The notes under the pieces are model-generated. The model ran no database searches, was not told the DNA's origin, and worked only from the letters and a program-made list of their open reading frames with translations. From contig CAVPIW010000010.1 in assembly GCA_963705105.1 (NCBI GenBank), positions 1 through 64,000 of the forward strand: a stretch of DNA of 64,000 bases, read 5' to 3'. Positions 1 through 64,000 of the stretch are shown in pieces. The stretch comes from an uncultured Nitrospiraceae bacterium (GTDB taxonomy: Bacteria > Nitrospirota > Thermodesulfovibrionia > Thermodesulfovibrionales > Dissulfurispiraceae). The position numbers and the translations under genes are program-made. Every line of letters begins with the position of its first letter. Positions within the stretch are counted from its first letter, which is position 1.

Positions 1-12714: not shown

Positions 12715-14616
12715 ATGCTTTTTGAAGATGTCATAGATTTCTTAAGAAAGGTGCCACCGTTTCAGTTTCTCGATGAAAGCGTTTTGAAATCAGTCGCGAG
12801 CAACCTATCTATGGAATTTTACCCGAAAGACACGGTGATTCTTGAGCAGGACGGCCCGGCGAGCGATTTTCTCCGGATCATCAAGAAGGGCGGCGTCAAG
12901 ATCACGAAGCATCACGTAGACGCTGAGGACGTCGTCGTCGACTATCGCGGAGAAGGAGACAATTTCGGTTTCCTCTCCCTGATCGGCAAAGATAGGCAGG
13001 ACACCACGGCCATCGCCATCGATGACACAATCTGTTATCTCCTCGGCAGGGAGAGGGTGCTCAAGCTGCTTGAATCGAATCCAACCTTCACCGAGTATTT
13101 CCTGAAATCCCACCTTTCCAAGTACATGCACCGGACCTACCAGGAGATGCGGCGCCAGAGCCCCCTGCACGGAGGCGGCGATCATCTCCTCTTCACGACG
13201 CAGATCGGCGACGTGCTGAGCCGCGATGTCGTCACAGCCACTGAGGACATGACGATCAGGGAGGCGGCTCAGGTCATGGCCACAAGCAAGGTCACCTCTC
13301 TCGTTATTGTCGACGACAACAATCTCCCCTCCGGTATCGTGACGGATCGTGACCTCCGTGAGAAGGTCGTTGCGAAAGGCAGGTCCGTTGATGAACCCGT
13401 CAGGAACATCATGAGCCTCCCCCTCATCCGCGTCGATGTCAGGGACTATTGCTTTGAAGCCCTCTCGAAGATGGTGAGGTACGACATGCACCACATCCTC
13501 GTCATTAAAGACGGTCATCTGAGGGGCGTGATCTCCAACCACGATCTCATGCTGCTTCAGGGTTCGTTTCCGCTCTCCTTCGTCAAGGATATCGAAAATC
13601 AGAAGTCGATCGAGGGGCTCATCCCCATTTCAAAGAAGATCACCGGCATCATCGGCCTCCTTGTCAAGGAGGGAGCAAAGGCAAGCAACATCACCAAGAT
13701 CATCTCGGAGCTGAACGACCGGCTCGTCAGGAAGATCATCGAGATCGCCGAGAAAAGGTACGGAGAGCCCCCGGTCCCTTTCTGCTGGATCAACTTCGGC
13801 AGTGAAGGCAGGAGGGAGCAGTCTTTCAGGACCGATCAGGACAACGGCATCATATACAGGGACCCCTCTTCATCCCAGGAAGCGGAGGAGGCGAAGCGGT
13901 ATTTCTCGAATTTTTCGGTCTTCGTCAGAGACGGGTTCATGAAATGCGGGTTCGCACTCTGCCCGTCCCAGTACATGGCGAGCAATCCCCAGTGGCGGCA
14001 GCCGATCAAGGCCTGGAAAAAGTACTTCACCGACTGGATCGATTCTCCAACCCCCGACGTCATCCTCAAAACACTCATTTTCTTTGATTTCAGGCCCGTC
14101 TACGGAGAATACGCCCTGGCAGAGGAGCTGCGGGATCACATAACTCCCGCCATGGAGGGACAGAAGATCTTTCTCGGGAACGTCGCCAATGTCATCGTGA
14201 AGAACCTTCCTCCCCTGGGCTTCCTGAAATCGTTTGTCGTCGAAAAGAGCGGGGACCACAAGGATAAACTGAGCCTCAAGATCAAGGGGATCATGCCTCT
14301 GGTGGACATTGTGAGACTTTTCGCTTTTGAAAAAGGGGTGAGGGAGACATCGACGCTCGACCGGCTGAGCATCCTGAGGGAGAGGCACACGATTGCGAAG
14401 GAATATGCCGAAGAAATCGAGCATGCCTTTGAGCTCACGCTGCTCCTGCATATACAGCACAAGCTCGACCAGATCGAGTCCGGACGGGAGCCCGATGATT
14501 TCATCAATCCGAACGCGTTGACGAATCTCCAGAAGAAGACGCTCAAGGCCGTCTTCCAGCTCATTTCGAAACTGCAGGATACCCTCGTCAACAGGTATAA
14601 ACCCTTTATCTGGTGA
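12715..14616 (+). CDS. cNMP-binding / CBS-pair / DUF294 nucleotidyltransferase-like signal protein
   Basis: N-terminal cNMP domain (FLRKVPPFQFL...GDNFG), CBS pair (GIVTDRDLR), FGSEGRREQSFRTDQDNG, MASNPQWR, FFDFR. Confidence 0.9.
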   Translation: MLFEDVIDFLRKVPPFQFLDESVLKSVASNLSMEFYPKDTVILEQDGPASDFLRIIKKGGVKITKHHVDAEDVVVDYRGEGDNFGFLSLIGKDRQDTTAIAIDDTICYLLGRERVLKLLESNPTFTEYFLKSHLSKYMHRTYQEMRRQSPLHGGGDHLLFTTQIGDVLSRDVVTATEDMTIREAAQVMATSKVTSLVIVDDNNLPSGIVTDRDLREKVVAKGRSVDEPVRNIMSLPLIRVDVRDYCFEALSKMVRYDMHHILVIKDGHLRGVISNHDLMLLQGSFPLSFVKDIENQKSIEGLIPISKKITGIIGLLVKEGAKASNITKIISELNDRLVRKIIEIAEKRYGEPPVPFCWINFGSEGRREQSFRTDQDNGIIYRDPSSSQEAEEAKRYFSNFSVFVRDGFMKCGFALCPSQYMASNPQWRQPIKAWKKYFTDWIDSPTPDVILKTLIFFDFRPVYGEYALAEELRDHITPAMEGQKIFLGNVANVIVKNLPPLGFLKSFVVEKSGDHKDKLSLKIKGIMPLVDIVRLFAFEKGVRETSTLDRLSILRERHTIAKEYAEEIEHAFELTLLLHIQHKLDQIESGREPDDFINPNALTNLQKKTLKAVFQLISKLQDTLVNRYKPFIW

Positions 14617-14776
14617 GCATGGCCGGTATGCCAGGACGAATGAACAGGATGATGCTGATACATGACAATGTGAGAGGGCGTCACCGCCTCTTCGAAAGGA
14701 GGTGATCGGCTCGGAGTTCAGTAAGAACCAAGCCGTATGAAGATGATTTTCGGCAAAGGAGGTGGGAACACAACGA

Positions 14777-15076
14777 ATGGATGTGAGGGACGAAATCCTT
14801 GGCGATCAAGATTTCAAAAGGCTGAGAAGCTGGAAAAACACGGTATCCTATGTCCTGACCGTTTTGACGATGGTCGTGTATTTCGGTTTCCTCTTTTTGA
14901 TCGCTTTCAGGAGGGATCTCCTCGCAAGAGAACTGACGAAAAACGTGACGTTCGGAATCGTTTTCGGGTTGGGTGTCATCGTAATTTCCTTCGTTTTTAC
15001 GGGAATTTACGTTTGGTGGGCGAACAACAAGTACGATGTGCTGGTGTCAAAGGTCAAAGAGAAGATAGGTGATTAG
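14777..15076 (+). CDS. DUF485 (YjcH-like) small membrane protein
   Basis: Two TM helices, GIYVWWANNKYD motif, directly upstream of actP. Confidence 0.85.
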   Translation: MDVRDEILGDQDFKRLRSWKNTVSYVLTVLTMVVYFGFLFLIAFRRDLLARELTKNVTFGIVFGLGVIVISFVFTGIYVWWANNKYDVLVSKVKEKIGD

Positions 15077-16645
15077 ATGATCCGGTCCGTCATAGGAAAG
15101 ACAAGTCCCGTGGCTGTTATCTACTTCGTCCTCTTTGTACTGATCGCTCTGGGGTTCATATACTGGGCGGCCAAGGGGACGAGAACGGCACGGGAATCCT
15201 ATTCGGCCGGCAAGGGTATATCGGGGTTTCAGAACGGTCTCGCCCTCGCGGGAGATTACATGAGCGCCGCATCGCTTCTCGGCATCGCCGGTCTCGTGTC
15301 CATGAAGGGCTATGACGGGCTCATCTATTCGGTCGGCTGGCTTGTCGGCTGGCCTGTCGTCGTTTTTCTCCTTGCCGAGCCCTTGAGAAACCTCGGCAAA
15401 TATACCTTTGCCGACGTCGTCGCTTACAGGCTGAGTCAAAGACCGATACGCACGGCTGCCTCCCTCGGCGCTATCGTCACGGTCATCCTTTACCTGATCG
15501 CACAGATTGTGGGCGCCGGATCCCTCGTCAATCTGATGTTCAACATCTCCCATGAACTGTCGATGGTGCTCGTCGGGACCCTCATGATCTCCTTTGTTCT
15601 CTTCGGCGGGATGCTCTCAACAACGTGGGTGCAGATCATCAAGGCGATTTTGCTGCTCGGCGGCGCCACGCTGCTCATGGGCTTTACCCTGTCGAGATTC
15701 GATTTCGATGCCGGGGCCCTCTTCAGTTCAGCGGCCAGGACATACGGGAATGCCTTTCTCCAGCCCGGCGGGTTTGTAGACAGTCCCGTTGACCTCTTCT
15801 CGCTCGGGATAGCCCTCATGTTCGGGACCGCCGGACTTCCCCACATTCTGACGCGGTTCTATACCGTTCCGAATGCGAAGGAGGCCCGGAAATCGGTCTT
15901 CTATGCCACCGGCTTCATCGGATATTTCTATGTTCTTACCTTTATCATCGGCTTCGGCGCAGCGGTTCTCGTCGGACGGGATGTCATCGCCTCGACCGAC
16001 GGAGGGGGGAACATGGCTGCTCTCCTGCTTGCCGAGGCCCTTGCGGGGAACCTCTTCCTCGGGTTCCTCGCCGCCGTCGCCTTCACGACCATCCTCGCCG
16101 TCGTCGTCGGCCTGACCCTCACGGGCGCCTCGATGCTGTCGAGCGACATCTATGTCGGCGTGATCCGGCGGGGCAGGTCAGCGGAACGGCAGGAGGTCCT
16201 TGTCTCAAATGTCTCGATCATTGCCCTCGGTTTGACGGGGATCCTCCTCGGTATCCTCTTCAAGGGGCAGAACGTGGCCTTTCTCGTGGGGCTCGCCTTT
16301 GCCGTCGCGGCGAGTGCGAATTTTCCGGCCCTTATCATGTCTTTGTTCTGGAAGAGGTTCACGACCCAGGGGGCCGTGGCGAGCATCATGACGGGCCTGC
16401 TGCTTGCCGTCGTTTTCATCATCTTCGGTCCGACGGTATGGGTGGAGGTACTCGGGAACGCCTCGCCCATCTTTCCTCTCAAGAATCCCGGTTTGTTTTC
16501 CATGGGAGCGGCGTTTCTCGCCGGCATCACGGTATCGCTGATGACGAGCGAGGTCGCCGCTGAGGAGAAATTTGATGCGCAAAGAGTAAAAACAGCTTTA
16601 GGAATGGGTGCGGAGCACTTCAAAACACGCCGAATAAGGAGGTAG
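15077..16645 (+). CDS. actP: Cation/acetate symporter (SSS family)
   Basis: NGLALAGDYMSAAS, AEPLRNLGKYTFADV, GTAGLPHILTRFYTVP, AFAVAASANFP. Confidence 0.92.
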   Translation: MIRSVIGKTSPVAVIYFVLFVLIALGFIYWAAKGTRTARESYSAGKGISGFQNGLALAGDYMSAASLLGIAGLVSMKGYDGLIYSVGWLVGWPVVVFLLAEPLRNLGKYTFADVVAYRLSQRPIRTAASLGAIVTVILYLIAQIVGAGSLVNLMFNISHELSMVLVGTLMISFVLFGGMLSTTWVQIIKAILLLGGATLLMGFTLSRFDFDAGALFSSAARTYGNAFLQPGGFVDSPVDLFSLGIALMFGTAGLPHILTRFYTVPNAKEARKSVFYATGFIGYFYVLTFIIGFGAAVLVGRDVIASTDGGGNMAALLLAEALAGNLFLGFLAAVAFTTILAVVVGLTLTGASMLSSDIYVGVIRRGRSAERQEVLVSNVSIIALGLTGILLGILFKGQNVAFLVGLAFAVAASANFPALIMSLFWKRFTTQGAVASIMTGLLLAVVFIIFGPTVWVEVLGNASPIFPLKNPGLFSMGAAFLAGITVSLMTSEVAAEEKFDAQRVKTALGMGAEHFKTRRIRR

Positions 16646-16650
16646 TACAA

Positions 16651-18720
16651 ATGGCGGAAGAAAAGGAAAAAAAGGAAGCAACTGAGACGTCTGAAGCTGA
16701 AATTGCGGTGCATTGGGGTGAAGAGCAGTTCTTCTTTCCCTCAACGAAGTTCATCGCCCAGGCGAACATGACCGATCCGGCTGTCTACGACCGTTTCAGC
16801 CTGGAGAACTTCCCGAACTGCTTCAAGGAGTACGCAGACCTGTTAGACTGGTACGAGTATTGGCATACAACCCTTGATACCAGCGATGCGCCGTGCTTCA
16901 AGTGGTTTGTGGGCGGCAAGATCAATGCAAGCTACAATTGCGTTGACAGGCATCTTGCAAAGAACAAGAACAAGACGGCGCTCCATTTCGTCTCGGAAGT
17001 CGAGAGCGAGAGGATCGAGCATGTCACCTACCAGGAGCTCTATGTCCGGGTCAACGAGATGGCTGCGCTCCTCCGCGACTTCTGCGGCCTGAAGGCAGGC
17101 GACCGCGTCACCCTGCACCTGCCGATGGTGGCGGAACTGCCGATCACCATGCTCGCCTGCGCCCGCCTCGGCGTTATTCATTCCCAGGTCTTCGGCGGGT
17201 TCAGCGGTAAGGCCTGCGCCGACAGGATCGTCGACTCCAAGAGTAACGTTCTCATCACAATGGATGCTTACTGGCGCGCCGGCACGCTCGGCGACCACAA
17301 GGAGAAGGCCGACATCGCCGTTGAAGAGGCGGCTAAAGAGGGTCAGAAGGTAGATAAGGTTCTGGTATGGCAGCGCTATCCCGGGAAGTACTCTGCCAAG
17401 ACCCCCATGGTGGAAGGCCGCGACTTCATCGTCAACGACGTGCTGAAGAAGTACTATGGTGCGAGGATCGATCCGGTCCCAATGCCTGCCGAGGCAGTTC
17501 TGTTTCTCATGTACACAAGCGGCACGACGGGAAAGCCCAAGGGTGCCCAGCACAGCACCGGCGGCTACCTTGCCTATGTGACCGGCACCTCGAAATACAT
17601 CCAGGATATCCATCCGGAAGATGTGTACTGGTGCATGGCTGACATCGGCTGGATCACCGGCCACTCTTACATTGTCTACGGTCCGTTGTCGCTCTGTGCA
17701 TCCAGCGTTATTTTTGAGGGTGTGCCGACCCATCCGGATCCGGGGAGACCGTGGCGAGTCGCCCAGGAGCTTGATGTGAACATCTTCCATACGGCGCCGA
17801 CAGCCATCCGCGCCCTGAGGAAGGTCGGTCCCGACGAGCCGAAGAAGTACAACTACGAGTTCAAGCACATGACCACCGTGGGCGAGCCCATCGAGCCCGA
17901 GGTCTGGAAGTGGTACTATCACGAGGTCGGCAAAGGCAAGGCCGCCATCGTCGACACATGGTGGCAGACTGAGAACGGCGGCTTCCTCTGCAGCACCATT
18001 CCGGCCATCAAGGCCATGAAGCCCGGCAGCGCCGGCCCCGGCGTTCCCGGTATTCACCCCATCGTCTATGACGAAGATGGAAACGTCGTCCCTCCGGGGT
18101 CAGGGAAAGCAGGGAACATCTGCATCCAGAACCCGTGGCCCGGCATGTTCCAGACCGTCTGGGGAGACCGCGACCGCTACGTCAGGCAGTATTTCGAGAA
18201 GTACAACAAGGATCCCAAGAGCAAGAGGTGGCAGGATTGGCCGTACCTGACCGGCGACGCTGCAGTCGTGGCGGCTGACGGGTATGTCCGTATCCTCGGC
18301 CGTATCGACGACGTTATCAACGTCTCGGGCCACAGGCTCGGGACCAAGGAAATCGAATCTGCGGCACTTACCCACCCCGATGTTGCGGAAGCAGCCGTTG
18401 TTCCGGTGAAACATGAAGTCAAGGGCAAGGAACCCGATCTGTATGTTGCCTTGAAGCCCGGCAGAGCGGGTGGCCCCGAAGTCGCAAAAGCAATATCCGG
18501 GTGTATAGTCAGGGAGATCGGCGCGATTGCACGGCCGAGAAAGGTCTGGATCGTGCCTGACATGCCGAAGACCCGTTCAGGAAAGATCATGCGCCGCGTC
18601 CTCGGCGCCATTTCCAATGGCACCGATGTGGGCGACGTGATGACACTGGCAAACCCTGAGATCGTCGAGGCAATCACGAAGATGGTGCAGGGCGAAGGAG
18701 GGGGGCCGGTAATTCCGTAA
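16651..18720 (+). CDS. acs: Acetyl-CoA synthetase (AMP-forming), copy 1
   Basis: [45 protein letters not shown]. Confidence 0.95.
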   Translation: MAEEKEKKEATETSEAEIAVHWGEEQFFFPSTKFIAQANMTDPAVYDRFSLENFPNCFKEYADLLDWYEYWHTTLDTSDAPCFKWFVGGKINASYNCVDRHLAKNKNKTALHFVSEVESERIEHVTYQELYVRVNEMAALLRDFCGLKAGDRVTLHLPMVAELPITMLACARLGVIHSQVFGGFSGKACADRIVDSKSNVLITMDAYWRAGTLGDHKEKADIAVEEAAKEGQKVDKVLVWQRYPGKYSAKTPMVEGRDFIVNDVLKKYYGARIDPVPMPAEAVLFLMYTSGTTGKPKGAQHSTGGYLAYVTGTSKYIQDIHPEDVYWCMADIGWITGHSYIVYGPLSLCASSVIFEGVPTHPDPGRPWRVAQELDVNIFHTAPTAIRALRKVGPDEPKKYNYEFKHMTTVGEPIEPEVWKWYYHEVGKGKAAIVDTWWQTENGGFLCSTIPAIKAMKPGSAGPGVPGIHPIVYDEDGNVVPPGSGKAGNICIQNPWPGMFQTVWGDRDRYVRQYFEKYNKDPKSKRWQDWPYLTGDAAVVAADGYVRILGRIDDVINVSGHRLGTKEIESAALTHPDVAEAAVVPVKHEVKGKEPDLYVALKPGRAGGPEVAKAISGCIVREIGAIARPRKVWIVPDMPKTRSGKIMRRVLGAISNGTDVGDVMTLANPEIVEAITKMVQGEGGGPVIP

Positions 18721-18763
18721 CACCGTCACCGGTTCACCCGTAACCGCAGTACCTTGTCTTTAC

Positions 18764-18795
18764 AGGGCAGGAAGGTTTACCTTCCTGCCCTTTTT
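18764..18795 (+). terminator. Intrinsic terminator after acs copy 1
   Basis: agggcaggaaggt/accttcctgccct inverted repeat followed by a T run. Confidence 0.8.
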
Positions 18796-18930
18796 CTGTC
18801 CGACCCGGACCCCCAAAAAGTTCTGGATTTTGACAGAAAATATGCTACACTTACTGGGTCGATTGTTCGGCTCCTATCGCTCAAGGGGAGAAGAAAGAAT
18901 AGGCAATCGATGTAGGAAAAGCCAGTCAAT

Positions 18931-19497
18931 ATGAGACGATTCATATGCAAGACCTGCACCTTCGAATGGGATGGTCCCGAAGACGAGCACTTCTGCCCCT
19001 TCTGCAGCGGCAGCGAGATTACTCCTTACCGCCCTCTCGTGAAGCGCAAGTGCCTCTCCTGCGCCTACGTCTGGACGGAAGTTGATCCCGAACCTGCCTG
19101 TCCCGTGTGCGGAAGCGGTCGCATCACTGACTATGTGAAACCAAACAAGGTGAAATGCAATGCCTGTTCGCACAGCTGGATATCCCGTGATGACTATCCG
19201 ACGTGCACGCAGTGCGAAAGTTTTGATGTCTCTCTTGATTATGACTACGAGTTGCGGTACGAACTGTACCTCGAAGAAGGGCCGGGTTCCCAGACGAGAC
19301 AGGTAGTCCTGACTGTGGCAGACCTTTGCACTCTCGACAGTGCTTCTGCCATGGTGATGGTCGAATGCTGTCCCGTCCTCATCATGGATGACCTCGACGA
19401 GCCGATTGCGTTGGAGCTCAAGATACGATTTGAGGACATGGGCGCCAGGATCACCATGAAAGCTTGCGAAAAAGGCGATCCCCCCCCTGCAGACTGA
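18931..19497 (+). CDS. Triple zinc-ribbon protein with C-terminal ribosomal L7/L12-CTD-like domain
   Basis: Three CxxC..W..CxxC repeats. The C-terminal ~70 aa follow the L7/L12 CTD pattern by eye. Confidence 0.6.
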   Translation: MRRFICKTCTFEWDGPEDEHFCPFCSGSEITPYRPLVKRKCLSCAYVWTEVDPEPACPVCGSGRITDYVKPNKVKCNACSHSWISRDDYPTCTQCESFDVSLDYDYELRYELYLEEGPGSQTRQVVLTVADLCTLDSASAMVMVECCPVLIMDDLDEPIALELKIRFEDMGARITMKACEKGDPPPAD

Positions 19498-19573
19498 AAA
19501 CATTTTCTGCCGAGACCCGTGACAGGGTTCTGAGTGCCGCCGTGGTCTCCGGGGAGCGCCGACAGCAAGAAGG

Positions 19574-20527
19574 ATGGAGATGAGAAGAACAGGTTTCTTG
19601 TATGATGACCGGTTTCTGCTCCACAAGACGGGTGACGAGCACCCTGAGCTGCCCGACCGCCTTCTTGCCGCGTATCTCGGTGTCGAGCAGGGGGGCTTGC
19701 TCCCCCATCTCACCGTGATCGAGGCGAAGCGGGCGCGGCAGGACTGGGTGGAGGCGGTGCATGACATCAAGCAGATCATGGACTTCGAGGAGTCCTGCAT
19801 GTACGGCCTCGACATGTTTCAGCACCCCGACAACAGGATATGCAGGGAAAGCTTCGAAACGGCGATGCTCGCCGTGGGCGGCATCATCGAAGCCGTGCAG
19901 CGTGTGATGAAAGGGGATCTCGACAATGCCTTCTGCGCCGTTCGCCCGCCGGGCCACCATGCCGAGGTGAGCAGGGCCATGGGATTCTGCTTTTTCAACA
20001 ATATCGCCATTGCGGCCCGGTATCTCCAGCATGTGTTCGGCATAGGCCGCATCGGCATCGTCGATATCGATGTCCATCACGGCAACGGCACCCAGCAGAT
20101 CTTCGAGGATGACCCCCGGGTCTTCTTCTATTCGATCCATGAACATCCCTCATTCGCCTATCCCGGGACGGGCCGCGAGTTCGAGAAGGGTACCGGACCG
20201 GGCAGCGGTTTCACCCTCAATTCACTCGTCCTGCCCGGCCAGGGCGACGCAGAATACCGGGAGTTGCTCGAGAGAGACCTCCTCCCGGCCTTCGATGATT
20301 ATAAGCCGGAAGTCATCCTGGTATCGGCGGGGTTTGACGCCCACGTCGATGACGACATGTCGGACATCCGCCTCTCGACGGAGGGTTATACCTGGATGAT
20401 GGAAGAGATCGTGAAAATGGCCGACCGCTATGCTCAGGGAAGGATCATATCGGTCCTGGAAGGGGGATACTGCCTGTACCGGCTCCCCGAACTGATACGA
20501 AACCATGTCAAGGTCCTGCTGGGCTGA
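19574..20527 (+). CDS. Zn-dependent histone deacetylase family (AcuC-like) protein
   Basis: HPELPDRL, RPPGHHA, GFCFFNN, DIDVHHGNGTQ, SAGFDAH, LEGGY. Confidence 0.93.
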   Translation: MEMRRTGFLYDDRFLLHKTGDEHPELPDRLLAAYLGVEQGGLLPHLTVIEAKRARQDWVEAVHDIKQIMDFEESCMYGLDMFQHPDNRICRESFETAMLAVGGIIEAVQRVMKGDLDNAFCAVRPPGHHAEVSRAMGFCFFNNIAIAARYLQHVFGIGRIGIVDIDVHHGNGTQQIFEDDPRVFFYSIHEHPSFAYPGTGREFEKGTGPGSGFTLNSLVLPGQGDAEYRELLERDLLPAFDDYKPEVILVSAGFDAHVDDDMSDIRLSTEGYTWMMEEIVKMADRYAQGRIISVLEGGYCLYRLPELIRNHVKVLLG

Positions 20528-20554
20528 TGCAGGACATGGTATCGAGGGAAAAAG

Positions 20555-21232
20555 ATGTTTATCGATAAATCAATGACGAGAGATGTCATCACCGTCCATC
20601 CCGACGACGGCATCGCCGGGGCGCACGAGAAACTTATGCGGCACCAAGTGAGGCATCTGCCCGTCGTGGAGAGGGACAACAGGCTCGTCGGGATCGTGAG
20701 CGACCGTGACATTCGCAGTGTGCTGCCTTCCGTCGTCCTCCCCGCGGAGGAGATCAAACGGCAGGGAGAGCAGATAGCGAAGCTCAGGATACGGGACATC
20801 ATGACGAAGGACCCCGTCACGATCACTCCCATGCACACCATAGAGGATGCCCTTCTCCTGATGCAGAGGATGCGCGTCGGCGCGTTTCCCGTTGTCGACG
20901 AACAGGGCATATTGCGGGGGATCATATCGATCCGCGATCTCATGCGGGCCTTCATCAACGTCCTGGGCATCGAAGAGCCCGGGACCCTGCTCTGCATCCT
21001 CGCAGAAGACAAGCTCGGCACGACCAAGAGGATCGTCGACGCCATCAGCGAAGAGAAGGTCCCCTTCGGGAGCATCCTCGTGGCGAGGCACTGGGAGGAG
21101 GGCAAGCGGGCGGTCTTTCCCTATCTGCTGACGCAGAACGTCGCGAAGGTGAGAAGAAAGCTCGAATCCATGGGTTTCACCCTGCTGAACCCCATGGATT
21201 GGTATCTCGACCAATTGCCAAAGAGTGAGTGA
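20555..21232 (+). CDS. CBS-pair plus ACT-like protein (AcuB-like)
   Basis: MTRDVITV, RHLPVV, GIVSDRDIR, IMTKDPVTI, then a C-terminal ACT-like segment. Confidence 0.85.
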   Translation: MFIDKSMTRDVITVHPDDGIAGAHEKLMRHQVRHLPVVERDNRLVGIVSDRDIRSVLPSVVLPAEEIKRQGEQIAKLRIRDIMTKDPVTITPMHTIEDALLLMQRMRVGAFPVVDEQGILRGIISIRDLMRAFINVLGIEEPGTLLCILAEDKLGTTKRIVDAISEEKVPFGSILVARHWEEGKRAVFPYLLTQNVAKVRRKLESMGFTLLNPMDWYLDQLPKSE

Positions 21233-21260
21233 GCAGCACAAAGCAAATAGTATAAATAAA

Positions 21261-21392
21261 GATGGATTCGTAAAAGTCGTCATGCCCGCGAAGGCGGGTA
21301 TCCAGACCAAGAGAATCTACCTGATAAAACTGGATTCCCGTCTGCACGGGAATGACGGACAAGTGCTTTGCAGGACTTTTTACGCAGTCGTC
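21261..21392. repeat. Nested palindromic REP-like element
   Basis: Outer IR gatggattcgtaaaagtc/gactttttacgcagtcgtc. Inner pair gtcatgcccgcgaaggcgggtatccag (21279-21305) and ctggattcccgtctgcacgggaatgac (21330-21356). Confidence 0.8.
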
Positions 21393-21459
21393 AATAAAGG
21401 TTTTTTCAATAATGGGTGCGTTGCGCCTCAATAAAACAGTCGTAAGGAGGAAAAAGTAG

Positions 21460-23442
21460 ATGGCAGAAGAGAAGAAAGAGAAAATCGAAGTCCTATCGAC
21501 AGAGGAGAGAAAGTTCCCGCCGATACCGGAGTTCAGCGCGCAGGCTCATATCAAGAGCTTTGCTGAATATGAGGCTCTATACAAGAGGTCCGTTGATGAC
21601 CCCGAGGGTTTCTGGGGCGAGTTGGCAGAGAAAAGACTCCACTGGTTCAAGAAATGGGACAAGGTCTGGGATTGGGACTTCAACAAGCCCGACATCAAGT
21701 GGTTCGTCAACGGCAAACTGAACGTCTCCTACAACTGCCTCGACCGGTGGGTGAACACGGCGACGAGGAACAAAGCGGCGATCATCTGGGAGTCCGACGG
21801 CGGCAGGTATATGACCTATACCTATCAGCAGCTGTACACAGAGGTGAACAAGTTCGCCAACGTTCTGAAGAAGCACGGCGTGCAGAAGGGCGACAGGGTC
21901 AGCATCTACCTTCCCATGATCCCCGAGCTTCCTATCTCGATGCTTGCCTGCGCGAGGATCGGCGCAATCCATAGCATCGTCTTCGGCGGATTCAGCGCCA
22001 CCGCCCTCAGGGACAGGATACAGGACTGCAAAGCGAAGCTCGTCATCACCTCCGACAAGGGCATGAGAGGCGGCAGGCAGGTGCCCCTGAAGACCAATTC
22101 CGACGAGGCCCTTAATGAGTGCCCCACCGTCGAGAAGGTCATCGTCGTCAAGAGGACGGACGGCGAAGTCGACATGGAGCCCGGCAGGGATCTGTGGTGG
22201 CACGACGAGATGGGCGCCAAGGACATCGGCCTCTACTGCGAGCCTGTACAGGTCGACGCGGAGGACCCGCTCTTCATCCTCTACACCTCCGGCTCCACAG
22301 GCAAACCCAAGGGCGTTCTCCACACGACAGGCGGCTATCTCCTCTATGTCAACGTGACAACGCAGTGGATCTTCGACATCCATGACGAGGATATCCACTT
22401 CTGCACCGCCGACATCGGATGGGTCACAGGCCACAGCTACATCGTCTATGGTCCGTTGAGCAACGGCGCCACGAGCCTCATGTTCGAGGGCGTCCCGACC
22501 TACCCGAACCCCGGCAGGTTCTGGGACATCGTCGACAAGTTCGGCGTCAACATCTTCTACACAGCGCCGACGGCCATCAGGGCGCTCATGAGGGAAGGCG
22601 AAGGCTGGGTCAACAGCCACGACCTGTCCTCTCTCCGGGTCCTCGGGACAGTCGGCGAGCCCATCAACCCCGAAGCCTGGATGTGGTATTACAAGAACGT
22701 CGGGAAGGAGAAGCTCCCCATCGTCGATACCTGGTGGCAGACCGAGACGGGCGGCATCCTCATCACCCCGCTGCCCGGCGCCATGACCCTGAAGCCCGGC
22801 TCTGCGACGAGGCCCTTCCCCGGCGTCGTTCCCGTCATTCTCAATGAGAAGGGCGAGAAGGCAGGGCCCGACGAGGGCGGTTACCTCTGCATCTCCCAGC
22901 CCTGGCCGGGCATGCTCCGCGGCACCTACGGCGACCCTGAGAACAAGAGGCTCAAAGAGGTCTACTTCTCGAGGTTTGCCGGCATGTACTTCACCGGTGA
23001 CGGCGCCCGGTTCGACAAGGACGGCGACTACTGGCTCATGGGCCGTATTGACGACGTCATCAACATCTCGGGCCACAGGCTCGGCACCGCCGAAGTCGAA
23101 TCGGCCCTCGTCAGCCACGATTCCGTGGCCGAAGCGGCCGTCGTCGGGTACCCGCACGACATCAAGGGTGAAGGCATCTACTGCTACGTCACCCTGAAGG
23201 AAGGCATCCAGGCGACGGATGAACTGAAGAAGATCCTCGTCGGCCATGTCAGGACCGTCATCGGCCCGATCGCCTCTCCGGACAAGATCCAGTTCGCACC
23301 GGGTCTGCCGAAGACCAGAAGCGGCAAGATCATGAGAAGGATCCTGCGGAAGATCGCTCATGGCCAGACCGATGAACTCGGCGACATTAGCACCCTTGCT
23401 GATCCTTCCGTCGTCGACAACCTCGTCAAGGGCAAGCTGTAA
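21460..23442 (+). CDS. acs: Acetyl-CoA synthetase (AMP-forming), copy 2
   Basis: [59 protein letters not shown]. Confidence 0.96.
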
Positions 23443-23465
23443 AAAATTAATCATTATGTTGGTCG

Positions 23466-23502
23466 GAAGCTCTCCGGGGAACTCCCGGAGAGCTTCTTTT
23501 TT
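23466..23502 (+). terminator. Intrinsic terminator after acs copy 2
   Basis: gaagctctccggg/cccggagagcttc stem followed by tttttt. Confidence 0.85.
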
Positions 23503-23518
23503 AATAATCCTCGTTTCA

Positions 23519-23799
23519 TTGCATGAGAAGGCGGGCCGAAGCGCTCTGAAAAACAGTGTCAGTGTCAGTGTGAGTGTCCGTAAAAGGTTAATTTTGTTCA
23601 GCCCTTTGACTGAAATGATCCGCATGGGAAGCGTCATAAATGTCGGGCCGTTCGGGGAACGGCCCCTACAGGAATCCACTTTTTGTGTCATCGATCGTTG
23701 GTTTATAGTTCGTCTTTCGTTTCGATACAGATGTCGCCGCAGCAAGGTTTTTGGCGCATACGCCCCGCCTTTACGGAGGGGTGTATGGAACGATAGGGT
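23519..23799 (+). repeat. Repeat family A copy 2 (long subtype with cagtgt/gagtgt hexamers)
   Basis: Near-colinear with 55139-55405, including gggccgttcggggaacggcccctacagga. Shares the family A ends. Confidence 0.85.
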
Positions 23800-23832
23800 A
23801 ATTATCAGGGCAGTTGAATATACGAAAGCCCT

Positions 23833-23925
23833 ATGCCTTGTCATTCCGGCTCGTCCGGAATCTTTCTCTTTCTCCGGAAGGATTGCCGATGCCCCCGCAT
23901 CAAGTGCGGGAGTGCGGCAATGACA
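23833..23925. repeat. REP-like element family D
   Basis: atgccttgtcattccggct...tccggaatct...tgcggcaatgaca; second copy at 47666-47743. Confidence 0.7.
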
Positions 23926-23970
23926 GTGGTACAAGTATTCAATTAGATAAGAGCAAAGGAAAAACATTCG

Positions 23971-25266
23971 ATGAGAATACTCAGAGAGAGAGACAAGATC
24001 GCGTCATTTCTCCGTGTGCTCAGGAAGAGGGCCGCCGGTGTCAGTCCGGAGACGGAGCAGCGTGTCAGGGATATCCTTGCTGCCGTAAAGAAAAAGGGAG
24101 ACGCTGCCGTCGAGGGGTACACGCGGACCTTTGACGGCCATGAGCTTCCCCTGATGGTCACGGCCGCCGAGATCAGAAAGTACGCGAAAAAGACGGACGG
24201 GAGGATCGTGAAGGCCCTCACGCTGTCGGCAAAGAGGATCGAGGCCTTTCACACGAGGCAAAGGGAATCGTCCTGGACATTTCAGAAGAACGGCATCCTC
24301 CTCGGCCAGATCATAGGGCCCATCGAAAGGGCGGGCGTCTATGTGCCAGGAGGCAAGGCGTCCTATCCGTCGACGGTCCTGATGAACGTCATCCCCGCCC
24401 AGGTGGCCGGCGTCAGGGAAATCGCCCTCTGCGTGCCTACGCCGCGGGGAGAGATCAACCCGGCTGTCATGTGCGCCATCGATCTCCTCGGCGTCAAAGA
24501 GGTGTATCGCATAGGCGGCGCCCAGGCGATCGGCGCCATGGCTTACGGAACGAAGACGATCAGGAAGGTGGACAAGATCGTCGGGCCGGGGAACATCTAT
24601 GTGGCCCTTGCGAAGAAGATGGTCTTCGGAGACGTCGACATCGACATGATCGCGGGCCCGAGCGAGATCCTGATCATCGCCGACGCGTCGGCCGACGCTT
24701 CCTTTATTGCGGCCGACCTGCTGAGCCAGGCCGAACACGACGAGCTTGCCTCCAGCGTCCTCGTCACGGATTCAGAGGAGCTCGCGCTCCGTGTCTCCGA
24801 CGAGCTGAAGAGGCAGCTCAAGGTGCTGAGGAGGAAGGATATCGCCGTCAAGTCCCTGAGGAAATTCGGCGCCATCATCAGGACCGGCTCGATCGCTGAA
24901 GCTGCCGAACTGGCCAATGAAATCGCTCCCGAACACCTGGAGATCATGACGAAGAAGCCCGAGCGGGACGTGAAGCTGATACGCAATGCCGGCGCCGCCT
25001 TCCTCGGTCCCTGGACGGCGGAGCCTCTCGGCGACTACTCGGCGGGACCGAACCACACGCTCCCGACAGGGGGGACGGCACGGTTCTCATCGCCCCTGGG
25101 CGTATACGATTTCATCAAGAGGATGAGTCTCCTGCAATTTGACGAGGAGGGATTCCGGCATCTCGCTGATGTCGTCGAAATGCTCGCCGACGAGGAGGGT
25201 CTCGAAGCGCACGCCAATACCATCAGGATCCGCAAGGCGGCACTGAGCAGGAAGAAGAAAGGTTAG
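23971..25266 (+). CDS. hisD: Histidinol dehydrogenase
   Basis: GVYVPGGKASYPSTVLM, KIVGPGNIYV, DMIAGPSE, DLLSQAEHD, APEHLE, GDYSAGPNHTLPT. Confidence 0.97.
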   Translation: MRILRERDKIASFLRVLRKRAAGVSPETEQRVRDILAAVKKKGDAAVEGYTRTFDGHELPLMVTAAEIRKYAKKTDGRIVKALTLSAKRIEAFHTRQRESSWTFQKNGILLGQIIGPIERAGVYVPGGKASYPSTVLMNVIPAQVAGVREIALCVPTPRGEINPAVMCAIDLLGVKEVYRIGGAQAIGAMAYGTKTIRKVDKIVGPGNIYVALAKKMVFGDVDIDMIAGPSEILIIADASADASFIAADLLSQAEHDELASSVLVTDSEELALRVSDELKRQLKVLRRKDIAVKSLRKFGAIIRTGSIAEAAELANEIAPEHLEIMTKKPERDVKLIRNAGAAFLGPWTAEPLGDYSAGPNHTLPTGGTARFSSPLGVYDFIKRMSLLQFDEEGFRHLADVVEMLADEEGLEAHANTIRIRKAALSRKKKG

Positions 25267-25268
25267 CC

Positions 25269-25385
25269 CTACTTCTCTTTTCTGACGCCCTTGAAAGGCT
25301 TGTTATCAGACTTCTGGTCCGTGAAGCGGCTGGTGGCGGCATCACGCTTGGTCCATCTGTCGTTCTGCGGATTATGGGTCTGACT
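25269..25385 (-). pseudogene. 3' fragment of a small conserved basic hypothetical protein
   Basis: SQTHNPQNDRWTKRDAATSRFTDQKSDNKPFKGVRKEK resembles a small-protein family I recall. The upstream part of the ORF does not look like a native N-terminus. Confidence 0.45.
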
Positions 25386-25550
25386 GGAAGAACAGTCCCA
25401 GATAGGCTCCCATGACCACGACGATGACGAAACAGGCCGGCATTGCGGCAAATACCTACCTCTCCTCCGATGGTTTCTCGATTTTGACGTCTATACCTGC
25501 CCTTTCACTCACCGGGAATCTCTACGCGCTCGCGTTAAAGTGGACACGCA

Positions 25551-27585
25551 TCACTGCGGAATGATTTTCGTATCACACTTTGACGTCGCAGGAAAGGGCC
25601 AGGGGAGAATGATGGCATTGGCGAATGTGTCCAATCCCCTGAATGTCCATCCCCGGGGAATCGACCCCTCCTGATTCCAGACGGCCGCTTCCTCATAGGT
25701 CATCACAGGCATCGGTCTCATCCACAGGTTGTCATCAGGATCGGTGTGCTCGATCTTGGACGGATAGAGACTGACGATGAAATAGGACTCGGTCAGCAGA
25801 TAGACACGCTTGTACTCTCCCGCCTTGAGCAGAGGAATGTGATACTGGTAGTCTGTCGGTGAAACATGCCTTCGGCGTCCAGTAGAAGGAAAACCTCACA
25901 TAGATGTCTTTGAGATCGTGGGAGAAGACGTCGGCAGTCATGGTGATGGGCCTGCCGAGAGGGTCCGTCTGCTGCAGAATCGCATCGCTTCCCGCGATAT
26001 ACCAGGTACTGTTCAGGCAGAACCGGTCCATGCTGTTATACACATCAAAAGGGGTGGGCTCTCCGATGTTACTGAATCCCACGACAACCGCCTCTGACTC
26101 TGCGCCGAGTCGTCCCTTGTAGACGATCTGGATGGACAGATCGACGGCTTCCAGGGGGATGGGATCGCTGCTCAGATCGAATTCGAGGGTGACGAACTCC
26201 GTGCGGGGAATTGACCGGATACCCTGGGCCTCCGGATAGACCTTGTATTCGAACTCTTCGGTCACGGGAACGGATGAGGTGCGGACACGGAAGGGATATT
26301 CAAGTGCCCGTTTGAATTTCACGACCAGTTCAATACTGCCGTCCCGCATCTCCTCGCCGGAGGAGGTGATGCTCAGTGCGCTGAGTGTCAGTTTCTGGAA
26401 CCCTTTGCCCGGATCGTCGTCGTAGTGGATGAAGGAGAAGACCCCTTTGTCGGTGGGGCCGATGTAGATGTTGCCCCGGAAGAAGTAGTCCAGGAGGTCG
26501 GCAGAGTACCCGACGGCACGGGGAATGAGATGGGAGGCGTAATCTCTGTAGATGTCGTCATACAGCACCAGGGGAAGAAATTCATAGCCCTTGTCGACCT
26601 GCTCGCCGGAGGAAAGTTTTCTCTTCACATCATAAGAGAAATATCCCATTGCAGCAAGGCGATATCCGTTCTTTTTATCCCTGATATAGATGACATTGTC
26701 TTTGATACGATCCTCCGCATCCGTCATTTCAGGATTCGCCCAATTGATGTCTCCATAGGTTGTGTCTTCGACTGCCGGATGGGGATAGCCTCTGAAGATC
26801 GTGTCTTCGCTGAAGAAATTGGCGTTGGTGAATTCGGTGAGGCCGACAGTAGGGCTCAGAGTGGCGAGAGGATTAAAGCCATTATATGTATTTGTGTCGA
26901 ATAGGGGCGTAATCGGGTACATGCCCGGTCGATTTGTTTCAGAAAACAGGACAGATCTGTCGAATGAAACGGGTGAAGTGAAATGGCGCAGGAACTCGGG
27001 ATGCTTTTTCAGCCAATATTCATAGTCGAAGCCGGAGGGATGGCCGTCGTTTCTCGCGTGAGAGGGGACCGAGGCGTCCTGCACGAGATGCATGAGCTGC
27101 CCGAGGGCACGGAAGGTCTTCGCCCATTGCTCTTCTTTTTCCCTGTTACTCTTTCTCGTGAGGGCCTGATAGAAATAACTTCTCGCATCATGCCACGAAT
27201 ACCAGCCCCCCTGTGATTGAGTCGTTCTTGGCAATTGGCCCCATATCACCGATGAATTCCATAATCCAAGATAACCGACATTGGAGAGGGGATCGTGGAA
27301 ATGGTTGAATGACCGCGAATAGGGCATGGCGAAGGGCGGCCTGTCTTCATAAAGTCCGCCGGCCTGAACCCAACTCCATACTTTCTTCCCCATCAAGTCG
27401 GTATCAACACCGTCCGTCATGCCGATTCTGGTCTTCAACATTGAATGAAGGGCGCTACCTGTAAAACCCAATGCAATATCCTTATTCAAAACTTTATGAG
27501 AGTCCGTTTCCAAGGCGAGACAGCAAGGAGAAGAGTAAATCATAATGAGAATAAGCAACACTATTACAGATCTAATATTTTGCAT
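25551..27585 (-). CDS. Large secreted protein with N-terminal zinc phospholipase C/P1 nuclease-like motif; one-base frameshift near 25869
   Basis: Signal peptide; NHFHDP and GQLMHLVQDASVPSHARNDGH motifs. After ccg aag g cat the +1 frame continues (HVSPTDYQYHIPLLKAGEYKRVYLL...) to TGA at 25551-25553. Confidence 0.65.
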
Positions 27586-28167
27586 TTAATATACCCCCTT
27601 TAAACCAAACCGTCTATATTCTTCATTGATAGCCCGATAGAGAAGGGGAAGTTGTCTTGACCGCATGTCACTGAATCCGGATGGTACAGTTCTCAATCTT
27701 TCCTCTTCGGTCGCTAACCTTTTCAATTCAACGGTCACCCCTTTCTTGAACAGTCTCGCCGTATTATCAATACCAGTACTCAAAGGGCCATGCGGAAATT
27801 GCCGGAAATATGCAGTTTCAGGATAAGCGGTGTAGCCCGGTTTGTAGACGATGAACTCCGGTGTCTCACCCCTGGCGACGGGATAAAGACTGAAGAATAT
27901 ATGGGCAGGGATGTAGAATTCCCCCTTCTTATTCGTGAGCACTTCTTTTGCGTCAACAACGTCTGTGTCGGATTCGATCAAGCCATATGTTCTGATAGCG
28001 TAGCCAGCCACGACGACAGCGCCTTCTATCGGCTCTTTCGTGTCCGTGTCGATGACTTTCCCCTGAAAGGCATCCTCATAATAGACGATCCACCCCATAC
28101 TTGCATGAGCTGAAGTAGTGCAAACCAGAACGAGCAACGTCAGCATGATCACAATTCTTCCGAGCAT
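27586..28167 (-). CDS. Exported protein with carboxypeptidase-regulatory-like domain
   Basis: AAGGAGG RBS, signal peptide, GKVIDTDTKEPIEGAVVVA...TNKKGEFYIP...YKPGY. Confidence 0.75.
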   Translation of the reverse strand: MLGRIVIMLTLLVLVCTTSAHASMGWIVYYEDAFQGKVIDTDTKEPIEGAVVVAGYAIRTYGLIESDTDVVDAKEVLTNKKGEFYIPAHIFFSLYPVARGETPEFIVYKPGYTAYPETAYFRQFPHGPLSTGIDNTARLFKKGVTVELKRLATEEERLRTVPSGFSDMRSRQLPLLYRAINEEYRRFGLKGVY

Positions 28168-28192
28168 CAGCACCCTCCTTCCTGCAACTTCC

Positions 28193-28705
28193 CTAAAACT
28201 TGTCGATTCTCCAGACCCCGTCGGCGTCCCGTCCGAAATAAACGTAATAGGTAATCTGCGACGCCTTGCCGTTGATGACATGTGTGCGCAGCGTCCTGCA
28301 CTTGGCGACGTCGTTTTCCAGGTAGATCATTTCGATATCCTTCATGTCGGAGGCGATCCGGGGGAGATTATCGACAAGGGCACTGAATGTCTCCCTGTAC
28401 CTCTGACGGGCATGTTTCATGAAATGCTGTACCGCCCCGTCAACGTCCCTGCGGGACAAGGCCGCCTTCATGTCACTCCACCTCTTCTTCAGTATCCCGT
28501 CGATCTCCTCCCTGGAAGATGCCGTATCAGAGACTGAATAGGCATAGGTGTCTTCTTTGTTATCGGTGACAAAGATGGCAGGATGATAGGTGCCGTTTGC
28601 CGGGGGAATCACCTGTGACAGGGCCGGGCCTGTAGACAGAAGGAAGATGCAGAGCGTTTGGCAGGCGAAGATGACATGCTTTCTGAAACATTCATGTTTC
28701 TTCAT
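28193..28705 (-). CDS. Exported protein with NTF2/SnoaL-like C-terminal domain
   Basis: AGGAG RBS, signal peptide, WSDMKAALSRRDVDGAVQHF...YYVYFGRDADGVWRIDKF. Confidence 0.65.
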   Translation of the reverse strand: MKKHECFRKHVIFACQTLCIFLLSTGPALSQVIPPANGTYHPAIFVTDNKEDTYAYSVSDTASSREEIDGILKKRWSDMKAALSRRDVDGAVQHFMKHARQRYRETFSALVDNLPRIASDMKDIEMIYLENDVAKCRTLRTHVINGKASQITYYVYFGRDADGVWRIDKF

Positions 28706-28965
28706 TGCGCACTCCTGTTGAATCAAGGTGAGTATCGCTTTAACGATATTCCAATTGTCGGTCTAATGACAGTGATTGTCCGCACAGAGGACACCGAGGG
28801 ATAGGCATTTTCGATTGCATCTGGATTTCACCTGTCATCGGAGTGACTCGCGGGAATGGGGGGCGGGAAGGGAGACATCATCATCATTGTGGCAGAAGGG
28901 GGTAACCGACATCAGCAGCGAAGGCCGCCTTGTGCAGGAGACGTTCGCGACCCGACCGCGCGGAA

Positions 28966-30390
28966 CTACGGCAGGTTCAGGACCATGAGGCGCAGTTCCG
29001 TCATCTCTTCGATGGCATACCGCACGCCCTCCCTGCCGAAGCCGGAGACCTTCACGCCGCCGTAGGGCATATGGTCGACGCGGTAGGTGGGCACGTCGTT
29101 GACAATGATGCCGCCCATCTCCAGTGCTTCGAAGGCCCTGAAGGCATGGCCGAGATCGGAGGTGAAAACGCCGGCCTGGAGACCGAAAACCGAATTGTTG
29201 ACCGCAGCCAGCCCTTCTTCGAAATCCTTCACCTTCACGACCGTCACGATGGGGCCGAAGACCTCCATGCAGCTCACCTTCATCTCCGGCGTCGTGTCCG
29301 CCAGGACTGTCGGCGCATAGAAATTCCCGTCCTTCCTGCCACCGGTGAGAATTTTCGCTCCCTTGTCGACGGCCTCGCCGATCCAGGCTTGTATCCTCTG
29401 CATGTTGTCCTCATCGATGACGGGACCGACATCGGTCTCGTCCGACAGGGGGTCGCCCAGGCGGAGCTTTTCGACGAGGGGGATGAACTGCGAGAGAAAG
29501 TCGTCGTAGACCTTTTCATGGATATAGATGCGCTGCACGGAGATGCAGACCTGCCCGGCATAGGAAAAGGCGCCGGTGACGCACCGCTTCACGGCGTAGT
29601 CGAGGGAGGCGTTCTCGTCGATGATGACGCCGGCATTGCCGCCCAGCTCAAGGAGCACCTTCTTTGCAGGCACCTTCGCTTTCAAAGCCCATCCCACGGG
29701 AACGCTCCCGGTGAAGCTGAAGATCTTTGTCCTCTCGTCCGTCACCATGGCCTCGGCTATCCGGGAATCGCAGGCGAGGATGCTGATCGCCTCTCCGGGC
29801 AATCCCGCTTCGAGGAGGATCTCCCCGAGGATGAGGGCTGTGAGGGGTGTTTTGGACGCCGGCTTCAGGATGAGCGGGTTGCCTGATGCTATGGCCGGCG
29901 CGACCTTGTGGGCGACGAGGTTCAGGGGGAAATTAAAGGGCGAGATGGCCATGACGGGGCCCACGGGAAACCTACGCGTGATGCCCCATCTCCGCTCGGA
30001 GATAGCGTTCCTGTCGAGGGGGATCACCTCTCCCCCGATCCGCGACGCCTCTTCCGCCGCAATCCTGAATGTCAAAGCCCCCCGGTCCGCTTCGACGCGG
30101 GCATCTCTGACGGGTTTTCCGGATTCCGTCGCGATGGTCCGCGCGATCTCCTCCTTCCGCTTCAGGATCAGGTCCGCCGCGGCGTTCAGTATCGCCGACT
30201 TCCTGTGAGAAGGGAGTGCCGCCATCGTCGCCGTCGCCGCCGAGGCGATGGCGAGCGCCCTTTCGGCCTCTTCCGCGCCTGCACGGCTGACTTCGGCTGC
30301 CACTGAGCCGTCATAGGGGTTGATGACGGCCATGGTCTCTTTCGTGTGCACCCATTGCCCTCCGATGAGGATAGCCCGTGGATTGCTCAT
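28966..30390 (-). CDS. NAD(P)-dependent aldehyde dehydrogenase
   Basis: [50 protein letters not shown]. Confidence 0.93.
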
Positions 30391-31955
30391 TGCCTGTCCC
30401 TCAGAAGCTTGTAATCGATGCTGTCCACAAGGGCCTGCCAGGACGCCTCGATGATGTTTTCCGAGACCCCGACGGTCCCCCAGCGGTTCTCGTCGTCGCC
30501 GGATTCGACGAGGACACGGACCTTTGCCGACGTGCCCTTGCCTGCCGTCAGGACCCGCACCTTGTAGTCGTGGAGCTTGACGCTTCTCAACTGGGGATAG
30601 AACTTCTCGAGGGCCTTTCTCAGGGCGTTGTCCAGGGCGTTCACGGGACCCTGGCCTATGGAGGCCGTGTGCTCGACGCTCTTGCCGACCTTCACCATGA
30701 TCGTCGCCTCGCTCAGCGGTTCTTCACTTTCCTTCCTCTTCTCGATGATGACCCTGAAGCCGATAAGGTCGAAGAAACGCCGGTGCAGCCCCAGGGACTT
30801 CTTCAGGAGGAGCTCGAAGGACGCCTCGGCCCCCTCGAACTGGAATCCCTGGTGCTCCAGCTCCTTCAGGTTTGTAAGGATGCCCTGTATTTCCGGGGAG
30901 TCCGCATCGACACGGATGTTGAACTCTTCCGCCTTCCTGAGGATGTTGCTCTTCCCTGCAAGGTCCGAAATGAGGACCCGCTGTGAATTGCCGACGAGTT
31001 CGGGCCTGATGTGCTCGTACGTTTCCGACCGTTTTCTTACGGCGCTGACGTGGATGCCTCCCTTGTGGGCGAAGGCGCTGTCTCCGACGTAGGGCTGGCG
31101 TCTGAAGTGACGGAGGTTGGCGATTTCGTTCACGTAGCGGGAGACGTCCCGGAGCTTTTTTATCTGGCCGTCGTCGACACAGCGGATGCCGAGCTTGATC
31201 TGCAGGTTGGGGATGATGGAGCAGAGGTTCGCGTTGCCGCAGCGCTCCCCGTATCCGTTGATCGTCCCCTGGACCTGGGAGGCGCCGAGTTCGACGGCGA
31301 TGATCGAGTTCGCCACGGCGCACTCCGAATCATTATGGGCATGGATGCCCACGGGCTTCGTCACGTTTTTGAGGACGTCCCCGACGATCCGGCGCATCTC
31401 GTGAGGGAGTGTCCCGCCGTTCGTATCGCAGAGAACGAGACAGTCGGCCCCGGCCTCTCCGGCTGCCTGGAGGCAGTTCAGGGCGAAGGCAGGGTTGTCC
31501 TTGTACCCGTCGAAGAAATGCTCGGCGTCGAAAAAGACCTTTTCCGCGTGCTCCTTGAGATAGGACACCGAATGGGCGATGATGTCGAGGTTCTCCTCAA
31601 GGGAGATCTTCAGGGCCTCCCGCACCTGGAAGTCCCAGGTCTTTCCGAAGATCGTGAAAACCCGGGCCTTCGAATCGAGCAGGCTCCGGATGTTCGCGTC
31701 TTCGTCGACCTTGTACCCGGGCCGATGGGTGCTCCCGAAGGCGACGATGGCGGCCCCGGAAAGCGACAATTTTCTTGCCTTGCGGAAGAAATCCGCATCC
31801 TTGGGGTTGGAGCCGGGCCAGCCGCCCTCGATGTAATGGACGCCGAACTCATCGAGTTTTTCGGCGATCCTGAGCTTGTCCTCGACGGAGAAGGAGATCT
31901 CCTCCGCCTGGGCCCCGTCCCGGAGGGTCGTGTCGTAGATCTCGACGGTGCGCAT
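30387..31955 (-). CDS. cimA: Citramalate synthase
   Basis: [62 protein letters not shown]. Confidence 0.92.
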
Positions 31956-31963
31956 ATAGACGC

Positions 31964-33184
31964 TCAGGCCGCGTTCGCCAGGCCGAATGCGTCGTGCAGC
32001 ACCCTGACGGCCAGCTCGGTATACTTCGCGTTGATGACGCAGGAGACCTTGATCTCGGACGTGCTGATCATGAGGATGTTGACGCCGTGCGTCGCCAGGG
32101 TGCTGAACATCTGTGCGGCCACGCCGGAGTGGGTCCTCATGCCGACACCGACGACGGAGATCTTTGCGATGTCGTCACGCATCGCGACCCCCTTCGCCCC
32201 GAGCATGTCGGCGAGATCCTGTGTCAGCTTCATCGCCTTTTTGCTCTCCGTTTTGGGCACCGTAAAGGAGATGTCCGCCGCTTTGCCGTCGCTGCTGACG
32301 TTCTGCACGATCATGTCGACGACGATGTTGTTTTCGGCGATGCCCTTGAAGAGCTGCGCTGCGATGCCTGGCTTGTCGGGGACGCCGACGACGGTGATCT
32401 TCGCCTGGTTCTTGTCGTATGCCACACCTGAGACCACAACCTCTTCCATATCCTTGTCCTCCTTGGTGACGAGCGTGCCGGGGTTATCATTGAAGCTCGA
32501 CCGAACGACGACGGGCACACTATATTTCATGGCGAATTCGACGGAGCGGGTCTGGAGGACCTTGGCGCCGAGGCTCGCCAGTTCGAGCATTTCCTCATAG
32601 GAGATTTTTTCCAGTTTCCGGGCCTCCGGGACGATGTTGGGGTCCGTCGTGTAGACGCCGTCCACGTCCGTGTAGATCTCGCAGAGGTCGGCATTCAGGG
32701 CCGATGCGATGGCGACGGCCGAGAGGTCCGACCCGCCCCTGCCGAGGGTCGTCACATCTTCGCTCTCCGTGATCCCCTGGAAGCCGGCGATGACGATGAC
32801 GTATCCCTTGTCGAGGGCCTTTTTCACGCGGTCCGCGTTGATCTTCGCTATCTTCGCCTTCGTGTGGACCGCGTCTGTGATGATGCCGACCTGTCGTCCC
32901 GTGAAGGCCATGGCCTTCTGCCCGAGCTCTTCGACGGCCATGGCCGTCAGGGCGCTCGTAATCCGCTCGCCCGACGACAGGAGGAGGTCCATCTCCCTGT
33001 CACTGGGGTTCGAAGAGATCTTGTGGGCGAGGCTTATCAGGTTGTCCGTCTCGCCGGCCATGGCCGAAACGACGACGGCCACGCTGTTGCCCTCACGGGC
33101 GGTCTTGACGATGCGGCCCGCCACTGCCTTTATCCTCTCGACGTTGGCGACCGACGTTCCTCCGTATTTCTGAACGATCAGCAT
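31964..33184 (-). CDS. lysC: Aspartate kinase
   Basis: [23 protein letters not shown], two ACT domains, ISTSEIK. Confidence 0.96.
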
Positions 33185-34404
33185 CAGTCCATTTCCTCCC
33201 TGATAAAGTAGTCCATGAGCGTGTATCCTTTCTCAACGGCCATGACCCCGGGCCTCTCCGTTATGGATTCGTCATAGGTGACACCATCATTGTCCCGCTT
33301 CATCCTGCTGTCGAAGATGACGAAGGGGACCGGCTCGGGCGTGTGGGTCTTCACTTCGACGGGCGTCGCATGGTCGGGCATGAGGAGGATCCGGTATTCG
33401 TCGAAACGCTCCTTCAGGCCCTGCATGACAGCGCCGACGACGAGCCTGTCGAAATCCTCGATGGCCTGTATCTTGTCGCGCCAGCTACCGGTGTGACCGG
33501 CCTCGTCGGGCGCCTCGACGTGGATGTAGACGAAATCGGTATCCCTCAGGGCATCCAGGGCATAGGCAGCCTTGCCCGCGTAGTTCGTGTCGAGCCAGCC
33601 CGTCACACCCGGCACCTGGAGGATGTCAAGACCCGCATAAATGCCGAGTCCCTTGGTCAGATCGACGGCCGATATGAGGGCCCCCTTCAGGCCGTACTTT
33701 TCCCTGTAGTCCGGCACCATGGGCTTTCTCCCCTGGCCCCACAGCCAGATGCTGGTAGCCGTCCTTTTGCCGTTTTCACGCCTCCGGAGGTTCACCGGGT
33801 GTCTCTCAAGGACCGGCACGGAGCGGGTCATGAGGTCCCGCAGGACCTTCCCGCCGTCACCCTCGGGGAGGTACGCCGCGATCTGCCTGTCTGTGATGTC
33901 ATGAGGCGGCGTGCACCGGATGTCGGTCTTCCCGTTTTTCCAGACGAGCAGATGGCGGTAGCTGACGCCGGGATGGAAGGTGAACTCATCGGAATCGAAT
34001 TCCTCCTTCAGTGCCTGGATGATCTCCCGCGCCTCTGCCGTCGTGATGTGACCGCTGCTGTAATCCTCCATGACGGCGTCCGAGCGGTCATCGTTGAACC
34101 GGAGGGTCACGAGATTGCACCGGTATGCGACATCACTGTCCTCGAGGGCGACGCCGATGCTTGCCGCTTCGAGAGGCGCCCTCCCGGTATAGAAGGACGC
34201 GGGGTTATAGCCCATGATACTCAGGTTGGCGACGTCGGAGCCCGGCGGAAAACCCTCCGGCACCGTCCGGACCCGGCCGATGATGCCATGCCGCGCCAGA
34301 CTGTCCATGTGTGGTATGTGGGCCTTTTGAAGAGGAGTCAGTCCCCCCAGCTCCCCGATGGGTCTGTCCGCCATCCCGTCGCCGATAATGACAATATATT
34401 TCAT
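33184..34404 (-). CDS. apgM: Cofactor-independent phosphoglycerate mutase family, archaeal ApgM type
   Basis: [40 protein letters not shown]. Confidence 0.88.
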
Positions 34405-34640
34405 AGTGTCCCCTCGTTTCCCTCGATCACTTCTACCTCCACCCCTTCATCCCTGAGGGATTTGATGCCCCTCTCCACGTTATCCTCGGACCCCTCGAGG
34501 TCCAGGACAATTTCACCGACCGTTTCAGTAACCCTGGCCCTCCTGATGTTCGGCATCACGTCGTAGTTTTTCGCCATGGTAAAGATGACCGGTTCCTTGA
34601 TCAGACGCTGGGGAAATGTCAGCTTCACGCGCTTTTTCAT
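34401..34640 (-). CDS. NIL domain protein
   Basis: VKLTFP...EPVIF...PNIRRARV...GEIVLDLEG; AAGGAG RBS. Confidence 0.85.
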   Translation of the reverse strand: MKKRVKLTFPQRLIKEPVIFTMAKNYDVMPNIRRARVTETVGEIVLDLEGSEDNVERGIKSLRDEGVEVEVIEGNEGTL

Positions 34641-34709
34641 CGTCTGCTCCTTCCGCACGCAGGGCACGGGGAGGCCGTCATGCAGCGTCACGGGCGGGCT
34701 GCGCCGGGA

Positions 34710-34988
34710 TTACCGGTACCCGCCCGCTATGGCCGGCACGATCGAGATCTCGTCGCCGTCCTTGACGACGGTCTGCTCGGCCTGGAGGAAGCGGATGTCT
34801 TCCTCATTCACGTAAACATTCACGAACCGCCTGACTTTATTTGACTCCGTGATCCTTTCGGCGATGCCGGGATACCGGGCGTCGAGATCGAGGATCATGT
34901 CGATAATGGTTCCCGGTTTTCCCTCCACATCCTCTTTCCCCTGTGTCAGTCTCTGGAGAGGAGTAGGGATTCTCACGATGACTGCCAT
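34710..34988 (-). CDS. MoaD/ThiS/CysO-family ubiquitin-like sulfur carrier
   Basis: VRIPTPL, RRFVNVYVNEEDIRFL, C-terminal VPAIAGG-YR; GGAGGT RBS. Confidence 0.9.
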   Translation of the reverse strand: MAVIVRIPTPLQRLTQGKEDVEGKPGTIIDMILDLDARYPGIAERITESNKVRRFVNVYVNEEDIRFLQAEQTVVKDGDEISIVPAIAGGYR

Positions 34989-35114
34989 GCTGCCACCTCC
35001 CTGTGATATTGAAAAGTGCCCCGATCCCGGCAACATGCCGGGGGACTAATACTACGATAAAATAAAGTAATATTTTACTCTAAAGGGAGATGAAATGGAA
35101 ACAGAGACTTCCCG

Positions 35115-35519
35115 TCACGGGGTCTCCCCTTTGACGATGATCTCCGTCTCCCCGATGGCGCCATGCCTGATCGTGAAGGCCTTCACCGACGGCGTCGGGT
35201 CCATCAGGCTGACGATCACATAGACCACATCGTCATAAAAGGCAAGGTTCACATCCGTCCCGGAAGGGTAGGCGGGGGAGGTCGGGTGGGAGTGAAAGAT
35301 CGCCGCCATGGAGATGCCCCTGGCCCGCATGTCCTTCATGACGGCAAACTGCTCCTTTGAGTCCATCAGGTACGTGACGGGGGACTGCTCGGTATTCGTC
35401 ATCGGGTAGAAGGCCGTAATCTCGTCGCCCCTGCCGGCGAGGATGCCGCATGCTTCATTCGGGAAGCAGGCCCGGCAATGGGCGATCATGTCATCGTATA
35501 TGGATGCCGGAATGACCAT
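35115..35519 (-). CDS. Mec/JAB (JAMM) family metallopeptidase
   Basis: PNEACGIL and HSHPTSPAYPSGTD JAMM motif. Confidence 0.9.
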   Translation of the reverse strand: MVIPASIYDDMIAHCRACFPNEACGILAGRGDEITAFYPMTNTEQSPVTYLMDSKEQFAVMKDMRARGISMAAIFHSHPTSPAYPSGTDVNLAFYDDVVYVIVSLMDPTPSVKAFTIRHGAIGETEIIVKGETP

Positions 35520-35559
35520 GCCTGCTATTTCATTTCATTAGTGTCCAAAATAACGTGAT

Positions 35560-35884
35560 ACGAGGATAGGGCGTGATTTCTCAGCAAAATAAACCCTTAT
35601 CACCGCAATGAGATCTCCGGAAAGACGGGGCGGAGATGCCACCGTAAGAAGTCATTGAGTCATTGAGTCATTCGTCAGCGCTCGACGTCGCAACGAGGCC
35701 ACGAACGCGTCGACGGGAAGGCTGATGTGGTGAAAAGCCTTTCCGCTAAGATACCTTACTCGTCCCCAGACCACCCTTTGCCGTGTCCATCGATACCATA
35801 AGCCCGTCAGGCAACAGGCGCTGAACACCTGGAGATGTCTTATCACCGCATTGGAAAGGCTTTGAACCATATCTGCCTTCCCGG
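35560..35884 (-). repeat. Repeat mosaic: family C end (35560-35594), family A right end (35593-35645), short aatgactc repeats, family B (35715-35882)
   Basis: The reverse complement matches 367-533 and about 594-642. 35560-35594 matches the reverse complement of 42351-42385. Confidence 0.8.
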
Positions 35885-35898
35885 AGGGATCACCGGTC

Positions 35899-36699
35899 TC
35901 AGAGCCTGCAGTACCCGGGGTCGTAATCGGCCAGTTCCGTAATAGTCGGGTGGTCGCTGCACACGGGACAGTGAGGGTTCCTCGGCACTCTCACCCGCCT
36001 GAAAGTGGTCCTCAGGGCGTCATAGATGAGGAGCACGCCCTTCAGGACGTCTCCCTTGCCGAGGATCAGCTTGAGCACTTCCGTCGCCTGCAGGGCACCG
36101 ACGACGCCGGTGATGGCGCCGAGCACCCCGGCCTCCTGACAGGAGGGCACGAGGCCGGGCGGCGGCATTTCCTCGAAGAGACAGCGGTAGCAGTGGCCCT
36201 CGCCCGGAATGACCGTCGTGACCTGTCCCTCGAACCTCAGGATGGCCCCGCTTACCAGGGGCTTCTTCATCATGACGCAGGCGTCATTGACAAGATAGCG
36301 GGTGGGAAAGTTGTCCGACCCGTCGACGACGATGTCATAGTCGCCCATGAAGTCCCGGATGTTGTCTTTCGTCAGCCTTTCCTGAATGGCCACGACCCTG
36401 ACATCCGTATTGAGCGCCTCGAAGGTGGCCTTCGCCGACAGCACCTTCGGCATGCCGAGGGTCTTCGTGCTGTGCGCGATCTGCCTCTGGAGGTTGCTCA
36501 GCTCCACCTCGTCATTATCGACCATCCCGATGGTCCCGACACCCGCAGCGGCAAGGTAGTAGCCCACGGGACAGCCCAGTCCCCCGGCGCCGATGATGAG
36601 CACCTTCGCCTGGAGGATCTTCTTCTGGCCCTTGCCGCCCACCTCGGGGAGGATGATGTGACGGCTGTACCGCTGTATCTGCTTCTCCGAAAACTCCAT
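35899..36699 (-). CDS. MoeB/ThiF/HesA-family E1-like adenylyltransferase
   Basis: RYSRHI, GAGGLG, SNLQRQ, DGSDNFPTRY, CYRC, SCQEAG, CPVC. Confidence 0.93.
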   Translation of the reverse strand: MEFSEKQIQRYSRHIILPEVGGKGQKKILQAKVLIIGAGGLGCPVGYYLAAAGVGTIGMVDNDEVELSNLQRQIAHSTKTLGMPKVLSAKATFEALNTDVRVVAIQERLTKDNIRDFMGDYDIVVDGSDNFPTRYLVNDACVMMKKPLVSGAILRFEGQVTTVIPGEGHCYRCLFEEMPPPGLVPSCQEAGVLGAITGVVGALQATEVLKLILGKGDVLKGVLLIYDALRTTFRRVRVPRNPHCPVCSDHPTITELADYDPGYCRL

Positions 36700-36704
36700 C
36701 TCCC

Positions 36705-36950
36705 CTACTCCTTCTCTTTCCTGATCACAAGCACCCAGTCCGTGTCGTTGATCTTTTCAACCTTCAGCACCGTCTGCCCATGGTCCTGCATGGATTTCGG
36801 GATGCTCCGGGCCGCTTCCTCGTAATCGAGGAGTATTTCAATGACTTCGCCGACCTCCATGTCCTCCACGGCGAGCTTGGATTTGACGAACGTATAGGGG
36901 CAGACGAGCCCCTTGATGTTGATCTTCCTGTCCACTGCGATCTGTTCCAT
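36705..36950 (-). CDS. TusA-family sulfurtransferase
   Basis: INIKGLVCPYTFVKSK motif, about 81 aa. Confidence 0.85.
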   Translation of the reverse strand: MEQIAVDRKINIKGLVCPYTFVKSKLAVEDMEVGEVIEILLDYEEAARSIPKSMQDHGQTVLKVEKINDTDWVLVIRKEKE

Positions 36951-36965
36951 GCCTGAGTTCACCTG

Positions 36966-38279
36966 TTACGCCTCCTTGCCTTCCACCCTGATGAAAACCG
37001 TCCTGTCCGATACGACGGGCAGGCTGTCGATTTCCTGTATGGCGCGGATCACGCCATGCTCGCGGGCCCGGTGTGTCAAAACGACGAGCGGAACGGAGCC
37101 CCCGATGCGCCGGCCCTTCTGGATGACCGACGCGATGCTGATGTTGTTGTCGCCGAGAATGCCCGATATTTTCGAGAGCACCCCCGGCTCGTCCATCGCC
37201 GAGAATCTGAAGTAGTATTTGCTCTCGATATCACCGATCTTCCTGATCTTTTTCCCGGCAGCGGACGGCCCGCCCCAGAAGGAGGGACGCGCCATGGCGC
37301 ACCCCGACAGGATCTTCTTGCCGATATCGACGATGTCGGCGACGACGGCGCTTCCCGTGGGGAGGTCCCCCGCTCCCCTGCCGTAGAAGAGGGCCGATCC
37401 CACAGCGTCCCCTTCGACGTAGATGGCGTTGAAGACGCCGTCGACCTTCGATATCAGGTATTCGTTGGGGACCATTGTCGGATGGACCCTCATTTCGATT
37501 TCATCACCCGAGAGTTTCGCAATCGCCAGGAGTTTCACCTTGTACCCCAGTTCAGAGGCGAACTCGATGTCCTGGGCCGTTATCCTCGTGATGCCCTCGC
37601 AATAGACCTGGTCGTAGGAAAGGGGGATCCCGTAGGCGAGGGATGCAAGGATGGTGAGCTTGTGCGCCGAATCGAAGCCCTCGATGTCAAAGGTGGGGTC
37701 GGCCTCGGCATATCCGAGGGCCTGCGCTTCGGCGAGCGCTTCCGAGAATTCCACCTTTTCGTTCGTCATCTTCGTGAGGATATAGTTCGACGTGCCGTTG
37801 ATGATGCCGTAGACGGCGAGTATCCGGTTGGCCACGAGACCTTCTCTCAGCACCTTGATGACCGGTATGCCGCCAGCGACGGATGCCTCGAACCCCACAT
37901 CGACGCCCTGGCGGGCCGCCTCCGTAAATATATCATTCCCCTCCGTGGCCAGGAGGGCCTTGTTCGCCGTGACGACGTGCTTCTTCGAGCCGATCGCCCC
38001 GAGAATGAATTCCTTTGCAGGATGGGTCCCGCCGATGAGCTCCACGACGACATCCACATCAGGGTCTCCAAGGATGGCCTGCACGTCCGTCGTGAGCATG
38101 CCGGTCGGGAGCCTGATGCCGCGGTCCCGTTCGATATCGAGGTCCGCGATCTTCCTGATGACGATATCGAAGCCCGCTCTTTCCCTGATGAGGTCCCCGT
38201 TTTCGAGCAGGATCTTTGCCGTCCCGCTGCCGACGGTGCCGAAACCGATGATGCCGACGTTGATGCTGTTCTTCTTCAT
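36966..38279 (-). CDS. hom: Homoserine dehydrogenase with C-terminal ACT domain
   Basis: GFGTVG, VVTANK, EASVAGGIP, NGTSNYIL, GYAEADP, GRGAG. Confidence 0.96.
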   Translation of the reverse strand: MKKNSINVGIIGFGTVGSGTAKILLENGDLIRERAGFDIVIRKIADLDIERDRGIRLPTGMLTTDVQAILGDPDVDVVVELIGGTHPAKEFILGAIGSKKHVVTANKALLATEGNDIFTEAARQGVDVGFEASVAGGIPVIKVLREGLVANRILAVYGIINGTSNYILTKMTNEKVEFSEALAEAQALGYAEADPTFDIEGFDSAHKLTILASLAYGIPLSYDQVYCEGITRITAQDIEFASELGYKVKLLAIAKLSGDEIEMRVHPTMVPNEYLISKVDGVFNAIYVEGDAVGSALFYGRGAGDLPTGSAVVADIVDIGKKILSGCAMARPSFWGGPSAAGKKIRKIGDIESKYYFRFSAMDEPGVLSKISGILGDNNISIASVIQKGRRIGGSVPLVVLTHRAREHGVIRAIQEIDSLPVVSDRTVFIRVEGKEA

Positions 38280-38329
38280 GATCCTATGCTTTCCCTCGTC
38301 ATGTTCATCTGCGCTGCATCAGCAGCTTT

Positions 38330-38532
38330 ATCGTATCGTTGGAGTAGGACCTCCGGAAAGGCGGGGCAAAGATGCCGAAAAGCCTTGGTGCTGCGAAACC
38401 TTTGCCTTCCCATGAGGATCATTTCAGGCCCACGGTTTATGACACAAAGGATGGAATCCTGAATATCCAATTTCAAATGATTATCCTCGCTATCAGCAAG
38501 GCATTGAGGCATTTTGTCCCGCCTTTTCATAC
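38330..38532 (-). repeat. Repeat family A copy 4
   Basis: The reverse complement aligns end to end with 47921-48125. Confidence 0.88.
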
Positions 38533-38537
38533 CATGT

Positions 38538-39713
38538 TCACTTGTTCAGGGCCTTCTTGATCCCTTTGACGGCCTGCCGTATCCTGTGCTCGTTCTCGAC
38601 AAGGGCGAACCGCACGAATCCCTCGCCGCCCTCTCCGAAGCCGATGCCGGGCGAGACGGCGACCTTCGCCTCGGCGATCAGGTATTTGCAGAATTCGAGG
38701 GACCCCATGCTCCTGAAAGCCTCGGGGATCCCGGCCCAGACGAACATCGTGGCCCTGGGAGGCTCGATCTTCCAGCCGGCCCTGTTCAGGCCTTTGACCA
38801 GCACGTCTCTCCTCGATTCATAGGTCTTCCTGATGTCCTCGACGCAGTCCTGGGGCCCCCGCAGAGCGACGATGCTCGCGATCTGGATGGGCTGGAACAT
38901 GCCGTAGTCGAGGTAACTCTTGATCTTGATAAGGGCGCCGACAATGTCCCTGTTTCCGACGCAGAACCCGACCCTCCAGCCTGCCATGGAATAGCTCTTG
39001 GTCATGGAGAAGACCTCGACGCCGATGTCCTTCGCTCCCGGCACCTGGAGAAAGCTGGGCGCCCTGTAATCGTCGAAGCACAGGTCGGCATATGCGAAGT
39101 CGTGGATGACGAAGACGTTGTTTTCCTTTGCAAAATCGACGACTTTTCTGAAAAAGTCGAGGCCGTCAACGACCATCGTCGTCGGGTTGTGAGGAAAATT
39201 GATGATGAGCATCTTCGGTCTCGGCCAGGATGTCCTGAATGCCCGCTCCAGTTCCCCGAAGAAATCGATGCCGGGACCGATGGGGACGCTGATCACCTCA
39301 CCGCCGGCGATGATGACGCTGTAAGGGTGGATCGGGTAGGCCGGCGCCGGTGTCATGACGAGGTCTCCCGGCTGGACCGTCGCAAGGACGAGATGGGAGA
39401 GGCCCTCCTTGGAGCCGATCGTGACGACCGCCTCCGATTCCGGATCGATGTCGACGTTGAATCTCCTCGCGTACCATTCCGAGATGGCCATCCTGAGCTG
39501 GGTGATGCCCTTCGACGCGGAGTACCGGTGGTTCTTCGGGTTCCTTGAGGCCTCACGGAGCTTGTCGATGATGTGCTTCGGCGTGGGGAGATCGGGGTTG
39601 CCCATGCCGAGGTCGATGACATCCTCCCCCCGTCTCCGGTAGTCCATTTTCAGGGTGTTGACGATCGCAAAGACATAAGGCGGAAGTCTTTTTATCCTGT
39701 TGAATTCAAACAT
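38538..39713 (-). CDS. Class I/II PLP aminotransferase (AlaC-like)
   Basis: [44 protein letters not shown]. Confidence 0.88.
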
Positions 39714-40554
39714 CTCTTCTCCCTCTATACATCTCATCGGCGTTCATGGAGCTCCTGACGAGCGGTCCCGAGGCGACGAACCCGAACCCCGCCGCATAGG
39801 CACGCTGCTTCAGGTGTTCGAAGAATTCCGGTCTCCTGTATTCGACGACGGGCATGTTCGCCTTGCCCGGCCGGAGATACTGACCGATGGTGATCATGTC
39901 GCACGCCGCCTCTCTCACGTCATGAAAGAGCTCTTCTATCTCCCGGGCCTCCTCGCCGAGACCGACCATGAGGCCCGTTTTCATTTTTATGTGGGGAGCC
40001 AGTTCCTTTGCATTGCGCAGCACCTCCAGCGAGCGTTCATATAACGCCTGGGGCCTCACTGATGCGTAGAGCCTTCTCACCGTTTCCATGTTGTGGTTAA
40101 AGACATCCGGTCCCGCTTCGAGCACCGTCTCGATCGACTCCCGGCGGCCGAGGAAATCGGGCGTGAGCACCTCGATCCCCGCCCCGGGCAGGACCTTCCT
40201 GATCTCCCGGATTGCCGAAGCGAACTGACTCGCCCCGCCGTCATGCAGATCATCCCTCGTGACGGATGTCACAACGACATAGGTCAGGTCCATGTCGCTT
40301 GCAGCCCGGGCGACGCGCCCCGGTTCTCCGGGGTCCGGCGCTGAGGGTTTGCCGTGCGCCACGGCGCAAAACCGGCATGACCGCGTGCAAAGCTCCCCCA
40401 AAATGAGAAATGTCGCCGTCGGTCTTGAAAAGCAGAAACCCCTGTTGGGACATCGGGCCTGCTCGCAAACCGTGGCGACCTGACGGTTCCTCAGTACTCT
40501 CTTCGTCGCATGCTGCCCCGAAGCCTTAACCTTCAGCCAGTCGGGAAGAGGCAT
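39706..40554 (-). CDS. lipA: Lipoyl synthase
   Basis: [38 protein letters not shown]. Confidence 0.95.
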
Positions 40555-40564
40555 GACCTTTCAG

Positions 40565-40767
40565 TGCATGAAAAGGCGGGGCGAAGCGCCTCAAAGCCTT
40601 GCTGAAGGCGACGATACGCATTGTCAGCTCCGTGTTTCACGAATCCACTCTTTGTGTCATCGACCATCGGCCTGAGTCGTCGTCTTCCGTGGCGGTTTCG
40701 GTGTCGCCGCACCAAGGTTTTCGGCGCATACACCCCGCCTTTCCGACAGTGTATTTCATCAATAAGG
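40565..40767 (+). repeat. Repeat family A copy 5 (hybrid core)
   Basis: Family A left and right ends. The core gaatccactctttgtgtcatcgacc is shared with copies 2 and 9. Confidence 0.85.
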
Positions 40768-40865
40768 ATAATTTTTTAGAATACAGGAAAAGACGATGAT
40801 ATGACAAGAAAAAGGGGCGGCGGGGTGTTTTGAAAGGGCCCTCCGTCGAGGGCCCGTGTGGTCGA

Positions 40866-41069
40866 CTATATTTTTACTACGTTGGCAGCCTTCGGTCCGC
40901 GATCGCCTTCGACGATCTCGAACTGAACCTTCTGGCCTTCTGTGAGCGTCTTGAATCCATCACCCTTAATGGAAGAGTAATGGACAAAGACATCCGGTCC
41001 GTTGTCCTGCTGGATGAAACCAAAACCCTTCGACTCGTTGAACCACTTCACCTTACCTTCAAAAGCCAT
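40866..41069 (-). CDS. Cold-shock protein
   Basis: [31 protein letters not shown] hairpin 40836-40855 downstream. Confidence 0.96.
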
Positions 41070-41164
41070 GCGACGAAGACCTCCTTCTTAATCCTGAAAA
41101 AACAGGTTACTATGCCCGCATGAGGAGCGGGTAGCAGATTTATACCATGAGTCCCGATCAAAAG

Positions 41165-41971
41165 TCAAAGGAAATCATGCCCCCCTTCCGACCTTTTCGC
41201 CTCGTCCCAGAGGGCGTCCATTTCATCAAGGGACATCCCGGAGAGATCTCTGCCCGATTCCGCCGCTTTGCTTTCGATCATGCGGAAGCGCCGCGTAAAC
41301 TTTTCATTCGTTTTCCTTAGGGCCTCCTCGGAGTTGATGCGCAGAAAACGGGAGATGTTGACGAGGGAAAAGAGGATGTCTCCGAGCTCGTCCTCCATAC
41401 GCCCCCGCTCCCCACTTTCGACGGCCTCGTCGAACTCCCGGAGCTCCTCCCTCAGTTTTTCGAAGACATCCTCCACCCGTTTCCAGTCGAAACCGACCCT
41501 GGCAGCCCTCGCCTGGAGCCTCTGCGCCCTTAGAAGGGACGGCAGTGCCTTCGGGACCCCTTCGAGCATCGACTCCCGGTATTTCCCCTCTTCTCTCTTC
41601 CGTTCGTGCCACTGTCGTGACACAGCCCTCGCCGTGTCGAAACGGGCGTCTCCGAAGACGTGAGGGTGGCGTCCCACCATCTTGTCCGTTATTTTGGCAA
41701 TGACGTCGTCGATGCCGAATTCACCCCTCTCCCTGCCGATCTGGCAGTGAAAGACGATTTGAAAAAGGAGGTCCCCCAGTTCCTCCATGATCTGCGATGG
41801 GTCGCCGGCATCGAGGGCCTCGATCAGCTCGTAGGCTTCCTCGATGAGATAGGGTTTCAACGATTCCCGGGTCTGCTCCCTGTCCCAGGGGCACCCTTCG
41901 GCGGAGCGCAGTTTCTCCATGATATCGACGAGCCGTTTAAAATTGTCTATAGGGTGACGTTCTCTCTTCAA
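41165..41971 (-). CDS. mazG: Nucleoside triphosphate pyrophosphohydrolase MazG
   Basis: GCPWDREQT, EEAYE, EELGDLL, RHPHVF, GFDW, DELGDILF. Confidence 0.95.
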   Translation of the reverse strand: MKRERHPIDNFKRLVDIMEKLRSAEGCPWDREQTRESLKPYLIEEAYELIEALDAGDPSQIMEELGDLLFQIVFHCQIGRERGEFGIDDVIAKITDKMVGRHPHVFGDARFDTARAVSRQWHERKREEGKYRESMLEGVPKALPSLLRAQRLQARAARVGFDWKRVEDVFEKLREELREFDEAVESGERGRMEDELGDILFSLVNISRFLRINSEEALRKTNEKFTRRFRMIESKAAESGRDLSGMSLDEMDALWDEAKRSEGGHDFL

Positions 41972-41994
41972 ATTCCTTCCTGCACAGTAGGAGC

Positions 41995-42190
41995 TGCAAG
42001 AAAAGGCGGGGCAAAGCGCCTCAAAGCCTTGCTAATTGCGAGGATGATCATTTTTAAATTGGATATTAAGCATTCCATCCGCCCTGTCATCCGCCGTCGG
42101 CTGAAATGATCCGCATGGGAAGGCAAAGGTTTCGCAGCACCAAGGCTTTTCGGCACATTCGCCCCGCCTTTCGCAGCGCGGTCCGCAACA
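41995..42190 (+). repeat. Repeat family A copy 6
   Basis: aaaaggcggggcaaagcgcctcaaagccttgct...gcagcaccaaggcttttcggcacattcgccccgccttt. Confidence 0.88.
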
Positions 42191-42204
42191 CTCAGGATAA
42201 CCCG

Positions 42205-42385
42205 ACGAGGACAGGGTGTGGTTTCTGAAGCAAAATTCACGGGTACCGCGAACTGCGGCGGGAGACGAAGGCGCAAGCCGCAGCGGGAGCCGCACAGTGT
42301 ATTTATGAGAACCGTATCTTCATAACAAGGCAAGCACAAGAGGAAAGGTAGTTTATTTTGCGAAGAAATCATGCCCTGTCCTCGT
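42205..42385. mobile_element. MITE-like element family C with ~35 bp imperfect terminal inverted repeats
   Basis: acgaggacagggtgtggtttctgaagcaaaatt / attttgcgaagaaatcatgccctgtcctcgt. A 34-bp segment (42213-42246) is identical to 47810-47843. Confidence 0.65.
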
Positions 42386-42386
42386 G

Positions 42387-43298
42387 TCACGTTATTTTGG
42401 GGACAGAGAGGAGATTGCCCGCGAGCGGCCTGTCCCATGCCACGGGGAAGAGCAAATCCGGATCATAGCGGGTGATATAAAAGACCGCGTATCCCGCTTC
42501 ATCGAAGAAGGCGCGCAGGACGTTCTTTGACGCCTGTGCCTGTTCGCGGTCACCGAAATTCGAGTCCTCATGCTCAAGCAGTATGCATGGCCTGTCCCTC
42601 GACACAAGGTTTCGCGCGCCCCGCAGCACCTCCTGCTCGAAACCCTGGACATCGATCTTGATGACGCTCACGTTCACGGAGTCATCGAAACATTCATCGA
42701 GGGTCGTGACGGGTACGGAGAGTTTTTCACGGGCCATACCGCCGGGCGGCTCCAGGAATGAGGAACTCCCGATATCCCTGATGTCGCATCCGTAGAGCGT
42801 GCAAGTCCCCGTAGAGGCGCCGATGCCGATTTCATGGAGACGGATATTACCGGTACGATTGAGGGCGAGATTTTTCTTGAAACGGCTGACCGCCATGGGA
42901 TGGGGTTCAAAGGCGTGGACCCCGACGTCCGGGCACGCAACGGCGAAGGGAATCGCATAGGCGCCGATGTTGGCGCCCACGTCAATCACGATCGTGCCGG
43001 GACGGGCATAACTCACCATGAACTGCAGGACATGGGCGTCATACAGGCCTTCCCTGATGATGCCCCTTTCGACGTGGGCGCGGTGGTCACAGAGGAAAAG
43101 GACCGATCGGTCCCTGAATACGCTGTGAATGAGGACCTCTCCGTCACGGAACTGCTCGAGGTCTTTTCCGGAACAGTAGAGGTCATCTTCAGTAAGCCTT
43201 CTCCCCCTTCCGAGGCGCTTGAGATAATGGATGCGGTCGATGGTGGGGTAGGGACGCCTGAGTCGGAGCAGGTAGAGGAGACGCAGGAGCCTTCGCAT
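42387..43298 (-). CDS. FkbM-family SAM-dependent methyltransferase
   Basis: IDVGANIGAY, HAFEPHP, IKIDVQGFEQEVLRGA; AAGGAG RBS before ATG 43298. Confidence 0.9.
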   Translation of the reverse strand: MRRLLRLLYLLRLRRPYPTIDRIHYLKRLGRGRRLTEDDLYCSGKDLEQFRDGEVLIHSVFRDRSVLFLCDHRAHVERGIIREGLYDAHVLQFMVSYARPGTIVIDVGANIGAYAIPFAVACPDVGVHAFEPHPMAVSRFKKNLALNRTGNIRLHEIGIGASTGTCTLYGCDIRDIGSSSFLEPPGGMAREKLSVPVTTLDECFDDSVNVSVIKIDVQGFEQEVLRGARNLVSRDRPCILLEHEDSNFGDREQAQASKNVLRAFFDEAGYAVFYITRYDPDLLFPVAWDRPLAGNLLSVPKIT

Positions 43299-43308
43299 GG
43301 ACTCCTTT

Positions 43309-43513
43309 ACCTTATCGTTGCAAAAGGACATTCGGAAAGGCGGGGCGAAGATGCCGAAAAGCATTGGTGCTGCGAAACCTCTGCCTTCCCATATGGATCG
43401 TTTCGAGCTTATATTTGATCGCATAAAAGATGCGATCCCCATTGCCCAATTTCAAATGATGAAGCTCGCTATTAGCAAGGCTTTGAGGCACTTTGTCCCG
43501 CCTTATCATGCAA
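43309..43513 (-). repeat. Repeat family A copy 7
   Basis: The reverse complement aligns with 47921-48125, including the tail ttgcaacgataaggt. Confidence 0.88.
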
Positions 43514-43522
43514 CAGCAATGT

Positions 43523-44401
43523 TTACCCGGTCAGGATCTCCAGGATCTCCCGGTACCGTGCGGCGGTCTTGCCGATGATCTCTTCGGGCAGGACCGGCCC
43601 CGGATATGTCTTGTCCCAGTCGAGGGTAAGGAGGTAGTCCCGGACGATCTGTTTGTCGTAGCTGTCCTGTCCTTTTCCGGGCTGATAGTCCCGTATGGAC
43701 CAGAAGCGGGACGAATCGGGGGTGAGCAGTTCGTCGATAAGCGTGAGACGCCCGTCGACGAGGCCGAACTCCATCTTCGTGTCGGCGATGATGATGCCCT
43801 TCTTCTCGGCGATCTCCCGGGCCTTCCCGTAGACGCTCAGGCTTGCCGACCTCAACTGCTCAGCCAGGTCAGGTCCGATTATTCCTGCCGTCTCGTCAAA
43901 GGAGATGTTGATGTCATGGCCCTCTTCGGCTTTTGTACTGGGGGTGAAAATGGGGGTGTCGAGGCGCGACGACTCGACGAGGCCTTCGGGAAGCCTGATG
44001 CCGCAGACCATGCCGGTCTTCTTGTAGTCCTGCCAGCCTGAACCGGAAAGGTACCCCCGGACGATGCACTCGACGGGTATGGTCTCCGCCTTTTTCACCA
44101 GCATGCTCCTGCCGGAAAGGTCGTCCCTGTATTTGTGGAGGATTGCCGGGTAGTCGTCCACGTCCGTGGCGACGATGTGATTGCCGATGATCCCCTCCAC
44201 CTGCCTGAACCAGAAGAGGGAAATCCTCGTCAGCACCTCTCCCTTGCCCGGGATGCCGTTGGGAAGGACGACGTCAAAGGCGGACACCCTGTCTGAGGCT
44301 ATGATGAGCAGATAATCGCCGATCTCGTAAATATCCCGCACTTTGCCCCGGCGCAGAAAACGAACGTCGTCAAGGTGACTCTCCATCAAGACATCTGCCA
44401 T
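43523..44401 (-). CDS. purC: SAICAR synthetase
   Basis: RGKVRDIY, SDRVSAFD, ECIVRGYLSGS, FTPSTKA, ADTKMEFG, DELLTPDSSRFW. Confidence 0.96.
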   Translation of the reverse strand: MADVLMESHLDDVRFLRRGKVRDIYEIGDYLLIIASDRVSAFDVVLPNGIPGKGEVLTRISLFWFRQVEGIIGNHIVATDVDDYPAILHKYRDDLSGRSMLVKKAETIPVECIVRGYLSGSGWQDYKKTGMVCGIRLPEGLVESSRLDTPIFTPSTKAEEGHDINISFDETAGIIGPDLAEQLRSASLSVYGKAREIAEKKGIIIADTKMEFGLVDGRLTLIDELLTPDSSRFWSIRDYQPGKGQDSYDKQIVRDYLLTLDWDKTYPGPVLPEEIIGKTAARYREILEILTG

Positions 44402-47031
44402 CGTCTCCTCCTGATCCATTTTTCGGTTTCCACTGCAAAGAATACCACAGATGACATCGCAAGTGTAAAGACCAGTTCATGAAAACTCAGCGGCCTCGTT
44501 TTGAAGACGGGATGGAGAAAGGGGACATAAATCGTCGCCATTTGCAGGACGAGCGTAAGGGCAAATGCGCCCAGGAGGGGCCTGTTCGATGACAGGCCCT
44601 GGCTGAAGAGGGACCGGCTCTCGGACCGTATGGCGAGCACGTGGCCCATCTGGCTGAGACAGAGGACGGTGAAGACCATGGTCTGCCAGTTTGCAGACCC
44701 CGTCTTCAGGGACCAGGCCTGGGTGATCAGGGAGACCCCTCCCATGAGCAGCCCGACCCAGATGATGTGCGCGCCGAGGCCATGGGCAAAGATGCTCTCG
44801 GAAGGATGGCGCGGAGGCCTTTCCATGATCCCCTTTTCCGCGGGCTCGGCGGCCAGGGCAAGCCCTGGCAGGCCGTCCGTCACGAGATTGATCCAGAGGA
44901 TGTGCACCGGCAGGAGGGGAATCGGGAGGCCCAGGAACGGTGCGAGGAAGATCGTCCAGATCTCTCCCGAATTGCTCGTCATCGTGTATTTGATGAATTT
45001 GCGGATGTTGTCGAACACCCTGCGTCCCTCTTTCACGGCCCTCACGATCGTCGCAAAGTTGTCGTCCATCAGGATCATGTGGGACGCCTCTTTTGAGACG
45101 TCGGTCCCCGTGATCCCCATGGCGATGCCGATGTCGGCACGTCTGAGAGCCGGGGCGTCGTTGACGCCGTCACCGGTCATGGCGACGAACTGTCCCCTGT
45201 CCTGGAGCGCCTTGATGATCTTCAGTTTCTGCTCGGGCGCCATGCGGGCATAGACACTGATGCCTTCAACCTTTTCGTCGAATTCGGCTATCGGCATCCC
45301 CTCGAGTTCCTGCCCCGTCATCACCGCCGCGGAATCGTCCTCAAGGATGCCCAACCGTCGGGCGATCGCCTCAGCCGTTGCCGGGTGATCACCTGTAATC
45401 ATGACAGGTCTGATGCCGGCGGATTTGCAAAGCGCTACGCTTCCGGCCGTCTCCTCCCGGGGGGGATCGATGAGGCCGACGAGGCCGATGAAGGTGAGAT
45501 CACTCTCGGCTGAACCGGGAGTGAGTGCATCGGGAAGCCGGTCCCATCTCTTCATGGCGACGGCAAGGACCCGAAGGCCTTCCGACGACATCCTGTCGCT
45601 TGCGCTGATGATTTGCGAGGCATCGGCTGCCTTGATTCCGCCAGTCGTCAACATGTCTGTCGATGCGCTGATGAGGGTCTCGACGGCGCCTTTCGTGAAG
45701 GAGATGACAGCGCCGTCATTACCGGCGTGGACCGTTGTCATGGCCTTTCTCTGCGCATCGAAGGGTATCTCGCCAACGCGGCGAAAAGCGGTTTCCAGGT
45801 CTTCCTTCCCGTATCCCATGTGCCGGGCGAACCGGTACAGGGCAATCTCCGTCGGGTCACCCGTCACCTCGCCGTCTCCGGAGACCCTGACGTCATTGCA
45901 GAGCGCGAGGGCGAGGAGCAGGCGGTCGAGGGTTCCCGTAAGTCCGGGGACTTCATTTGCCGCGCGGGGCTGAAGCTCCCCGATGCCGGCGACCCTGCCG
46001 TCGATCCACACCTTTTCGACGGTCATCCTGTTAAGGGTCAGCGTGCCTGTCTTGTCGGAGCAGATGTAGGTGACGGAGCCGAGGGTCTCGACGGCGGGGA
46101 GTTTCCGGATGATCGCATTCTGGGATACCATTTTCCTGGCCGCAAGGGCGAGTGAGATGGTCACGACGGCGGGCAAGGCTTCGGGGATGGCAGCGACGGC
46201 GAGGGAGATGGCCGTGAGGAGCATCAGCACGGGTTCCTGTCCCCTCATGACGCCGATGAGAAATATGACGGCGCAGAGGGCGAAGACGGCGAGGGCGAGC
46301 CTCCGGCCGAAGTGGGCGAGCCTCTTCTGGAGAGGGGTCCTTACCTCCTCCTCCTGGATCATGGCGGCGATCTTCCCGAGTTCCGTCTCCATGCCTGTGG
46401 CGGTGACGATACCCGAGCCGCGGCCGTTGACGACGACGGTGCCTTTGTAGGCCAGGTTCTTCCGGTCGCCAAGTGGGATGGATCCGCCGGGAATGGACGA
46501 GGTGTGTTTCTCCACCGCCACCGATTCTCCCGTCAGGGCCGATTCGTCGATCCTGAGGACGAAGGCCTCGGTGATCCTCATATCGGCGGGAACGATCCGC
46601 CCCGACTCCAGCATGACCACATCTCCGGGAACGATTTCAGCGGAGTGTATGCTGAAGGGTCTGCCGTCCCTGACGGTTTCTGCGGACGGCGTCGACATTT
46701 TTTTCAGCGCCTCCATCGCCTTTTCTGCCCTGTATTCCTGGACGAACCCGATGACGGCGTTGAGTATCACTATGACGAGGATCGCGATGGTGTCGATGTG
46801 CTCTCCGATGATGCCTGATATGATCGACGCTGCGATGAGGACGAGGATCATGAAGTCCCGGAATTGACCGAGGAACATCATGAAGTGGGAGCGGCGCTTC
46901 TTTTCCCTGAGCTCGTTGGGGCCGGCGGTCAGGAGTCTCCGGCGGGCCTCGTCGGCCGTCAGACCCAGGGGAGAAGAATGCAGCTCTTCGAAGACTTCAG
47001 AGAGCTCCTTTTCGTGCCAGTAGGTCTTCAA
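44386..47031 (-). CDS. P-type (P2, Ca2+/Mn2+-type) cation-transporting ATPase
   Basis: LTGES, AAIPEALP, CSDKTGTLT, KGA, DPPR, TGD, MTGDGVNDAPAL, WINLVTDGLP. Confidence 0.95.
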   Translation of the reverse strand: MKTYWHEKELSEVFEELHSSPLGLTADEARRRLLTAGPNELREKKRRSHFMMFLGQFRDFMILVLIAASIISGIIGEHIDTIAILVIVILNAVIGFVQEYRAEKAMEALKKMSTPSAETVRDGRPFSIHSAEIVPGDVVMLESGRIVPADMRITEAFVLRIDESALTGESVAVEKHTSSIPGGSIPLGDRKNLAYKGTVVVNGRGSGIVTATGMETELGKIAAMIQEEEVRTPLQKRLAHFGRRLALAVFALCAVIFLIGVMRGQEPVLMLLTAISLAVAAIPEALPAVVTISLALAARKMVSQNAIIRKLPAVETLGSVTYICSDKTGTLTLNRMTVEKVWIDGRVAGIGELQPRAANEVPGLTGTLDRLLLALALCNDVRVSGDGEVTGDPTEIALYRFARHMGYGKEDLETAFRRVGEIPFDAQRKAMTTVHAGNDGAVISFTKGAVETLISASTDMLTTGGIKAADASQIISASDRMSSEGLRVLAVAMKRWDRLPDALTPGSAESDLTFIGLVGLIDPPREETAGSVALCKSAGIRPVMITGDHPATAEAIARRLGILEDDSAAVMTGQELEGMPIAEFDEKVEGISVYARMAPEQKLKIIKALQDRGQFVAMTGDGVNDAPALRRADIGIAMGITGTDVSKEASHMILMDDNFATIVRAVKEGRRVFDNIRKFIKYTMTSNSGEIWTIFLAPFLGLPIPLLPVHILWINLVTDGLPGLALAAEPAEKGIMERPPRHPSESIFAHGLGAHIIWVGLLMGGVSLITQAWSLKTGSANWQTMVFTVLCLSQMGHVLAIRSESRSLFSQGLSSNRPLLGAFALTLVLQMATIYVPFLHPVFKTRPLSFHELVFTLAMSSVVFFAVETEKWIRRRRWQMS

Positions 47032-47065
47032 TCAGAAATGCCGATGCTGTGAGTACGGTGCACCG

Positions 47066-47572
47066 TTATGAGGACCCGGACCCTTTCTGCCGCATGGCTG
47101 CCGACTTTTCTTCAAGGGACGCCCTTGTCTTGTCCCGGAATGAATCAAGTGCGGCTGCGATTTCAGGATACTTGATCGACAGTATCGAGCAGGCGAGATA
47201 GGCCGCGTTTTTTGCACCGTCGATCGCCACTGTCGCCACGGGAACGCCCGGGGGCATCTGCACCGTCGAGTACAGGGCGTCGACACCGCCGAGGGCGCCG
47301 GACTTGAGGGGGACGCCGATGACGGGCAGGGTGGTGTGGGCCGCGATCACCCCTGCAAGGTGTGCTGCCATGCCCGCGCCGGCGATGAGTACCTCGATGC
47401 CGCGCTCACGGGCCGTCCTGGCATAGGCGGCCGTCTTGTCAGGAAGGCGATGGGCCGAGCTGATATCGATCTCGAAGGGCACTCCCATCTCCCTGAGCAC
47501 GTCCGCCGCCTTTTCCATGACCGGGAGGTCGCTCTCGCTCCCCATGAGGATTCCAACGAGTGGTTTCTGCAT
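47066..47572 (-). CDS. purE: N5-CAIR mutase
   Basis: [38 protein letters not shown]. Confidence 0.96.
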
Positions 47573-47665
47573 CCTGTCCTCCTGACGCAAGATTCAAAAT
47601 TCGATCTATTTTACCCCACTTGTGTCCAAAATATTAACCCGGCAACAGAACGGAAGAATTGCACC

Positions 47666-47866
47666 ATGCCTTGTCATTCCGGCTTGTCCTCGCAGGGTCG
47701 AGGATAGGTCCGGAATCTTACGTGCGGGGTTGCGGCAATGACAATGGCGCCGGCAATTATGAAATAATCGGCGGTGTAAGAGGTGCGGCGAGATTTTGGA
47801 GACGGGGATAGGGTGTGGTTTCTGAAGCAAAATTCACGGGTACTGTGAACGGCGGCGGGAGCCGAA
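47666..47866. repeat. Family D REP-like element (47666-47743) and partial family C copy (47806-47866)
   Basis: Match 23833-23925 and 42209-42269 respectively. Confidence 0.7.
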
Positions 47867-47920
47867 AAAGAGAATTCGATAGGATCCGGGAGCGGTCCCC
47901 CGGATCCCTTTACCTTTTTG

Positions 47921-48125
47921 TTGCATGCAAAGGCGGGACAAAGTGCCTCAAAGCCTTGCTGATAGCGAGCATGATTATTTGAAATGGGACATTCGGGATC
48001 TCATCTTTTATGCGATCAACCATAGGCCTTAAATGATCCTTATGGGACGGCATAGGTTTCGCAGCACCAAGGCTTTTCGGCATCTTCGCCCCGCCTTTCC
48101 GGATGTCTTATTGCAACGATAAGGT
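47921..48125 (+). repeat. Repeat family A copy 8 (reference short subtype)
   Basis: ttgcatgcaaaggcgggacaaagtgcctcaaagccttgctg...cagcaccaaggcttttcggcatcttcgccccgcctttccggatgtcttattgcaacgataaggt. Confidence 0.9.
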
Positions 48126-48134
48126 TTATTCTGA

Positions 48135-48983
48135 CTAACCGCTCATTCTCATCGCCTTGAGGCGGGCGATACGCTCCTCCATGGGGGGGTGGGTGCTGAA
48201 GAGCTTCATGAGCGCGCCGCCCGAGAGGGGGTTGACGATGAACATGTGGGACGTGGCCGGGTTTGCATTCATCGGGACGCGGTGAGCGGCCACTTCGAGC
48301 TTTCCGAGCGCATTGGCGAGACTCATCGGGTTGCCGGCGATCATCGCGCCGCCTTCATCGGCGCCGAACTCCCTCGACCGGGATATGGCCATCTGCACGA
48401 GCATCGCCGCGATGGGGCCGACGATCATCATGACGATCGTGGCGACGGGGCTGCTTCCCTCGTCATCGTCGCTCCGTCCTCCGCCGAAGATCATCGCCCA
48501 CTGCGCCATCTGGGCCAGATAGCTGATGGCTCCCGCGATGGCGGCGGCGATGGTGCTCACAAGGATGTCGCGGTGCTTGATATGGGCGAGTTCGTGAGCG
48601 ATGACGCCCTCCAGCTCATCCCTGGAGAGAATTTTCATAATGCCCGTCGTCACCGCGACGGTGCCGTGCTCGGGGTTTCTTCCCGTGGCGAAGGCGTTCG
48701 GCTGGTCCTGGTTGATGATGCAGACCTTGGGCATGGGCAATTCGGCCCTCTGGGCAAGCCTCCTCACGATGTTGTACAGGTCCGGCGCCTCCGACTCCGT
48801 CACCTCTCTGGCGCCGTACATCCTGAGCACGATCTTGTCACTGAACCAGTAGGCGATGAAGTTCATGCCGAAGGCCATGACGAGAGCCATTGTCATGCCC
48901 GTTCTCCCGCCGATAAATGCGCCCACCATGACCAGCATCAGTGTGAGCGTGACCATCAAGAGCATTGTTTTGAAACTGTTCAT
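48135..48983 (-). CDS. htpX: Membrane zinc metalloprotease HtpX
   Basis: [32 protein letters not shown]. Confidence 0.96.
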
Positions 48984-49009
48984 TCTTACCTCCTGTCGGT
49001 TCCTCGCAT

Positions 49010-49050
49010 AAAAAAACCTTTACCAGCGGTCAGAGCGACGCGGTAAAGGT
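49010..49050 (-). terminator. Riboswitch-coupled intrinsic terminator
   Basis: acctttaccgcg...cgctggtaaaggt followed by a T run; its 5' arm is the 3' strand of aptamer P1. Confidence 0.8.
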
Positions 49051-49143
49051 CTCGCTTGTTAGGGTCCCTAACTCAATGGTACCGGTCCGCCTGACACAGA
49101 CGGACGTGCTGACGATCACCATCGATTCAGCTACTCCCCTTTA
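49044..49143 (-). ncRNA. yybP-ykoY (Mn2+-sensing) riboswitch upstream of htpX
   Basis: Minus strand reads taaaggggagtagc...atcgtcagcacg...ccgg...gcgagaccttta, matching the family hallmarks with the P1 stem closed. Confidence 0.85.
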
Positions 49144-49149
49144 TGATTC

Positions 49150-49179
49150 ATAGTATCCGAATAAATGTACTGTTGTCAA
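49150..49179 (-). promoter_or_regulatory. sigma70 promoter for the riboswitch-htpX transcript
   Basis: TTGACA, 18 bp spacer, TACTAT, ending a few nt upstream of the aptamer. Confidence 0.65.
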
Positions 49180-49196
49180 GGGATTGATCGGGCCTG

Positions 49197-49676
49197 TCAC
49201 GACTTCGGGGCAGGGCGGATGCCGATGGCTTCGAGCTCTTTGATCACCATCGCGACAAGGGTATCGATCCCTGACTGTATCGTCCCGGACAGATCGAGAC
49301 CCGTGTCGATCCGCTCCGGCTCTATCCCGATGAGCACGATGTGCCGGGGCATCCGGTCGGTGATCTGCGCGACGGCCAGGAGGTCCGACAGACCCAGTTG
49401 ATGGGGCGATATCTTGCTCGACAGGAAGACCGGTACGTCCTTGCCCTCGAGCCTGACGATCGTCCCCGGCGGGTTCCCGGACTTCACGACGTCGACGATG
49501 ATGACGTTCTCTTTGTCCTCAATGTACGGGAGAAGCTCCAGCCCCATGGTGCCGCCGTCGATCACCTCGACGTCGTCGGGCATATGGTATGCCGCGAGCA
49601 GTTTCTCTATGACACGGACACCGGCGCCCTCGTCCATGAGGAGGATATTGCCGATGCCGAGAATGGTGACAGCCAT
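49197..49676 (-). CDS. hybD: Hydrogenase maturation protease (HyaD/HybD family)
   Basis: ILGIGNILLMDEGAGV, IDGGTMG, SPHQLGL. Confidence 0.92.
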   Translation of the reverse strand: MAVTILGIGNILLMDEGAGVRVIEKLLAAYHMPDDVEVIDGGTMGLELLPYIEDKENVIIVDVVKSGNPPGTIVRLEGKDVPVFLSSKISPHQLGLSDLLAVAQITDRMPRHIVLIGIEPERIDTGLDLSGTIQSGIDTLVAMVIKELEAIGIRPAPKS

Positions 49677-49693
49677 CAATTTTATCCTCCCTG

Positions 49694-49764
49694 TGGGGTC
49701 AGGTCTTGAATATTGACAATTGACCGTGCTCTGTTATGCAATCAATATTCAAGACCTGACCCCA
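49694..49764. repeat. Perfect 23-bp inverted repeat (REP-like)
   Basis: tggggtcaggtcttgaatattga / tcaatattcaagacctgacccca. Confidence 0.85.
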
Positions 49765-49793
49765 TAAAAGAGGCAGGCCCGGGCCTGCCTCTT
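49764..49793 (-). terminator. Intrinsic terminator after the hydrogenase large subunit
   Basis: aagaggcaggcc/ggcctgcctctt stem with a minus-strand T tract. Confidence 0.6.
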
Positions 49794-49820
49794 CAGAGTA
49801 TACGCGATGCGTGTGCGTTT

Positions 49821-51521
49821 CTAAAAGGCCTTGACCTTCACGATCTCCCGGCGCTTAGTGTCGACCATGTGAATGGCGCAGGCGAGGCAGGGGTCGAAGG
49901 AATGGATGGTCCTGAGGACTTCGAGGGGGCGCTCCGGATCGGCAACGGGGTTGCCGACCAGTGACGCCTCATAGGGCAGCATCTCGTCCTTGTCGCTCCT
50001 CGGCCCGGCGTTCCACGTCGAAGGGACGACGCACTGATAGTTCTTGATCTTGCCGTTGTTGATGACGATCCAGTGGGAGAGGACACCCCTCGGCGCCTCA
50101 TGGAAGCCTACACCCCTCTGCTCGCCCGTCGGGAAATTGGGACGGTTGTATGTCGTCGTGTCTCCCTTTCCGACGTTGTCGATGAGCAGCTGCCACTGCT
50201 TCCCGAGGCTCTCATACATCACGGCGCACCGGACGGCACGGGCGGCGATCCTGCCGATCGTCGAATGGAGGGCGGCGACAGGGATCTTCGCCTTGGCGAG
50301 GCTGCCCACCGTCGCCAGGACATGGTCGACGTACTTTTTCGTCGGTCCGTGGCCCGCGGCATACATGCACAGGACGTTCGCCAGCGGTCCTACCTGGGCG
50401 GGCTTGTCATAGAAGGTAGGCGCCTTCACCCATGAGTATCTCCCGTTGTCCTGGAAGTCAGTATACTTCGGAACAGTCTCCTCTTCCCAGGGGTGGCGGT
50501 TCCAGTTCCCGTCGTACCAGGCGTGCTTGATCGCTTCCTTGACGCCTTTCTTGAAGTAGTCGTCCTGAAAACTCTTGATCGGCTTGAATGTGCCGACATC
50601 GCCGTTCTCGATGAATCCTCCCGGCAGGTCGAAGACGGTCCCCTTCGTGTCGAGGGGAAGGTCGGGGACGCAGAGGTAGTTCGTCACGCCGGCGCCGTAT
50701 TTCGTCCAGTCGGCATACATGGCCCCGACGGCGCAGACGTCCACGAGGAGGACGTCCTTGACGAAATCGCCGATCTGGTCGATGTGCTCCTTGATTTTGA
50801 AGAGTCGTTCCACGGTGAGCGTTGACGGGCTGTCCAGATTGATGGGGTTTGCCACGCCACCGACGGCGAAGTTCTGGAGCTGCGGGGTTTTACCGCCGAG
50901 GATGCCGGGGATCATGTTGATCTTTCTCTGGAACTCCAGCGCCTGGAGGTAGTGGGCCGTCGCGAGGAGGTTCACCTCGGGCGGCAGTTTCATGGCCGGG
51001 TGGCCCCAGTATCCGTTGTCGTATATGCCGAGCTGACCGGAGCCGACAAAGGCCTTCAGCCGGTCCTGTGTCGCCTTCATCACCTTGTAGTTGTTCAACG
51101 GCCACGGAGACAGGCTCTCGCCGAGCTGGGCCGCCTTTTTCGGGTCCGCCTTCAGGGCCGAGACGATATCGACCCAATCAAGGGCGCAGAGATGATAGAA
51201 GTGGACGATATGGTCGAACACGGCATGGGACGTGATGATCATGTTGCGGATGTACTGCGCATTCAGGGGAATTTCCATGTTGAGCGCATTCTCTACCGAC
51301 CTCACCGAGGCCAGCGCATGGACGGATGTTCAAACGCCGCAGATGCGCTGGGCAAACACCCAGGCGTCGCGCGGGTCCCTACCCTGCAGGATCACCTCGA
51401 TGCCTCTCCACATCTGTCCCGATGACCAGGCGTTGGTGACTTTGCCCCCGTCGATTTCACAGTCTATACGGAGATGGCCCTCTATTCTCGTGATCGGATC
51501 AATGGTGATTCTTTTACCCAT
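49821..51521 (-). CDS. hybC: Hydrogenase-2-type [NiFe] large subunit, 566 aa, with in-frame UGA at codon 64 (putative selenocysteine)
   Basis: ORFs 51330..51521 and 49821..51305 are the same frame, joined by TGA plus 8 sense codons. [42 protein letters not shown]. Confidence 0.9.
51295..51315 (-). promoter_or_regulatory. Putative bacterial SECIS element
   Basis: GCUGGCCUC-GGU-GAGGUCGGU: 9-bp stem including G-U pairs, starting 15 nt after the UGA, with a G-initiated apical loop 24-26 nt downstream. Confidence 0.7.
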
Positions 51522-51536
51522 ATATTCCTCCTATAT

Positions 51537-52673
51537 TTATGCGTGCCTGAGATCAGGCAGCACAGGCACTTTCTTGACGATTATGAGGTATCCCATAATC
51601 TCGATCGAGATTATCCCAAGGGTGATCATAATCTCGCCGAATGACGGGAAGTACAGCCACTCCGTTCCGGGGTTGAACCCGACCAGGTAGGCATTGAACC
51701 GGTAGATCGCTCCTGCCAGGAGCATGAGCGCCGATGAGATGAAGAGCGACTGCGGCTTTGCCCTGCCGGACGGGGCGAAGAGCATGAGCATGGGGATGAT
51801 GTAGAGGATGTTCTCGAGGAGGAACATATTCCCCTTGAGATCGCCCTTGAAGGCGAGGCCGAGCTGTCCCCTCACGAGAAGGTCCCCGAAACGGATCGCG
51901 AGATAGACGGCGATCAGCCAGGGGATGATGCCGGCGATTTTTCTGAGGATCGGTGTCTCAAAGGGCCGCTTCAATCCCACCGAGGAGATGACCGATTCCA
52001 GGACAACAGTGGAATACCCCATGGTGACGACGGAGATGATGAACAGGAGCGGGAGAAATCCCGTGTGCCAGAGCGGTGAGAGCTTGCTCCCGGCGATCAG
52101 CAGGACCGACCCCAGCGAAGACTGGTGCATCGTCGGCAGCAGGATCCCGAGGGCGATGAATACGAAGATGAACTTGTTGAGTGTCTTCCGCAGGTTGTCC
52201 GCTTTGGTCTGCTCGAGGTAGGCAGGGGCCATCTCGATCCAGAGGACGCCCGTATAGAGGGCGATGCAGAGCGCCACCTCCAGGAGGACGGAATTGACGT
52301 TGATATACTGCGGCAGAAAGACGTTGTACATCTGCCAGTAACGGCCGATGTCGACAAAGACCGAGACGGCCGCCATCGTGTATCCGAAGAGGCTCGTCAG
52401 CACGGCGGGCCTGATGAGGGGATGATATTCCCCCTTGTTGAGGACATAGACAAGGATCGCCATCGCATAGCCGCCGCACCCGAGGGCCGTTCCCACGACG
52501 ACGTCATAGGCGATCCAGATGCCCCAGGCATAGCCGTCGTTCATGTTCGTCACGGCGCCGATGCCGTAAATGAACCTCTTGGCGAGATAGTAGGCGGCGA
52601 CGAGAGCGAATACCATGAGGACCATAAAGGGTTTCGTCAGGATTTTACCACCGATCGGTTTGCTTTCCTCCAT
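51537..52673 (-). CDS. hybB: Hydrogenase-2 integral membrane subunit (NrfD/HybB family)
   Basis: GYAWGIWIAYDV, DIGRYWQ, LPTMHQSSLGS, PLWHT, YFPSFGEI. Confidence 0.92.
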   Translation of the reverse strand: MEESKPIGGKILTKPFMVLMVFALVAAYYLAKRFIYGIGAVTNMNDGYAWGIWIAYDVVVGTALGCGGYAMAILVYVLNKGEYHPLIRPAVLTSLFGYTMAAVSVFVDIGRYWQMYNVFLPQYINVNSVLLEVALCIALYTGVLWIEMAPAYLEQTKADNLRKTLNKFIFVFIALGILLPTMHQSSLGSVLLIAGSKLSPLWHTGFLPLLFIISVVTMGYSTVVLESVISSVGLKRPFETPILRKIAGIIPWLIAVYLAIRFGDLLVRGQLGLAFKGDLKGNMFLLENILYIIPMLMLFAPSGRAKPQSLFISSALMLLAGAIYRFNAYLVGFNPGTEWLYFPSFGEIMITLGIISIEIMGYLIIVKKVPVLPDLRHA

Positions 52674-52698
52674 ACAGTCTCTCCTTTATCTCGATAGC

Positions 52699-53640
52699 CT
52701 ATTTGTGGTGATCGTCGTCGTGCTTCTTCGTGCTCCTGTATGCGGCGAAGAGGAGCCCGGAGAAGACGGCGACAGGGGCGATAAACCCCGTGTAAATGCC
52801 ATGCTGGATTTTCTCGGACAGGACGGCGTCCGATTTATCGGGAAGCATCGGCAGTCCGAGCTTGTCGAAGGGCACGCTCGCAAGCATGAGGTACTGGGTG
52901 CCGCCGCCCTCCTTCTCCCCGTAAATGTGTTTCTGATAGACAGGCACCTCTCTCCTGGACGTGAAGTTCGACTTGATGTGCTGGACAGGATAGTCGTACC
53001 TTTTGCCCGGCTCGAGGGTCAGGCGCTTCCGGGCCTCGGCCAGGAGGTCTTCAACCTTCCCGAAGATGGAGGCCCCGACGGGGCAGACTTCGCAGCAGGC
53101 GGAGAATTTGCCGTCCTTGAACCGGTGATCGCAGAGCTGACACTTCCTGATCTGAGGGAAAGGTTTGTCCCACTCGAATTTTGGGACGTTATAGGGACAG
53201 GCGATCTGACAGTACCGGCAGCCGATGCAGGCATCCTTGTTGTACGTGACAACGCCGTTCTCGGGGTTCTTTTTCAGGGCCGAGACGGGACAGGCCGAAA
53301 CGCAGGCCGGGTCGATGCAGTGCATGCAGTGCCTTTTGACGAAGGAATAGATCTCGCCTTCCTTGTGCAGTTTGATGATGTTCAGTGTCTTGCCCGAGAG
53401 ATCGATCGGGTCGTCATAGAGCTTTTCGACGCTCGTATGATCGGGCGGCATGTTGTTCTGCTGCTTGCACCCGGACACACAGGCCTTGCAGCCGACGCAG
53501 ATGGTCGCGTCATAGAGAATCCCGACGGCCTCCTTCGGCAGTGTCATTGCCTCTCTCGCGAAAGCGGGCTGCACACCCGAGGCCACGAGGAGACCGCCTC
53601 CGACAGCTCCCTTCAGAAAATCACGCCGATTGATACTCAT
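52699..53640 (-). CDS. hybA: Hydrogenase-2 ferredoxin subunit
   Basis: Tat motif NRRDFLK, multiple 4Fe-4S Cys motifs, GEKEGGGTQ, C-terminal anchor. Confidence 0.93.
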   Translation of the reverse strand: MSINRRDFLKGAVGGGLLVASGVQPAFAREAMTLPKEAVGILYDATICVGCKACVSGCKQQNNMPPDHTSVEKLYDDPIDLSGKTLNIIKLHKEGEIYSFVKRHCMHCIDPACVSACPVSALKKNPENGVVTYNKDACIGCRYCQIACPYNVPKFEWDKPFPQIRKCQLCDHRFKDGKFSACCEVCPVGASIFGKVEDLLAEARKRLTLEPGKRYDYPVQHIKSNFTSRREVPVYQKHIYGEKEGGGTQYLMLASVPFDKLGLPMLPDKSDAVLSEKIQHGIYTGFIAPVAVFSGLLFAAYRSTKKHDDDHHK

Positions 53641-53643
53641 GGT

Positions 53644-54783
53644 TTACTTCTCCTCGGCGCCGGACTTCCCGGAGCCGGCGCTTTCACCGGATTTGCCGAG
53701 ATTCTTCGCAAGCATGGCGCCTGCGCCGATGGCGGCGCCGCCGACGCCTGCCAGGATCGCTGCGGAACCTGCAGTCAGGCCTTCTCCCTGGCGCTCCCTG
53801 ACCCCAGGGTAGGTCGCGGGAGGAGTGAAGAACTGGACCCTTGAGGGCGAGTGAATCGGGATGTTGAAGCCTACTCCTTTCTCTGAACAGCCGAAGCAGG
53901 GATGACCGATGCCGACGGGCCAGCTTCCCGAGCCTGTGTCGCCGAAGAGGAGGGACGGGCAGTTGTTGTATGTTTCCGGTCCCTTGCATCCGAGCTTGTA
54001 GAGGCAGTATCCCTGACGGTGCCCCTCGTCGCCGAAGACCATGGCAAAACGCCCTGCGTCGAAATGGGGCCGCCGCTCGCAGTTTTCGTGGATCAGTCTT
54101 CCATAGGCGAACTTCGGCCTGCCCTTGTCGTCGAGGGCGGGGAGTTTCTTGAAAGTCACGAAATAGAGGACCGTCGAGAGGAAATTGTAAGGGTTCGGCG
54201 CGCAGCCCGGTATGTTCACGACCGTGTATCCCTTGAGCACTTCCGAGACGCTGCTCGCGCCCGTCGGGTTCGGCGATGCCGCAGGGATGCCTCCCCATGC
54301 GGCGCAGGAGCCGATGGCGATGATCGCGGCGGCATGAGGGGCGACCTCCTTGATGTGCTCGAGGGCGGTCTTGCCGGCGATCTTGCAGTAGATCCCCCCG
54401 TCCTTGACGGGAATGGCGCCATCGACGACGAGGACGAATTTCCCCTTGTTCGCCTTGATCGATTTCTCCCGGACCGCCTCCAGGTTGTGTCCCGAGGGCG
54501 TGCTGAGCGTTTCGTGGTATTCCAGGGAGATGAGATCGAGGATGAGATGCTCCAGTGTGGGATGGTGTGTCCTCAGGAGCGATTCCGTGCAGCCCGTGCA
54601 TTCCTGGAACGAGAGCCAGATGACAGGCGGGCGCTTCGGGCTCGTGGCGGCCTCCGCAATCCTGGAACCCATGCCAAGGGGCAACCCCATACAAGCGGCC
54701 ATGGCGGAACAGAACTTGAGGAAATCCCTCCGCGATACGTCTGTGAGCTTTCTTCCGCCCAGATACATACCTTTTCTTAGCAT
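53644..54783 (-). CDS. hybO: Hydrogenase-2 small subunit
   Basis: Tat motif SRRDFLK, ECTGCTES, GSCAAWGG, PGCAP, HENCER, CLYKLGCKGP, HPCFGC, C-terminal TM helix. Confidence 0.93.
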   Translation of the reverse strand: MLRKGMYLGGRKLTDVSRRDFLKFCSAMAACMGLPLGMGSRIAEAATSPKRPPVIWLSFQECTGCTESLLRTHHPTLEHLILDLISLEYHETLSTPSGHNLEAVREKSIKANKGKFVLVVDGAIPVKDGGIYCKIAGKTALEHIKEVAPHAAAIIAIGSCAAWGGIPAASPNPTGASSVSEVLKGYTVVNIPGCAPNPYNFLSTVLYFVTFKKLPALDDKGRPKFAYGRLIHENCERRPHFDAGRFAMVFGDEGHRQGYCLYKLGCKGPETYNNCPSLLFGDTGSGSWPVGIGHPCFGCSEKGVGFNIPIHSPSRVQFFTPPATYPGVRERQGEGLTAGSAAILAGVGGAAIGAGAMLAKNLGKSGESAGSGKSGAEEK

Positions 54784-54988
54784 TTCTTACCCCTTTATCA
54801 TTGGTTTATATTGTTTTTCTGTCGCAGATCGAGGATCGAGGTTCCGTCGGAAATATGGAGGAGGAGGAGGAGTGATGAGGAAGAGATGGGAAGGTCAAAT
54901 ACTTTCATTGGGTTTATGTATCGTCCGAAAGTGAGACAATCTAACTGCTTAATTACCAATGCAGATCTTTGTCGTTAAGGTTCTCACT

Positions 54989-55016
54989 ATGATAGCGTAT
55001 CGAAAATATATTTCAA
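54989..55016 (-). promoter_or_regulatory. Candidate sigma70 promoter of the hyb operon
   Basis: TTGAAA, 16 bp spacer, TATCAT in an AT-rich intergenic region. Confidence 0.4.
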
Positions 55017-55138
55017 GGTGACTTATAGATGTATAAGAATAATTTAAATGGCGCAGTGTATGACTATCCGGTCATTTTCATTGTCAGCGACACTGAGACT
55101 GCTATGTATGGCTTTAAGACACTTCGCGATGTTTCGAG

Positions 55139-55405
55139 TTGCAGGCAGGGCGAAGCGCTCTGAAATACAGTGTCAGTGACAGTGTGAGTGTCAGCAAAAA
55201 GTTCACCTTTTTCAGCCGTCGGCCTGAAATAGCTTCATCGATGCCGGGCCGTTCGGGGAACGGCCCCTACAGGATTCCACTCTTTATGTCATCGACCATT
55301 GGCTTATGGTTCGTCTTTCGTTATGATACTGGTGTGGCCGCAGCAAGGTTTTCGGCGCATTCACCCCAGCCCCGCCTTTCCGGAGGGCGTATGCAACGAT
55401 ACGGT
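55139..55405 (+). repeat. Repeat family A copy 9 (long subtype)
   Basis: Colinear with 23519-23799. Confidence 0.85.
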
Positions 55406-57890
55406 CTACTTTTTAGTCATGGCTTCCCTGATGGCAGTGCTCAGTTCCTGTATCCTGTAAGGCTTCGATATGAAGCCGCAGAAACCGTAACTTTCGTGAG
55501 CCGAGAGCACCGGGTCATTCGAATAGCCGCTCGAAACGATCGCCCTGACGGCAGGGTCGATCTGCTTCAGAACGGCCAGGGCCTCCTTCCCTCCCATGCC
55601 TCCGGGGACGGTCAGGTCGGCGATGACGATATCAAAGGGTCTGCACGCATCAATGGCCTTTCTGTATGCATCGATCATTTCATTGCCGTCCTCGACCGCC
55701 TCGGCTCCGTACCCGAGGTGGTGCAGCATTTTGAGGCAGACCTCCCTGATGAAAGGCTCGTCATCCATGACGAGGACCCTTCCCCTTCCGGCCCGGAGCG
55801 ATTCCGGCGCCGGCCCCGGTTCGGTCGCCTTCCCTTCGGCCGCCGGGAGGTAGACAAAAAAAGTCGATCCTTTGCCGAGCTCGGAATCGACGGTCATGTA
55901 CCCGTCATGCCGTGTGACGATCGAGTAGGCAGTGGCAAGACCGAGACCGCTTCCGCGCTGCTTCGTCGTGAAATAGGGATCGAAAATCCTCGGGAGATGC
56001 TCCTCCGGTATCCCCAAGCCATGATCGGTGATCGCTATCCGGATGTGCCTGTCATGTTTCAGCGGCAGGTCCTGCACGTCTTCGGCCGTCACATTGTCAC
56101 AGCTCAACTCGATGACGCCTCCTTCGGGCATCGCCTGATCGGCGTTGATGAGCAGATTGTTGATGACCTGGCTGATCTGACTCTCGTCCACCTCGGCATG
56201 CCAGAGGTCTTCCGGTAAGCGGAGGCGGCACTTCGACCTCGATCCCCGCAATGCAAAGCCGACAGTGTCCCGGATGATCCCGAGAAGCGTTGTCGGCTTT
56301 CTGACGGGTGCACCGCCCTTCGAGAAGGTGAGCAGTTGGTGCGTGAGGTCACGGGCCCGTGCCACGGCCTTTTCCGCTTCCGCGAGCCTTTCCGATAGGG
56401 GTTCGTCATCGCCGGCGTAAAGCTTTGCAAGGGAGATGTTGCCGAGGATGGCCGTGAGGATGTTGTTGAAGTCGTGGGCGATGCCGCCGGCAAGGATGCC
56501 GACGGACTCAAGTTTCTGGGCCTTCAGGAGTTCAGCCTCCATGCTTCTCTTTTCCGTGACGTCCCGGAACACGAGCACGACACCCACGACACTGCCGTCA
56601 CTCATCCTGATCGGCGCGCCGCTGTCGGCGATGATCCGCTCCGTGCCGTCCCGGCTGACGAGAACGGTCTGATTGGCGAGCCCGACGATGCCCCCTCGTT
56701 CGATCACCCTTTCGACAGGGCTCTCGCATCTTTTCCGCGTCTTCTCATGAATGATCTGGAATACGTCCGAGAGGGGCCGCCCGAGTGCCTCCTGCTCGCT
56801 CCAGCCCGTCAGGGCTTCGGCAACCGTGTTCAGCAGCACGACTTTTCCCCCTGTATCTGTCGTAATGACGCCGTCGCCTATGGATCGCAGGGTCACAAGC
56901 AATCGCTCCTTTTCGGCGGCAAGCTCCTGCTCGCTGCTGCGCAGCAATGTCTGGGCCTTTCTCCGCTCCAGCGCTCCCACAAAGATATCACCGACCGTTC
57001 TCAGGAGAGCGACGTCATCGTCGTCCCATCGCTTCTCCGTCCTCACCGAGTCAAAGCCGAGGTACCCGACAAGGTCATGACCGAACGTCATTGGGACGAG
57101 CACAAGGGACAGGATGTCCTGGGCCGAGAGGATATCCCTTTCGGGACGGGCTTCTTCCGGAAGCTCCGCCACCCTCGGGATGTGAATCGTCTCAAAGGCC
57201 CGCAGTCTCTGAATGAGCCAGGGGAAGGGCTCCACAGGTAAGTTCTTAAGGTTGCCGATCTGGGGCCCGATGCCTTCGGCGCACCATTCATGCGTATTGT
57301 CCATGGTCGTCCCGTCCTGGGAGAAGAGAAAGACATAGGTGCGGTCGACGTCGGAAAACCGGCCGATCTTCTCCAGCGCCTCGTTGATTGTTTGGTCGAT
57401 GTCCTCCATAGGGGAACGCAGAAACCCTGTCGAAATGGAGGAAATAATCCGCTCCATCTCGACACGGTGCTGCAAGGGCGAGCTCGGCTTTCAGACGTTC
57501 GGTGAGGTCATGGGCCAGAACGAGCTCGGCCCGTCTTCCCCTGAAAGTGATGACATGGGAGGTGATTTGGACGAACAGGACGGTCCCGTCCTTTCTGATG
57601 TGCCGCCATATCCCTGCCTCGTCGAGACCTTCCGTTACCCGTGACACGTTGTCCAGGAGGGCGGGGACATCCTCGGGAGGCCTGATGTCCTTTATGGTCA
57701 TCGAGAGGAAGTCCTCTTTTGAATACCCATAGCGATGAACGGCGGCAGTGTTGACAGCAAGAAATGAGAGGGTCTCGAGGTCATAGATGAACATGGGATG
57801 GGGGTTGCTCTCGAAGAGGTCTTTGAATGCCTCCTCCGACGGGGACGGAGGCGGTGAGGGGGAGTCAGGGTCGTGCAGGTTCCCTTTCAT
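55406..57890 (-). CDS. Hybrid sensor kinase PAS-GAF-PAS-HisKA-HATPase-REC; one-base frameshift near 57476
   Basis: ATG 57890 overlaps the upstream stop (ATGA). The PAS frame ...KAELA joins LQHRVEMER after one extra base (gcc c ttg cag). GIAHDFNN, FDPYFTTK, GSGLGL and a REC domain follow. Confidence 0.85.
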
Positions 57891-59485
57891 GCAGCGGCAG
57901 GCGTTGTTCCGGGCATGGTGAGAAAGAAGGTCGCGCCCTTTCCGGCGCATGATTCCACCCATATCCTTCCGCCGTGGCGCTCGACGATTTTCCTGCAGAC
58001 GGCCAGGCCGATGCCCGTACCGGGGTATTCATCTCCCCGGTGGAGGCGCTGAAAGATCTGGAAGATGTGAGAGCTTTTATCGGGAGGGATGCCGATGCCG
58101 TTGTCTTTCACCGAAAAGATCCATTCATTGTCGCTCCTCACTGCGGAGATATGAATCCGCGGCGGTTCCGGACCCCTGAATTTGACGGCGTTGTTGATGA
58201 GATTCAGGAAAAGCTGGGCCAACTGGATTTCATTGGCGACCACGTCGGGAAGGACATCGTGGGTCACCACGGAACCGCTCCCGTCGATGGCCGATTTCAG
58301 ATCGAACAGGACGCGGTCGAGGACGGTATTCGCGTTCACCGGTTCGTGGATTTTTTTGACGGCGCTGACCCGTGAGTAGTCAAGCAGCGCAGAGATGAAC
58401 GTCTGCATTCTCTCGGCGCTCCCGAGGGCGTCCGACACGAGTTCCGATGCCTCTCCCTCCAGTTTGCTCCCGTATTTTTTCTGCAGGCGTCTCAGGAATC
58501 CCAGGGTGGTCAGCAGCGGCTGCTGCAGATCGTGGGCGACGACGGACGCAAAATACTGCAGTTCCTCATTGCTCCTCTTCAGCTCCTGCGCGAATTGCCT
58601 GAGCTGCTCCTCGTCCCTCTTTTTTTCGGTTACATCCCTTGTCACATTGATGATGCATTTCTCGCCCTGAAGGTCGATGAGTTCCGCCGACCGCTGCATG
58701 GTCCGTATTTCGCCTGATTTCATGCGGAACTGGACCTCGTGGTTGCGGATCACGCCTTTCTTCCTGAGGATCCTCGTCACCTCGGCCCGCTCCTCGTAAT
58801 TGACCCAGAGGTTCAGTTCCGCCGACGTCTTTCCTATGACCTCATCCCTCGCATATCCCGTTATGCGGAGAAAGGCGTCGTTGACGTCGATGAGACGGCC
58901 GTCGGAAAGGGCGCTGATGACGATCCAGTCCGGGCTGGACCGGAAGACTTTCGAGAATTTCTCCTCGGACAGACGCAGGGCATCGTCGGCGAGCTTGTGC
59001 TCCGTTCTGTCGCGGATGATCCCCTGGTATCCGAGGATGTCACCGTCCTCTCCACAGCGGACCGAGGAGGTAAGCGCGCAGAACATCACCGACCCGTCCT
59101 TTCTCCGCAAGGGGACCTCGTATTCCCTGACAGAACCCTTTTTCTCGATCTGCTTCTGAAAGGCCTCACGGTCACGAGGGTCGGCATACAGACGGGTAAC
59201 GTCGAGACCGATCATCTCATCCTTGCCGTACCCGAAGAGGTCGAGGGCGGAACGGTTTGCGTCGAGAATGATCCCGTCCCGCGACGTGTAATAGATTGCA
59301 TCGAGGGAGTCGTCGAAGATGCTCCGGTATTTCTCCTCATGTTCCCTGAGGGCTTCGAGCGTTGTCCGGCACTGATGCTCGAACGCCTCAAGTTCCGCCA
59401 CGCGACGCCGGAGCGAGACGAGTTCCTCTCCGGTTTCTCCCTTCACCCTGTCGGTCGGCATGCCCTTTTTCATCCCGCTCTTCAT
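57887..59485 (-). CDS. PAS-PAS sensor histidine kinase
   Basis: Two PAS domains, VAHDLQQP, NLINNAVKF, DNGIGI, GTGIGL. Confidence 0.92.
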   Translation of the reverse strand: MKSGMKKGMPTDRVKGETGEELVSLRRRVAELEAFEHQCRTTLEALREHEEKYRSIFDDSLDAIYYTSRDGIILDANRSALDLFGYGKDEMIGLDVTRLYADPRDREAFQKQIEKKGSVREYEVPLRRKDGSVMFCALTSSVRCGEDGDILGYQGIIRDRTEHKLADDALRLSEEKFSKVFRSSPDWIVISALSDGRLIDVNDAFLRITGYARDEVIGKTSAELNLWVNYEERAEVTRILRKKGVIRNHEVQFRMKSGEIRTMQRSAELIDLQGEKCIINVTRDVTEKKRDEEQLRQFAQELKRSNEELQYFASVVAHDLQQPLLTTLGFLRRLQKKYGSKLEGEASELVSDALGSAERMQTFISALLDYSRVSAVKKIHEPVNANTVLDRVLFDLKSAIDGSGSVVTHDVLPDVVANEIQLAQLFLNLINNAVKFRGPEPPRIHISAVRSDNEWIFSVKDNGIGIPPDKSSHIFQIFQRLHRGDEYPGTGIGLAVCRKIVERHGGRIWVESCAGKGATFFLTMPGTTPAAA

Positions 59486-59543
59486 GGACCTCCCCGTCCT
59501 GTCAGTGACTCTGCCTCATGAATTAATCGCATAAGTTTAACAA

Positions 59544-59690
59544 ATTGTGGGGAGCCAATAAAACAGTGTGAGTGTGAGTGTGAGTGTGAGTGATTGTGGG
59601 GAGCCAATAAAACAGTGTGAGTGTGAGTGTGCGTGTGAGTGATTGTGGGGAGCCAATAAAACAGTGTGAGTGTGAGTGTGCGTGTGAATG
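59544..59690. repeat. Three tandem 49-bp units containing a (gagtgt)n microsatellite
   Basis: Unit attgtggggagccaataaaacagtgtgagtgtgagtgtg(a/c)gtgtga(g/a)tg starts at 59544, 59593 and 59642. Confidence 0.95.
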
Positions 59691-59760
59691 ACAGTGATTG
59701 TTCCTGACGAATCCGTCGGCAATCCTGAGAAAACGAATAATGATTCCGGACTTATCCTCA

Positions 59761-59880
59761 TATGCGCCGAAAACCTTGCTGCGGCGACACCGTACCCCTC
59801 ACAGAAGACACCCTTTCAAGCCAATGGCCGATGAAATGAGCCTTTTCACCGACACTCACACTGTCACTGTCACTGACACT
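59761..59880 (-). repeat. Partial repeat family A copy 10 (long subtype)
   Basis: The reverse complement contains agtgtcagtgacagtgacagtgtgagtgtc and gtgtcgccgcagcaaggttttcggcgcata. Confidence 0.75.
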
Positions 59881-59947
59881 TTTGGACACCTATGATTCGG
59901 TAGAGTAAAATATTCTTTTTTACAATCCACTGAGAGGTGACAACGTC

Positions 59948-60580
59948 ATGGCTGAATTGGGACAGATTGAAAGACCCGCCGCCGACAGTTTCAGCGGGAA
60001 GAGGAAGCTCTACTGCGTGCCCAGCGTCTTTCCTGTGGAGGATGCGCCCGAGGAGTACAGGCGGCTTGTCGATTCGTACTGGGATCAGGCCGAGGAGCAG
60101 ATCAGGAAGCTTGAGAATGCCGGCAGGGTGACGAAAGTATTCTGCGAAGGCATTCATAAGGAGGGGGAGGAAGCCCTCGGCATGCTGTCTGCGATGAATG
60201 ACAGGGCAAACAGGATCGTCGCGGAGAAGGTCGCAGCCGGGGCGGCGCTGCTGCCGATCGAGAGAGAGGACATCTTTACACCTTTCCTTGACTGGAGGAA
60301 CTGCCTTGCCGTCGTCAGAACTCAGGAAGTTTACGAGAGAGTGCTCGAGTTCTATCGCGAGCTGCTCGACAGGAGGCTTAAATACATGATCAGCGTGATC
60401 GACGGGAACCTCTTCGAAGGCGAATCGGGGATGCTGATCCTCGGAGACGACGATCGCGTGAGGCTGCAGTTGCCGCCCGACATCGAGATCTTCCTTGTCA
60501 CCCCGCCCTCATACGACGACCTCGTCCGCTGGGTGAGACAGAGACTGCAGGAGCTTCAGGGTGGAGGAGGTCAGGAGTAA
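59948..60580 (+). CDS. Hypothetical protein
   Basis: GAGGTG RBS, 210-aa ORF with typical codon usage; no recognised motif. Confidence 0.7.
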   Translation: MAELGQIERPAADSFSGKRKLYCVPSVFPVEDAPEEYRRLVDSYWDQAEEQIRKLENAGRVTKVFCEGIHKEGEEALGMLSAMNDRANRIVAEKVAAGAALLPIEREDIFTPFLDWRNCLAVVRTQEVYERVLEFYRELLDRRLKYMISVIDGNLFEGESGMLILGDDDRVRLQLPPDIEIFLVTPPSYDDLVRWVRQRLQELQGGGGQE

Positions 60581-60717
60581 ATCTCGAGCCGCGTCGGGAA
60601 TCCGTCATTTTTCGCAAAACGAGTATAAAATTTAATAGACGCTGTCTCTCACGACTGCATGCGCCGCGTGGCTGCTCCGCAGGGAGGCAGAGACGAGTAT
60701 CACAGGAGTGCGACCCC

Positions 60718-62568
60718 ATGAATGACGGAAACACCTTTCGGCGATGGTACTGGATGCCCGTTGCCGCTTTCGTGCTGGGCATTACGTCAGCGATACTGCT
60801 CATATGGATCAACCAGCTCAGTGAGAGACAGCAGCGGAATTTTGCCCGGGACGACATGGTCAGTGAGATCCTGCTGAATGCAGCGACGGGCCATCTCTGG
60901 CTGGAGGAAGTCATCACCGGCACAACCCTGGTGGATACCGGGAAAGTCTGGGCTGCTTTCGACCGGTCTGTTTCGCTGGTTGATGCGTTGTTGAGCGGAG
61001 GGGTGTCGCCACACGGCGTGGCTATTGAGGCGCTGCAGGAACCGACCCTCCGTGCCCAGGCAGAGGATTTGAGGTCTTCCCTCGTGATGTTTAAGAAGGA
61101 GGCTCAGGGGAGATTCCAGGATTCCGGGAATTCGGGAATCGGTACCCGGAAGGATGCGCGTTTTAATGCTCTTTTCAAAGAGATCATGGACAAAGCCGCA
61201 GCCTTCGATCTCATGCTTCAGGAAATCCAGGCCCGCAACAGTGCAGACACAAAGCGCCTTTTCTGGATCGTTCTCTCTGTCTGGCTATCGGCCGTCATTG
61301 CTGTCGGACTCATGCTCTCCAATCATGAGATGCAGCGGAGGCGGGCCGAGGAAGCCCTAAAGGAGGCCCGTGACAGGCTCGAAGAGCGGGTCCGGGAGCG
61401 AACGGGCGAACTGAAAGCCGCCAATGAATATCTTCAACAGGAAATCATTGAGCGGAAGCAGGCCGGGGAGGCTTTGCGGAAGAGCGAAGGCGAATTTCAA
61501 AGACTTTCTCAGCAGTTCCACACGCTTCTGGACGCGATTACCGACTCTTTGACTTTACTTTCTCCTGACCTGAGAGTGCTCTGGTGGAACAAGGGGGCCC
61601 TGTACAGTTCAGTGAAGAATGTCCCCGATCCTTCCGGACTTCACTGCTATGCCCTCTTGCATAAACGCACTGCTCCCTGTGAGGGATGTCCGGCGCTCAG
61701 GAGTCTCAGCACAGGAAAAGAGGAGTCGTTCCGGATGGAATTTCACAGGAGGCAATGGGAACTCAGGGCGTTCCCGATAAGAGATGAGGATGGAAAGGTA
61801 GGCAGCGTCCTGACGGTCGCCGGTGACGTCACTGAAAGGACGAGCCTGCAGGCGGAAGCGATGCGCTCGGCGCATCTTGCATCACTGGGCGAGCTCGCTG
61901 CGGGCGTGGCCCACGAGATCAACAATCCGATCAACGGTATAATCAACTATGCCCAGATACTGGCTGATGAGGCCCGCGAGGCGGATGGAGAAATGGACAT
62001 CCCGGTTCGCATCATAAAAGAGGGCAACCGCATCGCGAACATAGTCAGAAGTCTTCTCTCTTTTGCCCGTGAGAGAAAGGAGGGAAAAGCCCCTGTATAT
62101 GTGCATGATATAATCCGTGAATGCTTTGCCCTTGTCGACACGCAGCTGCGAAAAGACGGAATCATCGTCAGGTCGGACATACCCCAAAATCTCCCTCCGA
62201 TAGTCGTTCATTTCCAGCAGATTCAGCAGGTTTTCCTGAACATCATCAACAACGCCCAATATGCCCTGAACGAAAAGTATCCCGGGACCGACAAGGGGAA
62301 AATACTCGATATTCGTGCCGAAGAAGTGATGGTGAACGGGTCCCCCCACGTGGCAATCACCTTCCACGATCGCGGTGCGGGCATGCCTGACCGCATTCGG
62401 AACAGGGTGATGGATCCTTTTTTCACGACCAAACCCAAGGGCGTCGGAACAGGTTTGGGATTAAGCATCAGCCATGGAATTATCGGCGATCATGGTGGTA
62501 ATCTTACTATTAAGAGTGTCGAAGGGGAGTATACGAAGGTTCAGATCGTCTTGCCGGCAGGAGAGTAA
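60718..62568 (+). CDS. Membrane sensor histidine kinase (two TM, periplasmic domain, PAS, HisKA, HATPase)
   Basis: AGVAHEINNP, QVFLNIINNA, DRGAG, PFFTTK, GTGLGL. Confidence 0.92.
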   Translation: MNDGNTFRRWYWMPVAAFVLGITSAILLIWINQLSERQQRNFARDDMVSEILLNAATGHLWLEEVITGTTLVDTGKVWAAFDRSVSLVDALLSGGVSPHGVAIEALQEPTLRAQAEDLRSSLVMFKKEAQGRFQDSGNSGIGTRKDARFNALFKEIMDKAAAFDLMLQEIQARNSADTKRLFWIVLSVWLSAVIAVGLMLSNHEMQRRRAEEALKEARDRLEERVRERTGELKAANEYLQQEIIERKQAGEALRKSEGEFQRLSQQFHTLLDAITDSLTLLSPDLRVLWWNKGALYSSVKNVPDPSGLHCYALLHKRTAPCEGCPALRSLSTGKEESFRMEFHRRQWELRAFPIRDEDGKVGSVLTVAGDVTERTSLQAEAMRSAHLASLGELAAGVAHEINNPINGIINYAQILADEAREADGEMDIPVRIIKEGNRIANIVRSLLSFARERKEGKAPVYVHDIIRECFALVDTQLRKDGIIVRSDIPQNLPPIVVHFQQIQQVFLNIINNAQYALNEKYPGTDKGKILDIRAEEVMVNGSPHVAITFHDRGAGMPDRIRNRVMDPFFTTKPKGVGTGLGLSISHGIIGDHGGNLTIKSVEGEYTKVQIVLPAGE

Positions 62569-62569
62569 G

Positions 62570-64000
62570 GTGAAGGGGAAAATTCTTGTCATCGATGATG
62601 AGGAGGGCATCAGATTTACCTTCCGGAGATTCCTTCGGGATGCGGGATTTGAGGTGGAGACTGCCGAAGATTTCAACGGGGCTTTGGACAGGATTGCAGC
62701 TGATGATATCGATCTGGTCTTCTCCGATATCTTACTGGGCGGCAAGACGGGAATTGATGTGCTCCACGAGATAAAAGAGAGGAACCTCTCCTGTCCCGTC
62801 GTTCTGATAACGGGCTATCCCAACATTGAAACCGCCGCTGAGGCCGTCCGCCTTGGCGCCTTCGGCTATCTCTCCAAACCGGTGCAGAAGGAAGACATCC
62901 TGCGCACTGCAGATCTGGCAGTGAAATACAAGAGATTGACCGATGAAAAGGAGAGCTACCGTGCAAACCTTGAGGCTATCTTCAGGAGTGTCAGGGACGC
63001 GATCATCACCGTCGATAAGGATTTGGCAATTATCGAGGTCAATGAAGCTGCAAAGAGCGTCTGCGGGATTTCCCGCAAGGCGATCGGAAGTGCCTTTCCC
63101 GCTTCTGCGTCGGAATGTAAGCAAACCTGCGCCGAGACGCTCATGGAGACGGTCAGGAGCAAAGAGCCTCTTGAACGCCATCGTATTGAATGTGACCACG
63201 TGAAGTGCCGCAGCCAGGTGGTTACGGTCGTCACGTATCCTCTTCTGGACACCCGGCATCGATTCTCAGGCGCCGTGATGATCGTGCGTGACGAGACCCG
63301 TTTGGCATTACTCGAACGGGACCTGGAAGAACGCCGGCATTTCGGCAACCTCATCGGCAAGAGCGAAAAGATGCAGAGAGTCTACTCGCTCATAGAGAGC
63401 CTGGCGAATGTCCAGACGACGGTCCTGATTACCGGCGAAAGCGGAACGGGAAAAGAACTCGTGGCGCAGGCGCTTCACTACACAGGGGACCGCAGCAACA
63501 AGCCTCTGGTAAAGGTGAATTGCTCGTCCCTGTCCGAAAATCTCCTTGAAAGCGAGCTCTTCGGACACGTCAGGGGCGCTTTCACCGGTGCTATCAGAGA
63601 CAAGGTCGGACGATTTCAGTTAGCCGACGGCGGCACCATTTTTCTCGATGAAGTCGGTGATATATCGATCGGTACACAGCAGCGCCTGTTGCGCGTGCTC
63701 CAGGAAAGGGAATTCGAGCCTGTCGGGGCTGAGGCTACTGTCAGGGTGGACGTCCGTGTCATCGCGGCGACCAATAAAGATCTCCGGGAGAAGGTCAGGC
63801 GTGGTGAATTCAGAGAGGACCTTTTCTATCGTCTCAGGGTCGTCGAAATGACCTTGCCGCCTCTCAGGGAGAGGCTGGAAGACCTGCCTCTTCTGGTGGA
63901 CCACTTCATCAGGAAGTTTAATGCAAAATTGAACAGAGAGATTGATGCGGTGTCTGAAGAGGTCCTGAGGGTTTTCATGGGCCATTCCTGGCCGGGCAAT
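62570..64000 (+). CDS. sigma54-dependent response regulator (REC-PAS-AAA+), truncated at window end
   Basis: Not in the ORF track. GTG 62570 gives (M)KGKILVIDDE, with GESGTGKE and an in-frame GAFTGA at 63575, then FLDEV and FREDLFYRL. Confidence 0.93.
   Translation, partial: MKGKILVIDDEEGIRFTFRRFLRDAGFEVETAEDFNGALDRIAADDIDLVFSDILLGGKTGIDVLHEIKERNLSCPVVLITGYPNIETAAEAVRLGAFGYLSKPVQKEDILRTADLAVKYKRLTDEKESYRANLEAIFRSVRDAIITVDKDLAIIEVNEAAKSVCGISRKAIGSAFPASASECKQTCAETLMETVRSKEPLERHRIECDHVKCRSQVVTVVTYPLLDTRHRFSGAVMIVRDETRLALLERDLEERRHFGNLIGKSEKMQRVYSLIESLANVQTTVLITGESGTGKELVAQALHYTGDRSNKPLVKVNCSSLSENLLESELFGHVRGAFTGAIRDKVGRFQLADGGTIFLDEVGDISIGTQQRLLRVLQEREFEPVGAEATVRVDVRVIAATNKDLREKVRRGEFREDLFYRLRVVEMTLPPLRERLEDLPLLVDHFIRKFNAKLNREIDAVSEEVLRVFMGHSWPGN

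What the first reader, a model, noticed from the sequence alone, without database searches (positions are those of the whole stretch)
49821..51521. Hyb-type hydrogenase with putative selenocysteine at the N-terminal bridging ligand (CxxU), not the canonical [NiFeSe] site
Seen: the large subunit reads QRI-C61-G-V-TGA64[10 protein letters not shown] in one continuous frame with no other lesion, in an otherwise intact hybOABC-hybD operon. The only stop falls exactly on a catalytic Cys and is followed by a 9-bp hairpin with a GGU apical loop 24-26 nt downstream, fitting bacterial SECIS geometry. The C-terminal motif is DPCLAC with both Cys. Established: the four ligands are L1 CxxC and L2 CxxC. 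Characterised [NiFeSe] enzymes carry Sec at the first L2 position (terminal Ni ligand), whereas the second L1 Cys bridges Ni and Fe. Inference: a distinct natural selenohydrogenase type that pipelines would split or call a pseudogene. Caveats: selA/selB/selC/selD are not in this window, the window has two apparent indels so base errors are possible, and I cannot check prior description.
Basis: partly seen in the sequence, partly recalled or inferred. Interest (0 to 1): 0.92.

Follow-up and report, generated by a model that had tools for sequence, protein, structure and literature searches.

The report
Selenocysteine at hydrogenase bridging ligand site
The apparent stop codon inside this hydrogen-oxidising enzyme gene is almost certainly read as selenocysteine, which would put selenium between the nickel and iron atoms of the active site, a rare arrangement noted before in a few sequences but never studied at the bench.

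Summary
Window 49821-51521 (-) encodes a full-length Hyd-2/Hyb-type [NiFe] hydrogenase large subunit. Its only lesion is TGA at codon 64, which gives the motif RICGVU. The C-terminal motif is DPCLAC. The gene sits in an intact hybO-A-B-C-D operon.

The TGA is not an error:
- Contigs from two other studies keep it.
- The same codon is TGA in 35 of 40 orthologues listed for the order.
- The genome has selA, selB, selD and tRNA-Sec.
- Four other selenoprotein genes of this genome carry similar G-loop hairpins. One has the same GGU loop at the same distance.

By alignment to E. coli HybC Cys64, Sec64 would bridge Ni and Fe.

Takano 2026 cites Baltazar 2011 for two Group 1 CXXU sequences and describes CXXU/UXXU in Group 4. 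No natural enzyme of this kind has been characterised in the papers I could search.

Beyond the finding, most genomes of this order carry CxxU Hyb enzymes, and a cytochrome-b-linked paralogue with both L1 cysteines as TGA (UxxU). My searches found no description of that in Group 1.

Earlier scan notes report other Sec codons in this genome, none of them in this gene.

The parts
53644..54783 (-). hybO: hydrogenase-2-type small subunit with twin-arginine signal
   Evidence: Pfam Oxidored_q6 and NiFe_hyd_SSU_C. NCBIfam hydrogenase 2 small subunit E 1.2e-158 and TAT signal at residues 16-45.
52699..53640 (-). hybA: periplasmic 4Fe-4S ferredoxin-like electron-transfer subunit
   Evidence: NCBIfam HybA NF008134, 435 bits against a cut-off of 263. 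Pfam Fer4_11 and TAT_signal.
51537..52673 (-). hybB: NrfD-type integral membrane (quinone-side) subunit
   Evidence: NCBIfam NF008133, 530 bits against a cut-off of 450. Pfam NrfD.
51527..51532 (-). AGGAGG ribosome-binding site, 5 nt before the hybC ATG
   Evidence: Read directly from the sequence.
49821..51521 (-). hybC: [NiFe] hydrogenase large subunit, 566 codons plus stop, read through one UGA
   Evidence: It aligns end to end with E. coli Hyd-2 large chain 6EN9 at E 6.4e-232.
51339..51341 (-). Cys61 codon (TGC): first L1 ligand, terminal on Ni by homology
   Evidence: The terminal/bridging assignment comes from Takano 2026.
51330..51332 (-). UGA codon 64: proposed selenocysteine at the second L1 ligand, which bridges Ni and Fe by homology
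   Evidence: It is kept in contigs from other studies. The same codon is TGA in the orthologues fetched.
51295..51315 (-). SECIS-like hairpin: 9-bp stem with a GGU apical loop (loop at 51304-51306)
   Evidence: Folds. The FlpD/MvhD selenoprotein gene of the same genome has the same loop sequence at the same distance.
49878..49895 (-). L2 motif DPCLAC (Cys545, Cys548), both ordinary Cys codons
49824..49868 (-). C-terminal 15-residue extension after His551, expected to be removed by HybD on maturation
   Evidence: The mature E. coli Hyd-2 chains in the PDB end at the aligned position (552-residue chains 6EHQ and 5XVC). Cleavage itself is inferred.
49197..49679 (-). hybD: HyaD/HybD-family maturation endopeptidase
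   Evidence: Pfam HycI E 4e-35. NCBIfam TIGR00140 hupD, 162 bits against a cut-off of 151.8.

Best explanation
hybC encodes a periplasmic, membrane-bound Hyd-2/Hyb-type (Group 1c-like) H2:quinone oxidoreductase large subunit. Codon 64, UGA, is recoded to selenocysteine. SelB carrying Sec-tRNA(Sec) would bind the hairpin that starts 14 nt after the UGA (9-bp stem, GGU loop) and insert Sec, so the L1 motif becomes C61-x-x-U64. After Hyp-dependent metal insertion and HybD cleavage behind His551, the selenolate of U64 would be one of the two ligands bridging Ni and Fe. The canonical [NiFeSe] position, the first L2 cysteine, stays sulfur. The enzyme would be exported by TAT with HybO and pass electrons through HybA and HybB to quinone. 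Shown by computation: gene integrity, conservation of the TGA, the Sec machinery, the hairpin and its in-genome parallels, and in-frame purifying selection on both sides of the TGA. Inferred: actual Sec insertion, the bridging geometry (by homology), maturation and export. Speculative: the benefit. One possibility is tuning of Ni-Fe electronics or H2 affinity. Another is easier reversal of oxidation of the bridging chalcogen. In engineered Hyd-1, C79U kept the most activity of the four Sec variants (13%), had a lower apparent KM for H2 than the native enzyme, and did not gain O2 tolerance under prolonged exposure.
For: (1) There is one TGA and no other lesion in 566 codons.
(2) The site is not an assembly error. 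A 1304-nt contig of run X1 spans 51100-51560 with 4 differences, and two X2 contigs span the site. None differs at 51330-51332. All 16 variant positions listed are third codon positions of the hybC frame, and 6 of them lie downstream of the TGA (the frame arithmetic is mine).
(3) Orthologues. In 301 genomes of the order, 40 listed matches of >=66% identity cover codon 64: 33 have 1 TGA, 2 have 2 TGA and 5 have none (my hand count). In every locus fetched, the TGA is at the L1 Cys codon. That covers 14 CxxU and 17 UxxU among 116 sequences, with no TGA at L2.
(4) Sec machinery in the genome: tRNA-Sec (UCA) at 69.2 bits and called by ARAGORN, SelA, SelB, and SelD, which itself carries a TGA.
(5) FdhA, an Fdh-like gene, FlpD/MvhD and SelD of this genome each have one in-frame TGA followed by a hairpin whose loop starts with G (GGACU, GGUCU, GGU, GUC). 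The FlpD GGU loop is at nt 27-29, exactly as in hybC.
(6) A stem of at least 4 bp with G in the first two loop positions is predicted in 25 of 31 Sec-type sequences against 18 of 85 Cys-type sequences. Shuffle z-scores average -1.55 against -0.10.
(7) In the careful tree the window's protein is sister (86/85) to an 11-row clade with 10 Sec-type members.
(8) TGA also serves as an ordinary stop at the end of several orthologues, so this is not a code change.
Against: There is no direct protein or selenium evidence. The hairpin alone is not beyond chance: z is -1.36 with 17 of 200 shuffles as good. [quoted passage not shown] Some Cys-type genes, such as Morganella L096, fold a similar hairpin, because the His-Ala and Val-Arg codons are naturally complementary. 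The window's hairpin is in a different register from that of its sister clade (loop 5 nt further 3'), so covariation could not be tested for it. The Sec/Cys statistics rest on related sequences and overstate significance. SelA is present in 39 of 41 relatives whatever their hydrogenase type, so its presence does not discriminate. The genome also has a tRNA-Sec-shaped tRNA-Cys (GCA, U73) that might deliver Cys at such codons. The Rfam gathering-threshold scan of the window reported only the two rRNAs.
Confidence: 0.85

Rival explanations
1. The UGA is recoded mainly or conditionally to cysteine rather than selenocysteine. A selC*-type tRNA-Cys, which has the shape of tRNA-Sec but cysteine identity, would be charged by CysRS and delivered by SelB at the SECIS. 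The active site would then be an ordinary all-sulfur [NiFe] site, at least when selenium is scarce.
For: The genome has such a tRNA at G000:C10:176600-176691. It scores 55.9 bits on the tRNA-Sec model, and ARAGORN calls it tRNA-Cys GCA. It has an 8-bp acceptor stem, a long variable arm and U73. The review PMC7609411, section 6, describes selC* tRNA-Cys with exactly these features, in Nitrospirae among other phyla. Takano 2026 reports that both anticodon types recode UGA in the presence of a SECIS, citing Vargas-Rodriguez 2018, and that such tRNAs are enriched in UXXU genomes.
Against: Of the relatives tested, three carry Sec-type hydrogenases: G008 with UxxU, G030 with CxxU and G127 with Hyb-type UxxU. 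Two of these are single-contig genomes. None has such a tRNA at E <= 1e-7, yet all have tRNA-Sec. It was found only in G033, whose hydrogenase is CxxC. No second SelB was found with the SelB-wing model (1 match), and the tRNA's neighbours are unrelated genes. If Cys were the product, keeping TGA rather than TGC in 35 of 40 orthologues would be hard to explain.
Confidence: 0.09
2. The gene is a pseudogene or the TGA is a sequencing or assembly error. Translation stops at codon 64, or a truncated 494-residue protein starts at the GTG at 51305, and there is no functional large subunit.
For: Table 11 reading gives exactly these two ORFs.
Against: Independent contigs from other studies keep the TGA, and variation is only at third codon positions on both sides of it. 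The same codon is TGA in dozens of species that are 70-75% identical over the full length with no other lesion. A protein starting at 51305 would lack both L1 ligands. The operon and the maturation protease gene are intact.
Confidence: 0.03
3. The UGA is read through by a near-cognate ordinary tRNA (for example Trp) or by a lineage-wide reassignment of UGA.
For: None specific. It is considered only because in-frame TGAs are frequent in this order.
Against: The in-frame TGAs fall only on metal-ligand Cys codons. TGA also terminates several orthologous genes. A Trp or Gly at a Ni ligand would destroy the site.
Confidence: 0.01

Closest known systems
E. coli hydrogenase-2 (HybOABC, Group 1c; PDB 6EN9, 6EHQ)
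   Same: Same operon order hybO-A-B-C-D. The large subunit aligns 1-565 to 1-566 at E 6.4e-232. It has the same RICGVx and DPCxAC motifs and the same C-terminal extension. The window's protein falls in the clade sister to the proteobacterial Hyb enzymes, including the enterobacterial ones.
   Different: E. coli has Cys64 (TGC) where the window has UGA. NCBIfam scores for the large and small subunits are below the equivalog cut-offs (875 against 969, and 528 against 659).
Canonical [NiFeSe] hydrogenases (Group 1a HysAB of Desulfovibrio vulgaris and Desulfomicrobium baculatum; PDB 5JSH, 1CC1)
   Same: A Sec encoded by UGA replaces one of the four Ni-binding cysteines of a periplasmic Group 1 enzyme.
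   Different: There, Sec is the first residue of the C-terminal motif and is a terminal Ni ligand. Here that residue is Cys545 and Sec is the second residue of the N-terminal motif. The sequences are distant (E about 1e-76 over part of the length; HysA model 338 bits against a cut-off of 780). The HysAB entries are described as periplasmic heterodimers, with no HybA/HybB-type subunits (recalled, not tested here).
Group 4 CXXU/UXXC/UXXU [NiFeSe] hydrogenases (Takano et al. 2026, PMC13582414)
   Same: Sec is in the N-terminal motif. CXXU is predicted to bridge. A SECIS lies directly downstream with G in the first or second loop position. Cys-type relatives also fold SECIS-like hairpins but with less loop-G. 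I see the same pattern here.
   Different: Those are cytoplasmic, energy-converting multisubunit Group 4 enzymes. This one is a periplasmic Group 1 uptake-type enzyme. Both rest on sequence analysis only.
Two Group 1 sequences with an N-terminal CXXU motif noted by Baltazar et al. 2011 (Eur J Inorg Chem), as cited by Takano 2026
   Same: Apparently the same motif in the same hydrogenase group.
   Different: I could not read that paper, so I do not know which organisms or subgroups were meant, or whether they include this clade.
Engineered E. coli Hyd-1 C79U (Evans et al. 2021, PMC8020662)
   Same: Sec at the equivalent second L1 cysteine of a Group 1 enzyme. The variant was active.
   Different: It is artificial (UAG codon, EF-Tu route), in an O2-tolerant Group 1d scaffold. 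It had 13% of native activity and no gain in O2 tolerance under prolonged exposure.

Membership tests
[NiFe] hydrogenase large subunit (PF00374) | Full-length match to the family model | tested here: met
   E 7e-214, residues 39-551 on model positions 1-508 of 508.
[NiFe] hydrogenase large subunit (PF00374) | Four metal ligands in the L1 (RxCGxC) and L2 (DPCxxC) motifs | tested here: met
   C61, U64 (UGA), C545 and C548. The columns are invariant in 28 aligned relatives when U is read as C.
Hyd-2 / Hyb-type (Group 1c) respiratory hydrogenase | Operon with small subunit, HybA Fe-S protein, HybB NrfD-type membrane protein, large subunit and HybD protease | tested here: met
   HybA and HybB score above the NCBIfam equivalog cut-offs. 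Order and strand are as in hybOABCD.
Hyd-2 / Hyb-type (Group 1c) respiratory hydrogenase | Large subunit closest to HybC among characterised enzymes | tested here: met
   The best PDB matches are all Hyd-2 large chains (E 6.4e-232), against 1.4e-148 for Hyd-1. The tree places it next to the proteobacterial Hyb enzymes. A HydDB classification was not run.
Hyd-2 / Hyb-type (Group 1c) respiratory hydrogenase | NCBIfam equivalog cut-off for the hydrogenase 2 large subunit | tested here: not met
   875 bits against a cut-off of 969. It is a divergent orthologue rather than a strict equivalog.
Canonical [NiFeSe] hydrogenase (Group 1a, HysA) | Sec at the first position of the C-terminal motif (DPUxxC) | tested here: not met
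   The motif is DPCLAC with TGC codons.
Canonical [NiFeSe] hydrogenase (Group 1a, HysA) | Match to the HysA model above its cut-off | tested here: not met
   NF045518 gives 338.6 bits against a cut-off of 780.
Bacterial selenoprotein gene | In-frame UGA aligned with Cys in homologues | tested here: met
   85 of 116 homologues have Cys at this column, and 31 have TGA.
Bacterial selenoprotein gene | selA, selB, selC and selD present in the genome | tested here: met
Bacterial selenoprotein gene | SECIS hairpin directly downstream with G in the first or second apical loop position | tested here: met
   9-bp stem and GGU loop at nt 27-29. The consensus is as quoted by Takano 2026. The fold alone is not statistically exceptional.
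Bacterial selenoprotein gene | Selenium actually incorporated in the protein | not testable with these tools
   Needs 75Se labelling, ICP-MS or peptide mass spectrometry.
N-terminal CXXU-type [NiFeSe] hydrogenase (Baltazar 2011 as cited; Takano 2026) | Sec at the second cysteine of the N-terminal CXXC motif, with Cys at the other three ligands | tested here: met

The most novel reading that the evidence does not exclude
This gene may be one member of a lineage-wide and so far undescribed selenium chemistry in respiratory Group 1 hydrogenases. In this order the Hyb-type enzyme is usually CxxU: 33 of 40 listed orthologues, plus 2 that are UxxU. A second hydrogenase, linked to cytochrome b, usually has both L1 cysteines encoded by UGA only 9 nt apart: 72 of 108 listed matches have 2 TGA, and UxxU was confirmed in all 14 two-TGA paralogue loci fetched. 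Apparently one hairpin serves both codons. That would mean natural enzymes with a bridging selenolate, or with two Se ligands on Ni, which differ chemically from the studied [NiFeSe] class. Cys or Sec might even be used conditionally where a selC*-type tRNA coexists. The conserved His-Ala...Val-Arg codons behind L1 may act as a ready-made proto-SECIS, which would explain repeated Cys-to-Sec switches at this site.
Probability: 0.5. Interest if true: 0.8.

Novelty: new member of a known kind. Interest (0 to 1): 0.62.

Why it matters
All structural and electrochemical knowledge of [NiFeSe] hydrogenases concerns Sec at one terminal Ni ligand. A natural enzyme with selenium in the Ni-Fe bridge would test ideas that have so far been probed only with an engineered, poorly active variant (Hyd-1 C79U). 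Relatives with two selenium ligands would extend that test. Such enzymes could be a new scaffold for H2 catalysis studies. There is also a practical consequence for annotation: table 11 cuts these large subunits into a 63-aa and a 494-aa piece. Surveys that rely on called proteins would then undercount or misclassify the hydrogenases of a whole bacterial order.

Tried and rejected
- Rfam gathering scan of the window: only the two rRNAs were reported and no SECIS family. This is uninformative.
- Hairpin significance by shuffling: z is -1.36, so the fold cannot carry the argument alone.
- Raw folding energy of Sec-type against Cys-type downstream regions: not different (p = 0.10). The Cys-type set is more GC-rich. 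Only the shuffle z-scores and the loop-G criterion separate the two, and related sequences inflate those p-values.
- SelA presence as a discriminator: 39 of 41 relatives have it, including the Cys-type ones, so it does not discriminate. G011 (CxxC, 89% complete) and G006 gave no hit.
Most orthologues of the order were not among them, so it cannot give frequencies outside the order or name the host.
- Host taxon: not determined here. The named sequences nearest in the gene tree are MAGs labelled Desulfobulbus, Desulfobacterales and Desulfobulbia. An earlier scan note calls the genome's class Nitrospirota. I did not verify either.
- Baltazar et al. 2011 could not be read. Its content is known to me only through Takano 2026 and Evans 2021. 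The supplements of Takano 2026 were not opened and may hold Group 1 data.
- FastTree left the window's position unresolved. The careful tree gives only moderate support (86/85), so a single origin of Sec with the sister clade is likely but not shown.
- Covariation in the window's own hairpin could not be tested, because no fetched orthologue shares its register. The strain contigs show no change within 51295-51315, which is weak evidence.
Full report
OBSERVATION. Reading window 49821-51521 on the minus strand with TGA=U gives one continuous 566-residue protein. Its only non-standard step is U64, at TGA 51330-51332. The sequence context is [17 protein letters not shown], and the C-terminal motif is DPCLAC. 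Under table 11 the gene falls into a 63-aa ORF and a 494-aa ORF. Pfam matches the [NiFe] hydrogenase large-subunit family over its whole length at E 7e-214. The neighbouring genes on the same strand are a TAT-signal small subunit, HybA, HybB and, downstream, a HybD-type protease. HybA and HybB score above their NCBIfam equivalog cut-offs. The best solved relative is the E. coli hydrogenase-2 large chain (6EN9, E 6.4e-232), aligned 1-565 to 1-566, so U64 corresponds to HybC Cys64. It has a 9-bp stem and a GGU loop at nt 27-29 counted from the U of UGA. As a fold alone it is unremarkable: z is -1.36, and 17 of 200 shuffles fold at least as well.

IS THE TGA REAL? Public runs from other studies hold near-identical DNA. 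I laid four of them on 51100-51560. A 1304-nt contig of X1 covers the whole stretch with 4 differences, and two X2 contigs cover the codon. No difference is listed at 51330-51332. All 16 variant positions listed in that call fall on third codon positions of the hybC frame by my arithmetic. Six of them lie downstream of the TGA, and two of those lie between the TGA and the next possible start codon. That is the pattern expected if the frame is translated and under selection on both sides of the codon.

CONSERVATION. In 41 relatives (G000 included), many homologues carry in-frame TGAs. I read 30 of these loci (the window's own among them). Nine were CxxU, 13 were UxxU and 8 were CxxC. Every C-terminal motif that lay within the frame segment read was DPCxxC; for two loci (L027, L036) it was not checked in that call.

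In a sample of 301 genomes of the order, I counted by hand the listed matches of at least 66% identity that cover codon 64. There were 40 (the window's own among them): 33 with one TGA, 2 with two TGA and 5 with none. The two with two TGA proved to be UxxU. The position of the TGA was verified only for the loci I fetched, and in all of those it is an L1 cysteine codon.

Outside the order, 80 diverse loci gave 76 CxxC, 3 CxxU and 1 UxxU. The CxxU loci were two Desulfobacterota MAGs and a Bellilinea. The UxxU locus was a Methylomirabilia MAG. Over all 116 sequences read, none was UxxC and none had TGA at L2. TGA also ends several of these genes, so the genetic code is not reassigned.

SEC MACHINERY AND SECIS. 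The genome has:
- tRNA-Sec with a UCA anticodon;
- SelA;
- SelB;
- SelD, which has its own TGA.

It also has FdhA, an Fdh-like gene and FlpD/MvhD, each with one in-frame TGA. Folding the 60 nt after each of these TGAs gives hairpins whose apical loops begin with G: GGACU, GGUCU, GGU and GUC. The FlpD loop is GGU at nt 27-29, the same sequence and place as in hybC.

Across the hydrogenase set, a stem of at least 4 bp with G in the first two loop positions is predicted in 25 of 31 Sec-type sequences and 18 of 85 Cys-type sequences. Shuffle z-scores average -1.55 against -0.10, while raw energies do not differ. These comparisons involve related sequences and overstate significance. Some Cys-type genes fold the same hairpin, because CAC-GCN (His-Ala) and GUG-CGN (Val-Arg) are complementary. 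Takano et al. 2026 report the same pattern for Group 4: loop-G in 100% against about 26%.

PHYLOGENY. A FastTree of 111 sequences puts the window's protein with the order's Hyb enzymes, next to the proteobacterial Hyb enzymes that include the enterobacterial ones. The tree needs at least 8 Sec/Cys changes. A careful tree of 27 sequences makes the window's protein sister (86/85) to an 11-row clade (100/98) with 10 Sec-type members. The nearest Cys-type sequences (77% identical) form a separate clade (98/98). One origin of Sec in this clade is therefore likely, but the support is moderate. The window's hairpin is also in a different register from its sisters'.

MECHANISM. The best reading has five steps.
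- SelB and Sec-tRNA(Sec) recode UGA64 through the downstream hairpin.
- The Hyp system inserts the NiFe(CN)2CO centre.
- HybD removes the 15 residues after His551.
- The enzyme is exported with TAT-signal HybO.
- It passes electrons from H2 through HybA and HybB to quinone.

By homology, the second L1 cysteine bridges Ni and Fe (Takano 2026), so U64 would be a bridging selenolate. All of this is inferred. The only functional data for such a substitution come from the engineered Hyd-1 C79U. It kept 13% of native activity, the most of the four variants. It had a lower apparent KM for H2 than the native enzyme and did not become O2 tolerant under prolonged exposure (Evans 2021). I recall, but did not check, that the bridging L1 cysteine can be oxidised to a sulfenate in unready states of standard enzymes. 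If so, easier reduction of a selenenate could be the selective benefit.

RIVALS. The genome has a tRNA-Sec-shaped tRNA-Cys with a GCA anticodon, U73, an 8-bp acceptor stem and a long variable arm. This matches the selC* tRNA-Cys described in the review PMC7609411, and Takano 2026 says such tRNAs can recode UGA to Cys. Three relatives with Sec-type hydrogenases (G008, G030, G127) lack such a tRNA at E <= 1e-7. The one other carrier found, G033, has a Cys-type enzyme. Keeping TGA in most orthologues would also be odd if Cys were the product. I give this rival about 9%. Pseudogene or error gets about 3%. Other read-through gets about 1%.

WHAT IS KNOWN. Papers seen:
- Takano et al. 2026 (PMC13582414; abstract, introduction, sections 14 and 18, and passages elsewhere). 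It describes Group 4 CXXU, UXXC and UXXU enzymes. It says two Group 1 sequences and one Group 3 sequence with N-terminal CXXU were reported by Baltazar et al. 2011, and it calls UXXC and UXXU previously unrecognised.
- Evans et al. 2021 (abstract and passages) mentions 'purported examples' of a substituted bridging Cys.
- Zhang et al. 2007 (passages) reports a CxxU FrhA.
- A 2026 review (PMC13188914, passages) lists only UxxC for hydrogenase large subunits.
- Baltazar et al. 2011 was not available to me.

The window's gene is therefore a new member of a kind already noted in silico. I found no biochemical study of a natural enzyme of this kind in the library searched.

BEYOND THE FINDING. The order-wide picture seems new relative to what I could search. 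Most Hyb orthologues are CxxU. A second Group 1 enzyme, organised as small subunit, large subunit, cytochrome b and protease, has two TGAs in 72 of 108 listed matches (my hand count). It proved to be UxxU in all 14 two-TGA paralogue loci fetched. The two UGAs are 9 nt apart and are followed by one hairpin.

Within that group the stem changes by compensatory pairs. CAGCUC/GAGCUG becomes CGCCUC/GAGGCG in L038 and CUGCUC/GAGCAG in L113. These changes also alter the encoded amino acids. That argues for selection on the RNA structure.

Earlier notes of this scan report Sec codons in nuoB and in a YeeE gene of the same genome. I did not test them. They fit a selenium-rich proteome.

VERDICT. It is real biology: very probably a Sec-containing Hyb-type hydrogenase with selenium in the Ni-Fe bridge. 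The motif itself has been noted before, while its prevalence in this lineage and the double-Sec relatives deserve follow-up.

Noticed in passing
Relatives: L030, L032, L034-L043, L046, L135 (for example L032:1495-3201, minus strand): A second Group 1 hydrogenase, about 50% identical to the window's, has both L1 cysteines encoded by TGA (RIUGVU), with DPCxxC at the C-terminus. In G008 the operon is small subunit, large subunit, b-type cytochrome and protease. 72 of 108 listed matches in the order show 2 TGA (my hand count). I found no description of Group 1 UxxU in the papers searched.
   Followed up: partly
L133 (G127) and L134 (G168): These Hyb-type orthologues (72-75% identical to the window's) are UxxU rather than CxxU. 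They have the same hairpin as their CxxU sisters, so a second Sec seems to have been added upstream of an existing SECIS.
   Followed up: partly
G000:C10:176600-176691 (same contig, outside the window; L002:1497-1592, minus strand): A 96-nt tRNA with a tRNA-Sec-like shape: 8-bp acceptor stem, long variable arm, GCA anticodon and U73. It fits the published selC* tRNA-Cys. Its neighbours are an HGD-D family gene and a rhodanese gene, not selB* or cysS*. A similar tRNA is in G033 but not in G008, G020, G030 or G127.
   Followed up: partly
G228:C22:21091-22785 and 25030-26724 (L131, L135): In this relative the CxxU Hyb-type gene and the UxxU paralogue lie about 2 kb apart on one contig.
   Followed up: no
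Own genome: C12:54131-57343, C5:161509-162264, C5:133504-133872, C11:79300-80208: FdhA, an Fdh-like gene, FlpD/MvhD and SelD each carry one in-frame TGA followed by a hairpin with a G-first loop. The genome uses Sec widely.
   Followed up: partly
L096 (Morganella morganii hybC) and other Cys-type loci: Some Cys-type Hyb genes fold a SECIS-like hairpin behind L1, because the His-Ala and Val-Arg codons are complementary. This may be a proto-SECIS that eases Cys-to-Sec switches at this site.
   Followed up: partly
window 3592-8202: 16S and 23S rRNA genes are separated by only about 80 nt. ARAGORN finds no tRNA anywhere in the window, so the spacer lacks the usual tRNA-Ile and tRNA-Ala.
   Followed up: no
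window 55406-57475 (-) and 44386-47031 (-): A GAF-PAS hybrid histidine kinase with a receiver domain lies directly upstream of hybO on the same strand. A P-type cation ATPase lies downstream of the operon. A link to hydrogenase regulation or metal supply was not examined.
   Followed up: no
G000:C16:8744-10354: The window's own genome has a second Group 1 large-subunit gene, 47% identical, with no in-frame stop. Its L1 motif was not read, because my pattern did not match it.
   Followed up: no
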